A DNA stretch of 52,919 nt from Candidatus Eiseniibacteriota bacterium (GTDB lineage Bacteria; Eisenbacteria; RBG-16-71-46), in the NCBI GenBank assembly GCA_043720995.1, contig JAYSRO010000345.1, forward strand, positions 1 through 52,919. Reading direction: 5' to 3'. Of the stretch, positions 1-52,919 are shown piece after piece; the stretch's first letter is position 1; each line of letters opens with the position of its first letter. The notes under the pieces are model-generated. The model was not told where the DNA came from. It did not search any database and was given only the letters and a program-made list of their open reading frames with translations. The position numbers were made by a program, and so were the translations under genes.

Positions 1-771
1 GGCGTCACGCTGCGGCTGGGCGAGGAAGTCGCCATGGTCGAAGCGGTGGGCCAGCAGGCGATCGTCACCATGAAGAGCGGCAAGCGCATCGCGACCGAAC
101 TGGTGATGGTCTCGGCAGGACGCATCGGCGCCACGGTGGATCTCGGGCTCGAGTGCGCCGGGCTGACCGCCGACGATCGCGGCCGCCTGAAGGTCAACGA
201 GCACTACCAGACGCCCGTGCCTCATATTTACGCTGCCGGCGATTGCATCGGCTTCCCGGCACTCGCCTCCACGAGCGCCGAGCAGGGCCGCCTCGCCGCG
301 TTGCATGCGTTCGACATGCCGGGCACGTCGATCCCCGAACTGTTCCCGTTCGGCATCTACGCCATCCCTGAGATCTCGTGGGTCGGCCGCAACGAACGCG
401 ACCTGACGGCCGCCGGGGTGCCGTTCGAGACGGGTGTCGCGCGCTATCGCGAAATCGCGCGCGGCCACATCCTCGGTGACGAGCACGGCATGCTGAAGCT
501 CATCTTCCATATCGACACGCACAAGATCCTCGGCGTGTGGGCGATGGGTACGCAGGCCACCGAGCTCGTGCACATCGGGCAGGCCGTCATGGCACTCGAC
601 GGCACGCTCGAGTTCTTCGTGCGCACGGTGTTCAATTACCCGACGCTCGCCGAGTGCTACAAGGTCGCCGCACTCGAGGGCTTCAACAAACTGCAGACGC
701 TCGGCCTGCTGTCGAACATCCACTCGAACGAACTCAAGGCGATCGCGGCGGAGCTGCCGAAGGCGGTGTAG
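1..771 (+). CDS. sthA: Soluble pyridine nucleotide transhydrogenase (SthA/UdhA), C-terminal part; 5' end lies outside the window
   Basis: Frame 1 is open from nt 1 (GVTLRLGEEVA...) into track ORF 34..771. The translation carries YAAGDCIGFPALAS (FAD site) and IPEISWVG / FNYPTLAECYKVAAL (dimerisation domain), which match the E. coli SthA layout nearly position for position. Confidence 0.88.
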   Translation, partial: GVTLRLGEEVAMVEAVGQQAIVTMKSGKRIATELVMVSAGRIGATVDLGLECAGLTADDRGRLKVNEHYQTPVPHIYAAGDCIGFPALASTSAEQGRLAALHAFDMPGTSIPELFPFGIYAIPEISWVGRNERDLTAAGVPFETGVARYREIARGHILGDEHGMLKLIFHIDTHKILGVWAMGTQATELVHIGQAVMALDGTLEFFVRTVFNYPTLAECYKVAALEGFNKLQTLGLLSNIHSNELKAIAAELPKAV

Positions 772-779
772 CGGCGCGC

Positions 780-1877
780 ATGCCCGATCGAAGCCACCGC
801 TCGCCGCTGCGCGCATGGCGCGCCACACTCACCGCACTCGCAATCGCGACCATCGTCGCGCTCGCAGGCTGCTCCAAGCACTCCACCGCGCCGCGCTCGT
901 CGCTGCCGCCGCGCACGTTCATGATGGGCTTCTCCGCTATTCCGCCGCGGTTGGTGTTCGACCAGTTGTTGGCGAACATCAATCTGTGGTCCCAGCGCAG
1001 CGATGGCGCGATCATGAGTGACGAGGTGCCGTGGGACTCGCTGCTCGCGGGAGTGCCCGCCGATTCGTTCGTATTGCGCAACCAGTTGCCGCTGGCGCAG
1101 TACTATCGCGCCAAGCAATTGCGGCTGGTCGTGATGATCGATCCGGCGAACGGTCTCAATCGCGCGGCCGAATCCAACCCGCTCGTCCACGCGGGCCGCA
1201 GCATCGCTGAGCCCGCAATCCAGCAGCTCTATCGCGATTACGCGGTGGCGATGGATGCGCTGCTGCATCCCGACTATCTGGGGTTGGCACTCGAGACCAA
1301 CTTGATTCGCGTGCAGTCCCCATCGCCCATCTACAACGCGGTCGTGCAGATGAGCAACGCCGCGGCGGCCGACATCCGCCTGCGGGACTCGCGTGTTCCG
1401 CTGTTGGTGAGCATCCAGATGGAAGTGGCGTGGGGCGTGCTGACGAGCGGCGGTGGATTCGTGGGCATTGCCCAGGACCTCGCCGACTTCCCGTTCATGC
1501 AGGCGATCGGGCTGTCGTCGTACCCCTACCTCGCCGGCTTCACGCATCCCGACAGTCTGCCGAACGACTACTACTCGCGCGTTGCCTTCGGCACCGGCTT
1601 GCCGATGCTCGTCACGGAGGGCGGCTGGTCCTACGAGACGGTTTCGGCCACGGCGACCAGTCCGGCGCTGCAACGGCAGTACATGATCCGCCAGGCCCAA
1701 TTGCTGGACGCGACGCGCGCCGTGGGCTGGTTCCAGCTCACCTTCACCGATCTCGACTTGACCGTGTGGCCGGTGGAGATCGCCCCGTTCGCGCACCTCG
1801 GGCTCGTCGATGTCGACCTTAGCCCCAAGCCGGCGCTGGCGGCGTGGGACTCCCTGTTCGCTCGACCGCGTCAGTAG
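780..1877 (+). CDS. Predicted lipoprotein, glycoside-hydrolase-like TIM-barrel protein (function unknown)
   Basis: In-frame ATG at 780 inside track ORF 537..1877, 8 nt after the sthA stop. The N-terminus ...ATLTALAIATIVALAGC is a signal peptide plus lipobox (LAGC). The body has normal amino-acid composition, and LVTEGGWSY resembles a clan GH-A nucleophile strand (weak, by eye). Confidence 0.6.
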   Translation: MPDRSHRSPLRAWRATLTALAIATIVALAGCSKHSTAPRSSLPPRTFMMGFSAIPPRLVFDQLLANINLWSQRSDGAIMSDEVPWDSLLAGVPADSFVLRNQLPLAQYYRAKQLRLVVMIDPANGLNRAAESNPLVHAGRSIAEPAIQQLYRDYAVAMDALLHPDYLGLALETNLIRVQSPSPIYNAVVQMSNAAAADIRLRDSRVPLLVSIQMEVAWGVLTSGGGFVGIAQDLADFPFMQAIGLSSYPYLAGFTHPDSLPNDYYSRVAFGTGLPMLVTEGGWSYETVSATATSPALQRQYMIRQAQLLDATRAVGWFQLTFTDLDLTVWPVEIAPFAHLGLVDVDLSPKPALAAWDSLFARPRQ

Positions 1878-2337
1878 CGCCCACGGTCCTGCTGCGCCGA
1901 CGCGCCGACGGCACCCCGAAACACACCACACGTCCAGTCCATGTCATGGAAATAGACCAACAAAACGGGCTCCATCTTCTGGACACGGGGTATACGGGAC
2001 CGTATGTTTCGGTTCCGAATCGCCTGAAGTGCGGGCGAGTTTATTGCGGTCTGCGTCTAGGGGCAGTCAATTTGCCCTTCTCGACCCGGCCCGCCGGATT
2101 GGCTCCTTTTGTCATGTCGTAGTCCCGCAACCGCTTTCGCACGAAGAGCTTGATGCCGTTGTGGGCACACCTTTTGCGATGCCGGGCGCGGGCTTTAAGG
2201 CGAACCCTTCCGTCCTCCCCGGCGTCGGAAGCTTCGTCTTTGGGCTGCGACCGCTCCCACCCAGCTCAGAGCTCTACACGTTCGGCGCGACTGAAAGCAG
2301 CATTATCAGGCTCGATGCCTGAACAGCGGAGACCCCA

Positions 2338-4230
2338 TTGACCGTCCGCCACTCCATCGTCGCACTCATCGCCACGGCCGCAGTGCTGTGCGCGAGCATG
2401 GCCGGGGCCGCCACCTACTTCGTTTCGCCCACGGGCAACTCCTCCAACGCGGGCACCTCCGGTGCGCCCTGGACGCTGAGCAAGGCAAACGCTTCGCTCG
2501 CAGCGGGCGACGTCGCCGTACTGCTCCCGGGTGACTACGGCACGGCCACCATCGCGCCTGCCGCCAGCGGCACCTCCTACACCAAATTCATCACCTACGT
2601 CGGCAGCCTTTCGAACCCGGCCAGCACGATCGTCGCGGGCATCACGTTCGGCACCGGCGGTTCGGCAAAGCAGTACATCAGCGTGAAGGGTGTCCAGATC
2701 AACAGCAGCACGCTGGTATTCGGCGGCGCGCGTGATTCTGTTTCGTGGTGCAAGGCGCCCAATGCATCGGTGTCGATCGTGCTCGGTGGCGATGACTGCG
2801 TGCTCGCGAACTCGACGTTCAGCGGCAGCAAGGTGTGGGTCGAGGGCGGCCTGAATGGTCCGAGCGCTTCCCTGGTGAAGCGTGACACGCTCTACAACTG
2901 CTCGTTCAACATGTATATGGACGGCTATGGCCCGGCGATCCGTGTCAACGCCACGGAGGGGCTGATCTTCCGCCGCTGCCGCTTTATCGCGACCATCGGC
3001 CCTAATGGCGATCACGGCACCTTCAAGTTGTACGGCTGCCGCTCGGGCCAGTTCATCGACTGTTACTTCGACTTCACCAACACGCGCACCTCCGCCTGCG
3101 ACGAGTGTGGACTCGGCTACTTCCGCGACTACACGGTCCAGACGGTGTTCCTGCGCGATACGCTGGTGTTCCGCGCCGGCGCCGGCTCCATGAATGAACT
3201 GCTGCTCTCGGCTTCGGGTTCGTTCCCCGGCACCGTCGTCGGCAACCGTTACGACGGTTGCGTGTTCATCCAGGAGAAGTCCGTCAGCACGGGCGCTCTT
3301 TACTGGCAGAATGGCGCGCAGGGCGACACGATCCAGAACTGCGTCGTCTTGAGCATCGCCGGCACGCCGATTGAGATGTCGGGATTCTCGGACAATTGCG
3401 TGATCCGTCACAACACCTTCGTCTATCTCGGCACCAACGGACGCGCGGGCGACACCTACGCCGGCGGCGCCTTCGAATGGAGCGGCGCGGGAGAAGTGAA
3501 GGACAACATTTTCTACTCGCCCAATGGCAACAGCTATGCGTTCGCCGTCTCGGCGGCGGCGGTCAGTGGCGGCTATTATTCGGGCGACAACAATCTGCTG
3601 TTCAGCAACAAGGGCGCTGCGTCATCCCTGATGTGGGCGAACACGCTGAGCTCCCCAGGCGCCACGGGAAGGGCCTGCGTCAACGACTTCGATGAGTGCC
3701 ACAGCAAGTTCGGCGACCCGTTGTTCGTCGGCGGCTCGGGAGTGTTCGGGTTCGACCCGCATCTGAAGGCAGGGTCCCCGGCGATCGGCGCAGCCTCGGA
3801 CGGCAAGGACATCGGCGCGCTGGCGTTCGGCACCTCGGGCGTCGATATCCTGCCCCCCGCGCCCATCCTCAATGTTTCCGTGACGCAGACCACGGACAAC
3901 AGCGCGGTACTCGCCTGGACCGCCACCGGCGATGACGGCAGCAGTGGCAGAGCGGCACTCTACGAAGTGCGCATCGCATCTGTGCCCATCACCGACCTGA
4001 ACTTCGCCAGCGTCGGCCTCGTCTCAAATGCCCTCGTGCCCAAGTCCGCGGGCGGCGCGGAACAGTTTGTGATCCCGGGCCTGAGCCCGGGCACGATCTA
4101 CTTCTTCGCGATCAAGGCCATCGACGATGTCGGCAATAAGTCGATCGCGAGCAACGCGCCCACGACCACCACGGCCGGAACCGACACCATTGCGCCGGGG
4201 CAAATCCAAGACCTCAACGCGGGACCGTAG
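2338..4230 (+). CDS. Secreted right-handed parallel beta-helix protein with C-terminal fibronectin type III-like domain
   Basis: TTG start 6 nt after GGAG. Signal peptide MTVRHSIVALIATAAVLCASMAGA, followed by the typical beta-helix N-cap (YFVSPTGNSSNAGTSGAPWTL). The body has repetitive N/G/C-rich coils, and the C-terminus is an FN3-like module (NSAVLAWTATGDDGSSGRAALYEVR...GTIYFFAIKAIDDVGN). Confidence 0.75.
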   Translation: MTVRHSIVALIATAAVLCASMAGAATYFVSPTGNSSNAGTSGAPWTLSKANASLAAGDVAVLLPGDYGTATIAPAASGTSYTKFITYVGSLSNPASTIVAGITFGTGGSAKQYISVKGVQINSSTLVFGGARDSVSWCKAPNASVSIVLGGDDCVLANSTFSGSKVWVEGGLNGPSASLVKRDTLYNCSFNMYMDGYGPAIRVNATEGLIFRRCRFIATIGPNGDHGTFKLYGCRSGQFIDCYFDFTNTRTSACDECGLGYFRDYTVQTVFLRDTLVFRAGAGSMNELLLSASGSFPGTVVGNRYDGCVFIQEKSVSTGALYWQNGAQGDTIQNCVVLSIAGTPIEMSGFSDNCVIRHNTFVYLGTNGRAGDTYAGGAFEWSGAGEVKDNIFYSPNGNSYAFAVSAAAVSGGYYSGDNNLLFSNKGAASSLMWANTLSSPGATGRACVNDFDECHSKFGDPLFVGGSGVFGFDPHLKAGSPAIGAASDGKDIGALAFGTSGVDILPPAPILNVSVTQTTDNSAVLAWTATGDDGSSGRAALYEVRIASVPITDLNFASVGLVSNALVPKSAGGAEQFVIPGLSPGTIYFFAIKAIDDVGNKSIASNAPTTTTAGTDTIAPGQIQDLNAGP

Positions 4231-4232
4231 GC

Positions 4233-5471
4233 TTAGGCCGGCTTCACCCGGGCAAACACCCCGCGCGCCAGCGTGATCACCACGATGAGCGAGGCCAGGG
4301 CCAGCAGCGATGACAGCACGTAGGCCGCACCGGGGAACCACACCGGCCCGCCGGCCCTCGTGAAGCGCGCCAGCACGCTCGTCATCAACAGCGGCCCAAT
4401 GATCGCGGCGACGCTCTGCATGCTGGCGACGCCGCCCTGGAGCTCTCCCTGCTCGTTCGGCTCGACCAGCTTGGACAGGGTCGAGTTCATCGAGGGGAAC
4501 ACCAGGCCCTGCAACGCCGCGAAGCTCGAGACGGCGTACAGCATCCAGCCATAGGGGACGAGCGCGTTGGCGAGGAACCCCGCCATGCCGATCGAGAGCC
4601 CCAGCAGGATGGCCTTGCGCTCGCCAATCCTGGGGATGAGCCGGCGCGTCACGAAGGCCTGCGCGAGCGCCATGGTCAGTCCTGCGTACGCCAGCGAAAG
4701 GCCCACGGCGTGGTCGCTCCAGCCGAACTTCAACTTGGTGAAAAACGCCCAGGTCGACGGGTAGGCCTGGTGCGCGAGGATCCACAGGAACCACGCCACG
4801 AACAGCGGACGCGCCTGCTTGTGCCGCGCCAGCGAGCGGAACGTGCCCAGTGGGTTGGCGCGGGACAGCGCGAACGGCCGCCGGCGCTCGGGTGACAGCG
4901 ACTCGGGCAGCAGGAAGAACCCCGCTGCGGCGTTGATCAGGGCGAGTCCGCCCGCGACGAAGAACGGCGCGCGCGTCCCAAAGCTGCCGAGCAGGCCGCC
5001 GATCGCCGGGCCGATCGTGAACCCCAGGCCGAAGGCGGCGCCGATCAGGCCGAAATTCTGGGCCCGCCGCTCGGGCGGCGTGATGTCGGCGATGTAGGCG
5101 GTCGCCGGCACGAATGTGGCGCCCGCGATCCCCGCGATGGCGCGCGTCAGGAACAGCCAGCCATACGTGGGAGCCAGCCCCATCATGAAGTAGTCGAGGC
5201 TGAAGGCGACCATGCTGATGAGGATCACCGGGCGCCGCCCGTAGCGGTCCCCCAACCCGCCGAGCACCGGCCCGAACATGAACTGCATGATGGCGAACAC
5301 GCCCATCAGCCAGCCGGACATGCGCGCGGCGTCGCCCAGCGTGGTATGCGTGAGCCCGACGATCAGGTCCGGCATCACCGGGAGCACGATGCCGAAGCCG
5401 ATCATGTCGATGATCAGCACGCTCAAGACGATCGTCAGCGCGCGGCGTTCCTGCGCGGGCGGCGAAGACAT
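4233..5471 (-). CDS. MFS transporter, TetA/TCR (DHA1, 12-TMS) drug:H+ antiporter family
   Basis: 412-aa hydrophobic ORF. LDMIGFGIVLPVMP, GxLGDRYGRRPVILISM (MFS motif A) and GLGFTIGPAIGG line up with the class A/B TetA pattern. The overlapping 593-aa Arg-rich ORF 4024..5805 is an alternate-frame artefact. Confidence 0.85.
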   Translation of the reverse strand: MSSPPAQERRALTIVLSVLIIDMIGFGIVLPVMPDLIVGLTHTTLGDAARMSGWLMGVFAIMQFMFGPVLGGLGDRYGRRPVILISMVAFSLDYFMMGLAPTYGWLFLTRAIAGIAGATFVPATAYIADITPPERRAQNFGLIGAAFGLGFTIGPAIGGLLGSFGTRAPFFVAGGLALINAAAGFFLLPESLSPERRRPFALSRANPLGTFRSLARHKQARPLFVAWFLWILAHQAYPSTWAFFTKLKFGWSDHAVGLSLAYAGLTMALAQAFVTRRLIPRIGERKAILLGLSIGMAGFLANALVPYGWMLYAVSSFAALQGLVFPSMNSTLSKLVEPNEQGELQGGVASMQSVAAIIGPLLMTSVLARFTRAGGPVWFPGAAYVLSSLLALASLIVVITLARGVFARVKPA

Positions 5472-5565
5472 CCGGGGGTGGACCCTCGTACGGTAATGCG
5501 CTGCGCGGCGGGCGTGAAGTGACGAACGCAGGGCTTAGGGCCCGCCAGCCTAGCACCCGGACCGC

Positions 5566-5609
5566 ACCCAAAACACTTCGAGCCGGAATCCCGTGGGGAC
5601 CCCGGCTCG
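5566..5609 (-). terminator. Candidate intrinsic terminator downstream of the fasciclin gene
   Basis: 8-bp stem cgagccgg (5579..5586) / ccggctcg (5602..5609). On the minus strand it is followed by aagtgttttgggt, a short U-run. Confidence 0.4.
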
Positions 5610-5614
5610 CGTGC

Positions 5615-5654
5615 GTTGCGACGTTGCGACGTTGCGAGGTTCGGACGTTGCGGC
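5615..5654. repeat. Five tandem 8-bp repeats, consensus GTTGCGAC
   Basis: Direct read: gttgcgac gttgcgac gttgcgag gttcggac gttgcggc. It lies in the spacer between the fasciclin stop (5670) and the MFS start (5471). Confidence 0.95.
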
Positions 5655-5669
5655 CTAGCGATGTCGCGG

Positions 5670-6212
5670 TTACTTCGGCATCACCACGCGGTCGATCACG
5701 TGGATCACACCGTTCGACTGCATCACGTCGTAAGTCGAGATGTCGGCGATGTTGCCCTGCTCGTCCTTCAGCACGATGTTGGCCGGGCCGTTCATCATCA
5801 CCCACAGCTTGCCGCCGCTGACGGTCGTCAATTGCGCCGAGCCCTTGCCCGCCTTGATCGCCTTCTTCAGGTCGTCGGACGTCATGCGGCCCGCGACGAC
5901 ATGGTAAGTCAGCACGTTCGTCAACGTGGGCTTGCCTTCGGCGGTCAGCAACTTCTCGACCGTGCCATCGGGCAGCATCTTGAACGCGGCGTTGGTCGGA
6001 GCGAAAACCGTGAAGGGTCCCTTGCCCTTGAGCGTCTCCACCAACCCCGCGGCCTTGACCGCCGCGACGAGCGTGGTGTGGTCGGCGGAGTTCACCGCAT
6101 TGTCGACGATGTCGCGGGCAGGCAACATGTCCTGGCCACCCACCATCACGGTGGCGCCCACGGCCGCCGGCGCGAGCGCAGCCAGCACCATCATTACGTT
6201 GAGCATCTTCAT
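5670..6212 (-). CDS. Secreted fasciclin (FAS1) domain protein
   Basis: AGGAG 7 nt upstream of the ATG. Signal peptide MKMLNVMMVLAALAPAAVGA. FAS1 hallmarks TVFAPTNAAF and LTYHVVAG. Confidence 0.85.
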   Translation of the reverse strand: MKMLNVMMVLAALAPAAVGATVMVGGQDMLPARDIVDNAVNSADHTTLVAAVKAAGLVETLKGKGPFTVFAPTNAAFKMLPDGTVEKLLTAEGKPTLTNVLTYHVVAGRMTSDDLKKAIKAGKGSAQLTTVSGGKLWVMMNGPANIVLKDEQGNIADISTYDVMQSNGVIHVIDRVVMPK

Positions 6213-6483
6213 CTGAAAGTCTCCTGTTGAATGAGCGGTTGGGTGAAGCGGCCGGGACGCTTCCGGAGCATCCGGACGCGTGCCGTCTTCACCCGCTCTA
6301 CGCGCCCCGCACAGGATCGGATGAGCGCCCGGAGGTCAGGGCGCTGTCATGCAATCCTTCGGGAACCAAACTCATCTCAAGGGCGTTCGGTTGCGTAGTA
6401 GGAATGAACCCACCGCCACGCGATCCGCGTGCCGGGCGGCTCTCCAGCATTTTCTAGCCCTTCAGGACAGGAGCTACGCTGCC

Positions 6484-7014
6484 ATGAAATTCCATTCGCT
6501 GTTGGCCCTCGCCACGGGCCTGCTGGTGGTCGCCGCGGTTTCGGTGGCGTTCGCACGCAGCCCGCACCCGAAACCCGCATCGCATCGCGCCACGCCCGCC
6601 GCCAAGCCCGCCGCCGCTGCGGACCGGATCGTCAAGACCGATGCGGAGTGGAAGCAGTTGCTCACGCGCGAGCAGTATCGCGTGTTGCGCGCAAAGGGCA
6701 CCGAGATCGCGTTCACGGGCAAGTACTGGAACGAACATGCCAAGGGCGAGTATCACTGCGCCGCGTGCGACTACGCGTTGTTCAACTCGGGGCAGAAGTT
6801 CGACTCGGGCACGGGGTGGCCGTCGTTTTGGCAGCCCGCGATCGCGTCGCACGTGTTGAAGGATGCCGACACGAGTCTGGGGATGGAGCGCGATGAGGTC
6901 GTGTGCGCCCGCTGCGGCGGCCACCTGGGTCACGTGTTCGAGGACGGACCGGCGCCGACGGGGCTGCGCTACTGCATCAACTCGGTATCGCTGAAGTTCA
7001 TCCCAGCCAAGTAA
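6484..7014 (+). CDS. msrB: Peptide-methionine (R)-S-oxide reductase MsrB with N-terminal signal/anchor sequence
   Basis: ATG at 6484 is preceded by AGGAG. Two zinc CxxC pairs ([20 protein letters not shown]) and the catalytic RYCINS motif are present. The N-terminus [24 protein letters not shown] is hydrophobic. The upstream extension of track ORF 6349.. lacks support. Confidence 0.9.
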
Positions 7015-7096
7015 CGTCAGGTAGCAACTAAAACGAGGCGGCCAGGTAGCGGCCGCCCCGTTGTCGCGTTCGGGACGCGAGTGAAACCGTCTCGTC

Positions 7097-8089
7097 TCAG
7101 CGAGGTCCGTCGTTGGCCATCGCTCCGTACGCCTCGCCCCGGTTGATATAGGGGAACAGCCAGGCATTGGAGTGGTACGCCGAGGCGGGATCGCCCAGGG
7201 TGCCCGCGGAGATAGCGTTGATGCCGAAGTGCTTCAGGCCGGCATCACCCGGCGTGTACCACGTGCCGGTATAGGTATTGTCGCCGTTCGCCGTCAGCGG
7301 CGCGCGGGTTTCGCGGTGCATCAGCACGACGATGTCATCCGGAGCGCCCGTCGTGACGGTGATGGTCACCGGCGTTCCCGGCGTGGCGCACCACAGCTTG
7401 TTCCAGTGAATCGCCACGGCCGGATCGGAGAACGTGCTGTCCGCCTCGCCCGCCTGGACGCGGATGCTCTGGATCACCGGCTGCGTGCCCGGGCCCTCGA
7501 TCTCCGAGGTCACGTTCACGCCCGAGGCCGAGACCAGCCGCCACGGACGGCCATGGTTGAGCGCCGGGGAGACGCGCGCCAGCCACAGGTGACGAACCCA
7601 GTGATCGGCCAGCGGCTTCGTCGATTCGTGCTGCACGACCGAATCGCCGGCCACGCCCTGCAACACTTCCGGCGTCAGGAGGTGCAGGGTACCCGTGAAA
7701 TGCTTGTGCACCGTGATGTGCGCCGCGGTCGGGCGGCCACTCGAATCCTGCTCGGTGAATTCATAATCGAAGCTCGTCGTGCGGCCCGTGATCACGCGCC
7801 ACCAGCGACGCTGCGTGTTCTGCGGGGTCCGCTCCCCTTCGGGACCGCCCTCGCTACCGATACCGTTGAGCGGCGCGGCGCCGCCCACGTGGGCAACGCT
7901 GAAGTCGCTCGGCGCGCTCGTATCGTACGAGCCGTCCGTGGCGATTTCGGGCGCAGCGACGATCGACGTCTGCACGTTGACCTGATCCGTGGTCAGTCCC
8001 GAACCCGTCAGATCGGTGCTGTTTGAAGAACAACCCGTCATCGCCATCGCGGCGATTCCCAGCATCAGCAACCCTGCTTTGCGAATCAT
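7097..8089 (-). CDS. Hypothetical lipoprotein
   Basis: ATG at 8089 is preceded by AGGAGG. MIRKAGLLMLGIAAMAMTGCSS is a signal peptide plus lipobox. I recognised no family. Confidence 0.6.
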   Translation of the reverse strand: MIRKAGLLMLGIAAMAMTGCSSNSTDLTGSGLTTDQVNVQTSIVAAPEIATDGSYDTSAPSDFSVAHVGGAAPLNGIGSEGGPEGERTPQNTQRRWWRVITGRTTSFDYEFTEQDSSGRPTAAHITVHKHFTGTLHLLTPEVLQGVAGDSVVQHESTKPLADHWVRHLWLARVSPALNHGRPWRLVSASGVNVTSEIEGPGTQPVIQSIRVQAGEADSTFSDPAVAIHWNKLWCATPGTPVTITVTTGAPDDIVVLMHRETRAPLTANGDNTYTGTWYTPGDAGLKHFGINAISAGTLGDPASAYHSNAWLFPYINRGEAYGAMANDGPR

Positions 8090-8299
8090 TTCCCTGTTCC
8101 TCCTGGAAGATCCATAGCCTTGAGGCGAGGCCAAGAGCCTGCGCGTGATTACAGAACCGCGGCTCGATAAGGCACCTCGTGTGCCATGTCCAGAAAGGCG
8201 GGAAAGTGTTGCGGCTGCGATGGCGGGGTGGAATTTCCCAGTGCAGGGAGATACACGGCATCGTTTCCTGCACGGCGGCCCCGCGGCACCGACGCAGAA

Positions 8300-8326
8300 G
8301 GGGCGGACCCCAGAGGGATCCGCCCC
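8300..8326 (-). terminator. Weak hairpin downstream of the glycine-zipper lipoprotein gene
   Basis: 8-bp stem ggggcgga / tccgcccc with an 11-nt loop. There is only a short U-containing tail on the minus strand. Confidence 0.3.
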
Positions 8327-8355
8327 ATCAATCGATACGTCAGTAGTGCAAACGA

Positions 8356-9147
8356 CTAGGAATGCACGGTGACCGGGGCCTTCACATTGAAGGTCACGAC
8401 GGTGCCTTCCTTGATGACGACCTGGTAGCCCTTCGACTTGGCGACTGCGGCGCCCGATGCAACACCACCGATGAGTCCGCCGATCAAGGCGCCCTTGCCG
8501 CTGCCGCCGACCGCGCGGCCGATCAAGGCGCCCGCTCCCACACCCGCAGCCATCGCGCCAAGGTTGCGCGCGCGCGGCGAGCCCGCTTCGATCGATTCCG
8601 TGCCGCCTTCAACCGCGATCTTATTGCCGTTGACCGTGATCGCCGTGACGCCCAGCCCGAGCCGCGCCAGTGAGCCCTTGGCGGCAGGCAGCGCTTCGGT
8701 CACCACACCGCTGACCACCGAGCCGGCCGGGAACACGACGCGATCGCCGACGATGATGTTTTCCTTCACGGTGCCCGTCCACGTGTCGCCGACGTTCGCC
8801 GTCTCGCTCGACACCTGCGTGTCGACGCCGATGTTCAGCGCGGTACCGGCAGCCACCGTGACGCCCGGGTCCTTGGCGGGCGCGGGTGCAGCCGGCTTCG
8901 GCTTCGGCTTGGGCTTAGGTGACGTCGATGCGGGCTTGGTCGCAGCCGGCGGCGTTTCGGCCGGCGGGGTCTGCTGGTTGAAGTCGGCCTCCGGCGTGAT
9001 GCTGCCCGAAGGCTGCTCGACCGGGTTCGACGCCAACAGGCTGTCGGTGCTCGCCGTGGTGTCCATGGCGGTCTGCTTGGCGCCACAACCGGTCAGCGCG
9101 AAGGCGGCGAAAAAGGCAACTGCGGCAAGTGCGGACAAGCGACGCAT
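8356..9147 (-). CDS. Lipoprotein with Pro/Lys/Ala-rich linker and C-terminal glycine-zipper segment
   Basis: ATG at 9147 with AGGAGG upstream. MRRLSALAAVAFFAAFALTGC is a lipobox signal. The linker is PKPKPKPKPAAPAPA. The C-terminus AMAAGVGAGALIGRAVGGSGKGALIGGLIGGVASGAA is a glycine-zipper pattern. The upstream 260 codons of the track ORF are Arg-rich noise. Confidence 0.7.
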   Translation of the reverse strand: MRRLSALAAVAFFAAFALTGCGAKQTAMDTTASTDSLLASNPVEQPSGSITPEADFNQQTPPAETPPAATKPASTSPKPKPKPKPAAPAPAKDPGVTVAAGTALNIGVDTQVSSETANVGDTWTGTVKENIIVGDRVVFPAGSVVSGVVTEALPAAKGSLARLGLGVTAITVNGNKIAVEGGTESIEAGSPRARNLGAMAAGVGAGALIGRAVGGSGKGALIGGLIGGVASGAAVAKSKGYQVVIKEGTVVTFNVKAPVTVHS

Positions 9148-9342
9148 GAAGAGTTCCTCCTTGAGTGTCGGGCCGGGAGCCGGCGCGGATGCATTCCGTG
9201 GATAGGGCAGGATGCCAGTATGGGCGCGCCCAATCAAGCATTTGCCAGCGTTTCGCGTGACGACGGCGTGACATTCCGATACGGTCCGCCGCAACCGATT
9301 GTGGTTGCAGCAGACAACTCCGACGCCCGCGAGGCATCCCCG

Positions 9343-10857
9343 ATGGAATTGACGACGCGAAGCGGTCTCCCCCACGAACGCCGGGCGGGTATCGCGGTGT
9401 TTTTCCTGTTCGAGCACGAGCGCACCCTGCGCGGCGCGGCGGCCGCGTTCGACCGTGCCTCGGGTGGAGCGCTCAAGCAATTGCGGCAATCGGGAGACTT
9501 CACGGGACGCTGGCTCGAGGCCGCGGTGCTGTATCCCACGCGCGGCTCCAAGGCGCCGCGCGTGCTGGTCGTGGGGCTGGGCGCAAACGACGAGCTCACG
9601 CCGCCGCGGTTGTTGCAGGTCGCGGCCACCGCCGCGCGCCGGGCGCGCGGACTGCGCGCTCGCGTCATGTCGGCGGCAGTGCGCGAGGAACTCGCCACCC
9701 CCGCGCGCGTCCAGGCGCTCACCGAAGGCGCCATCCTCGGGCACTATGCCTTCACCGCCTACCGCACCGACGCGCTGCCGCCACTCAAGGCGGTCGAGTG
9801 GATGTTGGGCGACGCAAAGCAAGCGCGCTCGCTCGCGCCCGCCACCGCAATCGGCGTGCGCCGCGCCGAAGCCACCTGCCTCGCGCGCGATCTCGCGTGC
9901 ACGCCGAGCCAGGACCTGGTGCCCGAGCAACTTGCCGAACGCGCGAAGGCCGTGGCGGAACAGTCCGGCGCCTTAGGCCGCGTGCTGCGTGTGCCGCAAC
10001 TCGAACGCTTGGGTCTCGGCTGTGTGCTCGCCGTGGGCCGCGGCAGCCCGAATCCGCCGTGCTTCGCGATCCTCGAGCGCCCGGCGGTGCGCCAGCCCAA
10101 GCGCGGCGAACGCGCGCGAACGGTGGTGCTGATCGGCAAGGGCATCACCTTCGACACCGGAGGCATCTCGCTCAAGCCGAAGGACGACATGACGCGCATG
10201 AAGTACGACATGTCGGGCGCCGCCGCGATCATCGGCACCTTCGCGGCACTCCACGGGCTCGAGCTGCCGTTCCGCGTCGTCGGGCTCTTGCCGTGCGCCG
10301 AGAACATGCCCGATGGCCGCGCCTTCAAGCCCGGCGACGTGGTGCGCGCGATGGACGGCACCACGATCGAGGTCACCAACACCGACGCGGAGGGCCGTCT
10401 CGTGCTAGCCGATGCGCTGTGCTACGCGCGCGGGCTCGAGCCCGAGGTGGTCGTCGACATCGCCACGCTGACGGGTGCCGCACGCATCGCGCTGGGCGCG
10501 CACGCCGCAGCGATGTTCACGCGCGATGACACGCTGGCGGGCGAACTGCTGGGCGCCGGCGAGCGCACTGGCGAGCGGCTCTGGCACATGCCGCTGTTCG
10601 ATGAATACGCGAACGAATTGCGCAGCGATACCGCCGACCTGGTCAACTCGGCCGGCCAACAGGGCGGCGCCTCGATCGCCGCGTCGTTCTTGCGACGCTT
10701 CGCCCGCGGCATGGTATGGGCGCACCTGGATATCTCGCCCACCGGTTGGGCGCCCAGCGAGCGGCCGCACGAATCGCGCGGCCCCACCGGGTTTGGGGTG
10801 CGGCTGCTGAGCGAGTGGCTCAGCGTCCGGGCTTCGCGGGAGCCGGGTCAGGCTTAG
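9343..10857 (+). CDS. pepA: Leucyl aminopeptidase, peptidase family M17
   Basis: NTDAEGRLVLADAL signature, VGKGITFDTGG and MKYDMSGAA metal-ligand regions. ATG at 9343 has GAGG 8 nt upstream and gives about 504 aa, the typical PepA length. ATG 9220 is an alternative start. Confidence 0.85.
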   Translation: MELTTRSGLPHERRAGIAVFFLFEHERTLRGAAAAFDRASGGALKQLRQSGDFTGRWLEAAVLYPTRGSKAPRVLVVGLGANDELTPPRLLQVAATAARRARGLRARVMSAAVREELATPARVQALTEGAILGHYAFTAYRTDALPPLKAVEWMLGDAKQARSLAPATAIGVRRAEATCLARDLACTPSQDLVPEQLAERAKAVAEQSGALGRVLRVPQLERLGLGCVLAVGRGSPNPPCFAILERPAVRQPKRGERARTVVLIGKGITFDTGGISLKPKDDMTRMKYDMSGAAAIIGTFAALHGLELPFRVVGLLPCAENMPDGRAFKPGDVVRAMDGTTIEVTNTDAEGRLVLADALCYARGLEPEVVVDIATLTGAARIALGAHAAAMFTRDDTLAGELLGAGERTGERLWHMPLFDEYANELRSDTADLVNSAGQQGGASIAASFLRRFARGMVWAHLDISPTGWAPSERPHESRGPTGFGVRLLSEWLSVRASREPGQA

Positions 10858-11683
10858 GCGTCGCAGGCGCTTCCGGTTTGCCAGGCTTGGCCGGCAAGTC
10901 GTAGGTCGCCGTGATCGACGGGATGCCGGACGGTACGGGGGTGTTCGTCCTCGCGACGGGATGCGTCTTGAGCGAAGCCGGATCGCGATCTACGCGCAGC
11001 CCCACCGCGGGAAGCGTCAGCCGCAACATCCGGCCGTTGGGCGAGACCCACGCGATGAACTCGGACCATGGATCGGTGATGCTGAATTTTTCAGCGGTCA
11101 CCGTTTCTTTGCCGAGCTTGAACGGCACCTTGCCCAACCGCTTGACCCGCGCCGTGACCACCGTGTCACGCGAAGTCACATACAGCAGCGTCACCGTCCG
11201 CTCCTCGAAGCTTTGCGCGTGCATGTCGCGGCACAACACATCGAACAATGCGAACACCTGCGGGTCCACGACGTAAACGCGGCCCGGCGGAGACGCGAAG
11301 GTGTCGCCGAAGCCACCCTCGCTGCCCTGGCGAAGCGACGTGTAAGTCGTGTCCGCAACGGTCAGGATCCGCGTCAGCATATCGCCGTTCATCTGTTCGT
11401 AGGATTGGTACGAACGCCACGCGCCGTCCTTGATGCCGAGCACGAGCATGGCGGTCTTGGCGAGCGTGTCCTGCTGGCTCAGACCACGCGGCAAACGTTG
11501 GCGAATCTTCGAGGTCATCACGAGGCTGTCGCTGCGCTGCTCGAAGTTGATGCGCTCGACCCCCAACAGGTGGTCCTGCTGGTAGACGCGATACAGTCCC
11601 TGGTCGGGGACGAACCCCGCGGCATGCGCCGCCATGGGGGCGAGCAACGCGGCCACAAGCACAGCCAGCAGGCACGATTTCAT
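10820..11683 (-). CDS. Hypothetical secreted protein
   Basis: ATG at 11683. Signal peptide MKSCLLAVLVAALLAPMAAHA. Balanced composition with a Pro/Lys-rich tail. Convergent 38-nt overlap with the pepA 3' end. Confidence 0.6.
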   Translation of the reverse strand: MKSCLLAVLVAALLAPMAAHAAGFVPDQGLYRVYQQDHLLGVERINFEQRSDSLVMTSKIRQRLPRGLSQQDTLAKTAMLVLGIKDGAWRSYQSYEQMNGDMLTRILTVADTTYTSLRQGSEGGFGDTFASPPGRVYVVDPQVFALFDVLCRDMHAQSFEERTVTLLYVTSRDTVVTARVKRLGKVPFKLGKETVTAEKFSITDPWSEFIAWVSPNGRMLRLTLPAVGLRVDRDPASLKTHPVARTNTPVPSGIPSITATYDLPAKPGKPEAPATPKPDPAPAKPGR

Positions 11684-11787
11684 GAGTACAAGGCTAGCAT
11701 GAGCGAGTGCCAGATTGTCATGCCGTTGGCAACGCAGGCGGGTCTCCGCAGCGCCGCCGCAGCTCGCATCACGGCTCGGGTCCCGGC

Positions 11788-13185
11788 TCAGCTGGCCGCG
11801 GCGGGGGATCGCTCGAACCTGGCTACGCACTCGATGTGCGGCGTGTGCGGGAACATGTCGAACGGCTCGGTCTCGGTCATGGTGTAGCCATACTTCGTGA
11901 AGTCGGCGGCGTCGCGCGCCAAGGTCGCTGGGTTGCAGGAGACGTACACGATGCGCCGCGGCTTGAGCTCGGCGACGCGAAACACCACGCGCGGATGCAG
12001 GCCCGCGCGCGGCGGGTCCACCACGATCACATCGGGCTTCACGCCGCCCGGGCGCTCGCCCCTCGCCCACTCACGCAGGACGGCGCGCGTCTCGCCCGCG
12101 ACAAAACGGGTGCCCTCGATCGCGTTGCGAATCGCGTTTTCGCGAGCGCGCGTGACGGCGTCTTCGACGCTCTCGACGCCGACCGCCTCGCGCGCATGCC
12201 GCGCCATCAACAACGTCAGCGTGCCGGTGCCGCAGTAGAGGTCGAGCACCGAGTCGTTCGGCGTGAGCTCCGCCGCCTCGACCGCGGCGGTATACAGCGC
12301 CTCGGCCTGCGCGCTGTTCGTCTGGAGGAACGCCGTCGAGCGCGCTTCGAACTCGAGTCCGAGCAGCCGCTCGAGCACCAGCCCGTCGCCGTGGAGGATG
12401 CGCTCTTCGTCGGCCGTCGCAATATTGGCGCGCGAACGATTGAGGCCGAGCGTCACGCTGCGGATCTCGGGCGACGTCGCCGCCACCTCGCGCGCCCATT
12501 CGGCGACTCCGGGCACCGCCTCCGACGCGGCGACCAGGTGCACCGCGCACTGCGCCGTGTGCTTCAGGTGCCGCACCACGAGGTAGCGCAGCATGCCGGT
12601 GTGCCGCGAGGGATGGTAGGCCTGCCAGTCGTGCGCGATGGCGAAGCGCTGCGTCAGCTTCACGATCTGCACCACCAGCTCGCTGGTGATCCAGCAATCG
12701 TCGACGGCGAACACGCGGTCGAAGGTGCCGCGCTCGTGGAGCCCGAGCACCGGCGTGCCGTCGGCCTGCGGGTGGAAGCTGAATTCCATCTTGTTGCGGT
12801 AGCGGAACACCGAGGGCGCCGGGCGGATCGAGCGCACCGTGACGTCGGCCTGTCCGCCGATGCGACGCAGGGCGTCGCGCACCTGGCGCTCCTTCAACTC
12901 GAGCTGCGCGTCGTAAGGGAGCTCCTGCATCCGGCAGCCGCCGCATACGTTGACGTGCGCGCAGCGGGCCTCGACGCGGGCATCCGACGGGGTCTCGACC
13001 TTGATGAGTTTGGCCTCGGCGTAGCTCGACTTCTTGCGGGTGATCCGGGCCTCGACCAGGTCCCCGGGCAGGCCGCGGTCGACAAACACGACGCAGCCCT
13101 CTTGCCGGCCGATGGCTTTTCCGCCCAGCGCGAGGTCCTGGATATTCAGCTTTAACAGGTCGTTGACTCTCAAGTCGTGGCCCAA
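11788..13185 (-). CDS. rlmD: 23S rRNA (uracil-C5)-methyltransferase RlmD/RumA family (TRAM + SAM-MTase)
   Basis: N-terminal TRAM-like segment (GLPGDLVEARITRKKSSYAEAKL), Fe-S cysteines CAHVNVCGGCRMQ, SAM motif VLDLYCGTGT, and catalytic YVSCNPATLARD. The start is TTG at 13185. Confidence 0.85.
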   Translation of the reverse strand: MGHDLRVNDLLKLNIQDLALGGKAIGRQEGCVVFVDRGLPGDLVEARITRKKSSYAEAKLIKVETPSDARVEARCAHVNVCGGCRMQELPYDAQLELKERQVRDALRRIGGQADVTVRSIRPAPSVFRYRNKMEFSFHPQADGTPVLGLHERGTFDRVFAVDDCWITSELVVQIVKLTQRFAIAHDWQAYHPSRHTGMLRYLVVRHLKHTAQCAVHLVAASEAVPGVAEWAREVAATSPEIRSVTLGLNRSRANIATADEERILHGDGLVLERLLGLEFEARSTAFLQTNSAQAEALYTAAVEAAELTPNDSVLDLYCGTGTLTLLMARHAREAVGVESVEDAVTRARENAIRNAIEGTRFVAGETRAVLREWARGERPGGVKPDVIVVDPPRAGLHPRVVFRVAELKPRRIVYVSCNPATLARDAADFTKYGYTMTETEPFDMFPHTPHIECVARFERSPAAAS

Positions 13186-13349
13186 ATGTCAGAAGCAGTA
13201 CGGAAGATGAGTTCGCCGGAACCGCAAGGCCCCATGCGCTGTTTTAAGCAGGGCGGAAGCGGCCGGACACACAAGGCAGGCGGCGGGAACTCCGCTCTTG
13301 GGCGGGTCTCCCGTCGCCTGCGGGCCGAAGCTAGCACAGGGGGTACAGC

Positions 13350-14543
13350 ATGCGTAGAACCGCAATGTCACTGTTCGTCGGGCTGGTCACGATCGCCGGG
13401 ATCGCCTGCGCCCACCCGGCCAGCGCCACCGCGTGGCTGGGTGTCTACAGCCAGGACATCACGCCCGAGCTGCGTGAGGGCATGAACTACAACGGCGCGG
13501 GCGCGCTGGTCACCCGCGTGGTTCCCGACAGCCCGGCCGACCGCGCGGGCGTCGAGCGTGGCGACGTGATCGTGGGTGTGGGTGGCGAGGACGTCGGCTC
13601 GCCCGGCGACCTCGTCGAAGCGGTGGGGTCAGCCAGCGAAGACGCCTCGATCGACATCCTGGTGGTGCGCGACGGTGCGAAGAAGTCACTGCGCGCCAAG
13701 CTCGCCTCGCGGCCCGAGGGCGGCGATTCCGATGAGGATACCCCCATGCCGGGTATGCCCGGGATGAGTGGGATGAAGGGCATGAGCGGGATGCAGGGCA
13801 TGCAGGGTATGCACGGCATGAAGGGAATGAAGGGCATGGGCGGCATGCGCCACTTCGAGATCCAGACCCCGGATGCGCCCGGAACTCACGGCGCGCCGCG
13901 CGTGTTCATGGACCACGACGGCGACAGCGACAACGATAGCGAGGGCGACGACAACGACATCTTGAGCCGCCTGCCGGACATGCTCGGCAACGGCATGATG
14001 GGCCGCGCCCGACTGGGCGTGCGCATCGAGAGCCTGAACCCTGACCTCGCGACGTACTTCGGTTCGCGCGATGCCAAGGGCGCCCTGGTGCTCGACGTCG
14101 TCGATGGTTCCCCCGCGCAGAAGGCGGGCATTCGCGCCGGCGACGTGATCCAGCGTGTCGACAGCAAGCAGGTCCAAGACGCTGGCGAACTGACCGAAGC
14201 CGTACGTTCGAGCGACAAGTCGGTCTCGATCACGCTGCTGCGCCACGGCGCAAAGCAGACGGTGAACGCCGAGCTCGGGGATGCGCCGCAGGCGATGCGC
14301 TTCCGCACTGGCCCGGGCGGCATGAACTGGAAGTCGAAGGGCAACAACAAGACGTTCGAGTGGCAGAGCCCGGACGGCCAGCGCCGTGTGAAGCGCATCG
14401 TCATCCAGGGCGACGAGGACGGCACGGAGCGCCGCGGAATGTCGGCCGATCGCGAGGGCACGGACCAGCTCCGCGAAGAAATGCAGCAACTGAGGGAACA
14501 GCTGGACCAGCTCCGCGAGGAGCTCAAGTCGAACCACCGGTAA
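13350..14543 (+). CDS. Periplasmic double-PDZ protein with Met/Gly-rich and acidic linker and C-terminal coiled coil; no protease domain
   Basis: Signal peptide MRRTAMSLFVGLVTIAGIACAHPASA. Two PDZ-like modules (GALVTRVVPDSPADRAGVERGDVIVGV and GALVLDVVDGSPAQKAGIRAGDVIQRV). Linker with (MxG)11 and DHDGDSDNDSEGDDND. The tail LREEMQQLREQLDQLREEL is a heptad-like coiled coil. Confidence 0.8.
   Translation: MRRTAMSLFVGLVTIAGIACAHPASATAWLGVYSQDITPELREGMNYNGAGALVTRVVPDSPADRAGVERGDVIVGVGGEDVGSPGDLVEAVGSASEDASIDILVVRDGAKKSLRAKLASRPEGGDSDEDTPMPGMPGMSGMKGMSGMQGMQGMHGMKGMKGMGGMRHFEIQTPDAPGTHGAPRVFMDHDGDSDNDSEGDDNDILSRLPDMLGNGMMGRARLGVRIESLNPDLATYFGSRDAKGALVLDVVDGSPAQKAGIRAGDVIQRVDSKQVQDAGELTEAVRSSDKSVSITLLRHGAKQTVNAELGDAPQAMRFRTGPGGMNWKSKGNNKTFEWQSPDGQRRVKRIVIQGDEDGTERRGMSADREGTDQLREEMQQLREQLDQLREELKSNHR
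13746..13847 (+). repeat. 9-bp-period coding tandem repeat (ATG-NNN-GGN)x11 encoding MPGMPGMSGMKGMSGMQGMQGMHGMKGMKGMGGM
   Basis: Direct read of the nucleotide and protein sequence: 12 Met in 34 residues. Confidence 0.95.
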
Positions 14544-14838
14544 ACCGGAGTCCGCAGTCTCGGGGCTGCGGAGGAGCGCCGATCCGAACCCATCCGCACC
14601 GTAAAGGTGTCAGCTAGGGGCGATGTACTGGATGGAAGGTGCAGCGCGGCGCTCCTTCGAGCCTCGAAGGACGAAGCCCGGACCACTCATGAAGCGCGAG
14701 CTGAATGAGCAGTCCGGGCAAGAACGAGACGCCCGGGTGGCCAGCGCCGCCCGGGCGATTTCGTTGCGTGGAGCTTTGCGCTACCCGCTGCGAATTCGTT
14801 GCGCCGCGCCGCACTCGCCCTTAGTGTTCGCGGCCACC

Positions 14839-15504
14839 ATGACCGACCGTAGCCGCGTCCGATTCTGCCCGCTGTGCGCCACGCCGCTCGTGCCGCGTGA
14901 CGATCTCGGCAAGAGCCGCCCCACCTGCCCCGCGTGCGGCTACATCCACTATCGCAACCCCGCTCCCGCCGCGGGCGTGATCGTCCACCGCGACGGCGAG
15001 GTACTGCTGGTGAAGCGCAAGTACGCGCCGCGCGTGGGCACATGGTGCCTCCCCGCTGGGTTCATGGAGTACGGCGAGACGCCCAGGCAATGCGCGACGC
15101 GCGAGCTGTTCGAAGAGACGGGACTGCGAGCCCGGCTGGGTGAACTGTTCGGTGTCTACGCCGGGCTCGATGATCCACGCGTACGCGCCATCCTCGTGCT
15201 CTACGTGGCGGCCGGCGTGCGTGGCACGCTGACGCCCGGGGATGACGCCCTCGAGGCGAAGTACTTCCCGTTGACGCGCCCGCCACGGAACATCGCGTTC
15301 GCAGCACACGCGCAGGCGCTGCGGGAGTTCGCGGCTTTGTTGAAGCGGCAGGCGCAGGAAGCGGCTCTGTTGAAACGCCAAGCGCTGGGCGCAGCGCCCG
15401 CGATTGCGCGAGCGCGAATGCCTCGTAGATCTATCTCGCGACGAAGCGCCGCTACGCCGCCCAGGCCAACGCGCGCCGCACGACCTCGTTCGCGCCGAGC
15501 GTGA
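14839..15504 (+). CDS. NUDIX hydrolase with N-terminal zinc ribbon
   Basis: ATG 14839 (MTDRSRVRFCPLC...). Zinc ribbon CPLC-x17-CPAC. NUDIX box GFMEYGETPRQCATRELFEETG. The 3' end overlaps the convergent GAF gene by 53 nt. The start is uncertain, since the track ORF begins at 14623. Confidence 0.72.
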   Translation: MTDRSRVRFCPLCATPLVPRDDLGKSRPTCPACGYIHYRNPAPAAGVIVHRDGEVLLVKRKYAPRVGTWCLPAGFMEYGETPRQCATRELFEETGLRARLGELFGVYAGLDDPRVRAILVLYVAAGVRGTLTPGDDALEAKYFPLTRPPRNIAFAAHAQALREFAALLKRQAQEAALLKRQALGAAPAIARARMPRRSISRRSAATPPRPTRAARPRSRRA

Positions 15505-16816
15505 TCGCGAACACGCCGGCCGCGAGCACCGCGCGCTCGAGGTCGGCGTCGTTGAACGGCTGGCCATCCCTGCGGTTCGTCAGATTCAACACGCCCGTGC
15601 AGCGGCCATTGAAGATGATCGGCACGCAGATGAACGACTCGTTGCGGTAGGTCTCATCAACGTTGCGTGAAACGTCCGCCGGAGCATCTTCCGGCTGCCG
15701 CACGAACAACGGCTTCCGATGCTGCGCCACCCAGCCCGAGACGCCCTGCCCCACGCGCACACGCACACGCTCCGCGACTTCGGGCGGGATGCCGTGCTGT
15801 TCGGCGATGCGCATCAGGTAGCCGCTGCGATCGATCAGCATGACGCTGCAGCGCTCAACACCGAACTGTTCCGTCAGCCAACCCACGACCTTGCCCGGGA
15901 ACTGCCGCGGGTCATGCTCGTCCGCGAGCGAGGCGAACACCTGGCGCAGGAAGTCCTGTGTGCGCCGCTGCTCACCGAGTTGCTCGCGCGCCAGCTCCAG
16001 CTGCGCCGAAGCTTCGCTCAGGCCCACCGAGGCGCGCGCCGAGCGTGCTTCCATGTCCTCGAGCGCCGACTTCACGCGCTGCAGCTCATCGCGATAGTCG
16101 TGCGAGTGCTTGTCGAGCCCGCCGAGCTGCTCGGTCAGGTGGCGCACCTCCGCCTGCTTTTTCTCGCTGACCTCTTCCAGCTCGCGCGCGTGGATGCTCA
16201 ACTGCTCGACGCGTTCCTGGAACTCGGCCGCCGCGCGGCTCGCGGCCTGCGGATCCGGCTCAATCGCGGCGTGCGTAGCCAGGTGCAGCCGTTCGGCGAG
16301 CGCGAATGCCGCCATGGTCTTGAGCGGTGCGATGTCATCGATGGTCTTGGGGCCGAACTCGCCCTTCTTCGGACTCACGATCGTCAGGATGGCCAGCATC
16401 TCGCCGCGGTCGGCGAGCGGCAGGCAGATCGCCGACTGCCATGTGGCGACCGGCAGCAGCGCGCGCAGCAGCACCGCATCGTTGAGATCCGGCTCGAACA
16501 TCGGCGGCGTCTGCACGCCGCCCGGAGGCGCGTGGCGGCCGTGCGGTTCGATGGCGGCGTTCGGATGGAAGAAGTTGCGGATCATGCGCGGTGGCAACTG
16601 ATCGACGAGCACCTTGATGTCTCGGCTGCGAAACTGGTCGCGCTCGCGTTCGTAGAGCTTCACCAGCGCATCGCGGCTGATCTCATAGAACGCCAGCGTG
16701 GCGTGCCATGTCGGGTGCGCGGTCTGCAGCGCGCCCAGAAACTCGTGAGCGACGGCCTCGGCATCCTTGGAGCGGGCAAGGCGATCAGAAATGTCGCGGA
16801 GTTCGTAATGGGACAC
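15452..16816 (-). CDS. Stand-alone GAF/coiled-coil/GAF protein (no recognisable output domain)
   Basis: The C-terminal GAF is clear (RCSVMLIDRSGYLMRIAEQHGIP...GVSGWVAQHRKPLFV...SFICVPIIFNGRCTGVLNLTNR). There is a central long coiled coil and an N-terminal GAF-like region. A GTG at 16816 sits 8 nt after GGAGG. ATG 16960 is an alternative start, and the track start 17371 is not credible. Confidence 0.7.
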   Translation of the reverse strand: MSHYELRDISDRLARSKDAEAVAHEFLGALQTAHPTWHATLAFYEISRDALVKLYERERDQFRSRDIKVLVDQLPPRMIRNFFHPNAAIEPHGRHAPPGGVQTPPMFEPDLNDAVLLRALLPVATWQSAICLPLADRGEMLAILTIVSPKKGEFGPKTIDDIAPLKTMAAFALAERLHLATHAAIEPDPQAASRAAAEFQERVEQLSIHARELEEVSEKKQAEVRHLTEQLGGLDKHSHDYRDELQRVKSALEDMEARSARASVGLSEASAQLELAREQLGEQRRTQDFLRQVFASLADEHDPRQFPGKVVGWLTEQFGVERCSVMLIDRSGYLMRIAEQHGIPPEVAERVRVRVGQGVSGWVAQHRKPLFVRQPEDAPADVSRNVDETYRNESFICVPIIFNGRCTGVLNLTNRRDGQPFNDADLERAVLAAGVFAITLGANEVVRRALAWAA

Positions 16817-16996
16817 GGGATGGTCCTCCGGGCGCGCGCGAGTAAATGGGCGTTGAGTGGCCTCCCTGTTTATCGGCCCGCGACCACGGCGACTTGAAGC
16901 CGTCCCGCTCCCCGAATCCGCTTCACGATCGCCCGGCTCGGTGACAGAATGGTCATTCATTGCAATTTGCGAGCCCCCCCAAAAGGCCCATCCGAC

Positions 16997-18205
16997 ATGT
17001 TCGAACTCATTGCTGATCGCCCGCTGTTGCGCTCCACCTCCGACCTGGGCCGCGTCATGGCCGCCGCCCGCGCCCGTGACGAGGCGGGCCTGCCGGTCGT
17101 CCACCTGGAACGCGGCGAGCCCGACTTCGACACGCCACCGCACATTGTCGACGCGTTGGACCGCGCCGCGCGTGGCGGCGAGACGCACTACCCGGACGCG
17201 CGAGGCCAACGCAACCTGCGCGAAGCGCTCGCCGCGAAGCTCACACGCGAGAACAAGCTCGACTGTCACATCGACGACATCACCGTGACGCTCGGCGGCA
17301 CGCACGCATTGTTTTGTGCGTTCCAGGCGTTGCTCAAGTCGAGTGACGAGCTGCTCGTGCTGTCGCCGCACTGGATGGCGATCCCCAAGCTCGTGGGCTT
17401 CCTCGATGGCGTCACGTACCGCACGCTGCCCGTGTATCTCGAGTTGATGAGCGGACGCTGGTCGGATGCCGAGTTCGCCAACGCCTTGCGCGCCGCGATC
17501 ACACCGAAGACGCGCGGCCTCTACCTCAACTCACCGAACAACCCGACCGGCGCCGTGCTGACGCGTGGACAACTGCAGGCGATCGCCGACGTCGCGATCG
17601 AATGCGGGTTGTGGGTCGTCAGCGATGAAGCGTACGAGCACCTGCTCTACGACGGCGCGCGGCACATCAGCATCGCCTCGCTGCCCGGCATGGCCGAGCG
17701 CACCATCAGCGCGTTCACCTTCTCCAAGTCCTACGCCATGACCGGCTGGCGCGTGGGCTACGCCGTTTCGCCGCCGTCGCTGCGTAACGTGATGGGACCG
17801 ATCCTGTCGTTCTACACCACGCATGGTGTGTTCCCCGCCGTGCAGTCCGCGTGCGCCGCGGCCGTCAATGGTTCGCAGGACTGCGTCGAAGCCATGCGCA
17901 ACGCCTACGACGAGCGGCGCGGCCTCATGCTCGCGGGGCTCAAGGGTCAATCCGCGATCACCGTGCCTTCACCCAGCGGCGCGTTCTACGTATTCGCGAA
18001 TGTGAGTGCGGCGCGCGGCGAAAAGGATTTGTGGGGGCTCGTCGACGAATGGCTGCAGCTGGGTGTAGCGGTGCTGCCGGGCACCGCGTTCGGTCCCGAG
18101 TACACCGACTGGATGCGCATGTCGCTCGCCACGCGCGCCGATCGCGTGACCGAGGCCGTGCGCATCCTGCGCGAGCGTTACGCCGGCGCGGGAGCCCGCG
18201 CGTGA
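16997..18205 (+). CDS. Class I/II pyridoxal-phosphate aminotransferase (aspartate/aromatic type)
   Basis: LERGEPDFDTPPHI, NSPNNPTG, VVSDEAYEHLLYD and FSKSYAMTGWRVGY (PLP-lysine motif). ATG at 16997. Confidence 0.85.
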   Translation: MFELIADRPLLRSTSDLGRVMAAARARDEAGLPVVHLERGEPDFDTPPHIVDALDRAARGGETHYPDARGQRNLREALAAKLTRENKLDCHIDDITVTLGGTHALFCAFQALLKSSDELLVLSPHWMAIPKLVGFLDGVTYRTLPVYLELMSGRWSDAEFANALRAAITPKTRGLYLNSPNNPTGAVLTRGQLQAIADVAIECGLWVVSDEAYEHLLYDGARHISIASLPGMAERTISAFTFSKSYAMTGWRVGYAVSPPSLRNVMGPILSFYTTHGVFPAVQSACAAAVNGSQDCVEAMRNAYDERRGLMLAGLKGQSAITVPSPSGAFYVFANVSAARGEKDLWGLVDEWLQLGVAVLPGTAFGPEYTDWMRMSLATRADRVTEAVRILRERYAGAGARA

Positions 18206-18251
18206 CGATGGCCCACGGCAACGCTCTTCTCGGCGCGGCGGGAGCTCGCGC

Positions 18252-18632
18252 ATGAAGTTCTGCCCCGATTGTGGCCGCGCCTATGAAGACGCCATCGCCG
18301 CCTGCCCGCAATGTCGCGTGGTGCTGGGCGATGAGCCGCCCCTCGACGACCGCTCAGGCTCCCCGCTAGCCGTGCACCGTGTGCCGGACGCTGCATCGGG
18401 AGCGCTGCTCTGCGGCGTGCTCGAGAATGCCGGCATCCGCACGGTGCTGCGGCCAGCGACCCTGCCCGGCTACGGCACCGTGCGCCGCGACTGGAACACC
18501 ACGCACTGGGGGGAGATCCTCGTGGCCAGCGGCGAAGCCGAAGACGCACGCGCGATCATCGCCGACTACTTGGGAGCGCTCGAGCGAGGCGGTGTCGTGC
18601 GCGATGAGGACGTCGAGGGCGAGGAGCCGTAG
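18252..18632 (+). CDS. Small zinc-ribbon + DUF2007-like (putative signal-transducing) protein
   Basis: MKFCPDCGRAYEDAIAACPQC is a CxxC-x12-CxxC ribbon. It is followed by a ferredoxin-like segment (ALLCGVLENAGIRTVLRP...ILVASGEAEDARAII) resembling DUF2007, then an acidic tail. Confidence 0.6.
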   Translation: MKFCPDCGRAYEDAIAACPQCRVVLGDEPPLDDRSGSPLAVHRVPDAASGALLCGVLENAGIRTVLRPATLPGYGTVRRDWNTTHWGEILVASGEAEDARAIIADYLGALERGGVVRDEDVEGEEP

Positions 18633-18650
18633 GAGCGCCCCGCGCCGCCG

Positions 18651-20393
18651 CTACTCTTCTTCCTCTTCCTCGACCTCAATAATAAACCCGCCCGCCGTCC
18701 CCGAGGGCACGATGATTCTGTGCAGCGCGACGGCCAGCACTTCGTCCATCGTCGAGACGGGAACCATCTCGATCTGCTTGCGGACGTCTGCCGGAATGTC
18801 CGAGAGATCCTTCGAGTTCGCTTCTGGGAAGATCATCGTCTTGAACCCGGCACGGTAGGCGGCGAGCGCCTTCTCGCGCAGGCCTCCCACGATCAGCACC
18901 TTGCCGCGCAGGCTCACTTCGCCGGTCATGCAGACGTCGTGGCGGATCGGGCGGTCGCTCAACACCGACGCGATCACGAGGCCGATGGTGATGCCGGCGG
19001 AGGGCCCGTCCTTCGGCACGCCGCCCATCGGGAAGTGCACGTGGATGTCGCAGTTCTGGAACACCTCGGCTTCGATCTCGAGCATGTCGGCGCGTGAGCG
19101 CACGTAGGAATGCGCGGCCTGCACGGATTCCTTCATGACTTCGCCGAGCTGGCCAGTGGTGACGACGCGGCCAGTGCCAGGCATCTTCAGCGCTTCGACC
19201 GACAGCAACTCGCCGCCCGCGGGCGTCCAGGCGAGGCCGTAGGCGACGCCGACTTCATCGTGCTTGTTGACGGCCTCGTGGTGATACACGCGATGGCCGA
19301 GATGGCGTTCGAGATCGGACTCGCGCACGACATGACGCCGCCGGTCGCCGGTGGCGCGCGCGCGCGCGACCTTGCGGCAAACCGTTGCGATCTGGCGTGA
19401 CAACCCGCGCACTCCAGCCTCGAGCGTGTACTGGCGCACCATGGCGCGCAGCGTGTCGCTCGAGAACACGACGTCCTTGGGCGACAAGCCGTGCTCCAGA
19501 ATTACGCGTGGCACCAGGAAGCGCTGCGCGATCTCGAGTTTTTCGTCCTCGCTGTAGCCGGGGACCTCGATCAACTCGATGCGCTCCTGCAGCGCATCAG
19601 GCACCAGCTCGATGTGGTTCGCGCACAGCAGCAGGATGCAGTTCGACAAATCGATCGGCAGCCCGACGTAGTGATCGACGAAGCTACGGTTGGTCGAAGG
19701 ATCGAGCAATTCCTGCAGCACTTCGAGCACGCCGAGCCCGGACTCGCTGAGCAGGCGGTCGACGCCGTCGATGATCAGCACGGGATCGCTGGCACCGGCC
19801 TCACGCAGCGCCTGCACGATCTTGCCGGGCTGGGCGCCGGGAAGATTGCGGCTGATGCCGACCAGCTCGCCGGCTTCGGAGGTACCGGACACGCTGATGC
19901 GCACGAACGGCCGGTTGAGTGCCCGCGCGACCGCAGCACCGAGCGACGTCTTGCCGGTGCCCGGAGGCCCGACGAGGCACAGCGTGGGTCCCTGGAGATC
20001 GGGCTTGAGCTTGCGCACGGCGAGGTACTCGACGATGCGCTCCTTGGCGCGCGACAGCCCGAGATGTTCTTGCTCGAGCGTGCGCTCCACGGCGCACAGA
20101 TCCGTGATCTCGCCTTGCGTGCGCTGCCACGGCAGCGCCCACACGCACTGGAGATACGCGCGCACATGCGCCGACTCCGGGGCACCCGGCGGCAACCGGC
20201 GCAGGCGCTCCATTTCGCGCTGGACCTGGCGGGCGACGGACGGTGGCAAACCGGCGGTGCCGGAGGTCGCGCGCGGGCGAGGCGTGGCCTCGCGATCCGA
20301 AGACTGGCTGACGGACGACGTTGCGCTCTCGGCCATCATGCGGCGGCCGGCCTTCGTGGATTGGGGCTTTCGGGCGCGCGCGGGTCGAGACAT
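18651..20393 (-). CDS. Lon-like ATP-dependent serine protease paralog lacking the LonA N-terminal domain; degenerate Walker B; poly-Glu C-terminus
   Basis: AGGAG 7 nt upstream of ATG 20393. Walker A GPPGTGKTS, sensor-2 TLEAGVRGL, protease motifs PKDGPSAG and GGLREK. Walker B reads VLIIDGVDR instead of hhhhDE. The protein ends IIEVEEEEEE. Confidence 0.85.
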   Translation of the reverse strand: MSRPARARKPQSTKAGRRMMAESATSSVSQSSDREATPRPRATSGTAGLPPSVARQVQREMERLRRLPPGAPESAHVRAYLQCVWALPWQRTQGEITDLCAVERTLEQEHLGLSRAKERIVEYLAVRKLKPDLQGPTLCLVGPPGTGKTSLGAAVARALNRPFVRISVSGTSEAGELVGISRNLPGAQPGKIVQALREAGASDPVLIIDGVDRLLSESGLGVLEVLQELLDPSTNRSFVDHYVGLPIDLSNCILLLCANHIELVPDALQERIELIEVPGYSEDEKLEIAQRFLVPRVILEHGLSPKDVVFSSDTLRAMVRQYTLEAGVRGLSRQIATVCRKVARARATGDRRRHVVRESDLERHLGHRVYHHEAVNKHDEVGVAYGLAWTPAGGELLSVEALKMPGTGRVVTTGQLGEVMKESVQAAHSYVRSRADMLEIEAEVFQNCDIHVHFPMGGVPKDGPSAGITIGLVIASVLSDRPIRHDVCMTGEVSLRGKVLIVGGLREKALAAYRAGFKTMIFPEANSKDLSDIPADVRKQIEMVPVSTMDEVLAVALHRIIVPSGTAGGFIIEVEEEEEE

Positions 20394-20656
20394 CCCTGGT
20401 CTCCTTCGGCTTCGGTTATGGCGAGTAGGGCACTGGGGCTCAAATCGGAGTAGTCCACTCCCACCCCATGCAATCCCCCGGCCGCAAGCGTGGCACGCGA
20501 TTCAGCACGGTTCCGGCCATTGGGGCAGGCCACAACGGGCGAATTGGCGCGGCGGCCGTGCAGCTTGCACGACGCGGTGTTCAGCGCGCGGCGTGTCCCG
20601 CCTGGATCCCACCCTGTACGGCGTTCACAATCAGGAACGCCGCGGGCCGCCTCAGC

Positions 20657-21592
20657 TCAGGACTTCGCGGGAGCGAAGCCGGTGGCAACGGTGCGTTGCA
20701 CCATGCGCACGACGTCGGCGAAACGCGTGGCGTTCGTCGGCGCACCCAACACCACCGCGATCAGGTCGCGGCCATCGGCACGCAGCCACGTCACGAAGCA
20801 GTAACCGGACTCGTTGATGAAGCCGGTCTTGCCACCGAGGATCTGGTAGCGGCTCTTGAGCAGGCGATTGGTGTTGTTGATCAGGTGATCGCGACGGCCC
20901 GTCGAGAACTCGTACGAAGAGGTCGTGGTGATCGAATGAATCAGCGGCTGCCCGGCCGCGGCCTGCAACAGGTGCGCGACATCACTGGCCGTGGAAATAT
21001 TGTTCTCGTCGAGCCCGGTCGGCTCGACGAAGCGCGTGTCCCGCAACTCGAGCTCGGCGGCCTTGGCGTTCATGCGCGCGAGGAAGTCCCCGCGCGACAG
21101 CCCCGACTCTCTCGCGATCACACGCGTCGCGACGTTATCGGAGCACATCAGGCTCATGTGCAGCAGGTCGCCGAGTGGCAGCGTTTCGTGCTCGCGCAAC
21201 TGCGTGTGGCCGCCCTGGTAGAGCTCCTCGCGCGTCACTTCGACGTCACGCAGCAGGTTTGGCTTCTGCTCGAGGAACACCATCGCGGTCATTAACTTGG
21301 TGATGCTGGCGATGGGCGCGCTGCGGTCGGCGTTCTTCTGGTAGAGCACCGTCCCCGTCACAGGATCCATCACCACCGCGCAGCGGGCGTAGATGCCCCC
21401 GGGCGGGGCGCGGCGAACGCGACGGGCGCGGGTCGCCTTGCGCGTGGGCTTGCGGTGCGTGATGCGTGCGGACGCGCGGGACTTGGAGACCGTGCGGGCG
21501 GTCGCGGCCGAGGACTGCGGGGCGTCGAACCCCAGCGTTGCAACCAACATCACCAGTGCGGCGAGCGCGAGGCGCCAATGCCGAATCGTCAT
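20657..21592 (-). CDS. D-alanyl-D-alanine carboxypeptidase, peptidase S11 (low-MW PBP)
   Basis: ATG 21592 is preceded by GGGAGGG. Signal peptide MTIRHWRLALAALVMLVATLG. Active-site triad motifs ASITKLMT (SxxK), CSDN (SxN) and GGKTGF (KTG). Confidence 0.85.
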   Translation of the reverse strand: MTIRHWRLALAALVMLVATLGFDAPQSSAATARTVSKSRASARITHRKPTRKATRARRVRRAPPGGIYARCAVVMDPVTGTVLYQKNADRSAPIASITKLMTAMVFLEQKPNLLRDVEVTREELYQGGHTQLREHETLPLGDLLHMSLMCSDNVATRVIARESGLSRGDFLARMNAKAAELELRDTRFVEPTGLDENNISTASDVAHLLQAAAGQPLIHSITTTSSYEFSTGRRDHLINNTNRLLKSRYQILGGKTGFINESGYCFVTWLRADGRDLIAVVLGAPTNATRFADVVRMVQRTVATGFAPAKS

Positions 21593-21756
21593 GCGAAACC
21601 CTCCCACCTCATCCTAAGGCACAGGCGTCCGAACCATCCTTGGTATCGGTCAACCGAGGGCGGAACTTAGCGTGCGACCCGGTGAGGGTCAATGCTTTCG
21701 GTGCGATTCCGCGAGACTTGGCGTGAACGCGACATCTCCGCCGCCCGTGAGCGGGC

Positions 21757-23229
21757 CTATTGCCCGGCGGCCGACGCCTTACGGGCGTGAAGACGCAGCA
21801 GAACTTCATCGCGTATCGCAGGTACGGGCACCGCACCCGCTTCGATGACTTCACGCAGGAACACTTCCGCCGAGAACCGCGAAGGGAGCGCGCGCACCGT
21901 CTCCGCACGCAGCGCTTCGAGGTTCCATGTCGCCAGCGTGGTGACCGCACGCGCGGGCGTGATGACGCTCGCTTCCGCGGCGAACCGCGCCGAGACGGTG
22001 TCGAGCCCGGCGTCGCGCACGAAGCGCTGCATCACGTCACCGAACGGCGCGGCGCCGGTTTGCAGGTCGAGTTCGGCCAGCGCGCCGACAAGATCGAGCC
22101 GGCTCGGCGCGAATCGCACGGACGCGGACGCCCCGCCGCGCGAGCCCTCGCGAATCGCGGCCGCGTACGGCGCCCATGCGAGAGCCACTTCGCGACGGCC
22201 GAGGACCGTGCGCAGCCATCGCGAAGAACCCGGTCCATTGCGCCGCGCGCGTCCCTCGAGCAGGCGAACGGTCGCGACGACGCGCGCGGAATCTGCGCTC
22301 ACAGTGTGCCCCGACAAGTCCGCGAGCGGGCCCATGGCGTCGAGTTCCCGCTGCGCCCGCGCGCGCAGGGAATCCAACGGGAGTGTGTCGCCACTGGCAG
22401 CCGAGAGCCAGCGCGCAAAACGTTCGCGGCCTATGCGCCCTTCTCCGCTCGCGCGTTCGAGCGCTGGCCCACGTAGCCACTCGATGTGCTGCTCGAGGGC
22501 ACGCACCGCCTGCGTGTCGGCGGTGGCGAAGTGCGCCATCGCGCCGGACTCGCGGCAATCGAGCAGCGCCGACGGCATGGTCTTGCGATACAACTCCAAC
22601 GCCCGCGTGAGCCGCGCGATCGCGAATTCGATCGATAGCGCTGAGGGCTCGCGCAGGCCGACCTTCGCCGCGCGCAGCAACTCGGGCACCGCGCGCAGGC
22701 GCCGCGTCGCCAGCGGCAGCCGGCGGCACAGCGCGCCCTGACGCCCCGCGAGCAATTCGCGCAACGTGTCATCGACGCGCGCGCAGACATAGCCGGGGTC
22801 GGTCTCGAAGCGCAGCAGCTCGTCGCGCTCGATCGCCCACTGCTCGAGCCGCCCGCGCAGCAACGCCGCATCAGCGCGGGCACGCGGACTCAGCGCTGCA
22901 CCGCTGCGCTCGATCGCATCCAACTCGCTCAGCACGTCCGCGCGAAACGCGCGATCCTCGTCGATCACCTGCTGCGTGACGGGCGTGATCGCGGCGCTCC
23001 ATCCCAGGCCGCCGGGCGCATTGGGCTCATCGAGCCGCACCCGCGCCGCATGCGCCGAGACGCGTTTCGCCAGCGGTGCCCAGTGCGGGGCGTTCGCTCC
23101 GTACACTGGCCCCACGCACATCGCGCCGGCGACAACGGCGAGCGCGAGCGTCCAACGAACACCCACAGTCCGGCCGCGCTGCGGGCAGGTCACCGCGCGC
23201 GTCGTCACATTACGGCCGCGGAACGACAT
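21757..23229 (-). CDS. Hypothetical exported alpha-helical protein (possibly DUF885-like)
   Basis: 490-aa ORF with protein-like composition and a signal-like segment VRWTLALAVVAGAMCVGPVYGA. The C-terminal FLREVIEAGAVPVPAIRDEVL resembles the DUF885 C-terminus (weak). The start is uncertain between ATG 23229, which overlaps the upstream gene by 20 nt, and GTG 23166. Confidence 0.5.
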   Translation of the reverse strand: MSFRGRNVTTRAVTCPQRGRTVGVRWTLALAVVAGAMCVGPVYGANAPHWAPLAKRVSAHAARVRLDEPNAPGGLGWSAAITPVTQQVIDEDRAFRADVLSELDAIERSGAALSPRARADAALLRGRLEQWAIERDELLRFETDPGYVCARVDDTLRELLAGRQGALCRRLPLATRRLRAVPELLRAAKVGLREPSALSIEFAIARLTRALELYRKTMPSALLDCRESGAMAHFATADTQAVRALEQHIEWLRGPALERASGEGRIGRERFARWLSAASGDTLPLDSLRARAQRELDAMGPLADLSGHTVSADSARVVATVRLLEGRARRNGPGSSRWLRTVLGRREVALAWAPYAAAIREGSRGGASASVRFAPSRLDLVGALAELDLQTGAAPFGDVMQRFVRDAGLDTVSARFAAEASVITPARAVTTLATWNLEALRAETVRALPSRFSAEVFLREVIEAGAVPVPAIRDEVLLRLHARKASAAGQ

Positions 23230-23938
23230 CCTTGACCAACTGCATCGGATCCCCGATACGCAGCGGCGACGTGGTCAGGAAGGCCTGGCCGTACTTCGTG
23301 CCGATCTGCCAGCCCCAGTAGCGCGCGACGGTCTCGAACACTTCACGCACGCTCGGCTGGTCCGCGAGCCGCGGCTTGTCGGGATTGTGGAACTGGCTCT
23401 GGTGGCAATCGAGCGCCGCGATCCATGCGTCGAACTGGGCCGATACGTCGACGATGAACGACGGCACCGTGCCCATGGGCAGGAAGTAGTAGTAGATCGC
23501 CTTCGCCTGGTGCGGCTCGCCCGGCACCGGGGCCTTCTTCAGGTGCGCGAGATTGTAGGCGTTGGAGACGATCTGGCCGGTCTTGTAGTGATCGTTGTGC
23601 CCCAGGCCCCGCCCGATCGGCAAGTTGTAGTAGGGCGCCAGCACGATCTGCGGCTGGTGCTTGCGGATCATCCCCGCGACGGCGCGGCGGTTCTCGAACG
23701 TGTCCTCGATCCGGCAATCGCCCAGATCGAGGTTCTCGCGAACGTCGAGCTGCAGGATCTTCGCGGCCGCCGCGCACTCACCAAGGCGGATCTCGGGGCT
23801 TCCCCAGCCCATGTCGCCCGTCGTCATGTCGACGATCCCGGTGCGGTGCCCCAGCCCCTTCATCTTCAGCAGCGTCGAGCCGGCCCCGATCTCGGCATCA
23901 TCAGGGTGGGGCCCGAATGCGAGAACATCCACCGCCAT
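23210..23938 (-). CDS. PIG-L/LmbE family N-acetylglucosaminyl deacetylase (BshB-like)
   Basis: VLAFGPHPDDAEIGAGSTLLK...GIVDMTTGDMG is the canonical PIG-L zinc-site N-terminus. The start lies 3 nt after the phosphorylase stop. Confidence 0.85.
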   Translation of the reverse strand: MAVDVLAFGPHPDDAEIGAGSTLLKMKGLGHRTGIVDMTTGDMGWGSPEIRLGECAAAAKILQLDVRENLDLGDCRIEDTFENRRAVAGMIRKHQPQIVLAPYYNLPIGRGLGHNDHYKTGQIVSNAYNLAHLKKAPVPGEPHQAKAIYYYFLPMGTVPSFIVDVSAQFDAWIAALDCHQSQFHNPDKPRLADQPSVREVFETVARYWGWQIGTKYGQAFLTTSPLRIGDPMQLVKDVVPRP

Positions 23939-23941
23939 GTC

Positions 23942-25591
23942 TTACGCCCTCGTCGTGATCGCCGCGGGTGCCGCGGCGGTGCTGGCCGCGGCCGGAGCTT
24001 CGCCGTCCGCGTACATGAGTTCGAAGTACTCGCGGACCATGCGGTCCGAGGAGAACTTGGAAACGCCCATTTGGATGCTGGCCTGCATCATTCGAACCCA
24101 GCGATCCCGGTCGCTCCAAGCAGGCATCACCTCGTTCTCGAACACCGAATACAGCGACTCGGCATCCTGCTCGTCATCGCCCGCCGTCTCGTCACCGATG
24201 GCCCAGCCGTTCACCCCGTGTTCGCAGCCCTCCGGCCACCAGCCGTCGAGAATGCTCACGTTGAGGGCGCCGTTCATAGCGGCCTTCATGCCCGAAGTGC
24301 CGCTCGCTTCGAGCGGCCGCACGGGATTGTTGAGCCACACGTCACAGCCGCGCACCATGTAGCGCGCGAGTTCCATGTCGTAGTTCTCGAGGAACAGCAC
24401 GCGCCCGGGGAATTGCGCCTGCGCCTTGACGATTCGGGCGATCACCTTCTGGCCGGCCTCGTCGGCAGCGTGCGCCTTGCCCGCGAACAGGATCACCAGC
24501 GGATGCTTGTTCATCAGGTTGGTCAACCGTTCCGGGTCACGCAACACCAGGTCACCGCGCTTGTAGGTGGCGGCGCGGCGCGCAAAGCCTACCACCAGCG
24601 CCGTGGGATCCACCGCCACTCCGTTGCGCTTCGCGACCTCTTCCAACAGTTCGGCCTTCAAGCGGGAGTGTGTTTCCCACAGCTTGCGCGGATCACTGGC
24701 GCTGTCGCGAACCGCTTGCGATTGCCACGTCCCCGGGTGCACGCCGTTCGTCACATGGATGATCGGCGCCGCGTTGCTGACCTGCTTCCACATGTCGCGC
24801 GCCGTCTCGCCGTGCAGCTTGGCGACCGCGTTCGCCTTGCGGGCGAGCCGCAGCCCCGCGACCGTCATGTTGAAGGGATCGCCGCCCAACGCGCGCATCT
24901 CACCGCCCGACAACTGCAGGCAGGCGCCCATGCGGCGCAGGTCCTTGAGCGAATGCTCTTCGTTGCCCGCTTCCACCGGCGTGTGCGTCGTGAACACGAT
25001 GCGCTTGCGCACCTCGGCCCACGCCTCGGGGAACGAGACATTGGTGCCTTCCATGCGCTCGGCGATCATCTCGACCCCGGCGAACACGGCGTGGCCTTCA
25101 TTGAAGTGATAGGTCGAAATCGGGATGCCCAACCAGTTGAGCGCTCGCACGCCGCCAATACCCAGCAGCATCTCCTGCGCGATGCGCGTGTCGGTGCCGG
25201 CTTCGTAGAGCCGTCGCGTGATCCAGCGGTCCTGCTCGCGGTAGGGCTCGATGAGGAACAGCGGCACGTGGCCGAAGCGGTCGGTCACCCACACCCGGCA
25301 GGGCACTTCCTGTCCGCGCACGCGGATGCGCACGCGCACACCCGTCTCGGTCAGGAACGAGGAATCGTAGGCGGGCCCTTCCTGATGGTACGGCATACCG
25401 TCGGCACCGATGCGCTGCGTGCCGTAGCCGTGTTCCCAGCGCAGGGTCACGGCGACCATGGGGAGCTTCAAGTCATGCGCGGACTTGATGAAATCGCCCG
25501 CGAGCACCCCCAGGCCACCGGCGTAGATCGGAAACGACTCGTTGAGCCCGAACTCCATGCAGAAGTAGGCGACATGCGGCTGCTGGGACAT
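23942..25591 (-). CDS. glgP: Alpha-glucan (glycogen/maltodextrin) phosphorylase, GT35, short alpha-glucan-family type
   Basis: VAYFCMEFGL...PIYAGGLGVLAGDFIKSA, FTTHTPVEAGNE, and EASGTSGMKAAMNG (PLP-lysine motif). ATG 25591 has GGAG 5 nt upstream. The track start 25615 is an alternative. Confidence 0.9.
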   Translation of the reverse strand: MSQQPHVAYFCMEFGLNESFPIYAGGLGVLAGDFIKSAHDLKLPMVAVTLRWEHGYGTQRIGADGMPYHQEGPAYDSSFLTETGVRVRIRVRGQEVPCRVWVTDRFGHVPLFLIEPYREQDRWITRRLYEAGTDTRIAQEMLLGIGGVRALNWLGIPISTYHFNEGHAVFAGVEMIAERMEGTNVSFPEAWAEVRKRIVFTTHTPVEAGNEEHSLKDLRRMGACLQLSGGEMRALGGDPFNMTVAGLRLARKANAVAKLHGETARDMWKQVSNAAPIIHVTNGVHPGTWQSQAVRDSASDPRKLWETHSRLKAELLEEVAKRNGVAVDPTALVVGFARRAATYKRGDLVLRDPERLTNLMNKHPLVILFAGKAHAADEAGQKVIARIVKAQAQFPGRVLFLENYDMELARYMVRGCDVWLNNPVRPLEASGTSGMKAAMNGALNVSILDGWWPEGCEHGVNGWAIGDETAGDDEQDAESLYSVFENEVMPAWSDRDRWVRMMQASIQMGVSKFSSDRMVREYFELMYADGEAPAAASTAAAPAAITTRA

Positions 25592-25850
25592 GGATGCTCC
25601 GGTTGTGAGGCTCACCGACTATGGGACCCGTTGTCAGGCTTGCGGTTGGATGAGGGCTGCGGATCATAAACGCCGCGGGCCGCGCGTGTCATGCGCGCGT
25701 CCAGCCCTCTGGGCTATCGGCAGTTGCGGCAGCGTTCTCCAGAGCATTGCGGGCGCGAGCGCGGAATAACCCCGACGAGCGCGGGTCCGCATGCTCCGCC
25801 TTTGCGCTGGCCGGACACTCAGGCGGATGCGCGTGCGTCATGCTTGTCCC

Positions 25851-26303
25851 ATGCGACTCTCGGCGCGCGCGCGGCTTGCCGCGATCATCCTGCCGTTGTG
25901 CCTCGGGCTGGTGCTCCCGGCGATCCGCTGGTGCCACGTCGCCCCCATCGAGGTTCCGGTCGCCTGTCTCGTGCGCTGCAATCCCGAGAATATGGCGGCG
26001 AGCCGGTCGCCGGAATCGTGCAGCGGTTGCCCCATGGCGCGCCATGCAGCACCCGCTCTGGCACGTGGCGAGCACCGTCCGTTCTGCATCGTCGAGTCCT
26101 CAAAAGGACTCGCGCTGCGCGGCAGTGTCCCGCGCGTCGCCCCGACACCTGCGGTGGGAGTCCTGTTGCCTCCCGTCGTTGAGCTGGCAGCGATCGCACC
26201 GGCCGTGGCCACGCGCGAACAACTCGCGCGTGCCCGCCCACCGACCTTTGCCTGGCGCAGCACGCCGCAAGTACGCGGCCCCCCTGCGGAAGGACACGCT
26301 TGA
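25851..26303 (+). CDS. Hypothetical membrane-anchored Cys-rich protein
   Basis: Third-codon positions in this frame are strongly G/C-biased, as in confirmed genes. The N-terminus MRLSARARLAAIILPLCLGLVLPAI is a TM/signal segment. Cys motifs CLVRC, CSGC and FC. No family recognised, and the start is uncertain (ATG 25791 or 25827 also possible). Confidence 0.4.
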   Translation: MRLSARARLAAIILPLCLGLVLPAIRWCHVAPIEVPVACLVRCNPENMAASRSPESCSGCPMARHAAPALARGEHRPFCIVESSKGLALRGSVPRVAPTPAVGVLLPPVVELAAIAPAVATREQLARARPPTFAWRSTPQVRGPPAEGHA

Positions 26304-26366
26304 ACTTCGCCCCGGCGGAATCCTTCCGTCTGGGACATTCAACGTTTCCAAACCAGGAGTCATCCC

Positions 26367-26720
26367 ATGAAGACGAAGTTCATCACGATGTTGGGCGCCG
26401 CGGCATTGGTGTTCTCGCTCGCCGCATCCGCGAACGCCGCGCCAGTCCACAAGAACACGAAGCATCGCCGAACGGTGGCTCATGCGACGACGATGCGTCC
26501 GATGGTCCAGATGGCGAATATGAGCGCCTGCGGCAGTTCATGCGGTATGGGCTCGTGCGCAACCAAGGCCTCGGCGAACCGGGCGTCCAGCGCATCCGCG
26601 CAGGCATGCCCGGTGTCGGACCCGTCGGCATGTCCGTCCTCGTGCTCGCGGAGCAACGCGACCACGGCGGCTCGGACAGCTGGTACGGTCACGACGGCCG
26701 TAGCGTCCAACAACCGCTGA
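26367..26720 (+). CDS. Small secreted Cys/Ser/Ala/Thr-rich protein
   Basis: AGGAG (26355..26359) lies 7 nt upstream of the ATG. Sec signal MKTKFITMLGAAALVFSLAASANA. The mature part has two Cys triads (CGSSCGMGSC and CPVSDPSACPSSC). High GC3. A strong terminator follows 15 nt downstream. Confidence 0.65.
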   Translation: MKTKFITMLGAAALVFSLAASANAAPVHKNTKHRRTVAHATTMRPMVQMANMSACGSSCGMGSCATKASANRASSASAQACPVSDPSACPSSCSRSNATTAARTAGTVTTAVASNNR

Positions 26721-26735
26721 TCGGGCGGTAAGCAC

Positions 26736-26772
26736 GCGGCGCGGGGGCAAGTGTCCCCGCGCCGCTTTTTTT
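26736..26772 (+). terminator. Rho-independent terminator
   Basis: Perfect 11-bp GC stem gcggcgcgggg (26736..26746) / ccccgcgccgc (26755..26765), an 8-nt loop, then TTTTTTT (26766..26772). Confidence 0.8.
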
Positions 26773-26848
26773 GGGATTGCCTGCGCTTGAATCGAGAACG
26801 TCCGCGAGGGAGACCCGGTGGCGACCCCGCGCGGGATTCGGCTGCGCC

Positions 26849-26888
26849 GGAACTCGCTCTCGGAACAGACGGAACCCGTCTAGACGGG
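26849..26888. promoter_or_regulatory. Candidate regulatory site: three direct GGAAC repeats plus a 14-bp perfect palindrome CCCGTCTAGACGGG
   Basis: GGAAC at 26849, 26862 and 26871. Palindrome at 26875..26888. The site lies about 175 nt upstream of the 1050-aa dehydrogenase-like gene. Function is not established. Confidence 0.2.
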
Positions 26889-27060
26889 GCGTGGTAGGGC
26901 CAATTGCCTTGAATTCTCAGGCAGGTCGCAAATCGCATGGAACTGCTCCCCCGGCCGCGAGCCAAAGGTTCCCGGGAGCCCGAATGCTGGGTTAAGTTTT
27001 ATGGGTCTGTTTCGAACTCCCTCGCCTACCGTGCCGTCGCCCCCCCTGCCCCAGCGGAGC

Positions 27061-30000
27061 ATGTCCATGCGCTGCCTTCTGGCCCCCCTCGCCTGCCTGG
27101 TTGCGATTGCCTCCGGATCGGCGCCCGCGTTTGCGGCGCCCTCTCTCCCGTCGCAGTTCGTCGTCGAGAGCGCGACGCCCGGGGCGGCCTTCACCACGCC
27201 CACGGCGATCGCCTTCTTGCCGGGTGGGCGCATGCTCGTGGCCGAGAAGGCGGGAATCGTGTACTCGGTCACCAACGGCGTGAAGCGCACGACACCGCTG
27301 TGGACGCGCACCAATGAAGTGCTCAACGAACACGACCGTGGGCTGCTCGGCCTGGCGGTCGACCCGAATTACGTGACGAACCACTACATCTACCTGCTTT
27401 ACACCGTCGACCCGGATTCCAATGGAGTCGACACGGCTCCGAGCGACGCGTTCTGCAGGCTGGTCCGCTACCGCATCAGCTTCACCGATTCGAACACGGT
27501 GGACTACACGACGCGCACGATCTTGATGGGCGTGAGCCAGCGTTACGGTCCGTTGTCCGCCTCGCCCTCGCACACCATCGGGGCGTTGCGCTTCGGACGC
27601 GACGGCAGCCTGCTCCTGACCTCGGGCGACGGCGCGTCCTACACCCAGACCGACGCGGGCGGGCTCGACAGCGGAGACTTCGGATCGGGCGCGAACAAGA
27701 CCGACCCCTACGAGGACATCGGTGCGTTCCGCGCGCAATCGTTGAGCAGCCTGTGCGGCAAAGTGCTGCGGCTCAATCCGGCGAATGGTGCCGGCTATGC
27801 CAGCAACCCCTACTGGGACGGCAATCCTTATTCGGTCCGCTCGCGCGTCTGGGCGTATGGCATCCGGAACCCGTTCCGTTTCTGCATTCGGCCCGGCACC
27901 GGCGTCGCCGACACGGCGCAGGGCAATCCGGGAACCGTGGTGATCGGCGACGTCGGCTACAACACCTGGGAAGAGATGAACATCGTTCGCATACCGGGCG
28001 CGAATTTCGGTTGGCCCTGTTACGAAGGATTGGGACCGCAGACCAACTACCAGGCCGCCACGCCCGCGCACAACGGCTGCGGCTCGATCGGCACCGCGGA
28101 CAACCCGGCGAGCGTCACGGCACCCATGGCGACGTGGCATCACTCAAACGCAGCGCTCGGCTCGCCCGCCGGCTTCAGCGGCAATTGCTCGATCGGCGGC
28201 GTGTTCTACACGGGCAACCGCTATCCCGCGCAGTACCGCGGCAGCTACTTCTTCGCCGACTACGGGCAGAGTTGGCTCAAGGTCGCCACGCTGGATGGCA
28301 GCGGCCAACTGGTCTCGATCGCCGGATTCGGGTCCGCGATGGATGGCCCAGTCGACTTCACCACGGACCCCTCGACCGGCGATATCTATTACGTGGCGAT
28401 CACAACGGGCGAAGTGCGGCGCCTTCGCTACACCGGCGTCGTGAGCAACCTTCCCCCTGTTGCGGTGGCCGACGGCGCCCCGGCGTTTGGAGTGGCTCCG
28501 CTGAGCGTGACGTTCTCGGGCACCGGATCAGCGGATCCCGATTGGGACCCGCTCACGCTGTCCTGGTTGTTTGGGGACGGCACGGGATCGAGCGCCGCCA
28601 ACCCCTCCCACGTTTACGCGAGCGCGGGCACATACGACTGCGTGTTGACCGCGGATGACGGCCGCGGCGGCATCGACCGCGACACCGTGCGCATCATCGT
28701 CAGCGCCACCTCGGCGTTCCCGACCACCGGAATCCTCGACAACTTCAATCGGGCGAATGGCCCCGTCGGCGGGAGTTGGGTCGGCCAGACCGCCGGTCTG
28801 GTGATCGATGCCAACTCGCTGGCGCAGACGGGTGGCGATGCCTGGCCGGTGTGGAACGGCGGCGTGTTCGGGCCGGACCAGGAAGCCTACGTGACGCTCA
28901 CCCAGACCTCGGCAACGGCGCCGGAACAAAACCTGATGCTCAAGATCCAGGGCACCAACTACACGACCGGCCACGTGGAAGTCTGGTACTCCGCCGCCGC
29001 GTCACGCGTTACGGTGTCGAGTTACCTGCCGGCGACGGGCTGGAAGGTCGAAGGGGCGGTTGAGGGAGTCCTCTTTGCGCCCGGCGACCAACTCGGCGCG
29101 CGCGCATTGTCCAACGGAATCGTGCAGGTGTTCCGCAACGGTGTGCTTCGCGGCAGCGTTTCGGTGGCATCGTGGCCATTTGCCGCTTCGGGCGGTCGCG
29201 TGGGCCTGTCGCTCAGCGGCGCGAGCGCATCCCGGTTCGACAACTTCGGCGGTGGCAGCGCCAGGCTCGGCGAGAACGCCTCGCCGCATGCGACCATCCT
29301 GGCCCCGCGGGCGGACTCTACTTTTGCGACGGGCGACACTCTGTGGCTTCGCGGAGAGGGAAGCGACGCCGAGGATCCCGCCACAGTACTGGCGTATCAC
29401 TGGCAGTTGGATCTGCATCACAACAACCATGTCCACCCCGCTGCATTCGCGTCGGATGCACAAAGTGATTTTGCGATCGGCGAGAACCATGACGATGGCA
29501 CGGGCGTCTATTACGAGATCAAGCTCATCGTCACCGATACGCAAGGAGCCAGGGACACGGCCGCGGTGAATGCGTACCCGGAGATCGACCTGGCGCCGAA
29601 GCCTCCGATCATCGCCCCGGAATTGCCTCTCGAAGGCGCGCCGCTCGGCGTCGTCACCATGCTTCACAATCTCGGGCGCATGCCTTCGCCGCTCGTGCAC
29701 TGGCAACTGCTGGTCGATGGTGGGCTTGCCGCGGAGGGCGACACGCTGCTTGCGGGGTTGGACAGCGTGATGATCGCGCGCACGCTTTCTCCCGGCTACC
29801 TCGTGGGGAGCCACACCATGCAGTTCGTCGCGGACGCTCCTGGCGCCATCCACGAACCCAACGAGGCCAACAACGCCACGACCACCCCGTTTTCCGTGAT
29901 CGGCTCGCCCACGGGCGTTGATGCCGTGACGGGCGCCCTGTCGCTCGCCAACGCGCGTCCCAACCCGACCACGGGCGCCGCGTCGTTGCGGCTCACGCTG

Positions 30001-30213
30001 CCCAATGCGGCGCGCATCGACTTCGTGGTATTCGATCTGTCCGGCCGCGAAGTGTGGAGCGCCCCATCACGCCGCCTGGATGCGGGCGTTCACGAGTTAC
30101 GCTGGCCGGGGACGAGCGACCGGTCGCGGCGCGGGTTGTCCCCGGGGCTTTACCTGGCGCGCGTGCGTGTTGGGAGTGCTGAGTTCACTCGAAGGATCGT
30201 GCTGACGCGCTAG
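27061..30213 (+). CDS. Secreted multidomain protein: PQQ-dependent glucose/sorbosone-dehydrogenase-like beta-propeller + PKD + jelly-roll-like + Ig-like + CARDB + Por-tail/FlgD-Ig-like C-terminal domain
   Basis: Signal MSMRCLLAPLACLVAIASGSAPAFA. GSDH motifs PTAIAFLPGGRMLVAEKAG, DRGLLGLAVDPNY, HTIGALRFGRDGSLLLTSGDG, YGIRNPFRF and ANFGWPCYEG. PKD module (PLSVTFSGTGSADPD...GTYDCVLTADDGRGG). CARDB-like end (HEPNEANN). The C-terminus is LSPGLYLARVRVGSAEFTRRIVLTR. The start may be ATG 27061 or 27067; the track start 27001 lacks an RBS. Confidence 0.85.
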   Translation: MSMRCLLAPLACLVAIASGSAPAFAAPSLPSQFVVESATPGAAFTTPTAIAFLPGGRMLVAEKAGIVYSVTNGVKRTTPLWTRTNEVLNEHDRGLLGLAVDPNYVTNHYIYLLYTVDPDSNGVDTAPSDAFCRLVRYRISFTDSNTVDYTTRTILMGVSQRYGPLSASPSHTIGALRFGRDGSLLLTSGDGASYTQTDAGGLDSGDFGSGANKTDPYEDIGAFRAQSLSSLCGKVLRLNPANGAGYASNPYWDGNPYSVRSRVWAYGIRNPFRFCIRPGTGVADTAQGNPGTVVIGDVGYNTWEEMNIVRIPGANFGWPCYEGLGPQTNYQAATPAHNGCGSIGTADNPASVTAPMATWHHSNAALGSPAGFSGNCSIGGVFYTGNRYPAQYRGSYFFADYGQSWLKVATLDGSGQLVSIAGFGSAMDGPVDFTTDPSTGDIYYVAITTGEVRRLRYTGVVSNLPPVAVADGAPAFGVAPLSVTFSGTGSADPDWDPLTLSWLFGDGTGSSAANPSHVYASAGTYDCVLTADDGRGGIDRDTVRIIVSATSAFPTTGILDNFNRANGPVGGSWVGQTAGLVIDANSLAQTGGDAWPVWNGGVFGPDQEAYVTLTQTSATAPEQNLMLKIQGTNYTTGHVEVWYSAAASRVTVSSYLPATGWKVEGAVEGVLFAPGDQLGARALSNGIVQVFRNGVLRGSVSVASWPFAASGGRVGLSLSGASASRFDNFGGGSARLGENASPHATILAPRADSTFATGDTLWLRGEGSDAEDPATVLAYHWQLDLHHNNHVHPAAFASDAQSDFAIGENHDDGTGVYYEIKLIVTDTQGARDTAAVNAYPEIDLAPKPPIIAPELPLEGAPLGVVTMLHNLGRMPSPLVHWQLLVDGGLAAEGDTLLAGLDSVMIARTLSPGYLVGSHTMQFVADAPGAIHEPNEANNATTTPFSVIGSPTGVDAVTGALSLANARPNPTTGAASLRLTLPNAARIDFVVFDLSGREVWSAPSRRLDAGVHELRWPGTSDRSRRGLSPGLYLARVRVGSAEFTRRIVLTR

Positions 30214-30608
30214 CCGAGGGCTGATTCCATCCTCAGCAAGTCCGCGGCAGTTGTTCCCCTCTCAGCAGGTCAACCACGCGCAATCCGCCGATCACCCTGC
30301 GCAGCACCACGGGGCCGGGGTGGATCGCGGCATGGTGTACGCGCTCGCGTACATCCGTGGCGGCAGCGCCGGCGGGCGCGGCGTTCGCAGCCCGCTCGAC
30401 GGAGTGGCATGGACGATGGCCGTGCTACCGTGGGCGGGCTATCTGGATAGACTGCGGGGGCTGGCCCCCTAGAAGGCGTTGCGGCGCATGGCGCGCTGAA
30501 TTGCGCGAGTGCGACGGTCGGTGTGCTACCGAGGCGGCGGCCGACGGTGTATCTGATTGCGTTGAACTGTCGACTTTGAGTTGGCCGGGCTTCCAGATAC
30601 GAGGAGGT

Positions 30609-31691
30609 ATGATGCGACGTGAGGCGTGGGCAAGCATGGCTCTCTCGCTGCTGCTCTCGTTTGCGGCTCCCTGCGCGGCGCGGACGGCGTGGAAACCATC
30701 GCCGGGCCATACGCAAGTGCGGATATGGCCGAGTGCCGTCCCTGATGCGCAGCCGGTCGACAAGCCCGAGGTATCTGGGACGGTCGTGGACGCCGCGGGC
30801 AAGCCACGGCTCGTGGCCGGCAGTCCGTGGGTCTACGTCGACCGAGTCGCGCAACCGACGATGACCATCTATTCACCAAAGGGAAACAGCACGGGCGTTG
30901 CGGTGGTCGTGTTTCCTGGCGGAGGCTACAACGTTCTGGCGATCGACCTCGAAGGCACGGAAGTCTGTGACTGGCTGACGTCCAGGGGAATCACGTGCGT
31001 GCTGCTGAAGTATCGAGTGCCCTGTGTGAAGACGGGGCTATATCGCGATTGCCTAACGGCGTTGCAGGATGCGCAGAGGACGGTGGGGCTAGGAGCCTGT
31101 CCGAGTATTCGGCGGGGCGAGAAACCGACTTCCAAGGATGCCCTAGGAACGACGATCTCGAACCGCTGCGAGTAATTTGATGGCAGGAATGGGCGACTTT
31201 CGGAATACTCGGACAGGCTCCTAGTGCGCTTTCACGCCGCGAAGTGGCAGATCGATCCGCACAAGATCGGAGTGCTCGGCATGTCGGCGGGCGGGCACAT
31301 AGTCGCCGCCATGAGCACGCGTTTCAATCATCGTGTGTACCCGACCGTGGACGCGGCCGACAAGGAGAGCTGCCGGCCGGATTTCGCCATCGCCCTCTAT
31401 CCGGGCCATCTGGCGGTCCCGGCAAGTAACTTCGCGTTGAACCCCGATATTCGGGTCACAAGCCTGACGCCGCCGACGTTCCTGCTGCATGCGGAAGACG
31501 ATCCGGTAGATCCCGTGGAGAACTCGCTGGTCTACTATGCCGCGCTCAGGAAGGCTGGAGTTCCCGCGGAGATGCACGTGTACGTGAAAGGCGGGCACGC
31601 ATTTGGGCTGCGCCCCACGGAATCTCCCATCACGCGATGGCCTGCGCTTGTGGAGACTTGGCTTGGGACCATCGGGATTCTCACGAGGTAG
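30609..31691 (+). pseudogene. Alpha/beta-hydrolase (acetyl-esterase/lipase, Aes/BD-FAE-like) gene interrupted by a MITE-like insertion
   Basis: GAGGAGG precedes ATG 30609/30612. Signal MMRREAWASMALSLLLSFAAPCAA. VVVFPGGGY (oxyanion region) lies in ORF 30357..31175. GMSAGGH (GxSxG), HAEDDPV and GGHAF lie in ORF 31224..31691. Both ORFs share one frame and are separated by a 132-bp insert carrying an in-frame TAA (31173..31175). Confidence 0.8.
31093..31220. mobile_element. MITE-like non-autonomous element, 128 bp, with perfect 18-bp terminal inverted repeats and flanking CTAG (putative 4-bp target-site duplication)
   Basis: IRL gagcctgtccgagtattc (31093..31110) is the exact reverse complement of IRR gaatactcggacaggctc (31203..31220). 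CTAG sits at 31089..31092 and at 31221..31224. The element contains no ORF. Deleting 31093..31224 gives ...LQDAQRTVGLVRFHAAKWQIDPHKIGVLGMSAGGH... in frame. Confidence 0.82.
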
Positions 31692-32066
31692 CTCATAGCA
31701 CGCCGTCGAACAACCGGTTGCAGCGGACGTCGCTGCGCGGCCCGCCGCTGAACCGGGGCGTTAGGTGCCCCGGAGGGACGAGGGATGTCCAAGCGAAACG
31801 CTGATCCATCTACTGAGAGTACGGAAAATGGGTCGGGTGCGAGACGGGTGGGGCCTATCAAGCGTAATCGCCCCTTCGTGCTTGCGAATACCGTGGCGGT
31901 TCTGAGCTGAGAATGAAACGCTCGCCTAACGGCTCGGGTCTCGCAACAGGATCCTATGCGGACATCTCGCTATTTCATGATCGACAATCCGAATTGCGAT
32001 AACATGACTCATACTCCGGATCATGTTTAGCAAGACCGAACCGGCGCGCCAAGATCCTGAGAACAA

Positions 32067-32106
32067 CGAACGGGGCGCTCGATATCGCCATCGAGCGCCC
32101 CGTTCG
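32067..32106 (-). terminator. Candidate terminator hairpin downstream of the BoxB-like gene
   Basis: 17-bp stem cgaacggggcgctcgat / atcgagcgccccgttcg with the 6-nt loop atcgcc, 18 nt after the stop at 32124. On the minus strand it is followed by ttgttctc, which is only moderately U-rich. Confidence 0.5.
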
Positions 32107-32123
32107 CTTGATCCCCGCCGGAC

Positions 32124-33467
32124 TCAGTTCCTCAGCACCGCCACGGTATCGGTGCTGCCGTCGGCGTCTTCCATCACCCAGCGCACGCCCTTTGAACACG
32201 GGCAGGTACCGCCGACGCGCTTGAGCTTGGGGCTGCGCTTCACGGCTTCTTCGCGCGTCATCTCGCCCGCGGCCACCTTGGTGATCGCCTCGGCGTAATT
32301 GCGCATGTCGCGGCTGGCGACGTAGCCATCGTTCAAGCGCTTGGCGAGGTAGCGCAGGTATTCCTGCGGATCGGTGAAGACCTCTCCCTCGATGCCGACC
32401 ATCTCGAACGCGTGGACGCCCTTGCGGCGGAAGAACCGTTTGTCGGGCACACGCAGCAGCTCGTCGTGCGTGACGCCGCGGAAGCTGCCGCGCGACTGCT
32501 CGAGGGCAGCGAGCGCCTGTTCGGCCTGCTCGGCGTTCATCTCGGGGAAGCGCGCGCGAATGAATCGCGAATTGATATCGCGCACCATCTTGCGCAGCTC
32601 CTCGAAGTACATGTCGAGCGCGTCGATGTTCTTCATGTCCTTGAAACCGAACTTCACGTTGGTATCGCCGCCGCGTTCGTCGCCGAACATCTCGAGCCCG
32701 CGCGGCACCCATTTATTAAGCGAGTGCTGGATCATCTCCATCGACATCATCGGATCGCCCTGCGCCGCCTTCTGCGCCCAGCGGCGCATCGGCACGACGC
32801 CCGCGGCGAGATGGAAGGCCTCTTCGCGCAGCATCGGCGGCATCGAGTCGGCCATTGGCCGGTAGGCGCAGATCTTCTGCATCGTCAGCTGGTACTTGCC
32901 CACGCGGTCGATGACGGCGGCGAAGGTGATGTTGTCGATGAACGAGTCGTAGTCGAGGTTGAAGGCATCGAGCACATGGCTGCCGGTCTGCATCGACAGG
33001 ATCTCTTCGACCATCTGCTCGCCCGTCACACCGCCCGAAACGTGTGTCCAGTCCTCGGACAGCAAAAGGTGCAGCATCTGGTAACCGTGGCGAAGTTCTT
33101 CCGCCATCACGCGCAGCACCCAGTAGCGGTCCTGGTCGTCCGGGGCGCGCTCGAGTGTACCGGCGTGCTGCTGGATCGAGCCGAATTCCGTCGAGGCCTG
33201 CGCCTTGATGATGCCGAGCAGGTGCTTGGCCTGCTCTTCGGTCAGCTCATCCGGCTTGACGCGCTTTTTCTCGCCCTTGAAGTCACCGACCTGCACCGTG
33301 TCCGAAGTGCCGAGCTCCAGCTTAGCGCACAGGCAGAACTCTTCGTCGGTGGGAAAGTACTTCTGCCAGTTCTCGAGCAGCGTCGGGTAGTCCTTGAAAT
33401 TGTGACGCTGCCAGTGTTCGACGGCAGAATGGTATTTCTTCTCGAGTGTGACGTTCTCAACCTTCAT
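32124..33467 (-). CDS. BoxB/PaaA-family ferritin-like diiron oxygenase (orphan, benzoyl-CoA oxygenase component B-like)
   Basis: 447 aa. STEFGSIQQH ... AEELRHGYQMLHLL (ExxH) ... IDRVGKYQL ... LREEAFHLAAG (ExxH) parallels the Azoarcus BoxB ligand helices (TEPASVEQQRH / EEGRHLW / DRDGKFQL / TEEAHHLFVG) as I recall them. The composition is Lys/Glu/Phe/Tyr/Met-rich, unlike neighbouring genes. Confidence 0.85.
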   Translation of the reverse strand: MKVENVTLEKKYHSAVEHWQRHNFKDYPTLLENWQKYFPTDEEFCLCAKLELGTSDTVQVGDFKGEKKRVKPDELTEEQAKHLLGIIKAQASTEFGSIQQHAGTLERAPDDQDRYWVLRVMAEELRHGYQMLHLLLSEDWTHVSGGVTGEQMVEEILSMQTGSHVLDAFNLDYDSFIDNITFAAVIDRVGKYQLTMQKICAYRPMADSMPPMLREEAFHLAAGVVPMRRWAQKAAQGDPMMSMEMIQHSLNKWVPRGLEMFGDERGGDTNVKFGFKDMKNIDALDMYFEELRKMVRDINSRFIRARFPEMNAEQAEQALAALEQSRGSFRGVTHDELLRVPDKRFFRRKGVHAFEMVGIEGEVFTDPQEYLRYLAKRLNDGYVASRDMRNYAEAITKVAAGEMTREEAVKRSPKLKRVGGTCPCSKGVRWVMEDADGSTDTVAVLRN

Positions 33468-33482
33468 CGAATCGTGCCTCGG

Positions 33483-33935
33483 CTAAGTGAGCGTGATCTC
33501 GAGCGCCTGCAGCGCCGAGGGCGCGAATCCAAGCGCCTTCAAGAATCCAACGACACCGGTTTCCCTGCCATCCGCGAGTGTCCGCACGGCCGCCGCGCCT
33601 TCGGCGCGGAAGTGCAGCACGATCTCGTTGAACATCTGCTTGCCCAGGTCGCGGCCGCGATAATCGGGATCAATGCCGAACCGTTCGATCCAGCCGCTCG
33701 GCTTGTCGATGCCGAACTCACCGGCACGCACATCGCCGAGCATGAAGCCCACGACCTTGCCATCCACTTCCGCCACACGTGAGGCCTCGGGGTCGCGGCG
33801 GAGGTAGAACGCCACCCGCTGTTCCCAGAAATCCGGCCGGTACTGGCCGCCGATCTTCTCGTCGATCCGCACGATCGCATCGATGTCCAACTCGTCCAGC
33901 GGGCGGATGCGGACTTGATTCTGCACGTCGGGCAT
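33483..33935 (-). CDS. GNAT family N-acetyltransferase
   Basis: ATG 33935 with GAGGAA upstream. The acetyl-CoA motif region is FGIDPDYRGRDLGKQMFNEIV (Q/RxxGxG/A-like). The stop lies 15 nt upstream of the BoxB-like start, which has its own GAGG. Confidence 0.8.
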   Translation of the reverse strand: MPDVQNQVRIRPLDELDIDAIVRIDEKIGGQYRPDFWEQRVAFYLRRDPEASRVAEVDGKVVGFMLGDVRAGEFGIDKPSGWIERFGIDPDYRGRDLGKQMFNEIVLHFRAEGAAAVRTLADGRETGVVGFLKALGFAPSALQALEITLT

Positions 33936-34064
33936 AGGGGTTCCTCGTCGGTGGCCGACAGGTTGGATGTGCCGCAAGATTATCAGGTTCGGGCGCCGGG
34001 CGTGAACCCGCATGCCCCGTCATGGGTGTAACGCCCCGGCCTGAATGTGCCGATAAACTCGTGA

Positions 34065-36269
34065 ATGACACGCCCCCTTCCGGCAACGCCTGAACCTCCC
34101 CGCCCGGTCCCGACGGCCACTGCCACCCCGTGGCCCGTGGTCAGCAGTCGCCAGGCCGCGTGGATCGCTGTCGCATGGACCCTGGCACTCGTGGGGCTGT
34201 CCGTGTGTGGCCACCCCACGCCGTTCTACCGCGTCGAGACCGACCTCGTGGGGGAGTACCTTCCGGCGGCGCGTGAATTGGCGCGCGGCATCGTGTCGGG
34301 CTCGCACTACGCATTCAAGGGCCCCGGCTATCCGCTGATGCTGGCGTGGGCCGCGATCCCCTTCGGTGGCGATGTCGAACTCGTGGCCCGCGTGCTCGGA
34401 CCCGTCGCGGCCGGCTGCGCGGCGTGGTTCGCGTTTGCACTCGCGCGCGTCGCGATGGGTCCCGCCGTTGCCACGTTCACGCTGCTCGCCATGCTCGCCA
34501 TGCCGATCCAGTTTCGCTATGCCATCGAAGCCGGTACCGACGCGCCGGCGCTGGCGTTGATGTTGGCCTCGACGTGGCTCGTGCTGCGCAATGGCTCGGC
34601 GCGCAGCTTCGTGCTCGCGGGGCTGCTCGCGGGCTACGCGACACTCACGCGCGGCAACGCGGTGTTCCTGTTGCCCTGCGCCGCCCTCGCGATCGCCGCG
34701 CGGCCCGGGCGACTCGCGCGCTACGCAGCGTTTGGCTGTGCCGTCGCACTGCCATTGCTCGCGTGGCGTTGGATCGCGGAGCGCTCAGGCGGGCTGCCGG
34801 CGGATCGCAACTACCTGAACATCGCGTGGGAACTCTATGGCCACGGCGTGCCGTGGGACCGCTTCGAGACCACCACGGGCACGCGCTTTCACTCGCTGTT
34901 CGAAGTGTTGGCGTTTGATCCGCTACGCGCCTGCACTCACATCCTCCGCAATCTCGCCGCCTATCGCCTGCTCGACCTGCAGCAACTCCAGACGCCGTGG
35001 CTGGGAGTGCTCGCAGTGCCGGGGCTCGTGCGGCTTGCGGCCACGCGCACCGCGCGGCCCTGGCTGCTGCACGCGATCGCCTGCGCGGTATTGCTGGCGC
35101 CGGTGTTCTACAACGCACGTTTCGCGCTGTACCTGTTGCCGCTGTACCTCGCCGCCGCAGGCGCATCGCTGGAGTGGCTCGCGTTGCGCGTTCGCGCCTA
35201 CGCCATCACGCACCGCGTGCCGACGCGGTTGGCGCAGGCGATGATTCCCGGCGTTGTCGCGGCCATGATCGTGGGGCTGGCGGCGGGCGCCGTAGTCGTG
35301 TCCACGCGCGAACTCGCGGATGCTCCACATGAAGTGCGCCTCGCCGGAGCGGCGCTCGCGCGGTTCGCCGTACCCGGCGCGCGCATCATGGCGCGCAAGC
35401 CGCACGTCGCGTGGTACGCGCACATGCAGTACGTGCCCTATCCCACCTCGGCGTCGTTGGAAGACCTACCCGCGCTCGCGCGCGCGGCGGGCGCTGAGTA
35501 CTTGTTCTTCTCCGGCATCGAGCAGGTCATGCGCCCGAACGACGCCGTGCTCGCGGACTCGGGGCTCGCGCTACCCGGCTTCCAACAGGTGATGTGGTCC
35601 CGCTTGCCTCGCGGCCACTTCTACAGCGTGTACCGCTTGAGCAGCACGCACGCCACGCACGCGGAGTTCAGCGCAGCACTTCACGATGCGCTGTTGCGCT
35701 ACGAAGCGAAGCGGCCCGGCTCGCCCGAGGCGATGTTGTTCGTGGCCGCGGAGCTTTACGAGTTGGGCGCTGTCGCCGAAGCGCTCGCGCGGCTCGAGCG
35801 GCTCGAACGCAGCGGTGCGCATGACCCCGCGGTCGAGCGCTATCGCTCGCTGGCATTACTGGCAAGTGGTGATCTCGAGGGTGCTGCGCGCGCCTGCGAG
35901 CAGGCGATGGTGCTTGAAACACCGATGGCGTGGCACTACCAACAGCTCGGCGAAATCCGCGCGCGCCAGACTCGCATGGGCGAAGCGCGCGACGCGTTTG
36001 CGCGTGGCGTGGAGGTCGAGCCCACGAACCTCGCGTGCCTCGAATCGCTCGGCCGCGCTGAAATCGCGTTGCGCGACTTCCCCGCGGCTGCCGCCGCGTT
36101 CGAGCAGCGCCTGCGCCTGGTCCCGGGCGATATCGCGGCCCGCCGCGACGCCATGGGCGCCTGGAAATTGGCGGGTAACGAGGTGCGCGTGCGTCAGTTA
36201 TTCGCAGATGGCGTTTCCGGCGGCGCCTCTGCCGCGGCACTCGCCGGCACCACGACGCCGGCCCGCTAG
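34065..36269 (+). CDS. Polytopic membrane glycosyltransferase (GT39/ArnT/PMT_2-like) with C-terminal TPR repeats
   Basis: About 11 hydrophobic segments in the first roughly 430 aa, including a loop YAFKGPGYPLML typical of ArnT-like enzymes. The C-terminal roughly 200 aa have TPR-like A/L/E periodicity (AEALARLERLERSG..., GEARDAFARGVEVEPTN...). Confidence 0.7.
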   Translation: MTRPLPATPEPPRPVPTATATPWPVVSSRQAAWIAVAWTLALVGLSVCGHPTPFYRVETDLVGEYLPAARELARGIVSGSHYAFKGPGYPLMLAWAAIPFGGDVELVARVLGPVAAGCAAWFAFALARVAMGPAVATFTLLAMLAMPIQFRYAIEAGTDAPALALMLASTWLVLRNGSARSFVLAGLLAGYATLTRGNAVFLLPCAALAIAARPGRLARYAAFGCAVALPLLAWRWIAERSGGLPADRNYLNIAWELYGHGVPWDRFETTTGTRFHSLFEVLAFDPLRACTHILRNLAAYRLLDLQQLQTPWLGVLAVPGLVRLAATRTARPWLLHAIACAVLLAPVFYNARFALYLLPLYLAAAGASLEWLALRVRAYAITHRVPTRLAQAMIPGVVAAMIVGLAAGAVVVSTRELADAPHEVRLAGAALARFAVPGARIMARKPHVAWYAHMQYVPYPTSASLEDLPALARAAGAEYLFFSGIEQVMRPNDAVLADSGLALPGFQQVMWSRLPRGHFYSVYRLSSTHATHAEFSAALHDALLRYEAKRPGSPEAMLFVAAELYELGAVAEALARLERLERSGAHDPAVERYRSLALLASGDLEGAARACEQAMVLETPMAWHYQQLGEIRARQTRMGEARDAFARGVEVEPTNLACLESLGRAEIALRDFPAAAAAFEQRLRLVPGDIAARRDAMGAWKLAGNEVRVRQLFADGVSGGASAAALAGTTTPAR

Positions 36270-36455
36270 CACCCACCGTCGGGCGGCATCACTGCATCGC
36301 AGGCGCGTTTTCATTGACCGCGCCGCATTGCGGTCGTACGGTACGCGCCGCACCCGAGTGATGTTGTTCCTACTTGACGCACCGCCTGCCACAGCGCCCG
36401 GCGATCACGGATCGAACGCCGCGGACGTCACACTCGAACCGGTCACGGAGGACCG

Positions 36456-37184
36456 ATGCCGCTCGCCGTCGCCCCTGCGCAATCGCGTCCCAGCTTCACG
36501 GGTCGCGGCACCTTCGCCTTCCTCGTGTTGCTCGCCGTCTTCATCGCGATGCCCTGGCTGGTGCGCCCGCTCGAGGCGTTGTTGCCGCTCGTCGATGTGG
36601 TGCTCGTGGGCAACATCGCCGAGTCTGCGATTGGGTTGGTGCTCGGCGGCTGGCTGTTCCGCTTGATCCGCACGCAGCGGCGCCAGACGATCGAGTTTGC
36701 CCGCGAGCTGGAGCGCCTGACGGAATCCGACGCGCTCACCGGCCTCGGCAACACGCGCGCGCTGACGCGCGATCTCGAGCGCATGCTCAACCGCGCGCGC
36801 CGCACCAGCGAGCCCGTCACCGTGTTGTACTTCGACATCGATTCACTCGACGACGTGAACCGCCGCCACGGCCGCGCCACCGGCGACCTGACGCTGCGCA
36901 TGATGGGCGCGGTGCTGCGCTCGTCCGTGCGCTACGGCATCGACACCGGTTACCGGCTGGCCGACGACAAGTTCGCCATCGTACTCACCGCAGGCCGCGA
37001 CGCCGCGCACGTGGTTCGGCAGCGGCTCGAGTGGAACTTCCAGGAACGCACGCCACGCCGCTCGAACCTGAGCGTGGGCGTGGCGACATGGGATGGCCGC
37101 AAGAGTTCCGATGGGCTCGTCGAGGAAGCACGTCGCGCGCTCGCAGTGCAGCGGCAAACCGCGATGGTCGCCCAAATGGCGTAG
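36456..37184 (+). CDS. Membrane-anchored degenerate GGDEF domain protein (ADDKF in place of GGDEF)
   Basis: GGAGG 4 nt upstream of the ATG. Two N-terminal TM segments. DALTGLGNTRAL...VLYFDIDSLDDVNRRHGRATGD...GYRLADDKFAIVL follows the diguanylate-cyclase fold, but the signature motif is degenerate. Confidence 0.75.
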   Translation: MPLAVAPAQSRPSFTGRGTFAFLVLLAVFIAMPWLVRPLEALLPLVDVVLVGNIAESAIGLVLGGWLFRLIRTQRRQTIEFARELERLTESDALTGLGNTRALTRDLERMLNRARRTSEPVTVLYFDIDSLDDVNRRHGRATGDLTLRMMGAVLRSSVRYGIDTGYRLADDKFAIVLTAGRDAAHVVRQRLEWNFQERTPRRSNLSVGVATWDGRKSSDGLVEEARRALAVQRQTAMVAQMA

Positions 37185-37200
37185 GGGCGACCTCGCCTGG

Positions 37201-38586
37201 CTAGACCGGTACGCCCGGCGACCTTCGCAGCACTACTTCCACGGTCGTATCGGCGCGCGGCGTGATTGCATCGGGGCGCCAGCGCGCGGGGATCGTCTTC
37301 GGTTCTGCGCGGTTCCATTCGCGTGGGGTCGCCTCACCGGTCAGGGCGTCGGCGAAGTCGATGTCGACCGCCTCGCCCGCCATCTGCGGCTGCCCGTCCA
37401 TTGCATCGGCGGTGGGGAATGACCGCCGCGAACGCGAGCGATGGAACTTGAGCTGTCGTGCCAGCCAGCCGGTCATGCGCGGCCGCAGGTCGCCCAACAT
37501 GTTGAAGCAATCGTGGCCGCCGCGCGGGTAGTAGACGATCTCGCGATCGCACACCGCGTTGTCGTAGATGCGCCAGGCTTCTTCGCCCGGCGTGATCAGG
37601 TCGTGTCCGCCGCCAGAGACCATCAGCGGGCAGCGCAGGTGTGGCAGGGCGCGGTCGAGCGTGATGCGATGCACCTCGCGGCCCATCTCCGCTTCGGTCA
37701 GCCCATACAGCGCCGCCAACTCGCGGCGCATGCCGACGAGAGTGACGTTCCAGTAGACCTCGGCCGAATACGGCGGGCTCACCGCCGCGACCGCGCGGAT
37801 GCGCGAGTCGAACGACGCCATGCGGATGGCGAGATAGCCGCCGAGGCTCTGGCCGAAGAACGCAATGGCTTCCGGGTCGAGTTCGGGGCGAGTCTGGACT
37901 TCGTTGACGATGGCGAGACCAACAGGCCGCGGTTCCGCGACCATCGAGAGGCGATGGAACGTTTCGCCGAGACCGGGACCATCAAAGGTGATCGTGGCGA
38001 GGCCGCGCGCCAGCAGCGCGTCGGACCACCAGTGGAGTTCTTCCTTCACCGAGTTCGTGCCGTTGAACATCACCACCACCGGTGCCGGCTCAACGCCCGG
38101 CGGCACGCGCAGGTACCCGCGCAACATGCGACGGCGGAACGGCACCTCGAAGGGGCGCGCCGGAATGTCGAACAACGGAGCCGCGGTGGCGTAGGCGTTG
38201 ACGCAGGCTTCATGCAGCACGAGCTTGCGTTCGCGATCGAGGAACACGACGTACTGCGCGAAGTTGAACGACGCCGAGGCGCGCAGGAACAGGTCGCGCG
38301 CTTCGAGCGTGCGGCCGAACGACAGCGCGCGGCGGGCGAGCGCTTCCTGCTCGCGGCCCAGGTTGTCCCACTCGTCGACCCATGCTTCGAGGCTGGTGAT
38401 GCGGCCGAGCACGCGATCGAGATCCTGCGGGGTGACACCAAAGTTCAGGAACTGGAGCTTGGCCCACTTGGGCATCTGGCGCGCGGCGCCGAGCCGAAGG
38501 CTCCAGCGGACGAATTGCGGTCGCAGGACCTGGCTGCGCAGCAGGTGCGGCACGAGAAACTCGAGCCGCCCTCCTTTGACCGTCAT
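37201..38586 (-). CDS. Alpha/beta hydrolase, FrsA/DUF1100-like esterase
   Basis: VVVMFNGTNSVKEE, nucleophile elbow FGQSLGGYLA, GGGHDLITP and GGHDCFN. About 80-aa C-terminal extension of unknown function. Confidence 0.75.
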   Translation of the reverse strand: MTVKGGRLEFLVPHLLRSQVLRPQFVRWSLRLGAARQMPKWAKLQFLNFGVTPQDLDRVLGRITSLEAWVDEWDNLGREQEALARRALSFGRTLEARDLFLRASASFNFAQYVVFLDRERKLVLHEACVNAYATAAPLFDIPARPFEVPFRRRMLRGYLRVPPGVEPAPVVVMFNGTNSVKEELHWWSDALLARGLATITFDGPGLGETFHRLSMVAEPRPVGLAIVNEVQTRPELDPEAIAFFGQSLGGYLAIRMASFDSRIRAVAAVSPPYSAEVYWNVTLVGMRRELAALYGLTEAEMGREVHRITLDRALPHLRCPLMVSGGGHDLITPGEEAWRIYDNAVCDREIVYYPRGGHDCFNMLGDLRPRMTGWLARQLKFHRSRSRRSFPTADAMDGQPQMAGEAVDIDFADALTGEATPREWNRAEPKTIPARWRPDAITPRADTTVEVVLRRSPGVPV

Positions 38587-38911
38587 CGGGATGCCCCCGC
38601 CCTCACACTGGGCTGGTTACAGTGGCTGCGCGTGTCCGATCGCGCCATTCGCGAGCGGACAGGGTGTTCCTGCACCATGAACCAGCATGCAATGTGCCAC
38701 CGGCATTGCGCCCTGCCGTTCCATGGTTATCGCCGCATGCGGGCTCGTCTTGCAGGGAATTCAACGGATTGCGCGCGAGGGCCGCGGTTGGCCCCTCATT
38801 GGATGTCGCTGGCGCGCCTCGGGGACTGTGGAAATTCGCCCGACAGTCGTGCGGGATGACCCGCCGGTGCGGCGCGACCGAAGCGCCACGATCACCCCCG
38901 GCGATGCAGCG

Positions 38912-39784
38912 CTACTGCTTCGCCGCGATCGCCCCGGCCAGCACTTCGCGCACCTGCGCCGCGACCCCGCCGGTCTTGACCGCGCGACCGCCGACCGAGG
39001 TGATGCTCACGATGCCCTGCACGGCGTTGGTGAGGAACACCTCATCGGCGATCGCCAACTCGTCCCGCCACATGGCCGAAGTGCGCAGGCGGTAGCCGAG
39101 GTCGTAGCAGGCCTGGAGCGCGAAGGCGCGGGTGATGCCCGCGAGGATGCCGGTGTGATGCGACGGCGTGGCGATCTCGCCGTCGATATGGAGGAACACA
39201 TTGCTCGCCGAGCCCTCGAGCACTTCGCCCTGGTGCGTGAGCAGGATCGTCTCATCGGCGCCCGCGGCGCGCGCTTCTTCGTGCGCCAGGTGGTACGCCA
39301 GCCGGCTCGTCGTCTTGTACGCGCCCAGCACGCCGGGCGCGAACGGGCGCTTCGACAAGATCACCGAGCCCTCTCCCGTGCGCGTGCCGCGCCACAACCT
39401 GCCGCCCACTGGCTCCACTTCGACCCAGCAACCGGTGCGCGTCGGGCGCCCACCGGCGATGCCGCGCGTGACGGTGATGCGCGCGACGGCGTCGGTGAGC
39501 ACGTTGGCTTCGAGCGTGGCGTCGAGGGCAGTGCGCAGCGTGAGTGGCGAGGGCGGCACCGGGAAGCCGAGCTCTGCCGCGGCGAGCACCATGCGCTCGA
39601 GATGCTTCTGCCACAGGAACGGGTGGCCCTCGTGCACGCGGAACGTTTCGAAGATCGCACCGCCATCGTGCACGCCACGGTCGAACAGCGACACGCGCGC
39701 CGCTTCACCGCGCAATAGTTGCCCGTCTATCCACACCACACGATCCGGCGCCTTGGCGCCGCGGGCGAATCGCTCGGTGCTCAC
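38912..39784 (-). CDS. pabC: Aminodeoxychorismate lyase / class IV aminotransferase
   Basis: Fold-type IV pattern (RGVHDGGAIFETFRV, ITVTRG, YKTTSRL, EGSASNVF, GILAGITR). Its GTG start overlaps the pabB TGA (GTGA at 39781..39784). Confidence 0.78.
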   Translation of the reverse strand: MSTERFARGAKAPDRVVWIDGQLLRGEAARVSLFDRGVHDGGAIFETFRVHEGHPFLWQKHLERMVLAAAELGFPVPPSPLTLRTALDATLEANVLTDAVARITVTRGIAGGRPTRTGCWVEVEPVGGRLWRGTRTGEGSVILSKRPFAPGVLGAYKTTSRLAYHLAHEEARAAGADETILLTHQGEVLEGSASNVFLHIDGEIATPSHHTGILAGITRAFALQACYDLGYRLRTSAMWRDELAIADEVFLTNAVQGIVSITSVGGRAVKTGGVAAQVREVLAGAIAAKQ

Positions 39785-41235
39785 ACGACGTCTCGCAGCA
39801 GCGGCTCCCCGAGTCCCAACGCGCGGCCCAGCGCCGAACCCATACCGGCGATCTTCTGCAGCGTCTCTTCGTACTCAGCCGCGGGGTCCGAGTCCGCGGT
39901 AACCCCACCACCCGCCGAAAAGTGGATCGCCTGCGGCGTGACGAGTGCCGTGCGGATAGCGATGTTCCAGTCGGCGTCGCCGCTCCAATCGACGTAGCCG
40001 ATGCTGCCGGTATACATGTGGCGGCGCACCGGCTCGATCGCCTCGAGGATCTCGATGGCGCGCAGCTTGGGCGCGCCGGTAATCGAGCCGCCGGGGAAGC
40101 AGGCGTGCAGCAGGTCGAAGGCGTCGAGTTCACGCCGCAACCGCCCCTCGATCGTGGACGTCAGGTGGAACACCTGCGGGAATGCTTCCAGCTCGCACAG
40201 CCGCAGCGGTTGCACGCTGCCCGTCTCGCACACGCGGCCGAGATCATTGCGCAGCACATCGACGATCATGATGTTTTCGGCGCGGTCCTTCTCGCTGGCC
40301 AGCAACTCGGCGCGCAGCCGGGCATCGGCCGCGGCATCCTCGCCGCGCGGCCGCGTGCCCTTGATGGGGCGCGTCTCGACACGGAACGCGCGCAACTCGA
40401 GGAAGCGCTCGGGGCTCGCCGAGACGATGGCGTGATCGTCGCCGCCTAAGAACGCCGCGAACGGCGCGGGCGAACGTTCGTCGAGGGCCGCGTGCAAGCC
40501 GACCGCGGCATTCATCAACTGTGCAAAGCCGAGCGGCTCCGGTTGCAGCACGCCGTCGCGGCCGCCGATCGGCAGCGTCCAGCGCTGCGACAGGTTGGCC
40601 TGGTAGATGTCGCCGCGCGTGATGTGGTCCTGCACGCGGCGCACCGCGTCGAGGTAGGCCTCGCGCACGAACGTCGAACTCGCGACCGCGCGCGCTCCCG
40701 GCCGCAGCACGAGCGGCTCGAGGGCGGGGCGCTCCCACAGGTGCGTTTCAAATTCATGCAGCCGCTGCGCGGCGCGTTCGGCGCGCGCGGCGCCCTCGAA
40801 CGGCAAGCCGCTCGAGAACAGCCACGCTTGGCGCGAACGGTGATCGAAGGCGCCGACGACGTCGTACAGGCCCAGGGCAACGTCCGGCAGCCCGAGATCA
40901 TCTGCCGCGTGCGAAGGCCAGCGTTCGAGGCGGCGGCCGAAGTCGTAGCTCCAGCTGCCGACCGCGCCCCCGGTGAACGGCACGGCCGTCGCGTCGCTGC
41001 CCTCGGCGCGCATATGCTGCGACAGTTCGCGCCAACGGGCGATGGCGGTGTCGTACTGCGGGCCCGAGTAGAACTCGAACGGCTCGGCACCGAAGAACGA
41101 CCAGCGTCCCGCATCATCGTTCAGGCTCGAATGCAGCAGGAACGGGTGCCGCAGGCGCGCGAGCGCCGGCAGCAGGTCGAGCGGATCGAAACACTCGATC
41201 GCCCGCACCAGCGGGAAGGATGACCTGGCAGTCAT
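39781..41235 (-). CDS. pabB: Aminodeoxychorismate synthase component I (chorismate-binding enzyme)
   Basis: ATG 41235 (MTARSSFPLV...). Chorismate-binding C-terminal motifs SPERFLEL, ETRPIKGTRPRG, KDRAENIMIVDVLRNDLGRV, GGSITGAPK and GSIGY. The upstream 164 codons of the track ORF are Arg-rich noise. Confidence 0.85.
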   Translation of the reverse strand: MTARSSFPLVRAIECFDPLDLLPALARLRHPFLLHSSLNDDAGRWSFFGAEPFEFYSGPQYDTAIARWRELSQHMRAEGSDATAVPFTGGAVGSWSYDFGRRLERWPSHAADDLGLPDVALGLYDVVGAFDHRSRQAWLFSSGLPFEGAARAERAAQRLHEFETHLWERPALEPLVLRPGARAVASSTFVREAYLDAVRRVQDHITRGDIYQANLSQRWTLPIGGRDGVLQPEPLGFAQLMNAAVGLHAALDERSPAPFAAFLGGDDHAIVSASPERFLELRAFRVETRPIKGTRPRGEDAAADARLRAELLASEKDRAENIMIVDVLRNDLGRVCETGSVQPLRLCELEAFPQVFHLTSTIEGRLRRELDAFDLLHACFPGGSITGAPKLRAIEILEAIEPVRRHMYTGSIGYVDWSGDADWNIAIRTALVTPQAIHFSAGGGVTADSDPAAEYEETLQKIAGMGSALGRALGLGEPLLRDVV

Positions 41236-41295
41236 GCCATGGAGCCTAGGAGCCGGATGCGACCGGGTCAATGGTGTTAGACTCCCCCGTTCCCA

Positions 41296-42651
41296 ATGAT
41301 CACGACCCTCATCAAATCCGGCACCCTCGTGTGCATGGACGCCGCCGGCACGCTCTCCCGTGGCGATCTGCTCGTCCAGGACGGTGTTATCGCCGCGGTG
41401 GGCGACGCCGTGCCCGCGGCCCTGGCGGGTCTGCCGGGCCAGCACCCCGACGAGACGATCGACGCCACCGGCCGCTTCGTGCTGCCCGGCTTCGTCCATG
41501 GCCACCTGCACCTGTGCCAGACGCTGTTCCGCGGGCTCGCCGAGCAGGCCGACCTGCTGCGCTGGCTGCGCGAGAGCATCTGGCCGCTCGAGGCGGCGCA
41601 CACCGAAGCCTCGATCGCCGCCTCGGCGCGCCTCGGCGTGTGCGAACTGCTGGCGGGCGGCGTCACATGCATTAACGACATGGGCACCGTGCACCTGACC
41701 GAGGCGACCGCGAGCGTGCTGGAGCAATCGGGGATCCGCGCCCTGTTGGGCAAGGCACTGATGGATCAGGGCGTGCAGGTGCCGCCGCGGTTGATGGAGA
41801 CCTCACGCGCAGCGATGGACGGCGCCTTGGCGTTGGCCGACCGCTTCCATGGTGCCGCCGCGGGGCGCATTCGCATTTCGCTGGCGCCCCGCTTCATCCT
41901 GTCGTGCAGCGAGGCGCTGTGGCGTGATGTCACCGACGCTTCGCGCGAGCGCGGCATGCTCGTGCACACACACCTCGCCGAGAGCCCCAACGAAGGCCGC
42001 GAGGTCGAGCAGGCTGTGGGCAGCACCGCCACGCGCTACTTTGCCGCGCAAAGCGCGTTGAGTGAGCGGTTCGTCGGCGCGCATGGTGTTTGGCTCGCGC
42101 CCGACGAACTCGCCTCGCTCAAAGTCGCGAACGCCGCACTCGTCCATTGCCCGGGCTCGAACCTCAAACTCGGCTCGGGGCTCGCGAACGTGCGCGCCTG
42201 GCATCGCGCCGGCGTGCGCTGCGGTTTAGGCTCCGATGGCGCGGCGTGCAACAACCGGCTCGACACGTTTGCTGAGATGTCGCTGGCTGCGGGCATCTCG
42301 CGCGTGCTGGAACCTCTCGATGCGCTGACGCCGCGAGAAGTCGTGGCGCTGGCGACATCGCGCGGCGCGGAGGCGCTGGGATTGGGTGCGGTCACGGGCT
42401 CGCTCGAAGCCGGCAAGCAGGCTGACATCGTGGTGCTCGACGCCACCGCACCCGAGCTCGCGCCAAACGAGCATGTCGACCCTTACACCACGATCGTGCA
42501 CGCCATGACGCCCGCCCACGTGCGGCTCACCATGGTCGCGGGCCGCGTGCTGTACCGCGATGGCGCCTGGTCCACGCTGGACCCCGACCGCGCCGCGGCG
42601 GATGGACGGGCGGAAGCGCGCGGATTGGTGAAGCGGGTAGCGCAGGCGTAG
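41296..42651 (+). CDS. Amidohydrolase, MtaD/TRZ-ATZ family (5-methylthioadenosine/S-adenosylhomocysteine deaminase-like)
   Basis: LPGFVHGHLHLCQT (HxH metal site), VHTHLAES, GVWL, HCPGSNLKLGSG and LGSDGAA. It diverges from pabB with a 60-bp spacer. Confidence 0.83.
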   Translation: MITTLIKSGTLVCMDAAGTLSRGDLLVQDGVIAAVGDAVPAALAGLPGQHPDETIDATGRFVLPGFVHGHLHLCQTLFRGLAEQADLLRWLRESIWPLEAAHTEASIAASARLGVCELLAGGVTCINDMGTVHLTEATASVLEQSGIRALLGKALMDQGVQVPPRLMETSRAAMDGALALADRFHGAAAGRIRISLAPRFILSCSEALWRDVTDASRERGMLVHTHLAESPNEGREVEQAVGSTATRYFAAQSALSERFVGAHGVWLAPDELASLKVANAALVHCPGSNLKLGSGLANVRAWHRAGVRCGLGSDGAACNNRLDTFAEMSLAAGISRVLEPLDALTPREVVALATSRGAEALGLGAVTGSLEAGKQADIVVLDATAPELAPNEHVDPYTTIVHAMTPAHVRLTMVAGRVLYRDGAWSTLDPDRAAADGRAEARGLVKRVAQA

Positions 42652-42938
42652 GCAACGCGGGCTCGCAGCCGCGGGCAACCCAGGCCGCTTCGCGCACCAC
42701 ACCCCCCACACACCTGCTCCCCGGCGTGCAGCCCGCGGAGCCAACGCTGCCCCGTCCGGAACACTTCGGGTCACATGCGTCCCACTGCGCCACCCCGCCA
42801 ACACGTTGCGCCGCAGGCTGATGACACGCACCAGCCGCCCCGGCACGCGGGCTGCTCTATCTCTCCAGCGAACCAGGTCACTCAGTCCACTCGCTCGAGA
42901 TCGCTCCCGCGAGCACTCCACTCCAGAGGGGGAACACC

Positions 42939-43262
42939 ATGAAGCGCATCAGCCAGATCCTGTTGGCTCTCGTCGTGATCACGTCGTTCGCGAGCCTTGC
43001 TTCCGCCGGTGAGTATTCGCAGCACATGCAGCGCCGCAACGTCCGGCAGCACGCGCGCATCCAGCAGGGCGTGCGCAGTGGCAAGCTGACGCCCGGCGAG
43101 GCGCGCCACCTGAGACAGGGCGAGCGCAAGATTCACCGCACGGAGCGGCGCGCGAAGGCGGACGGCCAGCTGTCGATGCGCGAGCGTGGGCGGATCAATC
43201 GCATGCAGAACCACGAGAGCCGCCGCATCTACCGGCTCAAGCACAACCGCCGCTCGGCCTAA
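42939..43262 (+). CDS. Small secreted Arg/Gln/His-rich protein with internal duplication
   Basis: GAGGGGGA upstream of the ATG. Signal MKRISQILLALVVITSFASLASA. The mature part contains two similar units (GKLTPGEARHLRQGERKIHR / GQLSMRERGRINRMQNHESRRIYR). Confidence 0.65.
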   Translation: MKRISQILLALVVITSFASLASAGEYSQHMQRRNVRQHARIQQGVRSGKLTPGEARHLRQGERKIHRTERRAKADGQLSMRERGRINRMQNHESRRIYRLKHNRRSA

Positions 43263-43274
43263 CAAATCCCGCAG

Positions 43275-43320
43275 GCGCCAACCCCGGTGGAGCAATCCGC
43301 CGGGGATTGGCGTTTGTGCC
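43275..43320. terminator. Bidirectional terminator-like hairpin between convergent genes
   Basis: Stem gcgccaaccccgg / ccggggattggcg (one bulge) with a 12-nt loop. It is followed by tttgtg on the plus strand and gatttgtt on the minus strand. Confidence 0.45.
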
Positions 43321-43341
43321 GGTCGTGCCGCGCGCTGGTGC

Positions 43342-46300
43342 TCAGCGAACGACGACGATGCGGCTCACATACGAGCGCCCTGCAGCGGCCAACCGCACGT
43401 AATAAATCCCCGGAGACAACTTCGCGCCGCCATCGCGGCCGTCCCAATCGACGCGATAGTGGCCCGCCAGGTACTCACCGTGGGCAAGTCGCGAACGCAC
43501 GCGGCCCTGCAGGTCGAGCACATCGAGTTCCACTGGCGTTGCCTTCGCGAGTGCAAACTCGAGCGTCATGGGACCGAGCGAAGGATTGGGCCATGCCTTC
43601 CCCAGCGAGGTCCCGCGCGGCGCACCCGCAGCGCTCTTCACGGGACCAAGGATCGCGTACTCGCCGCTGGCTGTGGTCGCGAGCAAGCGGTACCAGTAAG
43701 TGTTTCCCGCGACCACGTCGCGGTCCTCGACGGCCGCCGCCCCGGGCTCGCTGCCGGTGTTCACCGCGACCGCAGTCCATGGACCTGCATCCGCGGGCGC
43801 GCGCTGCAATTCGAGGTGCGCGACCGCGGTGGCGCTCGACAGCGTCCACGTCACGCGAATCCCTAAGTCCGCAGGCTCGGCTTGGAAGCGCGTGACCACG
43901 GCCTCGGTCGTGACATCGTAGATCGAAAACGGCAGGTCGCTCTGGTCGCTGCCGATCTCGCCGTTGTCATCGAACACGCCGATCGTCGCCGACATCACTT
44001 CCGCCTTGCCCACGTTCGTCCCGGGCCCGCTCACGAGCCACGTGTACGTACCGGTATTGGGAACGTTCTCGGCCAGCAGTTCCCAGTTGAAGGCTTCGGA
44101 CCTCGCAAGGTAGATCGACACGACCGGCGCGATCTCGGCCGCCGAGGCGTCCCAGCGGATGACCGCGGGCGTTCCGACGCGCCATGACTCGCCGTCATTG
44201 GGCGACAGCACGCGCGCGAACGGGCCGAACGCCGGGCTCACGTGTTCGAAGATCGGTTCGGATGTGCTGAACCTGAAGTGGGTGCCCCCGGAATAGTCCG
44301 CGGTCACCCGGTGGTCGCCGTCCGCCAACGCATGCAGTGTGAGCGACGCCACGCCATCGATGATCGGGACGCCGGGGGCCGGCACGCCATCCAGCCAGAA
44401 GACAATGGTTCCCTCGCTCGTGCGCGGCGTCACGTTGCAGGTGAATCGCACCAACGATCCCGAGGTCATGGGATTGGCGCTGCTCGTGAGCCGCGTCGTC
44501 GTCAGGCCACCCAGCACCTCGACGTAGAGCGCCTGGAGCGCGGCCGAGTAGAGCGTGTCGCCCAGGTACGTCGCGCGGATCTCCAGCGCGGAAGTCTCCA
44601 TGAACGGTAGCGTCAGTGTGGCAAGCCCGTGATCGAGCGGCACCGTTGCGAGTACCGCATCGCCAGCCGTGAACTGCACCGCACCGGTGACACCCGGCGG
44701 CTGGACGCTCGCGGACAGCGTGACCGGAACGCCCACGGGGATCGGCGTCGCGGAACAGTTGAGGGTGAGCGTCGTGGGCAGGCCGGCGAACACCTGGATC
44801 ACTTCCCTGGCGCCGGGCGCAAAGTCAGCGCTGCCGCCATAGCGGGCGAAGATGTGTCGCAAGCCGAAGCCCGGAGCGTGGTAACGCACGGTCGCGGTCC
44901 CCGCGATCAGCGGCACGATCGCGACGAGACCGGAGTCATCGGCGAACTCCATTTCCCCGTCCGGCGGAGTCGGCGAGACCACCGCCCTGAACTCGACATC
45001 ACGGCTCGTGCTGGGAGCCGGCGGCGCGAAGATGAATACCGTCGTCGGGAACTTGATGTAGATGGTTTCGAGCACCGAGTCGCGCGCCGGGGCGCACAGC
45101 GTGTCGCCCGCGTATTCCACGCGCACGTTGTGGATCCCGGTCGCCGTCGCGGGCACCGTGAGTACAGCGAAGCTGCCCACAATGGGAATCGTGCCGAGCG
45201 GGACGCCGTCATCCATGCTGAAGCGAACGTTGCCGCTGGCCTCGGGCCGCAAGTGAGCGGCAATGGTGAGCGTGCGGCCGACGAGCGTGGGATTCTCGGG
45301 AATGTAGAGCGTCAGGCCTGCCGGCAGGCGCGGGTTCGTCTGTTGCACCACGAACCCGCCACTCGGTTCGTACGTTGCATCGCCCGAATAAACCGCGGTG
45401 ATCGTTCGCGTGCCCGCGCGGGTCAGGGTCAACGGGAGCGTGGCCACGCCCGCGACCAGCGGCACGAGCGCCACGCTGTGACCTAAGATCCTGAACTCGA
45501 CCGAGCCCGTGGCGGCCTGCGGCGTGACGGAAGCGGTCAGCATCACGACGTGGCTCTCGAGATCCACACTGCGGCTACTGGTGAGCACCAGTGATGAGGC
45601 AACGCTGCCGCCCGGCGTTCCGCGCAAAGGCAGACGCGCGGTGCGAACGGTCGAGGTCGAGTCGCCCAGCTCGACCCATCCCGCCACCGAGGCGTGGCCC
45701 GCCTCCGTGGCCAGCACCGGCGGCCAGCTCGCGGACGGCAGCACGCTGATCACGCCGCCATTGGCCGGTTCGCCGAAGAGTAAATCGCCCACCGCGTCGA
45801 AGTGGTGGTAGCGCAGGGTCCACGCACTACCGCCCGCGCCGTTGTCCAACCAGGCGACGAAGGCGCCTCCAACCCCATCACTGCTCAACGCGGGCAACAC
45901 CTGATCGCCCGGCTCCGCGCAGATGGCCTTCCCATCGAGGGGCCAGCCCGGGGCAGGGACGCCCGTCGCGCGAAGGTGTTGCGCATAGACGTCGGCCAAG
46001 CCGCTCGCGGTGCCGCCCCGTTGATCGGTCCAGGTGACGAACATGCCGCCGGCGCCATCCGTGACGACGGGTCCGACGCGGCCACTCCAATTGGTGTAAC
46101 CGCCGTAGCGATTCGGTCCATAGAGCGAAGGTTGTGAGCACACGCTCACGCCCGCCGTGTTCCAGCTCGCATCACCGCTGGCGTTGAAGCGCTGCGCGAG
46201 CACGGTCTCGTGAGTGGCCGCGCGCGTAGCGGCCCACGTCACGATCGCACCGCCCGCCCCGTCTGAGACGAGCCCCGGCGCCGTCTGTTGCAATGTGTCC

Positions 46301-47196
46301 GCGCTGGCCCGCTTGCCGTTCATCGCCCAGCCCTGCGCGAAGGCACCGGTCGCGGTGAGGTGATTGATGGCGGCGAACGTAACCGGATAGCCGTCGATCC
46401 AGGCGAGATAGGCGCCGCCGTTGCCATCGGCGATGATGCTGGGTCCCTCGGCGGAATAGGAATAGGCGAACGCGATGCCCTGGGGCCACTGCGGGTCGGC
46501 GGCGCCCGCGGAGTTGAAGTGGCGAACGAGCAAGGTGTTGCCGAACAATTGTGTCGTGTACTGCCACGCGAGGAACACGCCTCCGTTGCCGTCGCCGGCG
46601 ATCGCCGGCCGTGAGTCGCCGTGGCGGAATTTTTCGGTTCCGGGGCCCGGCGCGGGGCTTCCCGGATGCGGCGTTGCCAAAGGCTGTGCGCCCGCGGCGA
46701 TGCCACCGCGGAGGCGTCCCGGCTCGAAGGCGACGATCGGGGCCATGGCAGCGGAGGGTCCCGCGGCGCTCAAGTAGCGAAGGCCCACGCCACCGAAGTC
46801 GGTGCCGGCGTCCCACGCCACGTAGGCTCCACCGGCGCCATCGGAGATGATCGACACGTTGTCGAACACACCGGCCGCCGACGAGATGAGCACGCCATCC
46901 GCCGGCCATCCCGCGACGACATCGCCGGCACCGGTGTAGTGCTGAGCATGGACCAGGTGGTCCTGGCCGCTCTCCGCGAGCCACGCGACGTAGGTGCCGC
47001 CCAATCCGTCGGCGACGACGCGCGGCATCACCTGCCACGCCGGAGCGGCCGACGCGACGCCGGGCGCGAAGACAGCGCCTGCGCTCATCAACGCGAGCAT
47101 CGCGAACGCAACACGCAACGCTCGAGCGCAGCAGGCGGCTTGGGCGCAACAGGCGACTTGGGCGGAGCGGACGCCCCGGGGAACCAGGGGATTCAC
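43342..47196 (-). CDS. Giant secreted protein: 7x DG-x-GG-x-[YFI]-[VL]-[AT]-W repeat (propeller-like) region + multiple bacterial Ig-like (Big_3_5-type) domains + Por-tail/FlgD-Ig-like C-terminal domain
   Basis: GTG start 6 nt after GGAGG. Long signal ending AVFAPGVASA. Seven spaced DGxGGxxVAW motifs. Repeated modules of the type LTASVTPQAATGSVEFRILG...ITAVYSGDATYEPS. The C-terminus is LSPGIYYVRLAAAGRSYVSRIVVVR. Confidence 0.85.
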   Translation of the reverse strand: MNPLVPRGVRSAQVACCAQAACCARALRVAFAMLALMSAGAVFAPGVASAAPAWQVMPRVVADGLGGTYVAWLAESGQDHLVHAQHYTGAGDVVAGWPADGVLISSAAGVFDNVSIISDGAGGAYVAWDAGTDFGGVGLRYLSAAGPSAAMAPIVAFEPGRLRGGIAAGAQPLATPHPGSPAPGPGTEKFRHGDSRPAIAGDGNGGVFLAWQYTTQLFGNTLLVRHFNSAGAADPQWPQGIAFAYSYSAEGPSIIADGNGGAYLAWIDGYPVTFAAINHLTATGAFAQGWAMNGKRASADTLQQTAPGLVSDGAGGAIVTWAATRAATHETVLAQRFNASGDASWNTAGVSVCSQPSLYGPNRYGGYTNWSGRVGPVVTDGAGGMFVTWTDQRGGTASGLADVYAQHLRATGVPAPGWPLDGKAICAEPGDQVLPALSSDGVGGAFVAWLDNGAGGSAWTLRYHHFDAVGDLLFGEPANGGVISVLPSASWPPVLATEAGHASVAGWVELGDSTSTVRTARLPLRGTPGGSVASSLVLTSSRSVDLESHVVMLTASVTPQAATGSVEFRILGHSVALVPLVAGVATLPLTLTRAGTRTITAVYSGDATYEPSGGFVVQQTNPRLPAGLTLYIPENPTLVGRTLTIAAHLRPEASGNVRFSMDDGVPLGTIPIVGSFAVLTVPATATGIHNVRVEYAGDTLCAPARDSVLETIYIKFPTTVFIFAPPAPSTSRDVEFRAVVSPTPPDGEMEFADDSGLVAIVPLIAGTATVRYHAPGFGLRHIFARYGGSADFAPGAREVIQVFAGLPTTLTLNCSATPIPVGVPVTLSASVQPPGVTGAVQFTAGDAVLATVPLDHGLATLTLPFMETSALEIRATYLGDTLYSAALQALYVEVLGGLTTTRLTSSANPMTSGSLVRFTCNVTPRTSEGTIVFWLDGVPAPGVPIIDGVASLTLHALADGDHRVTADYSGGTHFRFSTSEPIFEHVSPAFGPFARVLSPNDGESWRVGTPAVIRWDASAAEIAPVVSIYLARSEAFNWELLAENVPNTGTYTWLVSGPGTNVGKAEVMSATIGVFDDNGEIGSDQSDLPFSIYDVTTEAVVTRFQAEPADLGIRVTWTLSSATAVAHLELQRAPADAGPWTAVAVNTGSEPGAAAVEDRDVVAGNTYWYRLLATTASGEYAILGPVKSAAGAPRGTSLGKAWPNPSLGPMTLEFALAKATPVELDVLDLQGRVRSRLAHGEYLAGHYRVDWDGRDGGAKLSPGIYYVRLAAAGRSYVSRIVVVR

Positions 47197-47322
47197 AGCA
47201 AACCTCCGAATCGAACGGGATCAGCAGGCAAGTCCGCGCGACGCCGGCGCGGTTGGATCCATCGATGTTCGGATAACAAGGTCGCTGGTGGTGGTCTCCG
47301 GTGGGACAAGGAACAGCCCGCG

Positions 47323-47332
47323 AATATTAATA
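47323..47332 (-). promoter_or_regulatory. AT-only decamer (tattaatatt on the minus strand), a possible -10 region for the giant gene
   Basis: This is the only pure A/T run in the 228-bp spacer between the Omp85-like stop and the giant-gene start, about 125 nt upstream of the GTG. I found no convincing -35 at canonical spacing. Confidence 0.25.
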
Positions 47333-47424
47333 CCCCGCGCACGCGGCAAGAAGCGGTTTATCCCGCAGACACGTCAATTCGCGCAACCCCGCAGGCTGAA
47401 ACGGCTTGGGGTTAGGAGCAGCCC

Positions 47425-48855
47425 CTACTCCCCGTCGCCCTTACTCAAGCCCCCGAACTTGCCCATCCGGTCGAGCCCGCGGCCAATGCTGAGGGTGAAG
47501 CGATCGCCGGTGTCGCTCGGACCCACGGGACGTGCCCAGTTGAAGCGCACGAACAACGCGGGATTGGGGATGCCGGGCTGGAACATCACCGCGACGCCGA
47601 CTTCCTTGCGCCAGTCCGAGGCGTTGGGCCAGTCGAGGCCGGGGCGCACGATGCCAGTGTAGGGATCACGTCCCCACGCGGCACCCACCGCCCCAAACGC
47701 GGCGAGCTGAACGGGCACGGGCGAGACCATTGGCAAGTGCAGCAACTCGAACACATCGCGCACCATGATGACGTCGAGCTTGGCGAGCGCCAGACGCGAG
47801 CCGCCAACGCTGCCGTAAGGAACGCTGCGCAGCGTATGCACTCCACCGAGCGTGAGCGCGGTCTGCCGCGTGAATTCTCCGGTGAGCGCGCCGTACTCGA
47901 CCTGCGGCACGAGCGCCACCACTCGCCCGATGGCGAGATCGGCGCCGAGAACCGCGCGCGTCCTGCGATACTCGAAGTCGCTGTTGATCGAGCGGCTCGA
48001 GGTAACGTGTTCCAGCTGCGCGGTCACGGGGCTCTTCGGTACGCGCCACAGCAGCTCGTATTCCAGTTCACGCGCGCGGCCGAAGCGGGCGGGCAGGTTG
48101 TCGATGACCTCAGGGCGCTTGTGCCGCAGGTTCCAGGTCGCGGTCGTCACGAGGGGTGACTCGAGCTCGTCGCGGTAGCGGGCGGTCAGCCGGTGGGCCT
48201 GGCCTTCGCGCGACAGCCCCACGACGATTCCGTCCTGGCGCACAAAGTGTTCGCGCCCACGGCCCGAAATGAACGAGCCGAGCGTGAGCAGGTCGTTGCG
48301 TTCGTACTCGCGGTCCATCGCCGGCGTCGCGCGCCCGCCCCACAGTGAGAGGTCCCAGCGTTCGTTGTCGCGGCGCAACGTCTTCAGGTAGGACGCATGA
48401 CCCAGCACGAGGTTGGGTCCCGCTGCCCACGCCCAGTCGCCGCTCAGCTTGCCCCAACGGTGTGGCTTGCCGAGGCCGGCGCCCAGTCCCATCACGGGGC
48501 CATCGACGCGATTGAAGTCGAACACGGGATGCAGCGAGAGCGTGCGACGCTTGCGGTAGCCCCAGCGCTCGGGATGATCGAGCGCGAAGACGCGCGCGCT
48601 GTCGAGGCCCGTGGTATCGATCGGCGCGGCGAGTTCGCCGAAGTGCGCGTTGGTCGAGTCGGCGAGGGTGTCGAGGTAGCGCCCGAGCAAGCTGTCCGCC
48701 GCGACCGGCTCATCGGCGCGCGCCACGACCACAACGCCCAGCAGGCCGACGAGTACGCAACCCAGCGCAGCTGCGGCGAGGCGGGTCACGCACGCGCGGC
48801 GAACTTCGCAAGCCCGGCGCGCGATCCGGTGGAACACTCCAAGCGTCGCGCTCAT
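47425..48855 (-). CDS. Outer-membrane beta-barrel protein, Omp85/surface-antigen(D15)-like, without obvious POTRA repeats
   Basis: N-terminal anchor/signal LAAAALGCVLVGLLGVVVVARA. Alternating beta-strand patterning. ALTLGGVHTLRSVPYGSVGGSRLA resembles the Omp85 LGG..xRG[YF] loop-6/strand motif. Its ATG overlaps the upstream stop (ATGA). Confidence 0.6.
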   Translation of the reverse strand: MSATLGVFHRIARRACEVRRACVTRLAAAALGCVLVGLLGVVVVARADEPVAADSLLGRYLDTLADSTNAHFGELAAPIDTTGLDSARVFALDHPERWGYRKRRTLSLHPVFDFNRVDGPVMGLGAGLGKPHRWGKLSGDWAWAAGPNLVLGHASYLKTLRRDNERWDLSLWGGRATPAMDREYERNDLLTLGSFISGRGREHFVRQDGIVVGLSREGQAHRLTARYRDELESPLVTTATWNLRHKRPEVIDNLPARFGRARELEYELLWRVPKSPVTAQLEHVTSSRSINSDFEYRRTRAVLGADLAIGRVVALVPQVEYGALTGEFTRQTALTLGGVHTLRSVPYGSVGGSRLALAKLDVIMVRDVFELLHLPMVSPVPVQLAAFGAVGAAWGRDPYTGIVRPGLDWPNASDWRKEVGVAVMFQPGIPNPALFVRFNWARPVGPSDTGDRFTLSIGRGLDRMGKFGGLSKGDGE

Positions 48856-49736
48856 GGCTTCTCCCCTCCGACAAACAACGAGTCGGCGAGCCCGGTGTTG
48901 ATGGTGTAGCGGTCGAACAACATCGCGATCTCGGCGCGCCTGCCGAGGTCAGGCAGCGCGAACCTGAACTTCGCGCGGATCAGCACCTTGTGCAGCATCC
49001 AGAACGACCCCACGCGCACGCGCTCGATCACGACCTTGTCGATGTCCTTGACGATCAAGGCGCTGGGCGAGCGTTCGAACTCCACCTCCTGGCGCAGGAT
49101 CACGAACTCATTCGCATCGACCCACACCAGACCGCTCGGCGCCGCCGGGTCGAGCAGCGACTTGGGCTCGAAGCGAATGCGGTAGATCACGTGGCCACCG
49201 ACGATGTCGCGGCCGACGATGTGGTAGCGAAAGTTGCGGCGCTCTTCCGGGCGGAAGGCGTGATTGACCACCTGCTCGCTCATGTCCGCGCCAAAACTCA
49301 CCTGCATGTTCACCTTCTTCTTGTCCTTCGGCTTCTCCGGTTTGCGCGTCGTGCGCCGCAGCATGACGGAGCGCGCATCGGCCGGCTTGCGGCGGTACAC
49401 CTGCCATGCGGACTCCTCGAGCAGGAACGGCGGGCCGTCCTCGGTCTTCGCCCCCATCACGCGCATCGTGGCCACGAAGGACTGGTCGACGAGCAGCGAA
49501 TCGCGGCGGCGCTCGCCGCGGGCGATGCGATCGAGAATTTCGTCCAGCGTCACGCGCGGCGCGCGAACCAGCACCTCGGGCACCGAGGTGGTCATGGTGT
49601 CTTCGCGGGCGAGCGTGGGGCCGGGTGCTGGCGCCTCGGCGGCGTGCGCGCGCACGGCGACCACCGGGCCGGCGAGCAACAGGAGTGCGAGCAACAACGC
49701 GGGACGTGCGGCGCTAAGGACCGTCAAGGTGCTCAT
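48852..49736 (-). CDS. Exported LolA-like (outer-membrane lipoprotein-sorting fold) protein
   Basis: Signal MSTLTVLSAARPALLLALLLLAGPVVAVRAHA. YHIVGRDIVGGHVIYRIRFEPKS...GLVWVDANEFVILRQEVEF...GSFWMLHKVLI matches the LolA_like (PF17131-type) pattern as I remember it. Confidence 0.55.
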   Translation of the reverse strand: MSTLTVLSAARPALLLALLLLAGPVVAVRAHAAEAPAPGPTLAREDTMTTSVPEVLVRAPRVTLDEILDRIARGERRRDSLLVDQSFVATMRVMGAKTEDGPPFLLEESAWQVYRRKPADARSVMLRRTTRKPEKPKDKKKVNMQVSFGADMSEQVVNHAFRPEERRNFRYHIVGRDIVGGHVIYRIRFEPKSLLDPAAPSGLVWVDANEFVILRQEVEFERSPSALIVKDIDKVVIERVRVGSFWMLHKVLIRAKFRFALPDLGRRAEIAMLFDRYTINTGLADSLFVGGEKP

Positions 49737-50033
49737 GTGCCCTCATTCCAAGTGTTTGGCGCTCGCGGGCGCGGCACGCTAGCACGCGTTGCGGCGGACC
49801 CGCAACAGTTTGCCCCTTGCCGTCGCCGCTTCCATGGCTGCCGGTGAATACGCGTCAATCTCGCGGATGTTGTGTCGCCACAGGCACATCGCGCCACGCC
49901 GCGGCGTGACGGCATCCGCCGACGCCACGATTCCTGAGCAAGTCGCGATCCGGCACGCGACGTGCTGAATCCTCCTCTGCCGGGCTGCACATCCCGAGTG
50001 TTTCGGTTTGCGGCGGCCCCTTACGGAGGAACC

Positions 50034-50843
50034 ATGAACATCCGCATCGCCTTCTCTGCACTCGCGCTCGCCGGTCTCGCCGCCGCACCGGCGCTTGCGG
50101 ATCCCTCGATCACTTACCCGAGCGACAAGCCGGGCCTCGCGGTCGTCATCACGCAGGTCGCGGATGAGTTGCGCGCCCTGGCGCCGATCGGCCGCGTGCA
50201 CCCCGTCAATGAATCGATCCGCTACCGGCCGCGGTGGCGGGATGCCTCCCGCGGCAGCAACTCGCCCAGCAACATGAACGGCTACGTGCAATTGCACGGC
50301 GGCGTGTTCAATCCCGCGGGTGACGTGTCCAATGGAGCCCTGTTCGGCATGCGCATCGGCACGAACGTGGACGATCGAGTGCAGGTCGGCGGCCAGCTCG
50401 ACTGGAGCCATCGCGGCGATCGCCAGACCGCGGTTATCGGCAGCGGTGACCTGCCCGGCGGCGGCAGCGTCGAGCGGCGGCGTGAGCTGTCGAGCGTGTC
50501 GTCGGATCTCGTTCCCTTGATGGCGTTCGTGCAGGTATCCCCCACGGGCACCCACCAGGGGCCGTATCTCGGACTCGCCGGCGGCTACCAGGCGCTGTTC
50601 GTCTCGGCGCAGGACTTCGCGACGGGCGATGACTTCAGCGCCACCTATGACGGTTGGGGCTGGCAGTTCTACGGCGGCTACGCCTATCCGTTGTCCGGCG
50701 TGACGCGGCTCACCATCGAAGGCTTCGTCAACAACGCGCAACTCGACCGCCAGGTCGACGACCCGCTGACTGGCGTGACCTACCGCGAGATCGTGGATGG
50801 TGGCGGCGCGGGAGTTCGGGGTGGCGTGAGCTGGTCTTTTTAG
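50034..50843 (+). CDS. Outer-membrane beta-barrel protein (OMP_b-brl/OmpW-like small porin fold)
   Basis: GGAGGA 4 nt upstream of the ATG. Signal MNIRIAFSALALAGLAAAPALA. Alternating aromatic/Gly strands. C-terminal GVRGGVSWSF ends in Phe, the classical BAM recognition signature. Confidence 0.7.
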   Translation: MNIRIAFSALALAGLAAAPALADPSITYPSDKPGLAVVITQVADELRALAPIGRVHPVNESIRYRPRWRDASRGSNSPSNMNGYVQLHGGVFNPAGDVSNGALFGMRIGTNVDDRVQVGGQLDWSHRGDRQTAVIGSGDLPGGGSVERRRELSSVSSDLVPLMAFVQVSPTGTHQGPYLGLAGGYQALFVSAQDFATGDDFSATYDGWGWQFYGGYAYPLSGVTRLTIEGFVNNAQLDRQVDDPLTGVTYREIVDGGGAGVRGGVSWSF

Positions 50844-50855
50844 ACGCAGGCTTGG

Positions 50856-50889
50856 CGGGGGCTCCGGGAAACTGGGCCCCCGTTTAATT
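50856..50889 (+). terminator. Candidate intrinsic terminator
   Basis: 7-bp GC stem cgggggc (50856..50862) / gcccccg (50876..50882), followed by tttaatt. Confidence 0.5.
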
Positions 50890-50926
50890 GCTGCGGCTGA
50901 GGGATGCTCCTTATAGTGTGGGCTCC

Positions 50927-51853
50927 ATGCCCCGCCGCTCGCCTCGCGCCAAGAGAACCGCAGTCAAGCCATCGCGCTTGCCTGCCAAGGCAAAGCCACG
51001 CGCCACGCCCGGCTCGCGCCGCAAGGCTGCCGCCAAGCCGAAGCGCCGCAAGACCGCCGGGGCGCGCACGACGAGCACGCGATCCCGCGCGACGGCCGGC
51101 ACCGCGGGGACTCGCGGCACCCACGCGCGCCGCGCCAAGCCCAGTGCCCTCAGCACCGCGCGCACGCGACGCCGTGCGGAACCGCGGCCCAAAGCGAGTG
51201 GTCGCTTCGTGGCGCTCGAGCCTGCGCGCGTGCGTGACGTCCTGGCGATTCTCCAGCGCACCTACCCCGACGCCAAGTGCGCGCTCGACTTCAAGACGCC
51301 GCTGCAGTTGCTGATCGCGACGATCCTGTCCGCTCAGTGCACCGACGTCCGCGTGAACATGGTAACGCCAAACCTGTTTGCGCGTTACCCCGATGCCGAA
51401 GCCCTCGCCGCGGCCCCGATCGCGGATCTCGAGGAGGCGGTGCGCTCGACCGGCTTCTACCGCAACAAGGCGCGCGCCATCCGTGAATGCTGCGCCGATA
51501 TCGTCACGTTGCACGGCGGCAACGTGCCGCGCACGCTCGACGAGCTCACCGCCTTGCGCGGCGTCGGCCGCAAGACGGCCAATGTGGTGCTTGGCAACGC
51601 CTACGGCATCCCCGGGATGGTGGTCGATACGCACGTTACACGTCTCGCCAACCGGTTGGGCCTCACCCGCGAACAGGACGCGGTGAAGATCGAGTTCGCG
51701 CTGATGCCGCTGATGCCAAAGGAACAGTGGACGGTGTTCTCGCACTGGCTGATCCTGCACGGCCGCGCCACATGCAACGCGCGCAAGCCGCGCTGCTCCA
51801 CCTGCCCGCTCGCCGCGCACTGTCCGCGCGTTGGCGTGACGGGGTCCGCCTAG
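50927..51853 (+). CDS. nth: Endonuclease III (DNA-(apurinic/apyrimidinic site) lyase) with ~95-aa Lys/Arg/Ala-rich N-terminal extension
   Basis: LIATILSAQCTD, HhH-GPD segment LTALRGVGRKTANVVL...VVDTHV, and an Fe-S cluster loop C-x6-C-x2-C-x5-C (CNARKPRCSTCPLAAHC). ATG 50927. Confidence 0.88.
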   Translation: MPRRSPRAKRTAVKPSRLPAKAKPRATPGSRRKAAAKPKRRKTAGARTTSTRSRATAGTAGTRGTHARRAKPSALSTARTRRRAEPRPKASGRFVALEPARVRDVLAILQRTYPDAKCALDFKTPLQLLIATILSAQCTDVRVNMVTPNLFARYPDAEALAAAPIADLEEAVRSTGFYRNKARAIRECCADIVTLHGGNVPRTLDELTALRGVGRKTANVVLGNAYGIPGMVVDTHVTRLANRLGLTREQDAVKIEFALMPLMPKEQWTVFSHWLILHGRATCNARKPRCSTCPLAAHCPRVGVTGSA

Positions 51854-52919
51854 TGCGATACGGCGTTCGCAAATCGCTCGCGGTGTTGGCGCTCGCGTGC
51901 CTGAGCGGCGCCTTCGCGACGCAGGCGCGCGCGGACGAGCCGCTGTATGACGAAAGCGCGGCGCACGCCGAGGGCGGCACCACGTTCCGGCTCAATCCCG
52001 CCGGGATTTCTTCGTATGTCCCCAGCGAACTGACCCTCGGCATGATCGACGACCCGTTCCAGCGCGCGCGCCTGTCGGGGTCGCTCGAAGCGCACGGATT
52101 CCGCGTCGCGTTGCGAGGATCGCAGGACCAGCCGCTCGATTACTCGCTCGCATTGGGCGGCGGTGGCGATGCGTTCCGTCAAGGCATCGAAGCGACGTGG
52201 CTGCATGAAGCTCGCGGCGGCCGCGTGGCGGACTGGCGCTACGGATTCCTGTCGCGCCCCACGCCATGGCTGTCGGTTGGCGGCGTGGCGGAGCACCTGG
52301 GGCAGCCTTCGCTCAACGGCGCGCGGCTCGATCGCGCCTACGATCTCGCGATCGGCGTGCGCCCTTTTGCGCTCGACCGCTCGCGCGCGCACACGCTGGG
52401 CACGCGCCTGACGCTGACGGCCGATGCACGCGTGAGCGAAACGCAGCGGCTCGACGACGCCGTCTTCCGCATCGGCGGCGAATTCGAACTCGTGCCCGGG
52501 CTCGCGGTGCGTGGCAGCTACGAGGACCACACGCATGCGCTGCGCGTCGGCTTCAGCCTGAGCGGTCTTCACTCCCGCGCGAGCGGTCTCGGCAGCTACG
52601 ACCGTGGCGGCGACGCGGTGGGCCGCGCCTGGACGCTCTCGCTGCACCGCGCCGAGGCGCATACGGTATTCGCGGGCGCCAACCAGCGCCGCGTCGCCGT
52701 CGTGCGCATGGGCGGAGTGCTGGGCGATGACGACCTCTCCGGCTTCTCGATCGACGGCGCCACCAATGTTGGCTCAGCGGCCACGCTGCATGAGCAACTG
52801 AAGCGCGCGCTCGACGATCCACTGACGCGCGGCGTGCTGCTCGACCTGCGCGGCGTCGGCAACTTTGCCCAGCTCGAGGAGCTGCGCCCGCGCATTGCGC
52901 GGCTGCGCGCGGCCGGCAA
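51853..52919 (+). CDS. Signal peptide peptidase SppA-like (peptidase S49) with ~275-aa N-terminal beta-rich domain; 3' end outside the window
   Basis: Not in the supplied ORF track because no stop occurs before the window end. I translated frame 1 by hand from GTG 51853 (TAGTG overlap with the nth stop): VRYGVRKSLAVLALACLSGAFATQARA (signal) ... RRVAVVRMGGVLGDDD...LHEQLKRALDDPLTRGVLLDLRGVG...EELRPRIARLRAAG, the typical start of an S49 domain. The frame is open for all 355 codons. Confidence 0.7.
   Translation, partial: MRYGVRKSLAVLALACLSGAFATQARADEPLYDESAAHAEGGTTFRLNPAGISSYVPSELTLGMIDDPFQRARLSGSLEAHGFRVALRGSQDQPLDYSLALGGGGDAFRQGIEATWLHEARGGRVADWRYGFLSRPTPWLSVGGVAEHLGQPSLNGARLDRAYDLAIGVRPFALDRSRAHTLGTRLTLTADARVSETQRLDDAVFRIGGEFELVPGLAVRGSYEDHTHALRVGFSLSGLHSRASGLGSYDRGGDAVGRAWTLSLHRAEAHTVFAGANQRRVAVVRMGGVLGDDDLSGFSIDGATNVGSAATLHEQLKRALDDPLTRGVLLDLRGVGNFAQLEELRPRIARLRAAG

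Follow-up and report, generated by a model that had tools for sequence, protein, structure and literature searches.

An uncharacterised sister family of the diiron oxygenase BoxB, paired with a GNAT gene in Candidatus Eisenbacteria

Introduction

The closest described systems to the locus reported here are BoxB, PaaA and SSO1313. For BoxB of Azoarcus evansii, the oxygenase component of benzoyl-CoA 2,3-epoxidase (PDB 3PER, 3PF7, 3PM5, 3Q1G; equivalog model TIGR03225), an excerpt of PMC5489048 gives the diiron ligands as Glu120, Glu150, His153, Asp211, Glu240 and His243. The benzoyl-orienting or second-shell residues listed there are Gln116, Thr119, Ser123, Phe193, Phe203/206 and Thr210; Q116 hydrogen-bonds the benzoyl-CoA substrate, while F193 and F206 are among the residues orienting the benzoyl moiety. 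BoxB is inhibited by its product and needs BoxC to relieve this, according to a passage of PMC4498308, which also gives the ligand pattern of PaaA, the catalytic subunit of the phenylacetyl-CoA 1,2-epoxidase PaaABCE of E. coli (PDB 3PW1, 3PVR and others), as E, ExxH, D, ExxH. SSO1313 of Sulfolobus solfataricus (PDB 4MUD) is a 235-aa protein made of the core bundle only; its structural-genomics entry is titled 'ring oxidation complex / phenylacetic acid degradation-like protein'.

We analysed a locus of a Candidatus Eiseniibacteriota bacterium (contig JAYSRO010000345.1), located in a stretch of 52,919 nucleotides that we call the window. A first-pass annotation, made from the sequence alone, had described it as an orphan diiron oxygenase of the BoxB/PaaA family, tightly coupled to a GNAT acetyltransferase. 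We report that the oxygenase family is an uncharacterised sister family of BoxB, and that the gene pair, kept throughout a whole group of uncultured bacteria from sediment and soil, belongs to no known pathway. The DNA of the window is found in sediment and freshwater metagenomes; no RNA data sets containing the stretch are listed.

Results

Layout of the locus

The pair lies on the minus strand of the window. A GNAT ORF of 150 aa (33483-33935, ATG at 33935, stop TAG at 33483-33485) is followed by an oxygenase ORF of 447 aa (32124-33467, ATG at 33467, stop TGA at 32124-32126). Between them, a 15-nt spacer (33468-33482, minus strand) precedes the oxygenase start codon, and a GAGG is read directly at 33477-33480. 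These re-read coordinates agree with the first description, in which the GNAT gene ended 15 nt before a 447-aa gene with a GAGG of its own. The GNAT start at 33935 is favoured over an upstream ATG at 34013 because its MPxV beginning is shared by 16 of 20 aligned orthologues. The 4 others are fragments without this start, one beginning upstream and three downstream.

The neighbour 5′ of the pair (34065-36269) is on the opposite strand, meaning that the pair must have its own promoter. A consensus scan upstream of the GNAT gene detected a promoter-like site, TTCACG and GATAAT separated by 16 nt (33979-34006, minus strand), but the evidence is weak, as shuffles gave an expectation of 0.5 sites and 1 was found. 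On the 3′ side of the pair, folding reveals a terminator-like hairpin (32067-32106, minus strand) with a 17-bp Watson-Crick stem, followed by TTGTTCTC. The corresponding 76-nt stretch has a folding energy of -48.7 kcal/mol (z = -6.4), and none of 200 shuffles folded equally well, so that the 17-bp hairpin reported behind the pair is upheld.

The lower GC content that had been remarked on is real, as the oxygenase gene has a GC of 0.59-0.64, compared to 0.66-0.72 in its neighbours. As the mark of a foreign gene, it does not stand: GC at codon positions 1, 2 and 3 is 0.63, 0.37 and 0.86, and GC3 in the neighbours is 0.77-0.89, i.e. the same. The difference is due to codon positions 1 and 2, that is to amino-acid composition, and horizontal transfer was rejected as its explanation.

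Predicted fold and active site of the oxygenase

Profile searches were done with the Pfam and NCBIfam models. The oxygenase passes the gathering cut-off of PaaA_PaaC (PF05138) with 36.9 bits for 28.5 required (E 3.1e-9, residues 72-310), a property it shares with PaaA. It fails both equivalog models, with 51.6 bits against a cut-off of 499.1 for BoxB (TIGR03225), and 37.5 against 280 for PaaA (TIGR02156). No solved structure matches the sequence better than SSO1313 (E 1.4e-16, or 1.1e-18 when a profile is used). In the ESM Atlas, the stored homologue P0121 retrieves only BoxB- or PaaA-named clusters.

An AlphaFold model of the oxygenase was obtained with a pLDDT of 90.7. The best ten Foldseek matches of this model are all BoxB chains (E ~2e-12). 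With VIA-align, it superposes on BoxB 3q1g with a Z of 32.1 and an rmsd of 2.6 Å over 344 of the 447 residues, model residues 2-385 on BoxB 9-434, at 22% identity in the structural alignment. In the model, the whole-chain architecture is that of BoxB, including the N-terminal extension absent from PaaA. The core bundle also superposes on SSO1313 (Z 23.3, rmsd 1.9 Å), which corresponds to model residues 58-345 only, and on PaaA (Z 22.9); compared to PaaA, the oxygenase is ~140 aa longer and has the BoxB-type terminal domains. Only the last ~60 residues (386-447, containing a CPC motif) have no BoxB counterpart, and the profile alignment reaches residue 369. The statement that the C-terminal ~140 aa are unlike BoxB is therefore not supported.

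The four motifs proposed earlier to hold metal ligands are AEELRH (E124, H127), REEAFH (E216, H219), STEFGSIQQH (E94) and IDRVGKYQ (D187), and all of them align to the six BoxB iron ligands: E94, E124, H127, D187, E216 and H219 are identical in BoxB. The order E, ExxH, D, ExxH is also that given for PaaA in the passage of PMC4498308. Five of the seven substrate-orienting positions are kept as well, Q90, T93, S97, F169 and F182 standing for BoxB Q116, T119, S123, F193 and F206. The two others differ, with N179 in place of F203 and I186 in place of T210. The six ligands, together with Q90, T93, S97 and F169, are invariant in all 116 family sequences, and position 182 is always F or Y. We conclude, from alignments and from the model, that the protein is a true BoxB-type diiron protein, yet neither BoxB nor PaaA; its placement in the BoxB/PaaA diiron superfamily was correct.

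Box and Paa partners

Partner genes were sought at three scales. None was present among the ORFs tested around the pair, from about 21.7 kb to 42.7 kb, and the pair is not linked to any gene for a CoA ligase, for a reductase or for forming an acceptor. In the genome to which the window belongs, which is 75.8% complete, none of the reductase BoxA, the ring-opening crotonase BoxC, PaaB and benzoate-CoA ligase was found above cut-off: BoxC reached at best 87.2 bits for a cut-off of 712.3, BoxA 23.9 for 459.2, and PaaB gave no match. For these four, the reported lack of partners nearby thus extends to this genome. It contains only one PF05138 gene, in other words no PaaC, and the oxygenase may therefore act as a single subunit, without a PaaC-like partner.

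More generally, the 206 genomes of the phylum were searched. A true BoxB is present in 15 of them (661-798 bits), and BoxC exceeds its cut-off in 12; both are confined to families f4 and f13, and boxB-boxC is thereby restricted to families other than those of the pair. In the 139 genomes of families f1, f2 and f18, many of which are >95% complete, no true BoxB was found at the threshold used, and BoxC (searched at E<=1e-60) and BoxA (E<=1e-40) each yielded 0 of 139. BoxA reached its cut-off in none of the 206. None of the 15 genomes with a true BoxB has an orthologue of the oxygenase under study, which is 29% identical to a true BoxB of the same phylum over 228 aa. Model scores and distribution led us to reject genuine BoxB or PaaA as the identity of this protein.

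Conservation of the pair within the phylum

The near homologues of the oxygenase are labelled Candidatus Eisenbacteria, and an orthologue is present in 121 of the 206 genomes of the phylum. The GNAT gene is directly upstream in 120 of these 121, the exception being a locus cut by a contig end. Conversely, GNAT orthologues, 51-94% identical, were found in 120 of the 206 genomes, and all 121 matches are on the same contig and strand as the oxygenase gene, directly 5′ of it. Spacing was measured in 42 genomes: the genes overlap by 4 nt in 14 and by 1 nt in 2, 25 have a gap of 2-25 nt, and one a gap of 230 nt. In all but one of the 42, start and stop codons therefore overlap or are separated by no more than 25 nt. 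The 230-nt spacer of genome G131 was compared with the window, without any match.

The two genes are present or absent together. In genus g17, none of 8 genomes has the pair, both genes being missing, and genome G096 contains a second, pseudogenised copy that was duplicated as a pair. The flanks differ by family: PabB-like, PabC-like, FrsA-like and phosphorylase-like genes are found in f1, and OmpA-like, EamA, HerA-like, DUF5916 or crotonase genes flank nine loci of f2 and f18. No further partner is conserved within the phylum, since every other neighbour changes among these three families. The coupling of GNAT and oxygenase first noticed in one genome thus proves real when adjacency is followed across genomes, and far tighter than a single genome could reveal. 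The word orphan was misleading, as three families of the phylum have the pair as a core feature that is inherited vertically.

The GNAT protein

The GNAT passes the Pfam model Acetyltransf_1 (PF00583) with 46.9 bits for a cut-off of 20.7. It contains the motif RGRDLG, which we take to be the acetyl-CoA pyrophosphate-binding loop; the loop reads RGKGIG or RGKGIA in family f2. Its size and fold family are those of small GNATs of the YpeA/PA4534 type and of the RimI/ARD1 N-terminal acetyltransferases (24-36 bits), but these matches are far under any equivalog cut-off, the best NCBIfam match being 37.9 bits for 124 required. With an orthologue profile, the nearest solved relatives are YpeA (36.3 bits), PA4534, archaeal ARD1, RimI and Naa30, all of them weak (23-36 bits).

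Clade-specific cysteines and homologues in other phyla

Alignment of the orthologues revealed two CxC motifs, the N-terminal C45-L46-C47 (codons at 33327-33335, minus strand) and C422-P423-C424 in the clade-specific tail (codons at 32196-32204, minus strand). The former matches, near residue 45, the CPC of the last ~60 residues that are new relative to BoxB. All 39 phylum orthologues have C45 and C47, which are absent from all 77 homologues of other phyla. C422 and C424 are likewise invariant in the 39, and only one of the 77 has a Cys at each column. These four clade-specific cysteines probably form a metal site that would have arisen together with the GNAT partnership. In the cysteine tail (about 414-447), pLDDT is <50 in both models, including a second one built on 130 orthologues.

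Homologues also occur in Acidobacteriota, Zixibacteria, Planctomycetota and Myxococcota, and 487 stretches encoding the family were found in one-genome-per-species contigs. At 75 of 80 loci of other phyla, identity is 38-44%; it is 29-36% at five Zixibacteria-type loci. These homologues have the same active site as the phylum orthologues, without the GNAT and without the four cysteines. Indeed, the GNAT gave no tblastn match in the 80 loci and no profile match in their 2,851 ORFs, and 17 of 17 controls were detected. This means that the GNAT is dispensable for the core chemistry. Clustering the ORFs of the 80 loci did not reveal another conserved partner, as no neighbour occurred in over 28 of them. 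The most frequent ones, identified by example translations only, are HD-GYP/GAF-like, AlaX-like, MFS transporter and haem genes, and look like lineage synteny. Two longer proteins were uninformative as fused forms: an 800-aa amidohydrolase-PaaA-like protein on a single 4.9-kb contig, and a 1,675-aa RHS-type protein.

In databases, the homologues are named 'benzoyl-CoA 2,3-epoxidase subunit B', 'phenylacetyl-CoA epoxidase catalytic subunit' or 'PaaI'. The automatic annotation of the oxygenase as an aromatic-degradation gene is probably a mislabel. We found no paper describing the family or its pairing with a GNAT, which is weak evidence of absence, the search having mostly left subscription journals uncovered.

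Discussion

In the reading that we find most likely, the two genes form an operon for an acyl-CoA oxygenase that uses O2 and for a CoA-dependent acyltransferase coupled to it; we consider the chances for and against this reading to be about even. The small-molecule modification module first suggested is likewise a putative role. The genes would be transcribed from their own promoter to their own terminator, with the oxygenase translationally coupled to the GNAT. The diiron centre would activate O2, with electrons supplied by a general ferredoxin or reductase, and would epoxidise or hydroxylate the acyl part of a CoA thioester, a hydrophobic and probably aromatic group. The GNAT would perform the coupled CoA-dependent step, most likely by moving the oxidised acyl group from CoA to an amine, and so remove the product of the oxygenase as BoxC does for BoxB; another option is that it acetylates the product. 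Against this proposal are the two substrate-orienting positions out of seven that differ from BoxB, the homologues of other phyla living without a GNAT, and the lack of pathway genes linked to the pair in the loci analysed.

A more elaborate version of this proposal gives the cysteines a role. An ancestral stand-alone BoxB-like oxygenase would have gained, on one branch of this phylum, the GNAT and a CxC...CxC centre, and become a self-contained oxygenase-acyltransferase complex. The centre would be either a rubredoxin-like iron site feeding the diiron, in replacement of BoxA, or a zinc clasp docking the GNAT, and the acyl group of an oxidised aryl- or acyl-CoA would pass straight to an amine. 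We regard this version as unlikely. If it were true, the outcome would be a metabolite or a modification of the N-acyl type that is specific to these bacteria.

Several other explanations can be weighed against the oxygenase-acyltransferase proposal. The GNAT might be a protein acetyltransferase of the RimI/ARD1/YpeA kind, acting on the oxygenase or on another protein, in which case the linkage is regulatory or maturational and involves no shared small-molecule pathway. We find this doubtful. Its nearest solved relatives either have been little characterised or acetylate the N-termini of proteins, so that a regulatory role fits as well; the oxygenase has a strongly conserved N-terminus, with K2 and V3 at 90% or more among 130 sequences, and the core enzyme does without a GNAT in other phyla. 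The profile matches, however, are weak and say little on the acceptor, and the start/stop overlaps (16 of 42 genomes) suggest that the two proteins are made in equal amounts, which is more usual for members of a complex or a pathway than for an enzyme and the protein that modifies it. Another possibility starts from the cysteines, four invariant residues in CxC...CxC alongside a diiron four-helix bundle. Rubrerythrin has a comparable layout, diiron plus FeCys4, and the protein could be a rubrerythrin- or ferritin-like redox or iron-handling protein, for instance a peroxidase or an oxygen scavenger, rather than a substrate oxygenase. The absence of substrate-pathway genes linked to the pair would agree with it, but we hold it to be very unlikely: the homologues of other phyla keep the whole active site without the cysteines, the substrate-contact residues Q90, T93, S97, F169 and F/Y182 are conserved family-wide, and the whole-chain match is BoxB (Z 32), with no rubrerythrin chain among the 50 VIA-align entries listed, although one may stand outside that list.

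That the adjacency is inherited synteny between two functionally unlinked genes seems hardly credible to us. Kin genomes do share gene order by descent, and counts across them consequently overstate independence. Yet the other neighbours change across f1, f2 and f18 while the spacing of the pair stays near zero in 41 of 42 genomes, and the two genes are present together (120 of 121), missing together (genus g17), or duplicated and pseudogenised together (G096). Finally, we give almost no credence to the idea that this is a real benzoyl-CoA (or phenylacetyl-CoA) epoxidase, with its partner genes at other places in the genome or in regions missing from the assembly. The BoxB, PaaA or PaaI names of the homologues, the BoxB-like fold and active site, and the 75.8% completeness of the genome are in its favour. 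The score of 51.6 bits for 499.1 and the 29% identity to a true BoxB of the same phylum speak against it, as do the absence, at the thresholds used, of BoxB and BoxC from all 139 genomes of f1, f2 and f18, that of BoxA from the 206 at its cut-off, and the 15 true-BoxB genomes that all lack this orthologue.

Present data make the Box or Paa label unsafe for this family, and surveys that use Box and Paa genes as aromatic-degradation markers would overcount in these lineages. In three families of an uncultured phylum, a core gene encodes a member of a sister family of BoxB in which the active site is fully conserved. Current metabolic maps lack the conserved O2-dependent reaction that this enzyme would carry out in these bacteria of soil and sediment. 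With its strict GNAT pairing and its clade-specific cysteines, the locus is a concrete, testable two-protein system.

Fold and active site of the oxygenase

The assignment of the oxygenase to the BoxB/PaaA group in the first-pass annotation was borne out by the Pfam model PaaA_PaaC (PF05138; 36.9 bits for a cut-off of 28.5), but not by the BoxB equivalog model (51.6 versus 499.1), and the protein also falls well short of the PaaA equivalog cut-off (37.5 versus 280). An AlphaFold model was built from 44 sequences (pLDDT 90.7, with residues 414-447 below 50), and its top ten Foldseek matches were all BoxB chains. With VIA-align, model residues 2-385 superposed onto BoxB residues 9-434 (Z 32.1, rmsd 2.6 Å, 344 residues, 22% identity); SSO1313 (4MUD) gave a Z of 23.3 and PaaA a Z of 22.9. 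The extent of the superposition means that the BoxB-type N-terminal part and most of the C-terminal part are present. The earlier impression that the C-terminal ∼140 aa are unlike BoxB has thus to be corrected, novelty being limited to the last ∼60 residues. In a second model, built with 130 orthologues, this tail still lacked a confident placement.

According to excerpts of PMC5489048, the iron ligands of BoxB are Glu120, Glu150, His153, Asp211, Glu240 and His243, Gln116 hydrogen-bonds the benzoyl-CoA substrate, and Thr119, Ser123, Phe193, Phe203/206 and Thr210 orient the benzoyl group. We mapped these residues by an ungapped HMMER alignment to 3PER. The six ligands are kept, as E94, E124, H127, D187, E216 and H219 respectively, and so are Q116, T119, S123, F193 and F206 (Q90, T93, S97, F169 and F182 in the window), while F203 and T210 differ, being N179 and I186. 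Conservation was examined over 116 sequences, 39 of them orthologues from the phylum and 77 homologues from outside it (3 of the 80 loci retained there, being short or incomplete, were omitted). In all 116 the six ligands and Q90, T93, S97 and F169 are invariant, with either F or Y at position 182. Invariant ligands and pocket residues point, at the level of sequence, to an active enzyme, and we infer a BoxB-like pocket that would suit a thioester-linked hydrophobic group.

Box and Paa partners

The first-pass annotation had seen no Box or Paa partner near the pair, and this holds for the whole genome of the window (3.7 Mb in 578 contigs, 75.8% complete), where none exceeds its cut-off: the best scores are 87.2 for BoxC (cut-off 712.3), 23.9 for BoxA (459.2) and 184.3 for benzoate-CoA ligase (375.25), PaaB has no match, and the only PF05138 gene is the oxygenase itself.

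True BoxB (661-798 bits) was found in 15 of the 206 genomes of the phylum, all from two families, f4 (9 of 13) and f13 (6 of 8). The same 15 genomes carry BoxC at E≤1e-60, over the cut-off in 12 of them, and BoxB adjoins BoxC wherever coordinates were compared, as in G054:C197:3809-6846 and G047:C8:124294-127344, two genomes from these families, which lack the GNAT-oxygenase pair. At the thresholds used, neither BoxB nor BoxC was detected in the 139 genomes of families f1, f2 and f18. BoxA stays below its cut-off throughout the 206 genomes, and the reductase serving the true BoxB of f4 and f13 may therefore also be unusual.

BoxB is the closest known enzyme to which the oxygenase can be likened. 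A true BoxB of the same phylum shares 29% identity with it over 228 aa. Genuine BoxB identity was rejected on the model score, the absence of partners above cut-off and the different distribution.

The GNAT and oxygenase genes form a conserved pair

Both genes lie on the minus strand. The GNAT ORF (150 aa, 33483-33935) ends with a TAG, separated from the ATG (33467) of the oxygenase ORF (447 aa, 32124-33467) by 15 nt that include a GAGG at 33477-33480. A hairpin with a 17-bp Watson-Crick stem (32067-32106), followed by TTGTTCTC, lies 3′ of the pair. Spacer, GAGG and hairpin are thus all as described in the first-pass annotation, which had proposed a two-gene operon. The 76 nt past the oxygenase stop fold at −48.7 kcal/mol (z = −6.4), a value equalled by none of 200 shuffles. 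Given that the next upstream gene (34065-36269) is on the opposite strand, and that a weak promoter-like site is present at 34006-33979, the two genes appear to make up an independent operon. An alpha/beta-hydrolase (esterase) gene (30357-31691), split into two ORFs (30357-31175 and 31224-31691), is convergent to the oxygenase gene.

The lower GC content noted for the region is real. GC at the three codon positions is 0.63, 0.37 and 0.86, and GC3 is the same as in the neighbours, so that the drop, confined to positions 1 and 2, is an effect of amino-acid composition rather than a sign of foreign origin.

Oxygenase matches at E≤1e-20 were obtained in 130 of the 206 genomes (counts include the unpublished genome G073). 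Orthologues (58-98% identity) are present in 121 genomes, the window's included: 74 of 88 in f1, 8 of 10 in f2 and 38 of 41 in f18. The nine genomes from other families have only relatives of ∼380 aa with 28-36% identity. Close homologues carry the source label Candidatus Eisenbacteria or Eiseniibacteriota. GNAT matches (E≤1e-25) follow the same pattern, with 120 genomes (f1 74/88, f2 8/10, f18 37/41) and none elsewhere. The GNAT-diiron adjacency holds throughout these genomes: all 121 GNAT matches lie directly 5′ of an oxygenase match, on the same contig and strand, at a median distance between match ends of 26 nt (maximum 236 nt). The sole genome with an oxygenase and no GNAT is G192, in which the oxygenase is truncated by the contig end. 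Both genes are missing from all 8 genomes of genus g17.

Of the 42 genomes for which DNA was inspected, 14 have a 4-nt overlap between GNAT stop and oxygenase start and 2 have a 1-nt overlap, and a gap of 2-25 nt is present in 25. The remaining one is the closest relative (L010, G131:C356, about 1265-1500; oxygenase 98% identical). Its spacer is 230 nt long, compared to at most 25 nt in the others, and resembles no part of the window. A second, decayed copy with both genes adjoining was found at G096:C15:27148-28853. What is left of the GNAT there covers residues 20-123 (61% identity), and behind it come pieces of the oxygenase, one of them containing an in-frame TGA. The pair seems to have been duplicated there as a unit and later lost.

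Genes flanking the pair

All 8 f1 loci have PabB-like, PabC-like, FrsA-like and phosphorylase-like genes in common, at varying distance from the pair (Pfam assignments are those of the window copies). The upstream block encodes the PabB-like (chorismate-binding) and PabC-like (aminotransferase IV) proteins and the FrsA-like hydrolase, and the phosphorylase-like gene lies downstream (37201-41727 and 23942-25615 in the window; loci L048-L054 elsewhere). At L050 the upstream block is contiguous with the pair and shares its strand, and so does the phosphorylase-like gene, which follows further downstream. The window has a degenerate GGDEF gene and a PMT_2/TPR gene as insertions on the opposite strand. 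Flanks at the nine f2 and f18 loci are unlike those of f1, and the pair's other neighbours are not conserved between families. As the f1 arrangement is missing from these nine loci, we take it to be synteny at the level of the family.

The two f2 loci inspected (L042 and L043) both have a divergent enoyl-CoA hydratase gene (278-308 aa) upstream of the GNAT gene. This placement may be fortuitous, or it may hint at CoA-ester chemistry. Three loci from other families (L055, L056 and L058, in G039, G037 and G036) encode a distant PaaA_PaaC protein (∼375 aa, 28-30% identity). A TetR regulator gene is directly upstream of it in L056 and L058. Aldehyde dehydrogenase was found at L055 and L058, and L055 has an enoyl-CoA hydratase as well. 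Such an organisation is more reminiscent of a catabolic acyl-CoA cluster.

Homologues in other phyla

When 1.84 billion cluster representatives were searched exhaustively, only 421 matched at E≤0.001, and many of these are fragments. Scanning one genome per species gave 487 stretches encoding oxygenase homologues, of which 80 loci were kept, labelled by their sources Acidobacteriota (Blastocatellia, Thermoanaerobaculia), Zixibacteria, Planctomycetota, Myxococcota and others. Identity to the window oxygenase is 38-44% over residues ∼5-395 for 75 of them, and 29-36% for the other five (L059-L063, mostly labelled Zixibacteria); the homologues have a median length of 411 aa. No GNAT orthologue was detected by tblastn within 6 kb in any of the 80 loci, and the GNAT profile matched none of their 2,851 ORFs, compared to 17 matches in 17 control loci. 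No neighbour is common to more than 28 of the 80 loci.

A quick maximum-likelihood tree, with 120 rows after exclusion of those above 520 aa, places the 38 orthologues from the phylum in a single group (SH-aLRT 98). Four cysteines, C45 and C47 (CLC) and C422 and C424 (CPC), are invariant in the 39 orthologues and may meet at one metal; C45 and C47 are absent from all 77 homologues of other phyla, and at each of the C422 and C424 columns just 1 of the 77 has Cys. The acquisition of the GNAT partner, of the C-terminal tail and of the cysteines thus falls on one and the same branch.

Possible function of the pair

The oxygenase is a diiron protein of BoxB architecture with a conserved, intact active site, devoid of Box or Paa partners and strictly coupled to a GNAT. 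No description of this family was found in a literature search, and the source labels 'benzoyl-CoA 2,3-epoxidase subunit B' and 'PaaI' are probably wrong for it. The oxygenase would use O2 to epoxidise or hydroxylate an acyl-CoA whose acyl group is hydrophobic or aromatic, taking its electrons from a general donor, and the GNAT would provide a coupled CoA-dependent step.

According to excerpts of PMC4498308, BoxB suffers from product inhibition when BoxC is not there to remove the product. By analogy, the GNAT could take the oxidised acyl-CoA and move the acyl group to an amine, a role like that of BoxC for BoxB. A possible alternative is that it acetylates a product, or the oxygenase itself. 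The GNAT protein matches Pfam Acetyltransf_1 (46.9 bits, cut-off 20.7) and has no equivalog assignment, its top NCBIfam match scoring 37.9 for a cut-off of 124; the nearest solved relatives of a profile of 21 GNAT orthologues are YpeA, PA4534, ARD1 and RimI-type enzymes, at just 24-36 bits. The existence of homologues without it in other phyla shows that the GNAT is an add-on to the core chemistry of the oxygenase.
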